A DNA stretch of 64,000 nt from Octopus sinensis. Taxonomy: Eukaryota. Below the pieces are notes generated by a model. The model saw only the letters and a program-made list of their open reading frames with translations, did no database searches and was not told where the DNA came from. A program made the translations under genes and the position numbers. The stretch lies in contig NC_043001.1 of the NCBI RefSeq assembly GCF_006345805.1, positions 86,180,001 to 86,244,000 of the forward strand. The letters are read 5' to 3'. This document shows, piece after piece, positions 1-64,000 of this stretch. Each line of letters opens with the position of its first letter. The first letter of the stretch is position 1.

Positions 1-487
1 TTGCACAGTTAACAATGGTGAATAGTTTACACTACAGTGAACTATTGTAAATATAAAACTGTTCCACAGTAAACATTTTGCTTTTCGTTTCCATTAAACA
101 TTGCACTATCCCACTTTACAGCGTCAGCAAATATTACACTCTACAGGAGTCCATTATCCTATTTCGAAATAAATATTGCTGTGTCCCACATAATGCAATG
201 ATTGTGTCTCAATATAAATATTACACTGTTTTTTTTAATCAAATATTGCAGTATCTTATAGTATCAAAAGACTGAAGAAATTTGTGAAAAACATGCCTTA
301 CAGTAACATTTTGCTGTGAACGTTATATTATTCGAATCTTCACTTTATACCATCCCACTTTATGTCATCGCATTCCATAGTAAAACATGAAAACCCTCTA
401 ATGTAATATTTGTATTGGCTTGGTAATCGTGAAATAACAGGCATTCATTCATGTCAGTTACAATACTATTATTTGGTTTTTGAACAG

Positions 488-651
488 AGCTGGAATATGC
501 TTCAGTTGACTACATCAACAGTAAAGAAGTTTACATCAAATACAACCCAAATCGTGAACAACAAGAAGAAATTTCAAAGGAAAATGGTATTGTCGGCTTG
601 TTCAAAGTGGCATATGACGTGGATCGTGCAAATAATTCAAATTTTATATAT
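488..651 (+). CDS. ITIH: ITIH-like gene, internal exon upstream of VWA (ELEYASVDYINSKEVYIKYNPNREQQ...GLFKVAYDVDRANNSNFIY)
   Basis: Acceptor ttttgaacAG (486-487), donor GTAAGC (652), phase 1 to 0. The F.V.YDV motif is typical of ITIH and the exon splices in frame to AVDGYFVHFF at 3182. Not in the ORF track in this frame. Confidence 0.85.
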
Positions 652-1424
652 GTAAGCTGCTATTTTTCATTAATTTATTAACTTGTCATTTACGAACAAT
701 TATTATACAAATTACTACGTTACCATCATTTCCTTATACTATGAAATGTATTGTAAGGAAACCAACAAAGAAGCTCTACGTAGTCTACAACATGTAGTGG
801 TCCCATCTACGTGAAACCAAAACCTTCTGTCTCAAAAAAATTACACTTTGATTAATGTAATACTTGTTATGCAATGCCTAAGAAACTATGGAACCATCAT
901 GGCTAGAAAGCTTTCAATCATAGATTTATCGAACGAGGGCTAACCAGAAGTTAAAATCACAGCTACAATTTGCAAATTACGATTACCCTCTTATCATTTA
1001 GAAATTATTGATTATTATGATATAGTTATATCTATCATAATTTACATCACCATTATATACAATATGGCATACAAAATGTTTATGGATACATTGAATAACA
1101 TACACATTGTTATGAATTAATTAAAAATTTCCTAAAAAGTGGAAAGAAAATAAGCAATGGCTATCTATATGTTACTTACAAGGACAAGGGAGACAACTTT
1201 AAAAAATTAAGAAGTAATTTTAAAACAAAATAATTTTCAATCTTAAGAGAAAATTTAATCATTGTTAGCGTAGAAAGATTCTCTGATTACAAAGAGAAAA
1301 ATTTAAATCTGTAATCAATACTACGCATACGTCACTCAAGTATATCCTTACGTTTTTCATTTATCACATTTTATGTATTGGCTTATATGAGACATTTCTC
1401 TTCAATAAACAAACACACATTCTT

Positions 1425-1770
1425 CAGGTTCAGTCCCATTGGATGTCACTTGGGCATGGCATTATAGCTTCGGACCGACCAAAGCTTTGTGAATGGATTT
1501 AGTAAGCAGAAAATGAAAGAAGCCCGCGATGTATATCTATCTATCTTTCTATGCGTGTGTTTTGTGTGTGTGTTAACCCCACCCCACCGCTTGAAAATCA
1601 ATGTTGATTTGTTTACGTCCCCGGAACGTAACAGTCCGGCCAAAGAGACCGATAGAATAAGTACCAAGCTTTAAAATAAAACGTACTTGGCTCTATTCGT
1701 CAGATTATAACTCTTCAAGTCAGAGCCACAGCATGACCGCAGTCAAATAACTTAAACAAGTAAAAGGTAA
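1425..1770 (+). mobile_element. tRNA-derived SINE family S1, 5'-truncated
   Basis: Homologous to 1821-2244 (ggttcagtccc...gagaccgatagaataagtac...gaaacaagtaaaag). Confidence 0.8.
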
Positions 1771-1820
1771 ATGGTAAAACGAAGTTCATTTTCATTTTAC
1801 TATGTATAACGATCATATAT

Positions 1821-2244
1821 AGGCGTAGGAGTGGCTGTGTGGTAAGTAGCTTGCTTACCAACCACATGGCTCCGGGTTCAGTCCCATAGCGTGGCACCTT
1901 GGGCAAATGTCTTCTACTATAGCCTCGGGCCGATCAAAGCCTTCTGAGTGGATTTGGTAGATGGAAACGGAAAGAAGCCCGTCCTATATATGTATATATG
2001 TGTGTATGTATATATGTGTGTGTATATGTTTATGTGTTTGTGTTTGTCTCCAACTCCCAACACCGCTTGACAACCGATGGTGGTATGTTTATGTCCCCGT
2101 AGCTTAGCAGTTCGGCAAAAGAGACCGATAGAATAAGTAATAGGCATACAAAGAATAAGTCCTGGTGTCGATTTGCTCAACTAAAAGGCGGTGCTCCAGC
2201 ATGGCCACAATCACTTGACTGAAACAAGTAAAAGAATAAAAGAG
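1821..2244 (+). mobile_element. tRNA-derived SINE family S1, full length
   Basis: Head gtggctgtgtggtaagtagcttgcttaccaaccacatgg..ccgggttcagtccc with A/B-box-like motifs, internal (TA/TG)n, tail aagtaaaagag; multiple copies in window. Confidence 0.85.
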
Positions 2245-3181
2245 TATTCGTTTATAAATATACAATGGGAGACCGCAAAATATAACAATAAGCAATCGCT
2301 TATTGTGTTGTCATTAACAAAAAATGTACATCTAAATAATATTTCTGTAAACATTAAGCCCCACAGGACTTGCTGAGTCACGGAAAAAGTACAGCAATAT
2401 CTCGCTTAACGATCTACAGTTTAACGATTCCCGCATGAATGGTATTTCTATAATTTAAAGGAAAATGAAACTTTAAAAGGTAATTGCCAAAACTGAATTC
2501 TAAACATTCATAATGTTTGCTTTAAAATTTAAATTACGACAATGTGCATCGATGATACACGCGTGAGTATTTGTTCGTTCATTCAGTAATTCAACTGGTG
2601 CCATGCACCCATACAGTGTTCACAATCTCTCCACTACACATGTATCTTAAAACTGTTTAAATTAATTCAGTTTTTAATCATAGCACCAAAATATGGCATA
2701 ACGACAAATAGTAATGATAATATACAGAAATAAAAACAATAACCTAAAAGCAAAATGCGATATCATAAATGAACAAGCAAACTGGAAACGAATCAAGACT
2801 TAGCTTCAAAGAATTTGGGCGGGGTGGCGGGGTCAGTCAATTGTAGCTGCAAATTTTATGAAAAAGGAATATATTTGAGTCAAATTAATGAAAGCACATC
2901 TCTGGTAATCTACGGGGTGCATAGTAAAGTTCTGGTCAGCCTTGATACAGTTATCTATACGAACAAATGTTAAACGTAACTTTAAATGTCTATTATGCAA
3001 ACTGTTATCTTGATCTATTCTTAAAAAGCTTGAAGGTAAGAAGAAAACAACCGTGATGAGAAAAAAGAGGGTAAAATTATCAGGAATTGTAATATTCAAG
3101 CTAAACATTAGGGGGAATTCTTCTCTGTGAAGAGTTAAGTTAAATTATCGTTAATGTTTTATTTTTCTCCCAAATTCATAG

Positions 3182-3470
3182 GCAGTTGATGGCTACTTTG
3201 TACATTTCTTCACTGCTGATTTCTTAAAACCTCTTCCAAAGCACATAATATTTATACTTGATGTCAGTGGATCAATGTCTGGTACTAAAATTCAACAACT
3301 GAAAGAAGCTATGGAAAATATCCTCGATCAACTTGACCCAAAACTTGATAAATTTCTCATCGGAAAATTCAGCGGTGATGTCAATTGGATGGAGATTAAT
3401 TTTTTACTCGCAAAAGAAGAAAATATAAAACGAGCAAAAACTCATATTAGGAATATTAGCGCCTCGGGAG
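3182..3470 (+). CDS. ITIH: ITIH-like exon, start of VWA domain (AVDGYFVHFF...KHIIFILDVSGSMSGTKIQQLKEAM...ISASG)
   Basis: Acceptor catAG, donor GTAAGT (3471). DGYFVHFF and MIDAS DxSxS (DVSGS); overlaps ORF 3275-3547 in frame. Confidence 0.95.
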
Positions 3471-4761
3471 GTAAGTTGAAGCATATATATATATATATTG
3501 GTTTTCTACTTTTAAAACAATGGACTAAACTTGAATTTTGCTTCTAAATATTATATATTAAGGTAATATAATTACTACTAGGCAAGTTAGCCATAGCATA
3601 TTTAATAGAATTGAATATTAAGCAATGACTAGTATTTTATAGATCTCACAAAGGCATTAAACTGCGATCGTTGAAAGTTTCTGTGAAATATCGCAAATAT
3701 AGGATTCCAGAACAATACATCTCAATTTGAGTGGGTGTGCAATTTCTTAACTGGAGTTTGCTACATAAAGATGAAACGAGGAAAGATTAGGCACCTTGAC
3801 ATCAGTATTGGGATTCTGCAGAAATGTTTACTGTTTCTATTTTTCTTTCTATTTATCGTGGATTTTGTAGAAAAAAAGGCGGTTGACTCAATGCTTGAGT
3901 GAAATGGGGAAGAATACAGGACTGAGAATGAACGCAGAGAAAGCGAAGGCAATTTTTTGGCCAAGAAAGAAAGAAATCCACTTTGACGGTTAAAGATGAA
4001 ACTGTTGACTCAATGAATAGATCAACATACATTCACAGTGTTCCGTACATTGATAGAGGCACTGAAGCTCGTTGCATGTCAAAATTGGTGGAGCCAAAGT
4101 ATTTCAACTGGTAACCAATGTCAAGAGCTGCTATAAAAGTACTCTTCCACTACCAACAACACTATATGCCAGCGAATTGCGTAGGAAATATCATCTTGAC
4201 AACTCCAAAACACAGTAACGGATCGAAAAATATTCTAACCACAAAACAAACTCTAATTCGTAACAGTCGTTCTCTTATCACTAGATATTGATATTCATAA
4301 CAGAAAAACATCACCGTTAGTTTGTGAGGAAGTTATTATTTAAGATACTCTTGATGCATTTTCAACGTTTCTTGCATGAGAAACTTTTGTTTGAATTTGT
4401 GCAAGTTTACTGTTTAAGTAAATTGCTGCCTGTCTCACATATATCATAGGTATACAAAAATAAGGATACGATCAATGTCAGAAGTTGAAGAGTCTACATT
4501 AAGCTAAACAATGTTAAAACCAACTGACGCTGTATTATGATGTTGCCTTATCGAGGCCCAAACCAGAAACACATGCTCCGTTTCTATATATGTTCCTTTT
4601 ACCGTTAAAGTTAGCTTATTTTCATATCAAGTAAACTATGTTTAACATTTAAATATAATATTTGCACCTCTCACACACTTTTTGTCCCACTGTTTTTAAT
4701 CCTTTGTTTCTAGAGTTACTGTATATGTATATTATATATTTTAATTTTGCTGGTATTCCAG

Positions 4762-5471
4762 GTACAAATATAAACGCTGCTCTCCTTGAAAGTATAGACA
4801 AACATAAATCCGCTGCTGAAAGAGTTTTACCCACCAAAACTAAAAATATCATCATATTTCTCACTGATGGTCATCCAACAGAAGAGGAAAGCTCTACAGA
4901 AAATATCAAGAGAAATGTAAGAGAGGCCAACAAAGAGATTTCATTATTTACTCTTGGTTTCGGAGAAGATTGTGACCATAAATTTCTACGTGAGATTGCC
5001 ATGGAAAATGGAGGCTTTAGTAGGAAGATCTACGTTGACTCTGACAGTAGACTTCAAATTGAAAATTTTTATAAAGAAATATCTAACATTTTATTAAAGG
5101 ATATTACGTTTGTTTACTTAGATAGTGCTGTTAATACTAGTTCTACGTCATTTAGCAGCTACTTCAAAGGATCAGAATTAGTTGTTTCAGGTGTTTTGAA
5201 GGATAAAACCCAATCGACCATGCTACTAAAGGTAAACAAGACAGACAATACGGGACGAAATACTGATATATTAAAATTGAATATCAATCTGAGTGGAATT
5301 GGAGATGACTTTACTCTATACGATGATCTTCCTGAAAATCCAGAATTGACAAGTGTTCAGTCATTTTCTGAAATTACTGAAAAGAGTTATGCTTACCTCA
5401 CCCTGAAACAACTTCTCAAAGAAGAGAGAACACGCCATGTGAAAAAGAAAATTCTTAATCTGGCACTTAAG
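4762..5471 (+). CDS. ITIH: ITIH-like exon, rest of VWA domain (GTNINAALL...IFLTDGHPT...LFTLGFGEDCD...SELVVSG...YAYLTLKQLL...LNLALK)
   Basis: Acceptor ttccAG (4760-4761), donor GTGAGT (5472). GTNI, LTDG, LGFG, GSELVVSG and YAYLTLKQLL are ITIH hallmark motifs; ORF 4662-5516. Confidence 0.95.
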
Positions 5472-6254
5472 GTGAGTAAAAAATTAATGAAGATTAATAG
5501 CCATTTTATTGCCTAAATTTTAAAGATAACAGCTTTATTTGTTTCAGTTACCAATATAACTAATTAATTCTGGCCTTGTGCCAAAATTTGAAACCAATAT
5601 AAATAACTACATTTATTCACTTAAACGGAGCTTTCACGCACAAGTATCTTTTAAAATGTTCTGTAAGATGATATATCACAAAGTGTCATTCCATGTTTGT
5701 ATGAAAATTATGTTATACAGACTAGTATTTTTATCTAAGACTATTTCACATGCTTATAATAATTTGATTCTGCCTGGCTAGCTTTCGCACAGATACATAA
5801 TTGCTTTGTTTACCGATTCCTGTATCGGAGCAAGTATTTTCGGCTTAACATAGAACGTCTGGGACTGCCGTCACTGAGGAAACCAAATCAGGTTGAAACA
5901 CCATGATGAAGACTATACTGAAATTCTGAGCGAAGCCCTGTGTTTATAACATGCTAGCCATTGAAATATGTTTTTCCACAACATATGTTAAAACTACAGA
6001 TGGTCCACGTTTGTAAATACAAGTTTAATCCAAAGTTGTTTAAAGTGCGTAAATTAAATTAACAAATTAATTATTTTAAAATCGTACACAATTTATAAAT
6101 TACCATTGAGATAATTTCTATTAAAATTTGTATTAAGTCAAATCGAAGAAATTTAAATAGATGTAATTCTTCTTCACAACATAAATAACATAATTTCCTT
6201 TAAAAATGTTTGCCATATCATGTTGATTATGATATCTAGTTTTCAGATATGATA

Positions 6255-6820
6255 TTGGGTTGTCCGGAAAGTTCGCACCGATTTATAGTAGCTTACCTTT
6301 CGGCTTATTTTAGAACATGGTTGAGCCCATAAAATAGGATTTGATTACACCTCCATTTAGAGCACAGTTTAAGCTATCTTTTCGTGGAAGATGGTTTATG
6401 TTCCTATTACCTGTGTTAATTCTGTAACCCTTTAAAATGGAAGATAAGAAAGTTCATTTTCGGCACTTGATGCTTTGGGAACCAGACAAAAATTGCTGCG
6501 GCTCGGCTGGGATGTGTAACCCCACCCTCCATATTCGCCAGATATTGCTCCTTCGGATTTCCACTTATTCAGGTCACTGCAGAATAGTCTTAATGGTAAA
6601 AATTTCAATTCCTTGGATGACGTAAAAAGATACCTTGATGAATTCTTTGCCATGAAACCACCTCAATTCTGTGAAGAGGGTATTTTCAAGTTAAAGGAAA
6701 GATGGAGTCGCATTGTGCAACAAAATGGTTCATATTATGTTGATTAAAAATGTAATGGCAAGTATTTATTGACCTTTTACTTTCCTTTAAAAATCGGCAC
6801 GAACTTTCCGGACAACCCAA
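6255..6820 (+). mobile_element. Mariner internal-deletion derivative (566 bp)
   Basis: About 30-bp TIRs ttgggttgtccggaaagttcgcaccgattt / aaatcggcacgaactttccggacaacccaa; left TA; residual PHPPYSPDIAPSDFHLFRSLQN...RWSRIVQQNGSYYVD*. Confidence 0.92.
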
Positions 6821-7226
6821 TGCATCTTTTAACTTGTTTCTTTGTTATGACGGACTCATTGTATCTGTAATTTATTCCATCATGAATTCTTTATCATTTA
6901 TTCCTTACATAATGACGTCTTGCTTACAGAAATATTTCTTAGGCATATTTCCAACTTTTTCCGCAAAATATTTTGTATTAAAAACCTCTTGGAAAAGTCG
7001 ACCTTTTGAACAAAGAGGCAAAATTAAATGTTTTTATTCCTTTAGTCTAGCAATCTTCAATCTTAGCCATTCAAAGTTCCTGAAGCTTATTCATTACCAT
7101 CAAAAATATACCAACAATGAAAGCATGAAATATAAAGTTGATGGAGTTTTAATCGTCATTGTTATGTATTGTAACATTGTTTCATATTTCTGTGGTACTA
7201 AAATGTAATATTCTTCCTTGTGACAG

Positions 7227-7302
7227 TATAATTTTGTAACACCATTAACATCAATGGTTGTCACCAAATCTACAGTTAAAGAGAAACATTTTGGCCAAAA
7301 CG
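7227..7302 (+). CDS. ITIH: ITIH-like exon YNFVTPLTSMVVTKSTVKEKHFGQN
   Basis: Acceptor gtgacAG, donor GTAAGT (7303). FVTPLTSMVV motif is conserved in ITIH/VIT-VWA proteins; phase 0 to 1. Confidence 0.93.
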
Positions 7303-7499
7303 GTAAGTTTTTACTTTATACCACTTTAATTTATTTACAGAGAGATCTTGTTGAAATAAAGTTTTCACGCTCCGTTATATATTTGTTTTGCTCTTTTTTA
7401 TGTGGAGTGGACATAAATAATTTGTCTTATGAAATTGGTAACTATATTCTATTCCTTATTTAATGTTGATTCCAATTTTGACAAAAGTTCATCTAGTTC

Positions 7500-7675
7500 G
7501 GGTGAGAAGGTAAGTCGATTACATCAACCTCAGTGCTCAGCTCGTACTTATTTGATCGACCTCGAAAGGATGAAAGGCAATGTCGACCTGGGCGGCATTT
7601 GAACTCAGAACGTAACGTCGGACGAAATGACACTTTACATTTGTCCATTGTGCTAACGATTCTGCTTGCACGTCA
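7500..7675 (-). mobile_element. SINE family S2 fragment
   Basis: Reverse complement of the gttctgagttcaaat...gtcgac...ctttcatcctttcg core. Confidence 0.75.
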
Positions 7676-7767
7676 CCTTCTTTTTAAAGGTTATCAATCA
7701 AACCTTGCTGTCGAGCTACGCAGCTACACAGTTATCAAGATCATTTTCCATTGCCTAGTTGCACTAT

Positions 7768-8175
7768 ACTCTCTTTCTCACTTTTATTTGTTTCAGTCAT
7801 TTGACTGCGGCCATGCTGGAGCACCGCCTTTAGTCGAGCAAATCGACCCCGGAACTTATTCTTTGTAAGCCCAGTACTTATTCTATCGGTCTCTTTTGCC
7901 GAACCGCTAAGTGACGGGGACGTAAACACACCAGCACTGGTTGTCAAGCAATGCTAGGGGGACAAACACAGACACACAAACACACACATACATATATATA
8001 CATACATATATACGACAGTCTCCTTTCAGTTCCCGTCTACCAAATCCACTCACAAGGCATTGGTCGGCCCGGGGTTATAGTAAAAGACACTTACCCAAGA
8101 TGCCACGCAGTGGGACTGAACCCGGAACCATGTGGTTGGTTAGCAATCTACTTACCACACAGCCACTCCTGCGCC
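7768..8175 (-). mobile_element. SINE family S1
   Basis: Near-identical reverse complement to 28156-28575. Confidence 0.88.
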
Positions 8176-9489
8176 TATATAGACAAAAGCTTTATTACAT
8201 AGCAATATTCTAGTATCTTGGTGGACCCTTCCACTAAATATTCATATACGTATTTGATTGATTTCTTTTCATCTCATATATTACATATTATGCATCAAAT
8301 AAACATTATTTAAGAAATTGTTCCTTGAAACACAATTGAAAAAGAGTTTCCTAATATCAATACATAGCATATGATGAAAACCTCCTAATATCAGTTTCAA
8401 AACAAAAGAAGCATCATTATATAGTATTTTATGTGAACAAATTTCCTATAACTCGCTACAAATCTATATAATTTTCATGAAAGAAATATTTCGATTCAAC
8501 GTAAATAAAAGTAAATAGTCAAGAAAATATTTATTTAAGAAAAAACCCCTCTTAGTTTTCATTCTTTTTCGGTTGCTAACATATGCAGATTGCGGATCTG
8601 AAGCTGAAAATTATCTTGAAAACAAATATGATAGAAATATTGTGGAAATATTTAAACAAACCTTTGAAAAATGATTTAGCAATTTCTTTCATGGATTTCT
8701 ATAAATTGTTTACTCCATTAACATTATCGATTCTAAGCATTTTTTTAAATGTCTAATAATATTTTAAAGATCTCATGATAGGTATTCGAATATACAATGT
8801 TATTTTAGTCACATTCTGAAATGGAATTTCTTTTCAAATTGATTTCTACTAAAATCTCTTTACTTGCAGTTATATTTTGTATTCTCGGATTTTCAGAAAC
8901 ACAGGGTATATATTTATAACCTCTTAGAGAATACGGTTCAGATATTGCTGAATATGAAAATAAGCTGGGCGATTAATTTTCCAGAACTATCTAAGTACTA
9001 TGATGAATGAAGTAATAATATGAAAGAACCTTAACGATAATCCCCAATTTTCTACACTTCATGTTATCCACTATCACAGCTTTTGAGTATTACCATAGTC
9101 CTCGTCGTCGTCGTTGTCACCATCGTCATCCATTTGCATCATCACCATCACCAGAATCATCATTATCCTTATATCTACATCACCATCTTCCTCGTCATCA
9201 TCATCGTCGTCGTCATCATCTGCTCAATCCATCTGTTCAAAATTTTCTTTCCAAAAGGTCCCATGACAGTAAAGTATTAAAGTACATCATTTTGGCAAAT
9301 TTCTGTTCATCCCATCAGTTTTCATGGGATAGACGAGAACAAAGTAAAATTATACAAAGTAAAATTGTAATGGCGGTCTATATAATATAAGTATTGTTCT
9401 TTATATATGTTGTCCTTGGTATACACTCTCTGAGAGGTTTTCTTGACAGCAATCACTAATTCGATAAATCATTTATTCTGGTGCAATAT

Positions 9490-9679
<190 letters not shown>

Positions 9680-9954
9680 TACGTGACCGACCAGGCCATC
9701 ATATGTTGCTACATACATCGCTGGTCACAATGCGCTTCGCATTGTTTTGGCCTTCAATGACGCCACCCCGCTGGATAAGCGAGCAGGCCAACAGAAGAAA
9801 GAGTGAAAGAAAGTTGTGGTGAAAGAGTACAGCAGGGATCACCACCAACCCTTGCCGGAGCCACGCGAAGCTTTAAGCGTTTTCGCTCAACGCCCTGTCT
9901 GGAAATCGAAACCACGAGTCCGCTGCCCTAGCCACTGGGCTATTTTGCCACTAC

Positions 9955-9957
<3 letters not shown>
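9680..9957 (-). mobile_element. tRNA-derived SINE family S3
   Basis: Minus-strand head ggcaaaatagcccagtggctagggcagcggactcgtgg..ttcgatttccagac; related to 47755-48050. Confidence 0.65.
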
Positions 9958-9996
<39 letters not shown>

Positions 9997-10002
<6 letters not shown>

Positions 10003-10770
10003 TTATTTTAGTAGTTTTGACTTTAAGAGTCCCTGCTAGCGTGTGGCATTTATGTGTAATAATGCCTTCTCTCTCTCTCACTTTTGCTTGATCTGTCCCC
10101 TTCTCTCTCTACTCATCCTCTTTTTCTCTTCTCTTTCCTCTGATTCTTTGGTCTAATCTTCCACTACCCTCCTATTTCTTTGTCTCGCTCTGCACTCACA
10201 GGTCGCTCTTCGACACCCATCCCTTCTCCTCTCTGATTCCTTCTTTCTCTCTCTTCCGTTGCTTCTCTTTCTTTTCTTTTCTCTCTTCTCTGTCACGTGA
10301 CTGCTGGCCGAAATCTGCCTTTCAGCTTCTGACCAGCGTCGTGTTAACATCGTTGTTTTTCGTCCGCCGCTATAGGCATCGCCGATAAGGCTCCTTTCCT
10401 TGCGCCAGAGAAAAAATTTGTTTGCTTGTTATCAGTCGTAAGACACTTGTTGTTGTTTTCACCGTTAATGCTTCTGTATTTCATGTTTCTGTATTCCATT
10501 GTTTTTTTATATTTGTCCCTTTTGCTGTCCTGGTGTCCGTATGCATTCGATCCTTCTTCCAGGAAATCTACGCTCCCAGCTTAGTTTTTCTAATGCTCGT
10601 TGCTTGGTTTTTCTTTGAGGGCTGGCCGTGATCTAGTAATCTCAAGATTAATCAGCCGAAATTACTACGATGATCCGGTTCTTGACTGAAGACTGAGGGT
10701 TTCGAATGTCTTGTCCGTGTTTATTGTATCGTCTTCTAAGAGTTATACGTTCTTGTCCATGTTGTATTTT
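9997..10770. repeat. Unclassified interspersed repeat with pyrimidine-rich tract, possibly Penelope-like
   Basis: 3' part (gggctggccg...cagccgaaat...gactgaagac...tcgaatg) homologous to 17900-18060; bounded by (TA)n. Confidence 0.5.
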
Positions 10771-10772
10771 TC

Positions 10773-10839
<67 letters not shown>

Positions 10840-10847
<8 letters not shown>

Positions 10848-11090
10848 GGCATTATTACACATAAATGCCACACGCTAGCAGGGACTCTTAAAGTCAAAAC
10901 TACTAAAATAAATAAACATATCGTACCGAATGCAACTCTCGAAGTAAGTCATTTAAAAACAGAAATTCTGTTTTTAAATGACTTACTTCGAGAGTTGCAT
11001 TCGGTACGATATGTTTATTTATTTTAGTAGTTTTGACTTTAAGAGTCCCTGCTAGCGTGTGGCATTTATGTGTAATAATGCCTTCTATAT
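10840..11090. repeat. Perfect palindrome, 120-bp arms plus TA extension, 1-nt spacer (centre 10965)
   Basis: 10845-10964 is the exact reverse complement of 10966-11085, compared by eye. Confidence 0.95.
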
Positions 11091-11195
11091 AATATAAATA
11101 TATCTAAGCGAAAAAATTGGTAGATTTTTTCTCTTATATGAGGTTTTTCACGCTAACTACTTGGTAAATTCTTATGAAGATTTTATCCTATTTTT

Positions 11196-11232
<37 letters not shown>

Positions 11233-11485
11233 TATCATATCATATCATATCATATCATATCATATCATATCATATCATAGATGAGATTTCTAGCTATCAT
11301 TTGGTGCTTTAGGGGCCTATCGGAAACAATACGAATGGAAAATATTTTATAAGGATAAAAATCAAGTTTTTAAAGCTTATGATTCTGTTAGATTTTTCTC
11401 AGATGATGTTTCAGTGAATAGATTAAATTTTGCGACTGCCTCTACGATATACTTCAATGTTCAATATGCTTCTCTTCTATTGCAG

Positions 11486-11512
11486 ATGATGACTCATCAG
11501 GAAGACGAGGAG
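11486..11512 (+). CDS. 27-nt microexon (D)DDSSGRRG
   Basis: Pyrimidine tract + tgcAG, donor GTGAGT; phase 1/1, open. Confidence 0.75.
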
Positions 11513-11626
11513 GTGAGTACATAAACATGCTCGCAATTGCATTCGGAACATAGACACTCGTACACACATGTATGTATGTATGTATGTATGTATGTATGTA
11601 TGTATGTATGTATGTATGTATGTATG

Positions 11627-11691
<65 letters not shown>

Positions 11692-11709
11692 ATGTATATG
11701 TATATATAC

Positions 11710-11751
<42 letters not shown>

Positions 11752-12132
11752 GCACACGCACACGCACACACACATATATACATATCTATATAGAGAGAGA
11801 GACAGACAGACATACAAACAGACAGAGAAAGAGAGCAATCACTGGCCATATCGCGGTTCACCTATTGCATCCTCAGTACATCGCGGATTTTTCTGGGTAA
11901 TATATGTAAATTTATATCGCGGGTTTCTGCAGCCGATAGGTATTGTTATTTTTTAAATATTTTTATTATTTCTATGGTAAAATAAGCATTTTCACGCCTA
12001 AGATTAATAAATTAATAAATAAAAATAATTTTAAAAAATATATACTGTAGTATTGCTTCTTTTTCATGGATTTTCACCTATCGCGGGTGTTTTGGAACGT
12101 AACACACGCGTTAGCTGAGGTATTACTGCATG

Positions 12133-12191
<59 letters not shown>

Positions 12192-12202
12192 GCGTGTGTG
12201 AG

Positions 12203-12344
12203 TTATTATTATTATTATTATTATCATTCAGTAGTATATTTTTTTATATCGTGCTTTCACTTCACTACCGAGCACAGCTCTGTGTGCCTTGGGTATGTGC
12301 TGTGATTTGTTGTGATGCTCTGATGGTTATTATAATTATTATTA

Positions 12345-12390
<46 letters not shown>

Positions 12391-12410
12391 CATTATTATT
12401 ATTATTATTA

Positions 12411-12465
<55 letters not shown>

Positions 12466-12478
12466 CATTATTATTAGT
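12203..12478 (-). mobile_element. 5'-truncated 3' end (~105 bp) of the Dong/R4-like LINE inside (ATT)n
   Basis: 12227-12330 matches the reverse complement of 37960-38063; (ATT)n on both sides. Confidence 0.85.
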
Positions 12479-13059
12479 TTCAAACAAGTATGTTGTTGAA
12501 AATGACTTCTTCGAAGTTTCGGCCAGCTAAATCATCGTCGGACTGTCCGACGATGGCTTAACCGGCCGGAATTTCGAAGTGACGTTCAACAACATTCAGG
12601 TTTAAGAATAAACTTCTGGTCCACAAAAGTAAACATTAATTCCCAAATTAATTCTTTTTATTATAACTAAACATTAAAACACACATAAAAAACTTAATAC
12701 ACAAACACACACACTCGCACATATATATTTCTTTTACATTTTACCTGTTTTAGTCTTTGGACTGTAGCCATCTTCATGGGTTTAGTCAAACAAATCGTGT
12801 ACAACACTTATTTTAAGCTGATATACTTATGCCGAACGGCTAAGTTACAGCAAGATAAACAAGCCAACACCGATTCTGAAGCAGTGGAGGATACAAACAC
12901 AAATACAAAGACACACACATAGGCATATAATTGTACATACACATATTTAAATCTATATACATACATATATATATATATATATAAATGGTAAGACAACAAA
13001 AGAATGAAAGAGACTTCGATATTATGTAAATAGAAGAATTTATCTGTAAAAGTAATATG

Positions 13060-13450
13060 TGATAATTAATCGGTAGCCATGATAAAACTCATGATAAATG
13101 AGAATTTTCAGTCCGATCACGCGTGTCTCGGGGTGTGCTATAGAAATTCTCTTTTGGATATATTTGGGGTACTTAAGTGTACACAGGACTTAGTGTTTGC
13201 TTCTTCCATGGGTATAAGTAAGTATTTCATTTATTTATTACCGTATTTATCACTGACGAGGAGAAAATCTTTAGGAAATAACTCTGAAATCGGGGCCGGT
13301 ACGATAACAACGGAACTTTTTAGAAATTTCTGTCGAAACTTCGAGACGCGTGCTTATAGTGATCAATTTTATGGTTATTGACGATTTAAGTCTATTTTCG
13401 GCATATTTGGCAGTAGAGTTTTTTTTTTCTTTTGTTATTGTTGATAAGTT
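13060..13450 (+). mobile_element. Penelope-like non-autonomous repeat, copy 1, with decayed hammerhead
   Basis: Homologous to 16865-17240. Confidence 0.55.
13247..13307 (+). ncRNA. Decayed type I hammerhead ribozyme candidate
   Basis: CTGACGA-GGAG..CTCT-GAAA-TCGG gg CCGG-TA-CGATAA; one mismatch at the base of stem I. Confidence 0.55.
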
Positions 13451-13471
13451 GTATATATATATAATTATTTA

Positions 13472-13541
<70 letters not shown>

Positions 13542-13721
13542 CGTGAGAGTGTGTATGTACATGCGTGTAATACATCTAAAGTTATGAATTGAGCCCAAAG
13601 ATTGCTTAGAGATACATGCAATGTTATATAAATATACGTAAATGTATATATGTGAAACAATTGTTTTTGCATTTGTAAATTCTATGTTACTCTTATCACT
13701 TTCTTTTCTTTTGTAATTCAG

Positions 13722-13733
13722 GAGCGCACAGAA
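13722..13733 (+). CDS. 12-nt microexon (G)AHR
   Basis: Long pyrimidine tract + ttcAG, donor GTAAGT; multiple of 3. Confidence 0.7.
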
Positions 13734-13885
13734 GTAAGTCATTGTTTTCTTCATTTTGTAACATTCATAATATATATAGTTGGTATTTTAATCTATAACA
13801 ATTATTTCTTTTGTAACTTAATTTACATCTATTTGAATATAAACAAACTCCAAGATTCTTCACATTTCATTACTATTATTACGAC

Positions 13886-15330
13886 GGAGGCGGCGAGCTG
13901 GCAGAAACGTTAGCACGCCGGGCGAAATGCTTAGCGGTATTTCGTCTGTCGTTACGTTGTGAGTTCAAATTCCGCCGAGGTCGACTTTGCCTTTCATCCT
14001 TTCGGGGTCGATAAATTAAGTACCAGTTACGCACTGGGGTCGATGCAATCGACTTAATACCTATGTCTGTCCTTGTTTTTCTCCTCTGTGTTTAGCCCCT
14101 TGTGGATAATAAAGAAATAGGTATTTCGTCTTGCGTTACGCCGAGGTCAACTTTGCCTTTCATCCTTTCGAGGTCGATTAGATAAGTGCCAGTTACGCAC
14201 TGGGGTCGATATAATCGACTTAATCTGCTTGTCTGTCCTTGTTTGTCCTCTCTGTGTTTAGCCCCTTGTAGGTAGTAAAGAAATAGGTATTTCGCCCGTC
14301 GCTACGTTCTGATTTCAAATTCCACCGACGTCGACTTTGCCTTTCATTCTTTCGGGGTCGATAAATTAAGTATTAGTTACGCACTGGAGTCGCTGTAATC
14401 GATTATCTCCCTCCCCCAAACTTCAGGCCTTGTGCCTATAATAGGAAGGATTATTATGTGTAAGGTGGAATCGTTAAAACGCTGGACGAAATGCTTAGCG
14501 GCATGTCGCCCATCGCAACGTTCTAAGTTCAAACTCCGCCGATGTCGACTTTACCTTTCATCCGTTTGGGGTCGATTAAAATAAGTATCACTTGAACACT
14601 GGGGTCGATGTAATCGACTCGACTCCACCTCCCTCAAGCTCCCTGTGGCAAAATTCGAAATAATAATTATTATTACGAATTCGCCGAGGTCGATTTTTTC
14701 TTTCATCCTTCCGGGGTCGATAAACTAAGTAAGAGCAGATTACTGGGGTTGATGTAATCGGCTAACACACTTCCCTAAAATTGCTGGCCTTGTACCAAAA
14801 TTTGAAACCTCAGGCGATGAGCTGGTAGAATCTTTAGCACGTCGGGTATAATGCTTAGCGGCATTTCGTTCTTTACGTTCTGAGTTCAAATGCTGCCGAG
14901 TTCGACTTTGCCTTTCCTTATTTTGGGGTCGATAAAACAAGTACCAGTTTCGTACTGGACTCGGTGCAATTGACTATCCGCCCTCCCCTTAATTCCAGGC
15001 CTTGTGCCTTTTGTTATCATCAATTCGCTGGGATCGTCTTCACATTCCATCCTTCCAGGGTAGATAAAGCAAGTAACAGTAGAGTATGGGGTTGATGCAA
15101 TAGATTTACCCGCTCTCCAAAATTCCTGGCCTTGTATCAAAATTTGAAACTTAAGTAGTGAGCTGGCAGAATCGTTACTGTGCCGGGTAAAATGCTTAGT
15201 GGCATTTTACCCGTCTTTATGTTCTGAATTCAAATTCTGATGAGGTGAACTTTGTCTCTGGGGTCGACAAAAATAAGTTCCATTTGAGCGCCAGGGTCGA
15301 TGTAATTGACTTATTCTTTTTCACTGATTT
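13886..15330. mobile_element. Cluster of SINE S2 copies, mostly + strand, with internal duplications
   Basis: Repeated ggcgagctggcagaa.cgttagcacgccgggcgaaatgcttagcgg...gtcgactttgcctttcatcctttcggggtcgataa heads at about 13886, 14460, 14815 and 15160. Confidence 0.85.
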
Positions 15331-15435
15331 ATATCAACTAATTAATTTTGAATTTCCTTAATTTAATATGACTAAAACAATAGAACTTGAATATTGAAAC
15401 GCATTTCCTAACAATTAAAATTCCTCAAATTTCAG

Positions 15436-15453
15436 AGAGACCTGCCAGTGTTG
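15436..15453 (+). CDS. 18-nt microexon (K)RPASV
   Basis: tttcAG ... GTAAGT; phase 1/1, open. Confidence 0.7.
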
Positions 15454-16173
15454 GTAAGTAGAATATTCATTTATTTCCTTTTACTTTCTGTATAAGTCTT
15501 AATCAGTAAAAAATTTTAAAAGTAGATTTTTAATTCTTTCGAGATTACATTTTACACGGCATCTTTGCCCGCGAACATTTTTAATATGTGCGAAATATGT
15601 GTACGTACTGGGCTGAATGAGTGGTAAGAAGTTTGCCTCCCAACTATATGGTTCCATGATAAGTCTTCTGCTATCGTCACGGGCTGACCAAAGAAAGTAA
15701 ATTTGGTAGACAGAAACAGAAAGAAGCCCAGCGATTGCTAAAAATAAGAGTTGAACTTAACTCCGAAAGCCACAAAAACCACTAACCTCATTATATTTAC
15801 GGGAAGCGGTCACAGCAAACGAAAACGATCTTTCCCTTGGGAGATGAACCCACAAAAAGTAATACTTGGACAAAGCTTTATCACGTGATTTCGAAATTTA
15901 ACCAATAAGGTCATGCTTCTCCTCAGAAGTATCTACCGACTACTCAGGATTAAAGACATAACTTGCTTCGTAATAAGGAAGCGCCAAAATACAAACGGTT
16001 AGAGTTTATATTAGCAATGCAAAGTGGCTTTCAGAGTTAATCTTGACTCTTATTTTTAGTAATCACTGGTGCTATTTTGCATCCATTAATCTTTTTTTGT
16101 TCCTAAATTGCACTTATGCTATAATGTGCTTAATATATATTAATATATCATTGTAGTATCTTTTTGTATTGAT

Positions 16174-16228
<55 letters not shown>

Positions 16229-16558
16229 CACATCTATGCATACAAAGTACATATTCACAAAAACCCATACAGACACGCACAGATACACTCAGACATGCAC
16301 ACACAAGGAGACAGCGGTAAACACACACACACACACACACATGCAAACACACATACACACATAAAAACACACAAACACCAATACACAAACACACAAACAC
16401 ATGAATATGCAAAATACATACATACAAACATAAACACATACATGAATACCTACATACATAGCGCCCACACACACACATTCATACATGTATACACACACTT
16501 ACATGCATGCATGCTTACATACATACATACATACATACGTACATACATACATACATAC

Positions 16559-16676
<118 letters not shown>

Positions 16677-16774
16677 TATTCTAATGACAAATATGCCGAA
16701 ACAAAAAATTGTTGATAACCATTATAATTTATGCGTCGAAACAAACCGATAGAAATCTCTAAAAATTCGTTATT

Positions 16775-16862
16775 ACCGTATTGGTCCAATTTACCGTATT
16801 GGTCCAATTTACCGTATTGGTCCAATTTACCGTATTGGTCCAATTTACCGTATTGGTCCAAT
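16775..16862. repeat. 18-bp tandem repeat ACCGTATTGGTCCAATTT, 4 full copies + 16 nt
   Basis: Read directly; gives LDQYGK repeats in ORF 16673-16891(-). Confidence 0.95.
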
Positions 16863-17061
16863 ATATTAATTATAAATAGATTAGTGTTCACTCCCGGATT
16901 CTATCACTCTATGAAAGTTTCTAGTTCGAATCACACGTGCCTCGAGGTGCGCTGAAGATTTTTCTATTTTGGATATATTTGGGGTACTTAGGTCTGCTCA
17001 GGACTTAGTGCTTGCTTTTTCCATGGGTATAAGTAAGTATTTCATTTATATCTCGCGTATC

Positions 17062-17120
17062 TGCCGCTGAAGAGGGGAAAATTTCTTATGAATTAACCCC
17101 GAAATTGGACCAATACGGTA
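17062..17120 (+). ncRNA. Type I hammerhead ribozyme candidate, intact core
   Basis: TGCCG-CTGAAGA-GGGG(19 nt)CCCC-GAAA-TTGG a CCAA-TA-CGGTA; predicted cut after A17115. Confidence 0.72.
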
Positions 17121-17255
17121 ATAACGAATTTTTTAGAGATTTCTATCGGTTTGTTTCGAGACGCATAAATTATAATAGTTATCAACAATTTTTTGTTTCG
17201 GCATATTTGGCATTAGAATTTTTCTTCTGCCCTTATCTTGTAAACTATGTATATA

Positions 17256-17294
<39 letters not shown>

Positions 17295-18167
17295 ATATAT
17301 ATGTATGTATATATATTTCGAATGATTTGTCTGTGTTCCGTGTTCGTCCCTTCCTGTATTTCACGTTCATTATATATAAAAACATTCATTCTTATATTAT
17401 TGCGGCGTTACGTGCACCCCCGTTTGTTTGTCCAATTTTAAACCCTGCACGACTTCTATACACACTCTTTCCTACCCGCCATTGCTTCTTCACCAAACTT
17501 TTTGGCGCCCTCCGATTCTTCCCCTCTCTTCCTCCCATCCTCCTCCCCTCTTCCTCCCATCCTCCTTAATCCCTTCTTTCTCCTTTTCTCTTGGTCACTG
17601 ATTCTGTCCCCTGCTTCCACCCTCTTTGATTCCCTCTCTCTCTGTCTCTCTTTCTCTCTCTCCTGCGACCTGCTGCTTCTTAAACCATTCTGTTGGCCTT
17701 CGTATCTCGACCAACATGTGTCCCCGCTACCGAAACGGTAATTATTTCTACGCCAGCTATGTTGTTGTTGTCGTTTTTGTCTCATTTGGTCTAAAGTCGT
17801 ATGACAACCACCGTTATATATATTTTGTTTATTCATTACTGTTTTCAATTTCGTTTTCGTCTCTTGTATTCACATCCGTCTTGTGCGTTCACATTCCTGT
17901 CTTCTACCAAGAAATCTAATGCTTACAGCTTAGTTTTTTTTCTTAGGGCTGGCCGAGTTGGAGCAAATATCAGAATTGAACAGCCGAAATTTGCTATGAT
18001 GATTCGGTGTCTGACTGAAGATTGAAGGCTTCGAATGATTTGTCTGTGTTCCGTGTTCGTCCCTTCCTGTATTTCACGTTCATTATATATAAAAACATTC
18101 ATTCTTATATATATATGTATGTATATATATATATATGTATGTATATATATATGTATGTATATATATA

Positions 18168-18245
<78 letters not shown>

Positions 18246-18493
18246 CACGGAGTAGACGAAGCAGAGGCGGCTGAAGAAGGGGAATTTTCCTTGTGTTGTA
18301 TGTCTTGTACTCTGTTTTTTCGTTGTTCAAAAAAATGTCCGTTTCCATGGTTTTGTTTTTATGTTTTCGTTTCTCATTGTGTTCGACGTTTGTTTGGTGT
18401 CGTGTACCCATATATACATGTATATATATTATATAGATATAGGTACGTACATATATGTATGTACATATGCATATGTTTTATTTATTATGTTGT

Positions 18494-18529
<36 letters not shown>

Positions 18530-18533
<4 letters not shown>

Positions 18534-18798
18534 AAAAATAAGCAACAAGAATGGATCCGGTAATGTAGTACAATTGTTTCATACTATAACATTTTATTAA
18601 AAGCTGTAAATATTACAGCAGATATAATGTTACTAATTGATTTGAGAATTTTATATTATTGGAAAACCTATATGAAATTACCTGAAGATTACTTGACATA
18701 TTATATCTGCTGTAATATTTACAGCTTTTAATAAAATGTTATAGTATGAAACAATTGTACTAAATTACCGGATCCATTCTTGTTGCTTATTTTTTATT
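18530..18798. repeat. Foldback, ~100-bp arms, ~65-nt spacer
   Basis: aataaaaaataagcaacaagaatggatccggtaat... versus ...attaccggatccattcttgttgcttattttttatt; near perfect. Confidence 0.9.
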
Positions 18799-18895
18799 AT
18801 AATCACCCCGCATATTTTTATGGGTAATACCATAAAAAATTCTGGTGCATCTAAATTAAGTACCATATTCATTTGAACCTAAATTGTTTGCTGAA

Positions 18896-18965
<70 letters not shown>

Positions 18966-19636
18966 CATACATACATACATACATACATACATACATAACA
19001 TACATACATGTATGTTTATGCGTGTCTTTGCGTCTGTGTTTGTATCCCACCAACGCTGGGGAGTAGTTTTGAAAAAAAAATAGTCGTCTTGCCTTTTGCA
19101 ATTAGTCCTACTTAATTTGATTTGGTGTTGAATTCAATGTGTTTTATTTTAATCTCTTTATATTTCGCATCGTTTTTTCTGAACATTTTCTTGTATATGT
19201 TTCCTGTTATTTTAAAACCTAATAGTAAATATGTATTTCTTCAGAAATTATTTTCACAAGCACGGCATAACTATTTTGTTGCGGTTCAACATTCCTAAAA
19301 TATTTATTGTCAGATATTTCATATTTAGTATACAACATTAATGGAAATCAGGTTTATGAAAAGTGGGCATAAAATATTTACATAATAGAAATAACATATC
19401 ACTGTAAAATTTATGATATAATATAGTTGTGAAGGAAATATCACCGTTGAGCAGTAAACACACCACTAAATGACCACAAATAAGAATTACATTTCTTAGT
19501 CAAGCAGTGGTATTATTCCTTTATAACAGATTTACATTAAACAACTAATTTAAACTATATGTAGCTTAATACGTTTAAACGACCGTATATGACAATTGAT
19601 AAGTATTTCCTAATAATTAAAATTCTTACATTTCAG

Positions 19637-19663
19637 GTAGGCGTCATCCATTCAGATCTCATT
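19637..19663 (+). CDS. 27-nt microexon (G)RRHPFRSH
   Basis: tttcAG ... GTAAGT; phase 1/1, open. Confidence 0.72.
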
Positions 19664-19829
19664 GTAAGTAGACTATTTTGTTGTTTCATTTCACTTTATG
19701 TATGTTTCTTTAGTTAAAATCTTAAACAGCCGATTTTTATTTCTATCAACAAACACGGCATGTGTCTCTACGTAAAAAAATTAATATATTCGAAATACAC
19801 ATTATCGAAACAGCGTATATTGTTACAAA

Positions 19830-20496
19830 GCCCGACGGCTTAGAAGGTATGATAAAAGATTCTAATTTTATTATCAAAGCAAAATATTCTAAACAGACGC
19901 GAAGAAATTTTATAGGCAAATTGGTAAAACGATGATAGATGTAAAGGAGACATTTAAAATTGAAGACGTGGAAGAGTTCTGGAAGAAGATAACAATGAAA
20001 AGTTTAATGCTAAAATTGACGGGATAGAACGTGAGAAGGGGGCCACAGGATGTAATTGAAAAGATAGGGTTAGCTCTTATAAAGTCTTATTAATGGAAAA
20101 TCCCGCGACCTGACTTCTAGCTGAATTGTTTGGGAGATGTACACGAAAATTTCACTATATCTCTAATTATCATTCAGAATCCCGAGCAAATATCTACCAA
20201 AATCTCATGATACAAAATTCCTGAAGAATTACCGACAAATGACATGTCTCAATACCACTTACATGACTCCTAAATCTATAATAACTGAAAGAATGTACAC
20301 TTTCCTTGCACAGAACGTTATCCTTCCACAAGCACAGAAAGACAGTAAAATAATTCTTATGGGTGCAAAGATCAATTACCATAAATAGAACGAGTTTAGA
20401 AAGTTGCCGCAGCAAAGTAAAATACTGTGTACGCCGAAGATAGACTACACGAAAGCATTTGATAGTGTCCCACATCGATGGATACTCGAAGTCCTT

Positions 20497-20528
<32 letters not shown>

Positions 20529-21310
20529 ACTTCGAGTATATATAAGATCTTTCTTGCCATCTCCAAAAATTTACGAAACAGCATGCCCAAATAGACCACG
20601 TCTTTTTCTTAACCATAGTAATGGAATAAGCCATTCAATAGCTTCAGTATCACGCGAGGCATCCATTAAAGTGACTCCATGTCCTCATTACTTCTCTGCA
20701 TGGCACTAGTCCCACTTTCAAACCAATTGAACAACATCGGAATGCCTACAAAAGTCTTAGGATAATAAACCATTTCTTTTTGCATGGACAATCTGAAACC
20801 GTTTGCAAGAGATAGACGGGCTGCGAATAAGTGTTAAAGAGTTTAACAATGATATCTGGATGGATTTTGGCCTTGAGAAGTTTGCTAAAGCAAATTTGGA
20901 TTGGACAGAAGCTCAGACAAACAACATCCATTAAATTAGACACTAGCATCAACTTGGCCCACACGAAATGCATAAACACGTAGGTATAATGCAGAGTTGG
21001 CATCAATTTTTCTTGCGAATCTACAAGCTTCCTTGACAACAGAATATAATTGTTTTCTTGTTCGTACACAAGTCGCAGCATATAGACCTCTGCACTGCAT
21101 AAATACATGTTCATTCCTATAGTGGAGTTTCCATAGCATAACAATCCTTTTCCTTCAGTACTTTTATGTTGGTAAAAACCGTCAACGTCTGCCTAAAGGC
21201 AGTGAATGTTAGAGATCAATCATTTTCTTGTCTTCTTGCCCTTGCGTTGGAGTCCCAGAGGCGAGCAATTAATGATATCGAACTGTACTCGACAACTGGA
21301 TTTGACTACG
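19830..21310 (+). mobile_element. Highly decayed RT fragment, R4/Dong-like LINE
   Basis: IDYTKAFDSVPHRWILEVL (ORF 20404) and a degenerate MDNLKPFA; paralogous to 30150-31410. Confidence 0.65.
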
Positions 21311-21575
21311 TATGTTCTAATATGTTTAAACAGTAATATACTTTTTTTTAAACAGTAATATACTTTTTAAACAGTAATATACTCTTTTGAAAGCGTTTTA
21401 TCGAACGTTTTAAGTATATTAAGAAATTTAATAGTAATTCACTTTAGCAGATAATGACTTTATTTGGAGGAAAATATTAAATAATTTCCTTTGAGCGACT
21501 ATAGATAAACCAAAAAATGTATATCTTAATAGCTTCAAAACTTATATATACATCATTCTTCTCTATTTTTTTCAG

Positions 21576-21590
21576 TTCGTCCTTCACATG
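21576..21590 (+). CDS. 15-nt microexon, array copy 1, (F)RPSH
   Basis: tttttttcAG TTCGTCCTTCACATG GTATGT. Confidence 0.75.
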
Positions 21591-21877
21591 GTATGTAACT
21601 ATTTAAATATTTCCAATTGCATTTTCCAGTTTAAAACAGTCATTTTCTAGTTTAAAACATTAAGTTGAGGTCTTAAGTCACATTATTGAATTCATAAGAT
21701 GCTGTGTATATATTTTCAGATTGATTTGATTGTAATTCACTTTAGCAGTTAATAATTTTATTTGGAGGAAAATATTAAATTATTTCCTTTGAACGACTAT
21801 AGATAAACCAAAAAAATGTATATCATAATAGCTTCAGAATTTATATATACATCATTCTTCTCTATTTTCTTTTTCAG

Positions 21878-21892
21878 TTCGTCCTTCACAAG
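21878..21892 (+). CDS. 15-nt microexon, array copy 2, (V)RPSQ
   Basis: tttttcAG TTCGTCCTTCACAAG GTATGT. Confidence 0.75.
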
Positions 21893-22168
21893 GTATGTAA
21901 CTATTTCCAATTGCATTTTCCAGTTTAAAACAGTCATTTTCTAGTTTAAAACATTAATTTGAAGTCTTAATTCACATTATTGAATTCATAAGATACTGTG
22001 TATATACTTTCAGATTGATTTGATAGTAATTCACTTTAGCAGTTAATAATTTTATTTGGAGGAAAATATTAAATTATTTCCTTTGAATGAATATAGATAA
22101 ACCAAAAAAATGTATATCTTAATAGCTTCAAAACTTATATATACATCATTCTTCTCTATTTTTTTCAG

Positions 22169-22183
22169 TTCGTCCTTCACATG
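22169..22183 (+). CDS. 15-nt microexon, array copy 3, (V)RPSH
   Basis: tttttcAG TTCGTCCTTCACATG GTATGT. Confidence 0.75.
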
Positions 22184-22470
22184 GTATGTAACTATTTAAA
22201 TATTTCCAATTGCATTTTCCAGTTTAAAACAGTCATTTTCTAGTTTAAAACATTAAGTTGAGGTCTTAAGTCACATTATTGAATTCATAAGATGCTGTGT
22301 ATATATTTTCAGATTGATTTGATTGTAATTCACTTTAGCAGTTAATAATTTTATTTGGAGGAAAATATTAAATTATTTCCTTTGAACGACTATAGATAAA
22401 CCAAAAAAATGTATATCATAATAGCTTCAGAATTTATATATACATCATTCTTCTCTATTTTCTTTTTCAG

Positions 22471-22485
22471 TTCGTCCTTCACAAG
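22471..22485 (+). CDS. 15-nt microexon, array copy 4, (V)RPSQ
   Basis: tttttcAG TTCGTCCTTCACAAG GTATGT. Confidence 0.75.
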
Positions 22486-22766
22486 GTATGTAACTATTTC
22501 CAATTGCATTTTCCAGTTTAAAACAGTCATTTTCTAGTTTAAAACATTAATTTGAAGTCTTAATTCACATTATTGAATTCATAAGATACTGTGTATATAC
22601 TTTCAGATTGATTTGATAGTAATTCACTTTAGCAGTTAATAATTTTATTTGGAGGAAAATATTAAATTATTTCCTTTGAATGAATATAGATAAACCAAAA
22701 AAATGTATATCATAATAGCTTCAGAATTTATATGTACATCATTCTTCTCTATTTTTTTGGTTTCAG

Positions 22767-22781
22767 TTCGTCCTTCAAAGG
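22767..22781 (+). CDS. 15-nt microexon, array copy 5, (V)RPSK
   Basis: tttcAG TTCGTCCTTCAAAGG GTATGT. Confidence 0.72.
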
Positions 22782-24199
22782 GTATGTAACTATTTATATA
22801 TTTCCAATGGATTTTTCTCGTTTAAATCAGTTATTTTCGAGTTTAAAACATTAATTTTAGATTTTAATTCATATTATTGAATTCATAAGATGCTGTGTAT
22901 ATATTTTCAGATTGATTTTATTATATTAACAATCTGAAAATATGGATAACTAATAATATTACATAAACACAAAAGATCATACACGTACAGGGTGTTCGGA
23001 CTAAATTTAACAGTTTGGATACAAGGAAGAGAAAATACAATATTCCATACTGAATTAGAAGGATTTTTAAATAACTAAACTTATCAAGATGGCTAGCAAA
23101 TGGGTGTTTACTGAAAGGAGCCGTCCTCAGCTCCCATCTAAGCCTCACAACGGCTCCGGAACCTGGTTCATGCGTTCCTCACTGTGTTCCTGAGAAGATT
23201 TTTGAACACCTTCGTCTTGACACCCAGCCTGGCCTCTGTGTTGAAAGCAGAGTAGATAGTTATCTTTCTCACCTGCTTCCATACACGGTAATCCATTTGA
23301 TTAAAATCGGAGAATCAGGATGCCCGAAACTGGGGTTGGTGTAGCCATAAGAATTCTCCGACAGCCATTTCTGATTCTTTCCAGTACTATAACAAAGAGC
23401 TAAATCCTGCAGCTACACACATGGCCTTCACGCAGCAGCCCTATACAGTCAGGGGTTGACTGCTTCACATAGTCGTCTGAACTGAGATTAAGGGGTCTAT
23501 TTAAAATTGTAGCAATCAACCCATGCGTGCGAACGCAGTCGAAAGTGACCATTCATGAATGTCACAATTTTGTAGACTCCGATGCAACTGTCCAGTCATG
23601 TTGTCGGCATGTAGACAACCAATCTGAATCATCGTTTTACAGGGATTTCTTTTCCAATATTCATATGTTTTCTAATCCTCCATGTCGGAAATATTTTTCT
23701 CAACAACAAGTTTAATCTTTATGCCCTCGGATCTGTTCAATTTGACTCACAGATTTTTTAAAAAATGTTTAACTAATCAGTTTCAAACTCCGTAAACTGG
23801 TGGAATGTCTCACGCAGAACACGATTTACTTTGAACATTTTTGACAAAAGTTGGTATTTTAGACGTTATTTCGTGTTATGATTGTATTTGGGTAATTTCA
23901 ACCAATCTACGACGTGTTGTTCATTTTTCTACAAGTCAAAAATTTTTTCAAGTACGTTGCTTTTTTTTGTGATTTCTTCACGTCTGGAAGTATCGATGTT
24001 CAAATTCCTTCTGAAAGTTTCATACTGGAAGAGAAAGTAATTTCGGCAAGTCCATGAAATGAATCATTGTTTTCTTCATTTGGTTCCAAAATTATAAAAT
24101 GGAAATTTTGTTGTGAGAATAATTCGTTCTCAACACATCCATTCGACAAAATAATGTCATCAAATATATGGATATAAATACGAATGGATGAGTTTATAA

Positions 24200-24390
24200 C
24201 ATACTCTTTTCTACTCTAGGAACAAGGCCCAAAATTTGGTGGGAGGGGGCCAGTCAATTGGATCGACCCAGTACGCAACTTGTACTTAATTTATCGACCC
24301 CAAAAGTATGAAAGGCAAAGTCGACCTCGGCGTAATTTGAACTCAGAACGGAAAAACAGGCGAAATACCGCTAAGAATTTCGCAAATTTT
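24200..24390 (-). mobile_element. SINE S2 fragment
   Basis: gaaaggcaaagtcgacctcggcg.aatttgaactcagaacg core. Confidence 0.75.
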
Positions 24391-24899
24391 TTATTTCCCA
24401 CAAGGGGACAACACAGAAGGAACAGTGCAATCTGGTATGGGTCAGATTTAACGTATGAACTGACACAGATGAATTTTTTTAATTTTACATAAATATGAAG
24501 AGTTGGAATGATAACAAGACGTTACAGAATGGAGTGGGGAGGCGGGATATGCTTGGACCAGAAGAGTCCCGCCTCACCACTGATGCTTTAGGTTCATCCT
24601 GCGTTGTATTTATGCGGTCCCATCCATACACAACATTCATGCGACATTCTTCCATCGATCTTGAAACATTTACGGGGACAAGCATTTTTTCTCTAGCTCT
24701 ATTTTCCTTCTTAGATAGAAAGTGAAGAAATTTACCAACCCAGGGCCAGAGATAAAAATGCCTGTTATTAACCCTTTCACTCGCGTCTTCTAAATTACCT
24801 CTCTCGCAACTGCTACTACGATGAGAAAGCTATTCTTACCTTCTTTCGATAAGAAATCCGGTGGGTCAATTTTTACTATTGACTCAGTCGATAGCTCTA

Positions 24900-25660
24900 C
24901 TTTTCCTGTACATGACAATAGTTGTTAGGCATAAACCCACACATCTGAAACCTCCGAACACTGAAAAATAGCATGCGGGACGGTCCCGCCCTCATCTTGG
25001 ACAGGTCAGTGGGCCAGGGGCAACATGCCTTGCAAGCTTTCCTGGACAGATAAGGCTCCTCGGTAACATTGCCATGCCAAAGACTTCTGGAAGTTATCCA
25101 GTGTCTTCGGCCTGAATGTACGTTGGAACAGACTAGCCAACTGACTATCATCGAGACCTAGGGTTTCATCCAAGGAATCGTCACATTTCGCATCTACCAA
25201 CCCTCTATAACAGAATGTGGTAGAACTACTACTGCAGGCATTGCCCGAGAGATGGAATATCCTGAGAGCCTTACGACATTCCGTAAACCATGTACCCAAC
25301 TTCGATCTACGATAGAACCAGATATCCAGTCCACCGAAACAAATGAACTTGGGAAACATCTGTTTTGCCAGGGAGACCACACTCGTTCACCATCCAGATA
25401 GAACCATAGATGCCTCAACCTCAGCGCGTACCTACGTATCATCAGCCAAAGCATCCCTAGCCCACCTTTTAACGGTTGTTGGCAGCAAATAGAGCATCTC
25501 ACAAGCGGCTTCGAGACCTTCCACAAGAAGCGGAAGAGCTGTCTTTCCAGCTTGCTCAACCACGAATCAGAGCGGGGAACGACGGTTAGGCAGTAGGTGA
25601 TGAGCGATGCGATGGACACATTGGCCACTTCCGCACTCCCTTTCTCCACATTCGAAGCAT
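24900..25660 (-). mobile_element. L1/Tx1-clade LINE fragment (post-RT region)
   Basis: ORF 25194-25649: LFRFLWK...LVR.SICCQ.PLKGGLG motif; GC-richer than flanks; frameshifted. Confidence 0.65.
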
Positions 25661-25669
25661 TTCTTTACT

Positions 25670-25892
25670 ACTCACAAGGGGCTAAACACAGAGAGGACAA
25701 ACGAGGACAGACAAACGGATTAAGTCGATTATATCGACCCTAGTGCGTAACTGGTACTTATTTAATGGATCCCGAAAGAATGAAAGGCAAAGTTGACCTC
25801 GGCGGAATTTGAACTCAGAACGTAGCGGCAGACGAAATACCGCTAAGCATTTCGCCTTGCGTGCTAATGAGTCTGCCAGCTCGCCGCCTTAG
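25670..25892 (-). mobile_element. SINE S2
   Basis: Reverse complement of the S2 head and body. Confidence 0.85.
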
Positions 25893-27306
25893 TGTTTATA
25901 ACATATCAGAGAAAGAGAAAGAAGTTGGAATTCACGAGATACTTTATTAATTACTACAATCATTTCCACCAATCAAGCATCGGTTACTCTCGGGTGAGAT
26001 ACTATGCAAATAGTTATGGTGCATCATGCGGTGCAAATGTGCTCCGTCAGTTGACTTGTCAAAAGCACTTTCTTCTTTCATTTCCGTTTCGCATAAATCG
26101 ATTAGAATACATTCTGCTGTTTGTGTGTATTTACTCGCTTGCATGAGAAAACTCGAGTTGGAATGAAGAACACTTCTCTTATACCTAATAAGGTGACTTA
26201 CAAAGAATCAAAAATAAAATAAGTATAAGTAAGTGAATCGAATACCATGCTTTACACTGATAATGAAGTACGTTAAATAAAATCATAAAACAATAAAAAA
26301 AAAACACGGGTGAAACGAAAAGCGAAACACAAAAACACAATTGGACATTCAAACCCTTGGCTATAATTGTATTCTATGTGGTAAAAAATATATACATTAT
26401 GCATATATACATACACCTAAACATACATACATGAAATCAAATTTACCCATTTTCTACCCTGTATAAAAAGACATCTACCGAGAGGCCAATGCCAGTGCTC
26501 ACACACACTCATCACTCAAGCAATAGACGCTCTTCGATTATGGTTGTTATCTATTCACTTTGGGATGATTTATGATTTGATGTCAACAGATTCGTAGATC
26601 CACAAATACCGATTCGTACAGATATAAGCGTGTACATATGTATACTTACAAACGTGTCCGCGTACGCCTTACCGTGCATGCCAAATGCGAACACGCACAC
26701 ACAGCAACAAGCACATGGATCACCGCACGCACCTCCATAAACATAGGTAACCATGCAGATAGATTCGCGCACATCCACTCCCACACTCTCAGTGCCACCT
26801 ATACACCCATAGAGGTTTCCTCGCAGACATACAGACATTAAACCAATTAGCACGGTCCATAAGGTTTTCCTGTGAATTTGCAAATATGAATATGTCTCTC
26901 CACAATACAGCACTTTCTATCAAATGTCCTTGAGTATCACGCTTTTGATAATCCACTCCGATACTTAAGACACTTGAATGTCTTTGGTGATCGACCTCAT
27001 TGATTTTCAGGAACCATCATCGATAAACCATGGTGTTTCACACCGAAAGTTTTCTTTCTGACACAGTCAAAAACAATCTTCCAATTCCTTCCAACTTTTG
27101 TGTTCCAATTTAGAAAGATAGCATTTTCTAAATCACTGTGTTATGCGTATATGTTCTGCATAAATAGCAATGCGTGTGTGTCTTTCTTTCGTGTGTTATC
27201 ATTGTATGGGCCATGGATGGGTTCTGAAAAGTAAAAGTGTTTAAATGATTACAAGATGGTAATATACTGCTAATTAAGTGTCCCCAACTGCACCCCGAAA
27301 TCTTTA

Positions 27307-27388
<82 letters not shown>

Positions 27389-27550
27389 CAATGTAACTGC
27401 ACACGTGTTGTTGACAAGTTCCTTTTCTTCTTTGGACATTTCCTTTTACTTTTCCGGTGAACCGCTATGATAAAGACGTCAAAAATTCATTTTACTGAAC
27501 GTGAAACTAATGCCTGCCTTGTGCACGCCTTCGAGTTGTCTGTTAATGTG

Positions 27551-27631
<81 letters not shown>

Positions 27632-27772
27632 CCGTGTGGTAAGAACGCATGCTTTCCAACTAAGAATAAGTCCTGGGCTCGATTTGCTCGACTAAAGCCC
27701 TTTAAGACGATACACCAGCATGGCCGCAGTCAAATGACTGAAACAAAATAGTGAAAAGAATATATATATGCA

Positions 27773-27808
<36 letters not shown>

Positions 27809-28155
27809 TATATATATAAATAATTAATAATATCAGGGTAATAAAGATTTTAGAAATTTTTACTCACTGTGGCCTAGCGTGTAGAAAATTCAGTCAATAG
27901 ACTATATATTAATCATAAAAATACAGTGTACATTTACACACATAAGAAGTATCCGTCATAGGATTCCTTTCACGCTAGATAGAGTAGCTAAAGTTCAAAC
28001 CACTATTAGGGGTAAAAACTCGAAGGCAATGAAAAATAAAAACATTTACCATCTGTCTCCTGGACCATGGTTTCTGACATTTTTTAGCAAATAAAATAAT
28101 TTGCTAGGTGAAGTCTTCATCAACAGGTACGCCTAGATCATGTTTAATATATATA

Positions 28156-28699
<544 letters not shown>

Positions 28700-28903
28700 G
28701 TTGAAATTTATAGAAAAAGAAAACACGAAGACTGGTGTATGAACGACAAGCAAGTGTATTAGTTTGACGCTCATGAAACTGAAAAAGTATTTTACGTTTC
28801 AAGCCTTCGCTCTTCAACAGAAGGGAATAAGTGAAAATAAACAGTGAGAATAAAAGAAAACTTGTGGATTTAGCGCTCAAGCATATATATATATGTAAGT
28901 ATA

Positions 28904-28957
<54 letters not shown>

Positions 28958-29029
28958 TGAGTCTAATATATTCATATATATCACATGAATACTTTTATTT
29001 AATAAAATGAATATTGATGTTGTTTTTAG

Positions 29030-29047
29030 GTTATTACAGCATGACGG
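29030..29047 (+). CDS. 18-nt microexon, type A, (G)YYSMT
   Basis: gtttttAG ... GTAGGT; paralogous to 33958. Confidence 0.65.
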
Positions 29048-29523
29048 GTAGGTAAAAATATTTTATATATATATATCTTTATAGAAATAGCATGAAAAAT
29101 ATATAAACAAAAATTCGTACAAATTTAATTTTAACCTCAATTATAGATAGTTCTAGAAACATTGTTTAATTTTCTTCAAGAGTACAATAACTGCTGACTC
29201 TAAATTCTGCTGCAAGTTAGCTTTTTCAGTTTCATTATTGCAATATTTGTAACATCAGTTTTAAAGTAGAAATCAGCCAGAATTAACTGCTTACGTTCTA
29301 ATAAGTTTAAACTGTCATACCCTTTTATTAAAAGCACAATTTTTTTAATCAAAATTTTTAAGTATGTTAAAGAAATAATTACAATTCCCTTTCTCATATT
29401 GTAATTTCTATTTGAAAGAAAATGTTTAAAATATTTCCCTTCAGAAACTATAAATAAACCAGAGAAATATATGCTTTAATAACCACGTGATTTATATGTA
29501 TATTATTCTTTATTTTTTTTTAG

Positions 29524-29553
29524 TTCTCGATCCATCCAGACTTCCTTCACGCG
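29524..29553 (+). CDS. 30-nt microexon, type B, (V)LDPSRLPSR
   Basis: Poly-T AG ... GTATGTAACT; downstream intron homologous to that of the 15-nt array exons. Confidence 0.75.
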
Positions 29554-30149
29554 GTATGTAACTATTTAAATTATTTCCAATTGAATTTCCTAGTTTAAAA
29601 TAGTTGTTTTTCTAGATTTTAATCTACATTAGCAACCCAATATGACACTATAGCTATATGTTCATATTGTTGATATTGTAGTAACAATCTGAAAATTTAA
29701 ATAATCTTATAATATTACATACACACAAGAAATCATACACGCACAGGATGTTCAGGTTAAATTTGACAGTTTGTGTACAAAGGAAACTTTATAGCCCATC
29801 CAAAATTAAACACATTTCAAGAAAGGAAATAATATCAACTAGATTATTGCAAGCAGATAAGAATTTACTGAAAGTAGACTCACTAAGCTCCCACCTCAGC
29901 CTCAAGATATCTCCGGAACCTACCTGGCGCGTACATTCCTCTCAGTAAACCCGTCAACATTTTCGAACCCCTCCATGAAGACGAAGGAGCTTAACGGGTT
30001 ACGAATGTAACAAGCTGATCTTGAAGATCAGTTGACATGAAAAAAAAACAGTCATCGTTTGTTCGGACATCCTCTATAAATTTGAGTCTGTAAGTTTGAA
30101 TGTGTAGTTATGTGTGTGTGTGTACGTGTATGTGTGTATGTGTAATATT

Positions 30150-31410
30150 ACTACTACTACTACTCCTTATACGAATGATAATGAAAATATTGATAATAAC
30201 AGCTATAGATTAGAACAAGCTAGAGAAAGTATCTCAATAATAGACTTACGGTTGACACTCACGAAAGCTGATGTGCGGAAAGACCCCTGTGAAGATAGCG
30301 TGTCAAATTTCTATCGGCCCTCATCACTCCTGTGCTCACAAGCAACGTTACATCGACTGTTCAATGAAATTACGAGAGCTGCTGAGTAAAACTCCTGACT
30401 GGTTAACATATAGCATTACTTACCTTCTCCAAAAGAATAATGAAACATCAAAGAACATCAGATTAGAAATGACTCAAAATTTGAGGAGAATCAAAGAGAA
30501 AAGATTATAGAAGGAAAAGAAGACATTATGAGAGAAATAGTCTATGAAGCAACAAATGAAAGTTTAATATTGAATTTGACGGGATAGAATTTGTGTGAGA
30601 GAGGGATGATGGTCAGCGGTGGGAGAGACTTGGAATACAAGGGTTGTGGTTTGCTCTCAGTGAGTTTCATACATGGAAAACCCGTTTCCCGGGCAGTATA
30701 CCAAACGTCTGTCTGAATTGTTTGAGCGAACTACTCGAAAATTTATATATATCTCTAACTGATATCATTGAGAACTTCGAGCATAAACATCAAACAAGGC
30801 TTCCTTCAAGGTGAATCCCATTCACGATTACATTTCTGCATAAATCTGGTCCTGCACACAAACTAATAGACAAATATCGGGTATGCCTACAAAATACTTT
30901 GGATAATAAACCGACTTTTGGGAGGTTTTTATCGCATAAACAATCTCAAGCTGTTCGCAAAGAATGACCAATCAAGAGGCTGCTACAACTGGTTAATGAG
31001 TTTAACAATGACATCGAGATGGATGTTGCTCTCAACAAGTGTGCTGAATTAAGTTTAGTTAAGCACAAGCTCAGACACAGGGCTATTTACTTAGCGTCAG
31101 TCTGTCTTCTGAATTTACAAACTTGCTTAATAATAGAATGCACCCTTTTGCTGCCTTCAAGTTCGCAAACAAGCCGCAGTATTCTGTCCTCTGTAGTAGA
31201 TAAAATAATGTCCATTCCTATACAGCAGGTTTCGTGGCATTGTATCATAACTCTTTACCCACTACTTTAAGATTGGGACAGACGTCTGCCTAACGCTGGT
31301 ACATGTTATTAGAGGTCAAAAGTTTTCTTTGCTTTCCATATGTTGGAGTCCAGTAGGATTCCCATTAATGAATTTCTCCATCAGAATTGACTATGTACGT
31401 CCTAATATGT
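30150..31410 (+). mobile_element. Highly decayed R4/Dong-like RT fragment, paralogue of 19830-21310
   Basis: Shared landmarks (tttaacaatgacatc..gatggat, ttgactatgtacgtcctaatatgtttaaacag); INNLKLFAKND. Confidence 0.55.
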
Positions 31411-31425
31411 TTAAACAGTGGTGTA

Positions 31426-32536
31426 CAGGATACGTAAGATACTTGAGGATAGGTAAACATTGTTTTCTATAATGTTATTCAATAAAGCCACCTTCAGCAT
31501 CAACAACCGCATCTATATGAGATCTAAATCATCTACATGCTCGAATAAAGTGGTCCTGGTTCATTGAGGACATTACTCTCAAAAACGATCCACATGTAAT
31601 AGTCCAATGGGTTGAGATCTGAGGAATTAGGAGGCCAATTGTTAGGGGTTATGTGATCATGAAAATTTCCAGCCAACCATTCCGGTGTTCCTAGAGCCAT
31701 GTGTGATAGTGCAGAGTCTTATTGAAACATATATGGCCTTCCATTGCATAAACTGTCTATCCATGGCTTAACAATTATTTCCAGGACCTCGATGTAGGCG
31801 AAAGAGTTAACTCTAAGGCCTTGTGGAAAGAAGGAAGGAGGCATCAGATGTCCTTCATTCCTGACAACTCCTAAAACCATGACAGTTGCAGGAAATTTTG
31901 TAAGCATAACACTTGGAACTTCAGAATGGTCTGCACATAACCATCTGTGATTTCTTCTGTTAGCTTTTTGATCTTTGTCGGTCGAGAAAAACCTAATAAA
32001 TTCTTCTGCTGGATTTTTCAGTTTGTTTAAAAGCTTTTCAGATCTGATGTAGTGATTTTCTTTTGCTTTTTCTGACAAATTGACTTTTCTCATCATATAA
32101 GACATATATCTGAATTCTTCGTGGAAAACATTTCTGACTGTTCCTTCTGACACATGGAGATCTTTTGAAATCGACTTCATGGAATTTCTGGGATTGTAAT
32201 CAATGGTCTGTTGAACTTTCTAGATAAATTCAGGAGTTCTGATGATGTCAGAGCGTTTAGAATGTTTTTTTATGATTTTATACTGGTGATACGATTTCAT
32301 CTTCAGTCTCTAGCTCCTTACAAACTTTGTAGACGAAAGGTCTGGTAACTTTTTAAAATATATTTCTAAATCGCTATGCTCAGCCTTTATAGCCACAATA
32401 ACAATATGCTTCTTCATTTCTTGAGTAAGCTGAGGGTCTACCATTATTATTTCCTGAAACAAAGATTATTCAGAGTTAGCAAAACATGCAGCAATGACCC
32501 CAAAACGGTATGTCCTCAAATACCTTTCGCACCTTG
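31426..32536 (-). mobile_element. Tc1/mariner superfamily element, maT/DD37D-like, defective
   Basis: ORF 31719-32180 (VMVLGVV...GLRVNS..YIEVLE..VKPWI...PYMFQ) continuing to QDSA..H and WPPNSSDLNPLDYYMW; TA on both sides; degenerate TIRs; empty site visible in the paralogue at about 33600. Confidence 0.88.
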
Positions 32537-32613
32537 TATATTTTTAAAGTACAAATTTTGTTACTGACGTGTTAATTATGATAAAAAATGTTAAATTCTT
32601 TCCTTTCAGAAAT

Positions 32614-32695
<82 letters not shown>

Positions 32696-32731
32696 ATTCT
32701 TTATTCATATACATGCCATTTATTTTTTCAG

Positions 32732-32746
32732 GTCTTTCTGTACGCA
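32732..32746 (+). pseudogene. Probable dead 15-nt microexon (G)LSVR
   Basis: Acceptor tttttcAG intact, but the donor reads ATATATAACT where paralogues have GTATGTAACT; downstream intron sequence is homologous. Confidence 0.55.
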
Positions 32747-32823
32747 ATATATAACTATTTAAATATTTCCAATTCCATTTTCTAGTTTAAAATACACACT
32801 TTGAGATTTTCATCTACATTAGC

Positions 32824-32889
<66 letters not shown>

Positions 32890-33873
32890 CTATAACTATA
32901 TTTTCATATTGCTAATATTGTATTAACCATCAAAAAATATAAATACTTAATAAAATCTCGTTTTATCCCTTCAAACTCAGCATTAAACTTGCATTTATGT
33001 CTCCATACCTTTCTCTAGAACTCTTCCACTTCCTGAAGCTTAAGTACCTCTTTTATTCATACCTTTGTTATCCCAATTTCTGTACACGCCTACTTTTCTT
33101 CGGGATCAGCTTGGTGTATTTGTGAACAGTCAATCTCCATAGTTTTCATGGGCAAGACAATGAAAGTATTCGAGGATATTGTAAGGAACACGGAAGGAAA
33201 TGCTTGCGCCGGGTTCCGAGGCTGTCTTGAGGCTGAGGGAGGTTGCTTTCAGTAAACTCTTATCTGCTGGCGATAATCTATTTGATATTCTTCGCTTTTT
33301 CAAAATGCGTTCAATTTTTGATGCTGCATTGTGTTTTCTTTTCCTAGCACACAAACGCTCAAATTTAGCCTGAACACACTTTACATGTATAATGCTTTGT
33401 GTGTATGTAATATTATCAAGTATTTATATTTTCAGATGGTTATATTAAAATTTCAAAAATACTTGTAGTTTGGTGCGTCTGTTATACAATGGTTCATGTT
33501 ATTAGAGGTCAATAATTGTCTTGCCTTTCTCTCCGTGTAAGACTCAAATTGATGCACTGGTCAACCAGAATTGACTACGTACTTCCTAATATGTTTAAAC
33601 AGCGATGTACATTTCTTAATGCACAACTTTTGTTATCGACGAACTAATCATGATAAAAAAAAACTACATTTTTCTTATTTGAACCTTTCCATTCCACGTT
33701 TCCGGTGAAGCGCTATGGTCAACACGCTAAAAATTCTTTTTTACTAAGCATGAAACAAATACATTCTTTGAACACGTCTTCCTGATGTGTATTAACGTGT
33801 GTGTGTGTGTGCGTGTATCTGTGCGTTTGTGTGTGTATATGTACGTATGTATATTTGTGTATGTGTATGTGTG

Positions 33874-33904
<31 letters not shown>

Positions 33905-33957
33905 AGACAATTTATGCGAAATACTTTTATTCAATTAATGTATATTTTTGTTTTTAG

Positions 33958-33975
33958 GCCAACTCGGCATGCGCG
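33958..33975 (+). CDS. 18-nt microexon, type A, (G)QLGMR
   Basis: gtttttAG ... GTAGGT; flanks homologous to 29030. Confidence 0.68.
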
Positions 33976-34299
33976 GTAGGTAGAAATATTTTTATATACC
34001 TTTGTAAAAATAGTCTGAAAAATATATAAACAAACTTAGCACAATCTTAATTTTAACATCAATTATAGACAGTGCTAGAAACATTGTTTTATTTACTTCA
34101 AGAGAAAAATGCTTTTCTATTTGTGATCACAACAATAAATGCTGACTCTGAGTTCTGCTGTAAGTTAGCTTTTCAATTGCATTCGTAACAACCATTTTAA
34201 TGTAAAAATCAGCCACAATTAATAAATTACGTTCTCATAAGTTTAAACTGTCACATCCTGTTTTTAAAAGCACAATTTTTTATCAAACGTCTTAAGTAT

Positions 34300-34568
34300 G
34301 TTGTTGTCCGTGCAACATCGATATTCCCCGCTGTGTTTGTGAAATTTCTATATCTCTACCGTAAGGCTTCATTTCCACACTCGCCAGCATAATCTAATCC
34401 GTACATAGTCGAAAGACTCCTGTTTGCTATGTCCTGTTATTATTTTTATTGTGCAATATTGTCCGTTTTTCCCGTCCTTGTTTTCTTTGTATCGTGTATC
34501 TGGATGTTTTGTTGTCCTTTTTTGTATCACCTAGCTGTCCGGATATTTTGCATTCTTGTCCCATTTTG

Positions 34569-34655
<87 letters not shown>

Positions 34656-37600
34656 ATAAAGATACCGAGGACGTTTAACATGTGAGCTCGATAAAACAGC
34701 GCTCCGAAATCTATCCACAAACATTGGAAATAAAGACTTCGCATGGAGCCAAAAAATAGCTGACAACAAACCCAGACCATAGGGATGCATAATAATGTAC
34801 AAAAAGCACCAAACCAAAACACCACAGACAAACATACCAATGGGAAAGAAAGCGATACAAATCTAAAACCTGGAAACAACGAAGGGGAGCCTATTGATTA
34901 TGATACTATAAAAAGTAGAATAATCAAAGAACTGAAAAACACAGATCTCAAAATGGACCACCGAGCATACCTCCCAAAAATCAAAATAGACAAAAAACAA
35001 CAACATCAATTATATACAGCATAAACCTAGCCGTCACAGAACTAATAGCCACAGAAGCAAATAGCGATATCACTGAGCTAAATGACTTAGTATACGCAGC
35101 AGCCACTGCAGTCACAAAAGAAGCTGGATGCTCCCTCAAACCCATCCAAAGAGGAGTACCACCACCCAAACAAAACCTGTGGATAAATAACATCCAAAAA
35201 CAACACAAAAAATGAGAAAAGATCTGTCGATTCCTAATGAAATCAGTAGACAATCAACACTACTAAGCAACAAAAAGGAAACAAAAATACTGTTCAAATA
35301 CAACATCACAGAAACAGATTTACCTGAGATTAAAGAAAAGCCAAAGCAAGATATGCTTGCCAAAGCACAAAGGATCCACCGGTACGAGAAACGTCAACGT
35401 TTCTTTGAACAAAACAAACAGTTCAACTCCAACCCCAAAAAGTTCTACCAAGAACTTGGCAAAAATAAAATAGACATCACTGCAGCACAAACGGCAGAAG
35501 AAGTGGAAGAATTCTGGAAAGAAATATGATCGGCGAAAAAACAACCAAAAAACAGGAGTTTTATAACAACAAACTCAGAATCTGAGCAACCTTGGACCCC
35601 CAAAACAACTGAAGAGGTCACCAAGGCACTGCAAAGACTAAGCAACTGGAAGGCACATGGGCATGACAAGATCCCCAAATTCTGGTTGAAATATCTGACG
35701 AGAATGCACAAAAAGCTGGCTGAAAACTTTAACGACATACTGGCAGAGCCAGAGACAATGCCTGAATGGCTGACGAAGGGGAAAACTATCCTAATTTCCA
35801 AATCTAATGAAACGGCAAAACCAGAAAACTACAGACCTATAACCTGTCTCCCTACAATGTACAAAGCCTTTACTACAGTAATATCGCAAAGATTGAACAA
35901 GTATCTGGAGGAAAACAACCTGTTTCCAGAAGAGCAGAAAAGATGCTGCAAGGGCTCATATGGCTGTAAAGATCAAATAATGATCAATAAAGCCTGAAGA
36001 CAGCCGCAGAAAGAAGAAAGGCCTCAGTATGGCCTGGATCGACTACCGAAAGGCGTTTTATAGCATTCCCCACACATGGATCCTTGAAACACTAACCATT
36101 AACAAGGTAGCACCAACAATTATAAAATACATAGGACACTATGAATAAATGGCAAACAGTGCTACAGCTCCAAACAAAAGAGGAACTCATGAAAACCAAA
36201 GCCATCCTCATTAGAAGAGGAATATTCCAGGGAGACACGCTCTCTCCACTCCTTTTCTGCTTGGCACTGACAGCTCTATCTGATATGCTAAATAGAACTG
36301 GATGCGGATACAAATGTTACGGCAAAACGATCAGCCACCTTTTATATATGGATGACCTAAAATTATACGCTACAAATGACAAACAGCTGGAAACACTACT
36401 ACAGACACTTCATGGATTTACCAAAGAAATAGATATGAAATTTGGAATAGAAAAATGCGCCAAAGTAATCCTGAAAAGAGGGAAACTAGTTAAGAGTAGC
36501 AACATCACACGAGATAAAGCCAATGAAATAAGAGTATTAGACCAAAGCCAAACTTACAAATATTTAGGATTCCATGAACTAGATATGATACAACACACAC
36601 AAATGAAAGAGATGATAAAAAAGAATACTATAGACGAGTTAGATCAATACTAAAATCAGAGCTCAATGCTAAAAGCAAGATAATTGCTATTAACACTTTA
36701 GCCGTCCCAGTTATAAGTTACAGCTACAATATCCTTAACTGGACACTAAATGAACTAACCAAAATAGACAGGAAAACAAGAAAAATAATGACAGGATCTG
36801 GGATGCAACACCCAAAATCTGACATAGAAAGGCAATATATACAAAGTATAGAAGATGGTAGAGGCTTTATAGAGCTGTAAAACTATTATAGAATAACCAC
36901 CATAGGACTGTAAAATTATCTACTACAGAAGCAAAGAAATATGATACAAATAGCGGCAAAACACGGGCAAAACAAAAATCTGTTCTCAGCATTTAAGGAA
37001 GCTGATAAATACAAACAAGAAATCATACCACCTAACAAATATGGAGAAGAAGAAGAGAAGAAGAAGAAGAAGAAGAAGAAGAAGAAGAAGAAGAAGAAGA
37101 AGAAGAAGAAGAAGAAGAAGAAGAAGAAGAAGAAGAAGAAGAAGAAGAAGAAGAAGAAGAAGAAAACCTATAAAACAAATGAAATCCAAACTAAAACTAG
37201 AACAGCAACGGACCATGATAAAACGATGGCAAGAAAACCTCCTTCATGGCAAATACTTGATTAAACTAAATGCAAAAGAAATAGACAAAGAAAAATCCCA
37301 ACAATGGTTGGAAAGCTCAGGACTCAAGCCGAGACGGCGGGATTATTAATTGTAGCACAAGACTAAAGCCTCTCCACCAGAAATTACCAAAAACATATAA
37401 TAAAAAGAATAAGAAGAAGTAACTGCAGAAAATGTGGAGATGGACAAGAAACAATATATTATATTATCTCTGGCTTCCCAGTCATGGCTAAGAAGGAATA
37501 TATTCACAGACATGAAGCTATGCTAACATTATGGAATAACAACAGAAAAAAGATGGTATAGGCAAACATCAAAAAAGGTCACAGAAAACGAGAAAGCAAC

Positions 37601-38065
37601 CATAGTCTGGGATATGCCAATACACACAGATAGAGAAATTAAGGCCAATAGGCCAGGTGTAGATGTCAGAGGTCATGAAGAAAAGAAATGCTTTCTAATT
37701 GACGTATCAATACCAGCAGATGACAGCGTGTCTCTAAAAGAAATGGAGAAACTTTCAAAACACAAAGACCTGGAAATAGAGGTAACTCGAATGTGGAATC
37801 TAAAACCAGAAACAATTCCTCTCATAGTAGGCTCATTAGGTATGATAAAAAATATTCAGACAAATACATAATAAAACACCAGGACTTACAAACACGTATA
37901 ACATACAGAAAATTGCACTACTAGGCACTGCACACATCCTACACAGAACACTTTCAATACAATAACCATCTGAGCATCACTACAAATCACAGCACATACC
38001 CAAGGCACACAGAGCTGCGCTCGGTAGTGAAGAGAAAGCACGCTATAAAAATAAAACTACTGAAT
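34300..38065 (+). mobile_element. Near full-length Dong/R4-clade non-LTR retrotransposon (RT + RLE endonuclease), disrupted
   Basis: NYRPITCLPT, AWIDYRKAF, RRGIFQGDTLSPLLF, HLLYMDDLKLYA, EKCAK, ANRPG.D...LIDVSIP..KEMEKLSKHKDL; stops and frameshifts; 3' end runs into (AAT)n. The 5' boundary is approximate. Confidence 0.92.
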
Positions 38066-38078
38066 AATAATAATAACA

Positions 38079-38140
<62 letters not shown>

Positions 38141-38144
<4 letters not shown>

Positions 38145-38296
38145 CCGGGGGACGTTTAACGAGAGAACACCGGGGGACGTTTAACCAGAGAACACCGGGG
38201 GACGTTTAACAGAGAACACCGGGTACGTTTAACATGTGAGAGCGATAAAACAGTGCTCCGTAATCTATCCACAAACATCGGAAACAAAGACATCGC

Positions 38297-38336
<40 letters not shown>

Positions 38337-38471
38337 GCTATGCACACATCCTACACACAACACTTTCAATACAATAACCATCAGAGCATCACAACAAATC
38401 ACAGCACATACCCAAGGCACACAGAGCTGCGCTCGGTAGTGAAGTGAAAGCACGCTATAAAAATAAAACTA

Positions 38472-38559
<88 letters not shown>

Positions 38560-38560
38560 G
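38141..38560 (+). mobile_element. Dong-like 5' fragment (38141-38297) and 3' fragment (38337-38475), each followed by (AAT)n
   Basis: 38219-38297 matches 34665-34745; 38337-38475 matches 37925-38063; three ~24-bp tandem copies of aacaccgggggacgtttaac. Confidence 0.85.
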
Positions 38561-38870
38561 GGAGTATAACTCGAAACTTACAGGGAAAAATTGAATTTAG
38601 TATTAAATTAAATTTTACAAAATAAATATATAAATTCAAATTTTATCGAAAAACAATTCAGTTTAAAAGTATCGTCACTCCTCAGGTCAGCAATAATAAA
38701 AATAATAGTTAAATAAATAATCAAATAGAATTAAACAATATTTTTTAAAGAAATAAAATCATGATTGTTTTTATAGAAGAAACTCCGTTAACTAAATTTG
38801 AAACTTAAAAAGTAGGACCAGATGTCTATAATACATTTATCATGTTGAAAACCTAAGGCAAAAAAGTAAA

Positions 38871-38912
<42 letters not shown>

Positions 38913-39126
38913 CGGCGTACGTACACTTTGTTCTCAAATATATATATATGAGTGTGTGTGTGTGTTATACACATACAGAGGGCTAATAGTTTTGTGCATT
39001 GGGACTTATCAAACACTAGTTACAATGCAGGTTAGGGTTAGGGTTAGTTGTTATCAGAGGTCAATCTTGCCTTTCTCTTCGTGTATTGGTACGTGATTAA
39101 TATGTATATTATTCTTTATTTTTTAG

Positions 39127-39156
39127 TTCACCGTCTATCAATACTTGCTTCACGCG
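39127..39156 (+). CDS. 30-nt microexon, type B, (V)HRLSILASR
   Basis: ttttAG ... GTATGTAACT; paralogous to 29524. Confidence 0.72.
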
Positions 39157-39574
39157 GTATGTAACTATTTAAATTATTTCCAATTGAATTTCCCAGTTTA
39201 AAATAGTTGCTCTTGTAGATTTTAATCTACATTAGCGACCCAATATGGCACTATAGCTATATGTTCATACTGTAGTAACAATCTTAAAATTTAAATAATC
39301 TATAATATTACATACACACAAGAAATCATACAAGCACAGTGTGTTCAGGTTAAATTTGATAGTTTGTGTACAAAAAGACTCAACTGCCCATCCCAAATTA
39401 AACACATGTCAAAAAAGGAAATAATATCAACTAGATTATTGCTAGCAATATTCATAACATCCATGTTAATGTAAAAATCAACCACAATTAACTAATAAGG
39501 TTCGCATAAGTTTAAATTGTCATGTCCTGTTTTAAAAAGCACAATTTTTTTATCAAACGTCTTAAATATGTTTG

Positions 39575-39608
<34 letters not shown>

Positions 39609-39609
39609 A

Positions 39610-39656
<47 letters not shown>

Positions 39657-40059
39657 ACACATGCAGAGTAAAAGTTACAAGTGATACAAGGGCTAATAGT
39701 TTTGTGCATTGGCACTTATCAAACACTAGTTAAAGTGCAGGTTAGGGTTTGGGTTAGCTGCTATCAGTGGTCAATAATTTTCTTGCCTTTCTCTCCGTGT
39801 ACTGGAGTCCTGAATGACTCCAATTGATACACTGGTCAACCAGAATTCACTACGTACGTCCTAATATGTTTAAACAGCGATGTACATTTCTTAATACCCA
39901 ACTTTTGTTATTGACGAACTAATTATGAGAAAAAAAACTTTAAATATGTCTTCTTCGAACCTTTTCATTCCACCATTCCGGTGAAGCGCTATGGTCAAAA
40001 CTCTAAAAATTATTTTTACTAATCATGAAACGAATACATTCCTTGAGCACGTTCTCCTG

Positions 40060-40106
<47 letters not shown>

Positions 40107-40837
40107 TAGTCTGAAAATATATAAACAAACTTAGCACAATCTTAATTTTTACATCAATTATAGACTGCTAGAAACATTATAATAATAATAATAATAATAA
40201 TGGTGATGATGATGATGATATTAATAATAATGATAATGCTAATGATAATGATAATAATGATAATAATAATAACAATAATAATAACATCGAAAAATACCTC
40301 AGGAATGAGAATCGAGGTTCGATATTTCCCCCCAAGACACTTGATAAAGGCTGGTGGGGGTATATCAGCCGAAACGTGTTAACAACAAACAAAATGGGGG
40401 CAAATATCCGTCAAATGTAAATAATGTAAATAATGCTCTGTAAAAGTAGTCTGAAAAATATATAAGCAAACTTTGAACAATTTTAATTTTAACGTCAATT
40501 ATAGACAGTGCTAGAAACATTGTTTAATTTTCTTCAAGGGAAAAATGCTTTTCTATTTGTCATCATAACATTAACTCATGACACTGAATTCTGCTGCAAG
40601 TTAGCTTTTTCAGTTTCATTATTGCAATATTTGTAACATCAGTTTTAAAGTAGAAATCAGCCAGAATTAACTGCTTGCGTTCTAATACGTTTAAACTGCC
40701 ATATCCTCTTTTTTAAAAGCACAATTATTTAATCAAAATTTTTATGTTAAAGAAATAATTACAATTCCCTTTCTCATATTGTAATTTCTATTTGAAATAA
40801 AATGTTTAAAATATTTCATTCCAGAAACTATATACAT

Positions 40838-41068
40838 CGGCGGCGATCTGGCAGACACGTTAGCGCGCTGGGCAAAATGCTTAGCGGTATTTCGTCTGAA
40901 GTTACGTTCTGAGTTCAAATTCCGCCGAGGTCGACTTTGCCTTTCATCCTTTCGGGGTCGATAAATAGAGTACCAGTTTCGCACTGGGGTCGATGTAATC
41001 GACTTAATCCCTTTGTCTGTCCTTGTTTGTTCCCTCTATGTTTAGCCCCTTGTGGGCAATAAAGAAAT
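40838..41068 (+). mobile_element. SINE S2
   Basis: Absent at the paralogous site near 29445. Confidence 0.88.
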
Positions 41069-41146
41069 ATATAAATAAACCAGAGAAATATATACTTCAA
41101 TAACCACGTAATTTATATGTATATCATTCTTTATGTTTTTTTTTAG

Positions 41147-41176
41147 TTCTCGATACATACGGACTTCCTTCACGCC
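41147..41176 (+). CDS. 30-nt microexon, type B, (V)LDTYGLPSR
   Basis: ttttAG ... C|GTATGTAACT; paralogous to 29524. Confidence 0.7.
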
Positions 41177-41324
41177 GTATGTAACTATTTAAATTATTTC
41201 CAATTGAATTTCCTAGTTTAAAATAATTGCTTTAAGATTTTAATCTACATTAGCGACCCAATATATCACTATAGCTATATGTTCACATTGTTGATATTGT
41301 AGTAACGATCTGAAAATTTATATT

Positions 41325-42117
41325 TCTATATATATAAAGCTGAGAATGTGTGTCTGTCTGTCTGTTTGTGTGTTTCCCTAAAACTTGATAACTACAGAAC
41401 CAATTTCATTCAAATTTTACACATGCCTTACTTAGGGTCCGGGGAGTGTCATCGGCCAAAAATGTTTAACTTCTTGCCTATTGCGAGCCCACAGCAATAT
41501 CATATCTTCCCCACTACGATTCCCTAAAACTTGAGAACTACACAACCAATTCCATTCAATTTTTACACATGCCTTACTTAGGGTCCATGTAGTTTCATGG
41601 GCAAAAAGAATGTTCAACTTCTTGCCTAGAGCGAGCCCATAGCAATATCATATCTTCTCCACTATTTCAGTATTACGTGTTAAAAGTGAAACAAAAACAT
41701 TTCTCTATTTTATGTCAGATACTTTCACTTTAACAATAAAAATTAGAGATAATAATAACAATTGAATTATATGTAGTAAGTAATAATAAAAATCAAACTA
41801 AAGTATAATGTAATCGTAACATAACAAAAGTAAAAATAGCAATTGGTATAAAATTGCTTCAATGATTTGAACTTGAATAAGTGGTTTCACATGAATGGGA
41901 ATAAATTAAAAATAAAATTAGTGTGCAGAAATGGAATAGTCCTACAATTCCAGTCTGTTATATATTAACAGTATTGCTATCACAAGCGATATCAAGATAT
42001 AACTTTATATTTTGTATTTTATATGTAAATGTATATATATATAGATGTACATGTCGTATGTACACATATATACATGCACTAGCACTATGACTCGGCAAAG
42101 ACGGGTCATAATGCTAG
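41325..42117 (+). mobile_element. Non-autonomous Helitron
   Basis: 5' TCTATATATATAAAG, 3' hairpin gactcggcaaagacgggtc then CTAG-T; internal ~150-bp duplication; interrupts the cassette sequence. Confidence 0.8.
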
Positions 42118-42432
42118 TAATCTATATTACATACACACAAATTTCACAGAAGAAATCACGTTAATTTCACAGAAGAAATCATACAAGCACAGAGTGTTCA
42201 GGTTAAATTTGACAGCTTGTGTACAAAGGAAACTCAACTGCCCATCCAAAATTAAACACATTTCAGAAAAGGAAAGAATATCAACTAGATTATTGCTAGC
42301 AATATTCGTAACATCCATTTTAATGTAGAAATCAACCACTATTAACTAATTACGTTCTCATAAGTTTAAACTGGCAAATTCTGTTCTTAAAACCACAATT
42401 TTTTATCAAGTCTCTTAAGTATGCTTTTTCAG

Positions 42433-42900
42433 GGAGACGGCGAGCTGGTAGAAACGTTAACACGCCGGGCGAAATGCGTAGCCGTATTTCGTCTGCCGTT
42501 ACGTTCTGAATTCAAATTCCGCCGAGGTCGCCTTTTCCTTTCATCCTTTCGGAGTCCATTAAATAAGTACCAGTTACGCACTGGGGTCGATATAATCGAC
42601 TTAATCCGTTTGTCTGTCCTTGTTTATCCTCTCTGTGTTTAGTCCCTTTTGAGTAGTAAAGAAATAGGTATATAACTATTTAAATATTCCCAATTGCATT
42701 TTCTAGTTTAAAATAGATACGTTGAGATGTTTTTTTTCTACTCTAGGCACAAGGCCCGAAATGTTGGGAAATAGGGCCAGTCAATTAGATCGACCCAGTA
42801 CGCAACTGGTACTTAATTTATCGATCCCGAAAGGATGAAAGGCAAAGACAACCTCGGCGAAATTTGAACTCAGAACTTAATTGCTTAGCAGTGTTTCGTC
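42433..42900. mobile_element. SINE S2 (+, 42433-42667) and SINE S2 (-, about 42730-42900)
   Basis: S2 core motifs in opposite orientations. Confidence 0.8.
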
Positions 42901-44129
42901 TGTATGAATATTGCTTACACTCAAAACATCTTACATGTCCAGGCTGTATTTGACATTTGTGAACAAGGAAAAAAAATCAGTAACGCATTCAAAATCAAAC
43001 GCATTTAAAAAAAAATAAAGAATATCATCTAGATTATGGCTAGCAAATAAGAGTTTACTGAAAGCAGTTGCCCTCAACTCCCACCTGAGCTTCAAGACGG
43101 TTCCGGAACCTGGTACATGCATTCCTTTTGTGTCCCTGACAATTTTCTCGAGCACCTCCATCGCCTTGGCCATGAAAACGAAGGAGGTTGATTGTTCACA
43201 AAAGTATCAAGCTGACAAGGAAAATTAGACATAGAAAATCGTGAATTTTTGTCCGAACGTCGAGTACGCGCATGTTTGTGTGTGCGTGTATGTGTTTGAG
43301 TATGTGTGCAATACTACTACCACTACTACTCGGGGCTAATGCAGTTTCGCAACTCTCCTGTACTCCTACTAGTTGTCGGAGATTACGAATATGCAAAAAA
43401 AAAAATTTTAATTTTACCCCCGTCCCCACCACCCATTTAATTTTTTGATTTTGTTTACTTTAAAGAGAGCATGGCGAACTGACGAACAATTGCAAATCGA
43501 AATTAAATATACAAACATTAAAGTGAAAAGAAATTGCGTTTTACTTGTGTTTGCCTTAAATGATCGTAAATAATAATTTAATGTAAATTAAATATACTCC
43601 ATTTTATGAGAAACAAACATTAATTTTTAATAATTAATGTTATAAAGTTTAATAAGGGGCTGAAATTTCACCCCTTAACCAATTTAAAATTTTGAACTTT
43701 TTCATCCATTTTTCTATTTGCTTGTCTATGTATCCCTGGCCGTATATTTATAAAATATATTTGTCAATTAAATATGGCGATCCTATAGAAGACGGTGTTA
43801 CGAAAACGTTGTTTCTTGCATATTCGGAATCTCCGTCATCTAAATTATAGGGAAGAAAAATTTCGAAAAAGTACAAAATTTTAAGGGGGTAGGGAACGAT
43901 AGTAGGGGTGGGGAGTGGTGGTAGAGGTGGGGAGGGGTAGTTGGGGTGGAGAGTGGTGGTAGGGGTGGGAAGTGATGGTAACGGTGAGAAGGGTGGTAGG
44001 GGTGGGGAGTTGGGTTAAATTTTTTTTTTGCATATTCGTAATCACCGACATTTAAAACGTAGGGATCCGGAAAAAAATTTTCAAAACAAGGAGGGGTGCG
44101 AAACTGCATCAGCCCCGAAGAATCCTTTC

Positions 44130-44770
44130 TACTATAGGCACACGGCTTCAAATTTGGGGGAAGGGATTAAGTCGACTACATCGACTCCAGTGCGTAACTG
44201 GTTCTTAATTTACAGACGCCGAAATGATGAAAGACAAAGTCGACCCCGGCGACATTTGAACCAAGAACACGAAGACAGACGAAATACCGCTAAGCATTTC
44301 ACCTGGTATATAACGATTCTGTCAGATCGCTGCCTTCATAATAATAATAATAATAATAACAACAACGACAATAACAACAACAACAACAATCCGTTCTATT
44401 ATAGGTACAAGGCCTGGAATTTGTTGGGAGGGGGATAACCAATTACATCAACCCCAGTACACAACTGGTACTTAATTTATCAAGTCCAAAAGGATGAAAG
44501 GCAAAGTCGACCGCGGTAGAATTTGAACTCAGAACGTAGCGGCAAATTAAATACCTATTTCTTTACTACCCACAAGGAGCTAAACACAGAGACGACAAAC
44601 AAGGACAGACAAACGGATTCAGTCGATTATATCGACCCCAGTGCGTAACTGGTACTTATTTAATGGACCCCGAAAGGATGAAAAGCAAAGTCGACCTCGG
44701 CGGAATTTGAACTCAGAACGTAACAGCAGACGAAATACCTATTTCTTTACTACCCACAAGGGGCTAAACT
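44130..44770 (-). mobile_element. Two to three SINE S2 copies separated by (AAT/AAC)n
   Basis: S2 core gaaaggcaaagtcgac..cggcggaatttgaactcagaacg recurs at about 44230, 44500 and 44680. Confidence 0.8.
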
Positions 44771-45060
44771 AAAAGGTCAAAAATGATATATAAATACTTT
44801 ATAAGGCACAAAATGTGTTAGAATAAAGAAATAGATGTGTCAGCTTTCTAACAAAAAATAAAGATTGTCAAAATATAATAATGGTGCAAAATGAGCAGCT
44901 TTCAAATATTACCATATACCTTAGTACAAATTTCATACTTGACGACCTGATATAATTTAAAATTTACTTTTATTCCTTTGAGTATATTTCAAAATTCAGA
45001 CTATTTCTATTTTTCTAATGTTTTGCATAATTATTATTTTTTCATCCATAATGCTTCCAG

Positions 45061-45219
45061 GAAAACTTACAACCACAGGAAAACCAACAACCACAGGAAA
45101 ACCTACAACCACAAGAAAACCTACAACCACAGGAAAACCTACAACCACAAGAAAACCTACAACCACAGGAAAACCTACAACCACAGGAAAACCGCTACCA
45201 ATTTTTCTTCATGCTCCTG
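45061..45219 (+). CDS. 159-nt Thr-rich exon KLTTT(G/R KPTTT)x6 GKPLPIFLHAP
   Basis: Acceptor cttccAG (45059-45060), donor GTAAGA (45220); 53 codons, phase 1/1; 18-bp internal repeat; ORF 45018-45299. Confidence 0.85.
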
Positions 45220-46156
45220 GTAAGAAAACATGTTACATTTTTAATTATACTTTTCTCAATATTATACGTTTAACATTTGAATATATGTTTAATTCTTAAT
45301 CGTGATACTTCAACCAATATATAGGAGCTAAATATTAAAACTGTATCAGCAACATTGGTTATCTTAGATGTAAAATTCAAAATTGTTCTTCACATTCCTT
45401 TATCATTAATATTAGCATATTAATGAATTTTGATGTGATTTGTATGGAATGGTGACAATATTGCTCAATAGCATCTGCACTATTTTCTTCAAGAACGTTT
45501 TGTCAAAAGGAAATGTAAACAAAAACGGTTGTGTTGCCTCTTACGTACACTCCAATAATCATTCTCCGTTCATTCGATACCAGTTACACAGTGCAGGTCT
45601 CTTTTCTTTAGCTATATTATCCTAATGGGCTTAATTAATTTCGTTGAATGGTTTATTATTATTACTCTTTCACAAGACTGATATACGTATTTCATACATA
45701 AATATTAACGTCTTTGTTCCATACCAAAGATTTGTTGCCAAATACAGTACGACCAAGATGATTAATTATTATTAATTTATAACAAAATATTTATAATTTA
45801 TTTGTAAAAACTTAATTTATTAACATCAAGGTATTTAGTTATTAGGAAGCTGAATATACTGTTCATAAGATTTTTGTAGAAATTTGTAATCGATTAATTA
45901 AACATGAAACACGAGAAAACACGATATCTTCCAATTTGTTATGGAATATAAATTCTATAATGAATTTGTTTCTTAACTTTTTGTTTGAGTAAGATAAAAG
46001 AACGCTTCTCTTGTTTTTAGTATTTCAGTAAGAAATATGCATACCTAAACATGTATATGACTCTGTGATTTGCTTAGTAAAAATACGTAAACAGGTTTAC
46101 ATTCGCACGTGAATTGTTTGAAGATTATTTTTGTTTGTTTTTCCTTGTCTTTTTAG

Positions 46157-46180
46157 CCATTGCCTTAAAACCATTAAATT
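46157..46180 (+). CDS. 24-nt microexon (A)IALKPLN
   Basis: Long pyrimidine tract + ttttAG, donor GTAAGT; phase 1/1. Confidence 0.72.
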
Positions 46181-46729
46181 GTAAGTTAGACTTGTGTTTC
46201 ACTGATAATACTATCTGCAGAAACCAAACAGGAATCATGTTTTTGAACGATAAATATGCAAGTAAGTGATTCAATATTGTTTTACATTTATCTTAATATA
46301 ATTTGCTAAAAATGTTTTATTTTTTCCACAACAGTATGAAATATGTCCTTCATTGTTTTCGGAACATTTACTCAGGTTTCTTTATTGTTCTGTATCATTT
46401 AATTTTTAACGGTAATAGCTTCTATGTTCACCTTACCTTTAACTTTTTGATTATTTCAATCATTACACTACAGTCATGCTAGAACACAGCTTTGAAGAAG
46501 TTAGACGAACGGATTATCCCTAGTACTTACATTTTTTTGTAAAGTCTCGTACCTATTCTATTGATCGATTTTGCCGAACTGCTTTTTACAGAGACATAAA
46601 TAGACCAACACCGATTGTCAAGCGGTGGTAAAAGACAAACACAACAGAAAGACACACAGACATGTGTGTGTGTGTGTGTGTGGTGTGTGTGTGTGTGTGG
46701 TGTGTGTGTGTGTGTGTGTGTGTGCGTGC

Positions 46730-46780
<51 letters not shown>

Positions 46781-46955
46781 CAGACTTTGTCACACTCTGA
46801 TGACAGCGAACAAGCAGAAACTTAGAAGACACTGTCAAACTTTCCCGTTCAGTGTGTGTATGTGTGTGTGGTCTTCTAATTTCAAAGTAGAAAATTAATA
46901 AAATATTATATACGTAAATTCTTTAATATATTAGGAAAATAACTTTTGTATTTTA

Positions 46956-47221
46956 TGACGTATATTTGCCATTGAAATATGGCTAACCCCTAAGGGTGGA
47001 TGCTACTGTAGTTTGTAGCCCCGGAGGCCACCGCCTCAGCTGGCTATAGACACACATTCTGTGCCCTATCAGTATTGCAATGGTGACTTCCTTTTGCAAA
47101 TACTGATAGGGCACAGAAAGTGTGTATATAGCCAGCTGGAGGCGGTGGCCTCCTGGGGCTACAAACTACAGTAGCATCCACTCTTAGGGGTTAGCCATAT
47201 TTCAATGGCAAATATACGTCA
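46956..47221. mobile_element. Foldback MITE, 266 bp, ~125-bp arms, ~13-nt loop
   Basis: tgacgtatatttgccattgaaatatggctaacccctaag... versus ...cttaggggttagccatatttcaatggcaaatatacgtca; one-armed relative at 61785-61915. Confidence 0.88.
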
Positions 47222-47754
47222 CGATGTATTGTAGCTACTGTTTATAACTCGCTTTGAGATTTATTATTTTTGTATTTTATTTTATATTAATGTAATAAAT
47301 TTATATATTGTAAAATTCATATTATATATACATGTGTGTATGTGCGTATGCGTTTTCGTGTCATATTTTAATGTTAATTTTCTATATTGCCTTTATTCTA
47401 CAGAAATATCTATTTATGGTCATGTGAAGAGGATATCACGCACTAATTGTTTAGAAACTCTTGATAAAGTATATATAAAAATGAGAAATAAAGTATCTGA
47501 ATTTACTCCCGAGTATTTCAAAATAAAAGGAAGAACTTATAATACCACCAGAAGGAAAAACGTTCGCATCACTCTGAAACGTTTCATCAGATTAAGAATA
47601 AACTTTCAGAAAACTATCAACTCTGAAAAACTTATTTCCTTGCATTTGGATCTTTTGAGTAAATTTATTAAACCCAAAGGAATTTTGAGTAAGTAACAGA
47701 TTTTTTACTAAATAAATTTTGGGGCTGTATTAGAATAGATTTTATTAGCTTGTA

Positions 47755-48050
47755 AGTTTGTTCCTTCTCGAGCCATGCCTGGCTCATAAGGGCCGGTTTC
47801 CCGGTTTCCTTGGCGTATAGGTTCCTCACCTGGACGGGGCACCGGCCGTCGCACATGAGCTGCAAGAAGAAAGAGTGAGAGAAAGTTTTGGCGAAAGTGT
47901 CAGCAGAAGTTCGCCATTACCTTCTGCTGGAGCCGCGTGGAGCTTAGGTGTTCCGCTCATAAACACACACATCCCCCGGTCTGAGATTCCAACCCGCGAT
48001 CCCTCGACCGCGAGTCCGCTGCTCTAAACACTAGGCTATGTGCCTCCACT
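47755..48050 (-). mobile_element. tRNA-derived SINE S3
   Basis: Minus-strand head ggaggcacatagcctagtgtttagagcagcggactcgcggtcgagggatcgcgggttggaatctc. Confidence 0.7.
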
Positions 48051-48418
48051 ATTAGCATGTAAACAGAAGAGAAATAAAGAAATAACTGTATGCTTGATTA
48101 ATGGCTAACAGTTTCTTGATATATGTTAACAGTTTTACACTGCTAATACAGTATTTTAAAGTATTATATTAATTCAATCGGTATATGAAATGTCACTTGT
48201 GTGGAGCAACACACAACTACTTTTTCGTTGTCCATAGAATATTGATTTACCGACTATTTGCGACTTCTACTATTGCTCCAATAAACTTCTGTATAAATAT
48301 TCTTGTAGACCGAATTCCATTTGAAATTATAAGATGTCACAAAACAAGTTAATCTTTAAAAAATAAAGATGCATTTTCAAGCTATTTTTACCAAAGTAAC
48401 TAAATTTTGAATAATATT

Positions 48419-48631
48419 CGAGGGTCTTTCTGAAAAGTTCCTAGCTTTAGGAGTATGCAAAAGTTCTTGTTGGAGGCCTAGGCTTCCGAGTTCTTTTACA
48501 GTGCTTAGGAAAACTAAAAGGCCGCGGCAATAAATGTATGGATTTGAGAGGAGAGTATGTTGATTAAAATCATAATTAACTTCTCTGTATTTTCTTTTAC
48601 CCAAAACCAGAAACTTTTTAGCACCTCCTCG
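48419..48631. mobile_element. Mariner-type MITE (~213 bp)
   Basis: Degenerate TIRs cgagggtctttctgaaaagttcct / agaaactttttagcacctcctcg. Confidence 0.5.
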
Positions 48632-48827
48632 CACAGGAAATGGGTATTTGGTATTTTATATAAATACGTTTTATCTATTTATACATTTATTTATACATTT
48701 ATTTAAACATTTATATATAAACAACTAGTATGTTTTCTGTCTTGAATGCATCTTAAAAAGAATGTTAACGAAGATCCACTGTCTAATGACGATGCATTAT
48801 TAATTTATTAATGCCTTTCTATTTCAG

Positions 48828-48961
48828 GTGACTATGCAAAGGCCTTCCAATGTACTGAAAAGGCACCGAACCAGATGGTATTGTCTCACAAAGCAGCTAC
48901 TTTTAATAAAGTAAATTACAAGACATCAAGGGGAAGTTTATCCTCTTGTTTTACAATGTGA
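48828..48961 (+). CDS. Exon (C)DYAKAFQCTEKAPNQMVLSHKAATFNKVNYKTSRGSLSSCFTM*; terminal, or spliced at GTGAGA (48958)
   Basis: ctttctatttcAG acceptor in phase 1; open for 43 codons to TGA 48959-48961. The 3' end is ambiguous. Confidence 0.55.
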
Positions 48962-49060
48962 GAGGCAAGAACGAGTTTGATACCGATTTAATGCGAAAAA
49001 GCAATCTACCTTGTTAAAATTATTATGATGTAGAAATCTATCTGAATTTTATAACATGCA

Positions 49061-49144
<84 letters not shown>

Positions 49145-49356
49145 CATATATATATATATTTATATATATATATATATACATATATATATACATATATATA
49201 TATATTTATACATATATACATATATACATATATATATATGCATATATATATATGTATATATATATACACACACATATATATACATATATATATATTTATA
49301 CATATATATATATACATATATATATACATATATATATATATATACATATATATACA

Positions 49357-49434
<78 letters not shown>

Positions 49435-50711
49435 CGCTGCTATTAGTTACATATTTAGAGATTACATTAGATTGCTTCACATGGATATATATTAGCTCCA
49501 GTGATTAATAAAATAATTATAGATCTACTCTGCTTAAATATTGTGAATACATAACTAAAAAAGAGAATATTTTGAAATTGTTACACGGATTTGGAGGACG
49601 GTGTACATTTTTCAACAAATGTTTGTTCCGAATCAAATTTGAAGCAGAAAAATATGTACTAGTCACTCTTCTCAGTTAATAAATACATTTTGAAATTAAC
49701 TTCTAAAATTATTATTGTTGCTTTGTTGTTGTTATCACTGATCAGGTAATTTATTATCAAAGGTATCTCATCCCTCATCATCCCAGCTTGTCTTTAAATA
49801 TATTACCTCTATGAATATATTATTTACTGTGTTCTTTTTTCATGTTTGTAGAGTGTAATTTGAGAGAAGGCAAGCTACTATATCTGGTTTGTTGAACAGG
49901 TGCTCGTTTGCGGGATTGTAACGAGTTAGAGTTGTTTTTAAATTAATGTAAAATGCTTTCAATCAAACTGACAGCAATAAACTTCCGGTATATAATCTAT
50001 TCCCGTCACGACAAAGCTGAAATAGTTGTGTCACCACTTACATCACAAATATTGCCTTTTCTCTGTTGCACAAATATAATATAGGCTAATATACTAGCAA
50101 ACCGTTATACGACTGACATAGAAAACATTCGACATTGATACATCATCGACTCTCCCACTAGCTACTATTGTGAATAAGATCACACGTATTTACAGTTTTC
50201 TGAGCTAGAATTATCTCACTCTATATCCATTATCCTAATCCTTATTTTTGAATGTTTGTCCAAATGTAGGATTTTATTCACTTTCAATGCAGTCCATAAG
50301 CTTCCTTCTCATAATATATACATCCGCCTTATCTTCCCCATACCGAACTCTTCCATTCATCAACGATTGTTCGATTATTTCTCATTCTGCTTTGAGCTTA
50401 TATCTTCGTTTTATTAAAAGTCATACATATGGATCGCCACTTCGTGTGACAATTTTACGTCTCACACGACAGAGACAATGTTAGTCTTATCGCCTAGCTG
50501 TTTACGTGCCAACCTTACCAACCTATTAACGCATTAAGTTCTAAAAATTTTTAGTGTCTTACCACAGAGTCCAATTTCTTGGGAGTATCTGAATATCTGA
50601 TCAAGAAAAACTATAGCACATCGATCTTATGCATAGCGTGCTCTTCCTCCTGGATCTTCAGATATATTGAATTAATTACTCCGAACTTCCCTCATTTTTA
50701 TTCTAACTATA

Positions 50712-51083
50712 TCTCTCTCTATATAAACGGCAGTTTGTCTGTGCGTGTTTCTGTGTGTCTGTTTGCTTGTACCCTCACCCTGACCACGGCTTTCAACCGA
50801 TTCTGATGAAACTTGACACACATATAGCCAATGTCACAATTCAAAACTAACGCAGCGAAAATTTGACTTCTGAAAAAATCGATAATTTCGACATGGGGTC
50901 GAGAATCAGAAACAACGAACCACAAACTGTCTAGGGGACGCAACTCCACTTTTTTTAAATCTCAAAAAAAAATTTACCATCATTTTTTTTCCATTTTTTT
51001 GCTATTTTTTGGCTATAACTCTCTAAAAATGCTTTATAGTTATTTCCCTTACAAACCTAAGCAACGCCGGGCGATACTGCTAG
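50712..51083 (+). mobile_element. Non-autonomous Helitron
   Basis: 5' TC(TC)TATATAAAC; 3' caacgccgggcgatactgCTAG-T. Confidence 0.78.
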
Positions 51084-51449
51084 TTGACCATAAATGTGCT
51101 TCGTTTTACTTCAGGATATCAAATAATCAGGTGATATCATTGTAAGTCTTCTCACCTCCCGAACTGCAACCAGTTGAACCATCATATTTTTTTTAAAGAT
51201 CCATATCATCCTATTAAATACTCCTGCTTGTAATGTTTCTCCAACGAAAATAGCTTTATAAATAACATTCTTGCAGTATATCGACCACATTATCATACAA
51301 ACAGCAGAACAATTCAAGCTAACTTCCCTCAATATTTATGGTCATTGACTTGACGCTAAATTTTAAAACAGATTCTGACGGATCACCTTTCGTGTATAGA
51401 GTGTACGATTTCAAGCTAGATCCCAAAGTAATAAACCATATCGCTACTA

Positions 51450-51578
51450 CTCTCTCTCCCTCACATCTCTCCCTCCTCCTCTCACTCTCTATGTTTATCT
51501 CTCTCTTCGCTCCTCTCATCTTTTCTCTCTATGTCTTTCCTCTCTCTCTCTCTCTCTCGCTCTCTCTCTATCTCTCTT

Positions 51579-51609
<31 letters not shown>

Positions 51610-51722
51610 TCTCTCTGGTCTCTCTCCTCTCTCTCTCTCTCTCTCTCTGATCTGTCTCTCATCTCTCTCTCTCATCTCTCTCTCTCTCTCTCATCTCTCT
51701 CGTCTCTCTCTCTCTCTCAGTC
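51450..51722. repeat. Imperfect (CT)n tract
   Basis: Direct reading. Confidence 0.95.
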
Positions 51723-52080
51723 TCAAAGTGATCAAACTATAACTACGTATATAACTTATAACACACATCAACATGCATTTTGAACAGTTTTTGAAGTTAT
51801 AACCACAACTAGGAAATTTCATTACATGGACTGCTAACTGTTATTGAACTACCACTAAATAGGTTATTAAAACCACCAGCGATTTGGTGTCATGACAAAT
51901 ATATCTAAGATCATATTACAACATGATCTTAGATGTATTAGACACAACTTAGCTATGTCATTACCAGACGGGCAGATGTGTGTCGCTACAATCAACACCA
52001 TTCTGTCATTAAAACCACCCCAGAGTTCTTTCAATGCAATAAACAGTGGTTCTATTCTTCTTCTTATTAATTATTATTAT

Positions 52081-52147
<67 letters not shown>

Positions 52148-52149
52148 TA

Positions 52150-52487
52150 GTATTTTCCCATACATTCAACAGATTAGACTGTTGGAATAGAAACAATCCT
52201 ACATCGGACTACAACAAGTAACCTTAGCTGCCAAGGACCATCCTAACTATCCTAGCTGTCCCTAATACACTGTTTTTCTCTGGAGCTGTACTAAAGTGGG
52301 TTTTATGACTATTTCCTCTATCCATTTGTTCAGGTCTTTAAGGATATTCCAAATGCACATATAACTATTGGGATAAAAACCACCCAGAGTTCTTTCAATG
52401 CAATAACAGTGGTTCTATTCTCTTCTTATTATATATTATTATATTAGTAGTAGTAGTTAGTAGTAGTAGTAGTAGTAGTAGTAGTAG

Positions 52488-52519
<32 letters not shown>

Positions 52520-54400
52520 TTTTCCCATACATTCAACAGATTAGACTGTTGGAATAGAAACAATCCTACATCGGACTACAACAAGTAACCTTAGCTGCCA
52601 AGGACCATCCTAACTATCCTAGCTGTCCCTAATAACACTGTTTTCTGGAGCTGTACTAAAGTGGGTTTTATGACTATTTCCTCTATCCATTTGTTCAGGT
52701 CTTTAAGGATATTCCAAATGCACATATAACTATTGGGATACATTTTACCTACACTTTCCATAGTCTCTGTAATTCAATGGCTAGGTCCTGGCACTTTGAT
52801 ATTTTTCTATCTTCTCATATTAATATTTTCATTATTTGGGACTGTAAAGTCAATTATCGGGCCCTTTCTATTCTCTTTATCTACTACTACCAAATCAGGC
52901 CTTCTAGCTTCTATTACTCTGTCAGTCTGAAATTTGAAATCGCACATCTTTTACTTCTTAATTTCTAGTACTTTGCTAGGTTCATATTCATACCATTAAT
53001 CAGTATGGTCAGATCCTAGCTTTCTACATAGCTCCCAGTGAGTTACTCTGCCTAGATTGTCATGTCTTTTCTTGTATTCTTTCTGTGCCAGCATGCTGCA
53101 TTCACGTACTTGGTGAGTAACGCTTTCCTCCTTTAATTTACATTATCTACTTGGTTTTTGTTTATCTTGTTTTTTATCCAATTAGTTCTTAATGCTTGAT
53201 CTTGTGCAGCTACTAAATAAACTTTCTGTCTCCCTCTTCAGCTTTCCTTTCTGCAATCTTAACCATGTCTCACTACAACTATTTGCTGCAACTATCTTTG
53301 GGAATCTGCCATGTAACACCTTCTCCTGCCAGTCAGATATTTTATATTCTTTTTTTTCTGGTTTTTAACTTCGTTTGGGTTTTTGGATTCCCTGTTTTGC
53401 CGTGACTCTAGCAGCTTTTAAAAGCCATTCTTCACTATTATCTACACAGAAGACTATATCTACTCTAGCTACCTCCACGCAGTCTTCTACTGATATTAAC
53501 CCTCTTCTGCCTTCCTTTCAAGGCAGGTATAATCTTGCTACTCTAGCCCTGGGGTGGAGTCCTCCATTCATATTGAATTCCTTCCTAGTTCGCCTGTCTA
53601 GCTTTGCAATTTTTTGTCCAATTTAGAAAAGCTGTTGGGTATCTAAGTAATGATACTACCCAAGTATTTACAGCTTTGACATCATTAGCTTCCTCACCCT
53701 TCCGATGTACTCTTTCTCAATTTTCGTCTTCCTTTCTGTGGTTAATACCCTATCAAATTGTAATACTCCTAGATACTCTCCTCCTTTTAATGATTTTAAT
53801 GCCTGACCATCTGGTAATTGGGTGCCTTCACTGTTGACTAACTGTCCTATTCTCGTGCCTAACATTGCACATGTATCTATGACAAATTCCATGCCTATAT
53901 CTTTGCAGAAGAGTCTTACAGTCTGTATTAAGAATCTATCTCTTTTTTCATTCTTACTAAAAAAAACTTCAGATCAACCATGTAGAGCAAATGTTTAATT
54001 TTTCCCTTACTATTTCTGAACTGATACCCAGCCTTTGCCTCCCTTAATACTAAACAGAGGGGGATCAAACATACGACAAATATTAAAGGGGATAACGAGT
54101 CCCCTTAGAAAATGCATCTTTACTGCACCACTGAGGAGCGAGAGGCCTTCCCTTAACGTTACAGTTTCCTTTCCGCTGTTACAATCAGAAATTATTTGGA
54201 AACTCATGTCTCTCTTAAACTGAGATCTACTTTCCATTTCTTCATGCTACAGCTAATCAACTCTCTTATGTTGTCTCTTATGCTGAATATACTCAAACAT
54301 TCACTTATCTATGAGAATGTAGCGAGTGAATGGGCCTGCCCTGAGCATATGTTTGTAGTTGAGAGACAATGAAACGAAAAAATTCAACTGCCCCAAAAGT
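52150..54400 (-). mobile_element. Second R4/Dong-like LINE family, 3' part (RT C-terminus + RLE), decayed; 3' end at (ACT)n
   Basis: ORF 53668-53892 (YLGVLQ...EKEYIGRVRKL); minus-strand ..DLAIELQRLWK..IPIVI motif near 52750; last ~225 bp present twice. Confidence 0.75.
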
Positions 54401-54664
54401 CAGGGTTTCCATGTTGTTTTATAGGGATTTCTATGAGCAGCCCTCGAACGTCTCACCCTTATTGAGGATTACACGCTGTTGATTTCTTTCTTTCCTTCTT
54501 TATTTATAATTTTGTAAGTTTTGTTTACAGGCAAAACCTTCACAACACACACTCATACACATGCACACACACATTCTTTGTTTTGTCTCGTACTGTCCAT
54601 AATGTTTTCATTAATATAAACCCTTGTGGTTAATAAAGAAATCATTATCACTATTATTATTATT

Positions 54665-55219
54665 GAATGAGAAAGCAGTGCATGCCATCAAAGTAACACT
54701 GGGGTAAAATATACAAAGCCCAGTATACCCATCATGACTACCCGTCTGATAAGGTTACACCAGGCACATGCATCACAATCATATGTGCGCGATATAGTGA
54801 TCTCATTTCAAGATAAACAGCACATGACCTTGCAGGTGTGGGCCCAGTTAGAATTCTCTTCATGTCGATTAGCCCATCTCGTTCAAAATGTCCCTGAATA
54901 AGGGTGATTTAAGGATGTTGAACAGAATACCCATGTTTCCAAAGGATAATTATCCAAACTCCAAAGAATTCCTCTCAACATATGGCTATGATGATCCCCC
55001 ACTACTTCTGCTCGTGATCAGGGATGCGCATATCGTCAGCCACTAAGGGACATGCTCTACTGGTTATGGTCAAACAACTGACAAGCAAATCTGTGGTACT
55101 GGGCAGAATACTTGCTGTATCCCATCTTTTATACCAAGACAAAACAATGTACATGACAACTCTCCCAATGAGTTAAGATCAGAAGCCATGAGATCCATTG
55201 CCTGGTGCTGCATCAGGGC

Positions 55220-55222
<3 letters not shown>
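54665..55222. repeat. Unclassified interspersed repeat flanked by (ATT)n
   Basis: GC-richer block bounded on both sides by ATT tracts; resembles a common Octopus repeat (memory only). Confidence 0.45.
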
Positions 55223-55290
<68 letters not shown>

Positions 55291-55419
55291 CTTTAGTAGA
55301 TCATATATCCGAAGAAGCACAAAGCACGTTCTAAACGCTATAGCCGTAATGTATTTATAGGGAGTTAAGTTATTTATAGGCAGGTCATAGAGTGACCAAT
55401 GGTTTTGCACCTTAGAAAT

Positions 55420-55535
55420 TTTATATAGGCTATAATGGACACAGGTTCGTGTGTCATATAGCTAGTTAGAGGCGATGGCAGCTTTCCTCCTATATTTATG
55501 GACTGCCATATTAGCATGGTGGTAAATGTTAATAT
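55420..55535. repeat. Dispersed repeat shared, inverted, with 62160-62285
   Basis: ggacacaggttcgtgtgtcatata.ctag.tagaggcgatgg...tatttat.gactgccatattagc occurs at both sites. Confidence 0.8.
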
Positions 55536-55690
55536 CTAGTACCGCTGCCGTAGTCACCTTTAGAGAGACTTAGAAATAATATTATATATACAATACCTCT
55601 GCATATCTCACGCCTATTTTCATTCCACCACTTCACTCTCTATTTCATATCTTCTCTAGAATAACTATTGCTTGACCATTTTCTCGCACC

Positions 55691-55738
55691 GTCTCCGATG
55701 AAGGGATATATAAAATATCCTGGAAACAGCTGTAAGAC
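55691..55738 (+). ncRNA. Variant type I hammerhead candidate in a Penelope-like repeat (55590-55970)
   Basis: GTCT-CCGATGA-A-GGGATAT..ATATCCT-G-GAAA-CAGCTG-TA-AGAC; palindromic stem III ACAGCTGT. Confidence 0.6.
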
Positions 55739-56714
55739 ATCCTATTTATAAATGTTCTGAAATCTTTCACTAACCTTGGATTTTTATCTCATTCTGTTAA
55801 CTTTTTATATATATACATGCTAATATATGACCTTCGTTGGACTCCTCATTCGCATACTCACCGAACATGGAGCTCAACTATAGTCTGTCCATGGCACTTA
55901 CTCAGCATTACCTGACACCTTTGGATCTTCTTCACACCATTGCCTCTCATAACCTATATATGTATATATATATGTCTTTGGGTGTGTGTGTATTTAAAAA
56001 TGCAGAAGATGTTTTACGAGACCAGTCAAGTTGGGGGTTCCATTTCGAGCCACTTGCCCAACGAGTATTTCTGCCAAATGTGGTGAAAATCCATTCTGTC
56101 GTTTTCCAGTAATTTTGCAAATACACAGACATACAGACTAAAACGAATGATTACAATACACTGCATTCATTTGCGGACGCAGAGTAATATATGAATTGAA
56201 ATCGAACCGGTGAGTGTGTTAGATAATAAGGTCTTAAGACATGACACTCTCCAGACACAACAGAATATAATCGTGAGCAACAAACTACCGTGTTCTGTTC
56301 TATGTGCTTTTGATGACTAAAATCGAACGCATCATCATTTATATAGTTTGTCATTCTCATCCCCAAAGTAATTGTGTTTGTTTTTCCACGTGCTATATAT
56401 TTAGTACTACATATCAAGTATAGGTTAGTTAGTGCCATGGAGTTAATGTCATATTTATATGACTCACTCATCATCGAAGAATCCTTTAGAAATGTACAGT
56501 TTCATCGTCCCTTCTTCTTCTTCTTCTTCTTCTTCTTCTTCTTCTTTTATATTATTATATTATTATTATATTATTATTATTATATTATTTTATTATTATT
56601 ATTATTATTATTATATACATACATACATACACACACACACAAATATATATATATATATATAAAATATAAATGTATACACACATATATATATACATATAAC
56701 ATATACATATCAAT

Positions 56715-56778
<64 letters not shown>

Positions 56779-57068
56779 TTTATGTATATATATATTATCA
56801 AAGGTGAAGAAACAACGTACTCCGAAGGGATTTAAAGGTAACGTAATCTAAGAGTAGAGAAAGAAATCCATGAATCGAATACTCGAAATGAGTTGGAAGG
56901 ACCTGGACGGCCCGTGTGAGCGAGCGATAAATAGTCAATTGAAATATACAAACAATTCAAATAAACGAAAAAAAAACAGACAACATGTGGATAGACTTAA
57001 GAAATGTTTCAGCATTTTAACTACACGCGTGCTGCTGGCGATTTTCTTCTTTGGACTTTCACTTTTTC

Positions 57069-57102
57069 TTTTCCGACGAAGAGCTATGCTCGAAGCGTCA
57101 AA
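57069..57102 (+). ncRNA. Minimal hammerhead candidate in a repeat with inverted ends (about 56945-57195)
   Basis: TTT-CCGACGA-A-GAGC tat GCTC-GAAG-C GT C-AAA; A15.1 is replaced by G. Confidence 0.5.
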
Positions 57103-57210
57103 CACACTCTTTTTTTACCGAGCGTCATGCTAATAATATATTTCGTATGCACGTCGACATGTTGTCCGTTTTTATTCGATTAATTGAATTGTTTCTTTAT
57201 TTGAATTGAC

Positions 57211-57249
<39 letters not shown>

Positions 57250-57274
57250 GCGTTCGCGCGTGTGTATATGTTGC

Positions 57275-57816
<542 letters not shown>

Positions 57817-57819
57817 ATA

Positions 57820-59290
57820 CGAGGAACGTTCAAAAGTATGTAACTTTGTATTTTTCCGCCGAAAGTAATGCATACATACACACATACACATAAGTACACA
57901 CACATATTTAGGGTACTTCGAAAACGTAAATATATTTTTAACAACTGGTAACTGAATTTTTATTTCTGTTTACACTTAACCCATTACAGAAAAAAAAATG
58001 AATAGTGTCAGACTAAGCATGGAACGAAGGAAATTTATCCATAAGGGCTACTGAAAGTTTCAAAACACCGCCGAAGTTCGAAAACAGTTGGGGGGGGGGG
58101 GTTCAAACACCTACTGTCATTTGAATTACAAATAAATTTCTGAAAGATGGAATTAATCCTTATGTCCTCAAGAAAAATCCCGGAAGACGCGCACATCCAT
58201 CTCCGAGCAGTCAAAATAAGAAATGGCACTAGAAACGTATTGCCAGAGCTTAAGAAATCGGTGCATCACGCGTGGAGTGAGATATAATTTCATAATCAAA
58301 CATCCATTATATTCTGAAGCACTGTCACTGAAAACGCTACACCACAAGCGTAGTTTATGTTCTCAATGAAGATGATCTGAACCGAAGAATGCTATTTTGT
58401 GAGAAGTACCTCGTAAGATGTGTAGATGTTCATTTTTCGATAAAGATTGTTTCGAGCAATGATGTTATATTTACATTAATTACTGTAAATGTAACTCTTT
58501 ATTATTTAGTTATGAGTCCTTAACTTTGCTTAAACGAAGCAATATCTACATTGTCACAAAATCCTTAAAAATTGTACTTTTCAGTTTAATTTTTGTTTTG
58601 TAACACGAGTTTTATGATTATTACTAAAGGTTTGGAGTATAGAAATCTAATTTCATTTCAGTCATGGATATTGTTTTTAACACAAATATCACATGATGAC
58701 CATAACTAGTGGGGATCAAATAATCATATTACGAAGGAAAATCATGCTACCAGAATTTATAATATAGAGTGGTTTATTACCCACTTCTTTGAGGTTTGTG
58801 TCACAATCTTTCGTGTCATTCTTTGAAGAGAGTTTTGAATAAAAGGAGTTTGTTTGCAGCAGTATGTGCCATAGTAGTGTAAGAGCCTAGTTTGATGAGG
58901 TTTTTCCAAATATGTGAATTGGAGGAAGAGCTTCATTTGAATATCTCCCGCGTTCACCGGACCTCATAACACTGAACTGTTTTTTATGGATACTGAAAGA
59001 CAAAATTTAGGGTACAGATACTTAAAAACAAAATTTTGGGCACAGAACCAGAGACGTCCGACGAATTGACACCAGCCGTTGAACGAAAGGGTTTCTTCAT
59101 GTTTGTGATAACATTTCTTCGCTTTATCAGCAGTGCTTGAAAACAGAAAGATCATCAAATCGAAAACCGGCATTCATGAAAAGAAGTAAATTCTGTCCTG
59201 CAGATCCTATTAAATTTTGAAAATGTAACGTATTTTGATAAACACTACCTTTATAATCATTCAATGTATGTAGACATTTTTGGTACCACC
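57820..59290 (+). mobile_element. Decayed Tc1/mariner superfamily element
   Basis: ATG at about 58020 giving MERRKFI..Y.KFQNTAEVRK; at about 58935 LPRSPDLITLNCFLW..LKDKI resembles WPPRSPDLTPLDFFLWG.LK. Ends are uncertain. Confidence 0.6.
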
Positions 59291-59349
59291 TCTCTCTCGC
59301 CCCATACACACATACGCACGCACACATATACACATACATATTCTTATTT

Positions 59350-59945
59350 GTTCATTTGTCGTTGTCCACGATGACCAAGGACATCACATGGGTGAAGAAG
59401 ACGGGGCACGGTGATTCCGGCTATGGCCAATCACTCCAATGCATGCTCGGAAAGCTCTGCTGCAGGTCAGGCATTGGTGATCTGCTGGGATTGAAGGCGA
59501 GCAGTTGGCCCTGGACTTGCGCATTTCGCGTTTTTTTTGTGCTCCTGCAATTCTGTTCTCTTTGTTGGCAGTTGGTACATCTTCACCAGGCTGTGAGGCT
59601 TTGAGTATATCTTTGAAGCGCTTTTTCTGTCTACCTTGCATGCGCTTACCTTCTACATATACACTGTAAAACAATCTGTTAAGGAGTTGTGTGTCAGGCG
59701 ATTCAACAAGTTTGCCTGCCCACTTGACTTGCGTTCTCCTCAGCATCATGTAGATACGTGACTGATCAGCTCGAGAGAAGATGTCCATATCTGGGACCTT
59801 GTCTTTCCAGGTAATTTTCAACAGCTTTGTAAGACAGTTCATGTGGAAGTAGTTTAGGTTTTTGGTGTGGCGTTCATAAACCGTCCAAGTCTCGCAGGCA
59901 TACGGAAGAGAAAGGTAATAAAATTACTTGATACACCGTCAATTT
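59350..59945 (-). mobile_element. RTE-clade LINE 3' fragment with C2H2-like zinc finger
   Basis: LPYACETWTVY..H...L..FH, ITWKDKVP, WAG, GKR.QGRQKKRFKD, CLTCSRAF...GHSRNH (ORF 59384-59842). Confidence 0.85.
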
Positions 59946-60019
59946 GGTAGCTTATATATATATATATATATACAATTAACAAAATGGGATACAACTCCAA
60001 GGCTGTGAAAGATTTCAGA

Positions 60020-60428
60020 ACATTTAGAAAGACAGCTGTTTCCGGGATATCTTATATATCCCTTATATCCCTTCATCGGAAACAGTGCGAGAAAATGGTC
60101 AAGCAATAGTTATTCTGGAGAAGATATGAAATAGAGATTGAAGTAGGGGAATGAAAACAGACGTGAGATTTGCAGAGATTTTGCAGATACAGTATCCCTG
60201 CATATCTCACGCCTATTTTAATTCCTCCACTTCACTCTCTATTTCATATCTTCTCTAGAATAACTATTGCTTGACCATTTTCTCGCTCCATCTCCGATGA
60301 AGGGATATATAAAATATCCCGGAAACAGCTGTAAGACTTTCTCTTTATAAATGTCCATAGCACTTACTCAGCATTACCTGACACCTTTGGATCTTCTTGA
60401 CACCATTGCCTCTCATAACCTATATATG

Positions 60429-60430
<2 letters not shown>
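60020..60430. mobile_element. Penelope-like repeat with inverted duplication; hammerhead candidate at 60291-60336 (+) and a decayed copy at 60032-60080 (-)
   Basis: 60195-60430 is homologous to 55590-55970; 60030-60165 is the reverse complement of about 60220-60335. Confidence 0.65.
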
Positions 60431-60497
<67 letters not shown>

Positions 60498-60571
60498 ATT
60501 GATAAATGCAGAAGATGTTTAACGCGACTAAAGAATATATTTAAATCGTCATTGCAAATGTATTATATAAT

Positions 60572-60830
60572 ACTAGCACTATGACCCGGCGTTGCCGGGT
60601 CGTAGTGCTAGTGCATGCATATACAGCTGCGTGCGTGCGCACATACACGCGAGTACTGTCCAAATCCCCGACCAATCACATATAGCTAGCTGGCGTTCAA
60701 TTGGCGTATCAAGTTTCATGCATTTTGATTGGGTTTTGGATAGAAAATTCACAAAAATGTCATTTATATTGATTTTTTATTGCCTTTACAGGGTGACTGG
60801 GGAAATGTAAAGATGTAAAGCACTAAGCCT
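60572..60830 (-). mobile_element. Helitron 3' portion, same family as 41325-42117
   Basis: 41-nt hairpin actagcactatgacccggc-gtt-gccgggtcgtagtgctagt matches the 42079-42118 terminus. Confidence 0.65.
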
Positions 60831-61337
60831 TGCAGACGGCTCGACGGACTCTAATAGCAACTAGTATTCTATTGACCCCGAAAGGATAAAAGCCGCAGTC
60901 AACCTGGGCGGAATTTAAACTCAGAACGTAAAGGCGTACGAAATGCTGCTCATCAAATTTTCCGACGAGCAAATGATTCTGCCAGCTTACCAACTTAAGG
61001 AGAAATTAAATATTAACTTTATGAAAGAGAAAACAGTACTATACCCAGTATTAAAATTGATATCAACAGGTATTCATCAACAAGCAGACATTAAACATGT
61101 TTGTTAAACAAAATCATTAGTTTCGTAAATTTATTTTAAAATATACTGATTTAAAAGTGAAACAATTTATTATAAAGAAAATAACTAATTGTATTAAAAG
61201 CAGCAACTTTGAAACGTAATGTATAATATATACTTGAAATATATGCCTTGTTTAGATTTTGTTTCAGGATATGATTATGTTTTGTCATGAGGGATTTATT
61301 TGGTCACTGCACAAAAGCGATACTCCCTCTGACTTTG

Positions 61338-61382
<45 letters not shown>

Positions 61383-61411
61383 CATATCCTGAAACAAAAT
61401 CTGAACAAGGC

Positions 61412-61530
<119 letters not shown>

Positions 61531-61645
61531 ATATATGCCTTGTTTAGATTTCGTTTCAGGATATGATTATGTTTTGTCATGAGGGATTTATTTGGTCACT
61601 GCACAAAAGCGATACTCCATCTAACTTTGTAACATCATACATATA

Positions 61646-61688
<43 letters not shown>

Positions 61689-61727
61689 CAGTTCTAGTCC
61701 TGTAGAAGCTCCTTCTATAAAATAATA

Positions 61728-61786
<59 letters not shown>

Positions 61787-62116
61787 TGACGCATATTTGC
61801 CATTTGAATATGGCTAACCCATAAGGGTGGATGCTACTGTAGTTTGTAGCCCCAGGAAGATATCTCCTCCAGCTGGCTATAGACACACTATCTGTGTCCT
61901 CTCAGTATTTGTGAAGGGGAGTCATCCTCCCGTCTTCAACTCATGATACACACATACCCAAGTTTCAAGGTGTTTACCTTCATCAGCGTGTGACAATCAG
62001 GGTTGTCGACGAGAAGTCAGATCCCTTCACAAATACATATACTTTTTCCAGTGTCGATTGACACTGATATTGAAAAAGTGAAAATATATGTATAAAAGTG
62101 AAAATATATATATATG

Positions 62117-62162
<46 letters not shown>

Positions 62163-62507
62163 CAGTTATCGCCAAGCTAATATGGCAGTCTATAAATATA
62201 GGACGAAAGCTGCCGTTGATTAGCTCCAAAAGGCCATCGCCTCTAGCTAGTTATATGACACACGAACCTGTGTCCATTATAACCTTCGAACAGTTCGAAG
62301 GTCAACTCCTATATATTTAATATCTTATTCATTTAACATTTTTGTATTTTAGAAATCCATTACGCTTATACTGCATATCTAAAAACGATAATGCGAAACT
62401 CAAAGTAACGTCTTAATTACAAATATTATTAATATTGAATTTACAAATGCAGTGAACTGGCTCTGTGTATGTGTGTGTGTGTATGTATGTGTGTGTGTGT
62501 GTGTGTC

Positions 62508-62551
<44 letters not shown>

Positions 62552-62815
62552 TGTGTGTGTCTGTGTGTGTGTGTGTGTGTGTGTTTCTTTGTGCTTATGA
62601 TCTGTCTGTCCCCTCTAACGTTTGGAAATGATTCCTGGTTAGAGTTATACAGAACAAGTCCTCCCTAGAGATATAATTCTTCAGAATTTACCACCATATA
62701 TTTCGAGCATACTTTGGCCTTCATATAATCACTATAATCATCGATTTGACCAGTCAAGTTGGGGGTTCCAAAAGGGCCTATCAGATTTCAACTGAGTTTT
62801 TAGAACAGAAGTATT

Positions 62816-63972
62816 TGAGGTGGTATCAAAACGTTCTAGTCATGTTTTAAAAAAATAACTTATTTACCTAAGTATTAATATCATCTTCTTCGAAATAGTC
62901 ACCTTGCGCAGGAATACCCCAGTCCAGCAGTATTTCCAATTTTGGTATCCAGCCTAGCAGTCGTTTTCCATAAGCGAGTCGAGAACCTTCTATGTTTCAC
63001 TCTGAATCTCCCCAACAGTGTTAACACGGCGATTTTAAGCTGCATTTTAATCTTGGGGGAAGAGATGGAAGTCCGCAGGTGCTAAATCTGACAAATAGGA
63101 TTGGTGTTGAAGAGATAACACGTTGTTTTTGACGAGAAACTTACAAGTAAGGAGAGATTCGTGGCAGAGTGCATTGTCGTCGTGAAGAATCCAATTCTTC
63201 ACGCTCCACAGATCCGGTTGTTTTCGCCGAATGTCCTCCCATAGACGCTTCAAAACGTGGTAATAGAATTCCCGATTCACGGTCTGGCTATGAGGGACGA
63301 ATTCTCGATGCAAACTATAGGGGATGAAGAAAAAAGGATGAGCATCGACATGAAGGATGGGTCATTAGCAGCACGCTGACAGAGATTTTGAGATCTTCAA
63401 AGCCAAGTACTTTCTACTTAGTGGTCAGCAAACGGGGTACGAACTTGGCAGAGATACATCAACCCATACGACAGACCTATACGGACCCATATGACAGACC
63501 AACAACATCAGAAATGCCGTTGATTGTCCTCCGACGATTCTCATGCACAAGCCGGTGAATTTTTCTCCACATTTCTGGGGATATCACTCGTGACAAATCT
63601 TCCAGAACGCTCATCATTTTACAACGAGATTCTTCCGCTTTTGAAGCGTCCGTTCCACTCAAAATATTACGTATGACTCATTGCCTCGTCGCCGTAAACT
63701 TGCCGAAGCATATCCAAGATCTCTGTAGCAGGCTTCTCAAAGTTAACGCAAAATTTCACGTTGGACCTTTGTTTCTGTCAATGACAAAATTGCAGACTAC
63801 AGATTAAGCGTGATCACAGAAACGCTAATTTCACAACTTGTGAATACAGCGATGTCACTCGATACACACTGCCTTTTGAAGGTCACCGCTAGCTCTCACT
63901 GGGCACGGAACTGTGTGTTGCCGTCTGTTGGCACGCTACAAACTATTATTGTAACTTTTTGATACCACCTCG
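62816..63972 (-). mobile_element. Mariner element, 1157 bp, defective transposase
   Basis: TIRs (t/c)gaggtggtatcaaaa; ORFs 63477-63662 and 63047-63313 (HREFVP..TVNREFY..VLKRL...WILHDDNA..H...SDLAPADFHLFP). Confidence 0.92.
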
Positions 63973-64000
63973 TATATAAACATATTTAAAATAACAGCGT

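Follow-up and report, generated by a model that had tools for sequence, protein, structure and literature searches.

What kind of locus is a tandem DNA repeat in which every unit carries a complete splice acceptor, a 15-nt exon, and a splice donor? Within the 64,000-nt stretch of Octopus sinensis contig NC_043001.1 that we analyzed (the window), TRF detected a single array with a period of 294, 5.0 copies, 91% matches, and a score of 2453 (Table 1). The array is ~1.5 kb long, and its ~297-bp unit (291 to 302 bp) holds one 15-nt exon per copy. Each unit, U1 to U5, consists of an intron tail, the exon, and an intron head, with the cassette core cag^15 nt^gtatgtaac (carets mark splice junctions). 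A first-pass annotation of this DNA had described five such units with GTATGT donors at spacings of 302/291/302/296 bp; the exon starts reproduce these spacings, and there are exactly five instances of the motif CAG^TTCGTCCTTCA(CAT/CAA/CAT/CAA/AAG)G^GTATGT, all on the plus strand. The same annotation called the array a minisatellite; in the one sequence examined, the unit size of 291 to 302 bp exceeds that of classical minisatellites and VNTRs (~10 to 100 bp, with copy number variable between individuals). The array is a set of tandem exon cassettes: each unit carries both splice sites around its own exon, whose phase is symmetric, so that copies can be added in frame.

The five units are not equally related. 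U2 and U4 are identical at 291 of 291 aligned bases and U1 and U3 at 97.3%, whereas adjacent units are only 94 to 96% identical, the pattern of a higher-order repeat; U5 is 90 to 93% identical to the others. Between the dimers U1U2 (593 bp) and U3U4 (598 bp), ~507 bp are identical, with differences confined to the first 87 columns (8 substitutions and 2 indels) and a 5-bp tail. Thus, the 593-bp dimer was itself duplicated, as had been proposed, and recently so. Perfect tandem duplicates are also a typical site of assembly errors, and the exact identity of U2 with U4 and of most of U1 with U3 could indicate that the cassette is real but that its copy number, or the perfect 507-bp duplication, reflects a mis-joined haplotype or a repeat expansion. 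We consider such an artifact improbable: the dimers do differ, in the substitutions and indels of the first 87 columns; U3 has variants in common with U5, which is 7 to 10% diverged, so that there are at least three distinct unit types; and the surrounding sequence is contiguous.

Table 1. Exons of the host gene, array units, and older or decayed cassette copies in the window
Feature	Position	Strand	Evidence and remarks
Host exon	487-651	+	~Residues 200-254 of O. bimaculoides protein (tblastn); splice sites
Host exon, VWA start	3182-3470	+	289 nt; tblastn, splice sites
Host exon, remainder of VWA to ...LALK	4762-5471	+	710 nt; tblastn, splice sites
Host exon YNFVTPLTSMVVTKSTVKEKHFGQN, last before linker	7227-7302	+	Ends in phase 1 with G: ...AAC G^gtaagt
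Five-unit tandem array (U1-U5)	21426-22918	+	TRF; unit alignment; unit and dimer identities
Microexon U1 TTCGTCCTTCACATG	21576-21590	+	Phase 1-1; (V)RPSH; acceptor ttcttctctatttttttcag; donor G^gtatgtaac
Intron head gtatgtaactatttaaatatttccaattgcattttccagtttaaaacag	21591-21645	+	In all five units
Microexon U2 TTCGTCCTTCACAAG	21878-21892	+	(V)RPSQ
Microexon U3	22169-22183	+	(V)RPSH; 15-nt exon sequence identical to U1
Microexon U4	22471-22485	+	(V)RPSQ; unit identical to U2
Microexon U5 TTCGTCCTTCAAAGG	22767-22781	+	(V)RPSK; most diverged of the five units
Older single-copy cassette B29	29524-29553	+	tag^30 nt^gtatgtaac; phase 1-1; (V)LDPSRLPSR
Decayed cassette copy	32723-32792	+	Acceptor retained; donor GTATGT changed to ATATAT
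Older cassette B39	39127-39156	+	30-nt exon; (V)HRLSILASR
Older cassette B41	41147-41176	+	30-nt exon; (V)LDTYGLPSR; last base C, not G
Cassette remnant	42667-42716	+	Conserved intron head alone remains
Last linker exon	45061-45219	+	Phase 1 in and out; ends ...FLHAP + G^gtaagaaaacatg
Host exon (A)IALKPLNCKLDLCFTDNTICRNQ..., first of C-terminal region	46157-46261	+	tblastn
Host exon KISIYGHVKRISRTNCLETL...KPKGIL	47404-47688	+	tblastn
Last coding exon, ...SRGSLSSCFTM then stop	48828-48961	+	tblastn

The array lies on the coding strand of an octopod ITIH-like (VIT-VWA) gene, within a 38-kb interval that encodes the linker of the protein. tblastn with the Octopus bimaculoides (XP_014784808-812) and Argonauta hians (GAB1598744.1) proteins located plus-strand exons from 487 to 48958; the gene is 65 to 68% identical to O. 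bimaculoides "ITIH H4-like." When full-length octopod ITIH-like proteins were used as queries, only linker residues were left unmatched, and these fall between 7302 and 45061, with the array inside. Proteins of this type are of the secreted kind; their VIT and VWA domains are followed by a Pro/Ser/Thr/His-rich linker and a Cys-containing C-terminal region. At the VWA exon, a related contig from run SRR11869391 shows 78% nucleotide identity to the window. The window begins at about residue 200 of the host protein, and the VIT-domain exons lie upstream of it; the O. bimaculoides orthologue has a VIT domain (PF08487, E = 9e-25), and relatives of the window's VWA exon carry PF00092/PF13768. As in ITIH proteins, the VWA domain is followed by the conserved FVTPLTSMVVTK motif, which reads YNFVTPLTSMVVTK here in the last exon before the linker. 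A motif search of the plus strand of the window yielded no genuine instance of the canonical C-terminal motifs DPHF, CWF, and HGLLGQ; the 174-aa C-terminal region had no Pfam match, and the O. bimaculoides protein shows VIT and VWA domains only. Because the gene lacks the ITI_HC_C/DPHF hallmark, it is best named ITIH-like (VIT-VWA) rather than canonical ITIH. Word-indexed protein searches returned only fragmentary ORFs for the VWA exon and only low-complexity PT-rich matches for the conceptual C-terminal half described below, and Rfam at gathering thresholds identified no RNA family in the window.

The array alone cannot fix the reading frame, since all three frames are open in the cassette exons. 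We chose the frame in which the first two exon bases complete a split codon because the flanking exons at 7227 and 45061 both end in phase 1 with G; this supports the coding capacity originally read from the array, namely (V)RPSH, RPSQ, RPSH, RPSQ, and RPSK. Any subset of cassettes remains in frame, and when the 7227-7302 exon, the full set of eight cassettes, and the four exons further downstream are conceptually spliced, the result is a single open frame of 307 aa that runs to the natural stop. In spliced reads, the array exons would appear as TTCGTCCTTCAC(A/T)....

How often would such a motif arise by chance? Using acceptor/donor pairs that enclose 9 to 33 nt, a multiple of 3, open in phase 1, we found 13 microexon-like pairs of equal strictness outside the cassettes in 128 kb (both strands), and first-order Markov simulations gave ~2 per 64 kb; the chance expectation is ~0.01 to 0.03 per 294-bp unit. 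The five array copies count here as one event that was copied, not as five independent observations. A noncoding tandem repeat or transposon fragment with coincidental splice-like motifs would need only a single chance motif in its founder unit, copied five times, in an AT-rich genome with many T-runs and many local repeats, and the three open frames in the cassette exons fit such a coincidence. Nevertheless, we regard it as very unlikely, given the low chance rate. The array sits inside the linker-coding gap on the same strand and in matching phase; the copies occur on the plus strand only, between 21 and 43 kb, and are not dispersed, unlike a transposon; and two other octopods have annotated exons of this type (15 nt, phase 1, x-R-P-S/P-x).

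Besides the array, the linker interval contains older cassettes. B29, B39, and B41 are ~70% identical to the array units; in each of them the AG and the GTATGT are retained, the exon is exactly 30 nt long, and the phase-1 frame is open. All cassette copies are restricted to the region from 21 to 43 kb and lie on the strand of the host gene. The gene also holds two copies that have decayed, one at 32.7 kb and one at 42.7 kb, and so not every cassette copy has been retained. The best-conserved part of all copies, decayed ones included, is the intron head (~55 nt after the donor): its identity to 39148-39207 and 42667-42716 is 90 to 92%, compared with ~70% for the remainder of the unit. We suggest that this stretch is a candidate intronic splicing element. 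A piece upstream of the array (21311, ending GACTAC^GTATGT) was considered as an upstream exon and rejected: it belongs to a nine-copy repeated noncoding element, its GT is not conserved, and it contains a stop codon in phase 1.

In both O. bimaculoides and A. hians, the linker of this gene is encoded by strings of 15- to 33-nt phase-1 microexons, whose peptides include VRPPV, TRPPS, and HPNRV. The O. bimaculoides genomic linker exons measure 27, 24, 18, 15, 18, and 15 nt, all in phase 1, and include a duplicated two-exon [18+15]-nt module; the five annotated isoforms vary in the linker alone, by PHFSDP, DHLFQQ, and HPNRV. In A. hians, 15-nt exons (TRPPS, VRPPV, FNPPV, VRPPV, and FMLTT) with the donor G^gtatgtaaac alternate with 33-nt exons, and a three-exon, 2.55-kb module has been duplicated (97.9% identity). 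Each octopod lineage has cassette or module duplications of its own. An alignment of the window cassette with the 15-nt cassette of A. hians extends from the acceptor through the exon into the donor (RPSQ versus RPPV) and scores 38, against a null of 21.6 ± 2.8 and a maximum of 32 in 200 shuffles. This match was the exception: other cassette-by-cassette local alignments to other species were weak, and the linker introns do not align between species, a nucleotide comparison with O. bimaculoides having yielded transposon pieces only. The cassette type is homologous to annotated coding microexons in the two other octopods, a homology that rests on one short alignment together with common architecture. 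The orthologues (those of O. bimaculoides on CM046605.1) place their microexons at the same position of the same gene, between the FVTPLTS and IKPLNC exons, and share with the window symmetric phase-1 microexons of 15 to 33 nt, G^GTATGTA-type donors, exon-plus-intron cassette duplication, and related peptides (VRPPV, TRPPS, VAPSN, and HPNRV). They differ in that their duplicated modules comprise two or three exons and lie 1 to 5 kb apart (offsets of 3549 bp and about 4000 to 4900 bp), with no array of period ≤500 bp, whereas the window gene has one exon plus a ~280-nt intron repeated five times head to tail.

We think that the array probably arose by very recent local amplification of one linker microexon cassette of this ITIH-like gene. 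The unit starts with the 3' end of one intron (polypyrimidine tract and CAG), continues with a 15-nt exon that is in phase 1 on both sides, and closes with the 5' end of the following intron (G^GTATGTAAC and then the conserved ~55-nt stretch). Because each unit spans an intron end, an exon, and the next intron start, unequal crossing-over or replication slippage between neighboring intron copies could add or remove whole exons; the likely history runs from a single unit to a dimer to a duplicated dimer, plus an older fifth unit. All linker exons start in phase 1 and nearly all end in G; since the cassette exons start with TT, the junction codon is GTT (Val). Any number of cassettes could then be spliced in or skipped without a break in frame, and inclusion of all five would add (VRPSH)(VRPSQ)(VRPSH)(VRPSQ)(VRPSK) to the linker. 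We infer that the five array exons are spliced into mRNA, for which the annotated gene models of the orthologues give indirect support.

The first-pass annotation went further, proposing that a protein repeat is being built by intron-scale unequal crossover rather than by slippage within an exon. Growth by exon-plus-intron copying fits the linker, as the duplications in O. bimaculoides and A. hians illustrate; the "rather than" is wrong, for the last linker exon, which is orthologous to the O. bimaculoides exon APSNRV...PRSP, holds seven copies of an 18-nt intraexon repeat (GKPTTT).

A different outcome of the same amplification is that the unit derives from a true linker cassette but that the amplified copies are intronic and always, or nearly always, skipped, leaving the protein unaffected. 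Since the units are so young (0 to 9% divergence), intact splice sites in the array say nothing about selection, and the decayed copies indicate that duplicated cassettes can be dispensable. Word-indexed protein searches with the unit ORFs and spliced peptides gave no match at E ≤ 10. Nor are the exons better conserved than the flanking introns (for B29 versus B39, 23/30 exon positions compared with 130/146 in the flanks), which holds equally for annotated exons in O. bimaculoides and A. hians. Even so, we judge a silent pseudo-exon array to be rather unlikely. Its splice signals match in strength those found at the annotated A. hians 15-nt exons (G^GTATGTAA donor, long pyrimidine tract plus CAG); its introns, at 276 to 287 nt, are close in length to the ~262-nt intron between annotated A. 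hians microexons; phase and junction codons fit perfectly; and the older 30-nt copies have retained sites, length, and frame through about 12 to 30% divergence.

Copying of an exon together with its intron is a known mechanism, found in avian TNNT3 P exons, schistosome MEGs, and collagen; its use here is unusually compact and recent. Repeat number is set by duplication of exon-plus-intron units in the 54-bp collagen exons, the iterations of spider flagelliform silk, and LPA kringle IV-2, and in the spider Flag gene the similarity among introns equals or exceeds that among exons. Units and exons in these three cases are much larger than those of the octopod array, and we know of no 15-nt exon in a ~300-bp unit among them. 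The avian TNNT3 P exons are ~15 nt each and encode pentapeptides. Up to seven of these small exons of fast skeletal troponin T are arranged in tandem and alternatively spliced, and they encode a repeating short His-containing motif in a variable region (PMC7581897); they differ from the octopod cassettes in belonging to an unrelated gene and clade and in their His/Glu-rich metal-binding motif. Schistosoma MEGs contain strings of symmetric microexons, mostly 15 bp and with lengths that are multiples of 3, and generate protein variants via exon skipping while evolving fast (bioRxiv 10.1101/2023.06.21.545858; PMC4350168). MEGs, a family specific to Schistosomatidae, encode small secreted proteins built nearly entirely of microexons, whereas the octopod gene has microexons only in the linker of a large VIT-VWA protein, as near-identical tandem copies. 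The host gene belongs to an octopod, encodes a protein of >800 aa, and has VWA exons as large as 710 and 289 nt; it is not a MEG and works like one only within its linker.

A bolder reading, which we offer tentatively and doubt more than we favor, is that the linker is a fast-evolving "exon VNTR": exon number would vary among individuals, splicing would choose subsets of phase-1 cassettes via the ~55-nt element, and the exon bases would be under diversifying selection, this last because the divergence of exons equals or exceeds that of their introns in all three species. When pairs were tested for faster divergence in the exon than in its flanks, none was individually significant. If this reading is true, an extracellular protein of a mollusc would have a variant-generating system resembling that of the MEGs.

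For genome annotation, the locus is a cautionary case: exons of 15 nt that sit in a tandem repeat, five of them here, will usually be masked or missed, leaving the predicted protein up to 25 residues short, and the three 30-nt exons could account for up to 30 further residues. The array provides a clean, datable snapshot of a repetitive protein segment growing via exon-plus-intron copying. Single unit, dimer, duplicated dimer, older diverged copies, decayed copies, and an adjacent intraexon repeat are all present in one gene, and cassettes were duplicated independently in the same linker in two other octopod lineages. Copy number may differ between individuals; if exon number is polymorphic, the array would offer a variant of protein length in a cephalopod that is easy to genotype.

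Tandem Repeats Finder reports one tandem array at 21426-22918 (period 294, 5.0 copies, 91% matches), made up of five ~297-bp units, U1 to U5, each consisting of an intron tail, a 15-nt exon, and an intron head. The motif CAG/TTCGTCCTTCANNNG/GTATGT has five matches, on the + strand only, with spacings of 302, 291, 302, and 296 bp; in every unit, a long pyrimidine tract and CAG come before the 15-nt piece and G/GTATGTAAC comes after it. U2 matches U4 exactly, and U1 and U3 are 97.3% identical; neighboring units share 94 to 96% identity, and U5 shares 90 to 93% with the others. Differences between the dimers (593 and 598 bp) are confined to the first 87 columns and a 5-bp tail, with ~507 bases identical. 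The feature is thus real, and its anatomy is as the first-pass annotation gave it, including the duplicated 593-bp dimer. An assembly error in the copy number is improbable; the presence of three distinct unit types and of eight substitutions that tell the dimers apart points to at least a real multicopy array.

Because the five units are copies of one event, the real question is what the splice-like anatomy of the founder unit means. Outside the cassettes, we counted 13 microexon-like pairs of equal strictness (multiple of 3, phase-1 open) in 128 kb, and Markov simulations gave ~2 per 64 kb; the chance expectation is roughly 0.01 to 0.03 per unit, and pure coincidence is very unlikely. The array 15-mers are open in all three frames, and the array by itself does not reveal which is the right one.

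It is the host gene that fixes the frame. The open frames at 3182-3544 and 4659-5513 code for a VWA domain, and a HMMER search, run exhaustively with the VWA exon as query, returned full-length relatives in Octopus bimaculoides ("inter-alpha-trypsin inhibitor heavy chain H4-like" isoforms X1 to X5, XP_014784808-812, 823 to 834 aa), A. hians (GAB1598744.1, 876 aa), and O. vulgaris (one protein). By tblastn, these matched the + strand at 487-666, 3182-3469, 4764-5471, and 7224-7292 and, past a gap, at 46159-46260, ~47403-47687, and 48821-48958, with a stop codon at the end; exon bounds were then refined by reading splice sites (see the table). The unmatched residues of the relatives are exactly the linker, FVTPLTS... 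to ...IKPLNC, which must therefore be encoded in the ~38-kb interval 7303-45060; the array lies inside this interval, on the coding strand. The exon preceding it reads YNFVTPLTSMVVTKSTVKEKHFGQN and ends ...AAC G/gtaagt, phase 1 with G; the last linker exon is phase 1 in and out and ends ...FLHAP + G/gtaagaaaacatg, and its O. bimaculoides counterpart ends ...PRSP + G/gtaagaaaacatg. As each of the two bounding exons is phase 1 with a final G, the frame selected is G+TT (Val) followed by RPSH, RPSQ, or RPSK. Array anatomy, gene context, and phase are direct observations. When exon 7227-7302 is conceptually spliced to the eight intact cassettes and then to the four downstream exons, the product is a single 307-aa open frame that ends at the natural stop; every cassette being phase 1-1, the frame also holds for any subset.

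The window is collinear with the O. bimaculoides locus, 3' flank included (exons ~78% identical in nucleotides), which argues for orthology. The family has VIT and VWA domains, and ITI_HC_C was not found in it, so "ITIH-like" is the accurate name. Its C-terminal region (46157-48961, ~174 aa), Cys-containing and conserved among octopods, has no Pfam match and lacks the canonical ITI_HC_C domain and DPHF site; the octopod proteins annotated "ITIH H3/H4-like" are VIT-VWA proteins with a tail of another kind.

Positions of host-gene exons, cassettes, and repeats in the window
Feature	Position	Strand	Remarks
Host-gene exons	487-651, 3182-3470, 4762-5471, 7227-7302, 45061-45219, 46157-46261, 47404-47688, 48828-48961	+	
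Array microexon starts	21576, 21878, 22169, 22471, 22767	+	
Intact older cassettes (B29, B39, B41)	29524-29553, 39127-39156, 41147-41176	+	tag/30 nt/gtatgtaac
Decayed cassette copy	32.7 kb	+	donor lost, GTATGT to ATATAT
Cassette remnant	42.7 kb	+	intron head alone kept
Intron head	21591-21645; after cassette donors, e.g., 29554-29605, 39157-39207, 42667-42716	+	
Candidate microexon, 27 nt	11486-11512	+	DDDSSGRRG; phase 1, multiple of 3, strong sites
Candidate microexon, 12 nt	13722-13733	+	phase 1, multiple of 3, strong sites
Noncoding element copies	21284-21348; near 29280, 31384, 33553, 34200, 39450, 39831, 40679, 42320	+	
Local duplicate pairs, e.g.	29082-29452/40441-40832; 29485-29855/39091-39447; 33497-33832/39759-40101	+	
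~300-bp repeat	22915-23211 (+), 29711-30018 (+), 42907-43215 (+), 33106-33461 (-)		
SINE-like repeats	7.5-8.2 kb; 28147-28576 (+); 57296-57704 (-)		

Five diverged copies of the unit lie on the array's strand, at 29.4, 32.7, 39.1, 41.1, and 42.7 kb; none was found elsewhere in the 64 kb. In alignment, the counterpart of the 15-nt exon is TTC plus the final 12 nt of the 30-nt exon, an in-frame difference of 15 nt. The most conserved part of the cassette is not the exon but the ~55 nt 3' of the donor (90 to 92% versus ~70% elsewhere in the unit), with the sequence gtatgtaactatttaaat(t)atttccaattg(c/a)attt(t)cc(a/t)agtttaaaa. This intron head persists even in copies that lost the exon; it could act as an enhancer of microexon splicing, or it could have been homogenized by gene conversion.

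In our reading, the array is probably a recent amplification of a linker microexon cassette, first to a dimer and then to a duplicated dimer, with exons that can be included. A single 15-nt cassette would first have been duplicated into a dimer of H and Q types; very recently, unequal crossing-over between intron copies, or slippage between them, would have doubled that dimer, with U5 as an older neighbor. The array exons have strong splice signals, introns of 276 to 287 nt, and always a Val junction codon; the orthologues suggest that they are included in mRNA, where anywhere from zero to five could add up to 25 residues of (VRPS[HQK]). The main rival, that the amplified copies are skipped pseudo-exons, seems unlikely to us, though the decayed copies at 32.7 and 42.7 kb indicate that cassette duplicates are not always kept. 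In 12 of 14 pairs from three species, exons showed lower identity than flanks (no pair individually significant); as exons are no better conserved than flanks in any of the three, weak exon conservation in the window is not evidence against coding.

Gene context and two orthologues support both the reading frame of the first-pass annotation and its mechanism, repeat growth by copying exon plus intron. Its exclusion of intra-exon slippage in favor of intron-scale crossover fails, however: the last linker exon, 45061-45219, carries seven 18-nt repeats head to tail (GKPTTT/RKPTTT), so the linker grows by intra-exon slippage too. The orthologous O. bimaculoides exon (APSNRVPNTAPARELPPLPRSP) is without the 18-nt repeat.

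As for the rest of the window, an apparent exon end at 21311 (GACTAC/GTATGT, just 5' of the array) was rejected for its nonconserved GT and phase-1 stop codon. It belongs to one of nine copies of a noncoding element (...accagaattgactacgtacgtcctaatatgtttaaacag) that accompanies cassette modules; the element's tail at 21325-21392 is a 19- to 21-bp tandem repeat (3.3 copies). Two candidate microexons lie upstream of the array, past the FVTPLTS exon; the 27-nt one begins with AT, as does the first A. hians linker exon (DKETVKGT). The linker interval, roughly three times the ~13 kb of O. bimaculoides, is between 28.9 and 43.2 kb (+) a patchwork of kilobase-scale local duplications (73 to 92% identity). 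It holds broken LINE-like reverse transcriptase ORFs in an intron at 35.2-37.9 kb (+; Pfam RVT_1, E = 1.6e-14), followed by a long AAG/poly-Lys microsatellite at ~37.0-37.2 kb. The ~300-bp repeat, probably a small transposable element, begins directly 3' of the array and likewise 3' of cassettes B29 and B39; one of its copies is in inverted orientation. SINE-like repeats at 28.1 and 57.7 kb are 84% identical, and (TA)n and (TATG)n microsatellites occur throughout.

Repeat building by exon-plus-intron copying is an established mechanism, of which this array is a further instance; collagen 54-bp exons, the Flag silk gene, and LPA KIV-2 are other examples. The P exons of avian fast troponin T, which number up to seven, are alternatively spliced and encode a repeating His/Glu motif (PMC7581897). 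In schistosome MEGs, symmetric microexons, most of them 15 bp long, are strung together, and skipping them generates variants (10.1101/2023.06.21.545858; PMC4350168). Compared with known systems, the window array is unusual in size (a 15-nt exon per ~297-bp unit), satellite-like repetition, higher-order structure, and the series of stages kept in one gene; a limited literature check found no cephalopod description of such an array.

The five O. bimaculoides isoforms are identical outside the linker; within it, they vary in whether they carry PHFSDP (18 nt), DHLFQQ (18 nt), or HPNRV (15 nt), with junction residue changes (A/P, D/A, H/P) as expected for phase-1 exons. Its linker exons (CM046605.1) measure 27, 24, 18, 15, 18, and 15 nt, phase 1 throughout, the 18+15 pair being a duplicated two-exon module (flank identity 70 to 76%). 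In A. hians (BAAFZT010000005.1), two cassette types alternate: 15-nt exons (TRPPS, VRPPV, FNPPV, VRPPV, FMLTT; donor G/gtatgtaaac, gtaagtaaac for FNPPV) and 33-nt exons (VSHGLFGLQRP and VSHRNFDQQHR, each repeated, then GFHHRFDPTTT; donor gtaagtaacc). There, a 2.55-kb module with three microexons (33, 15, and 33 nt) is tandemly duplicated at 18232-24307 of the locus (97.9% identity, offset 3549 bp), giving an exact 32-aa protein repeat; this is an independent recent event in the same linker. The window's 15-nt cassette aligns with that of A. hians through pyrimidine tract, exon, and donor (score 38; 200 shuffles, 21.6 ± 2.8, maximum 32), with TTCGTCCTTCACAAG against TCAGGCCTCCAGTAG, or (V)RPSQ against (V)RPPV. 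Neither linker locus contains a tandem array with a period of ≤500 bp; of the three lineages, only the window's has the compact head-to-tail form. Thus, three octopod lineages build this linker from like microexons, each duplicating its cassettes independently.
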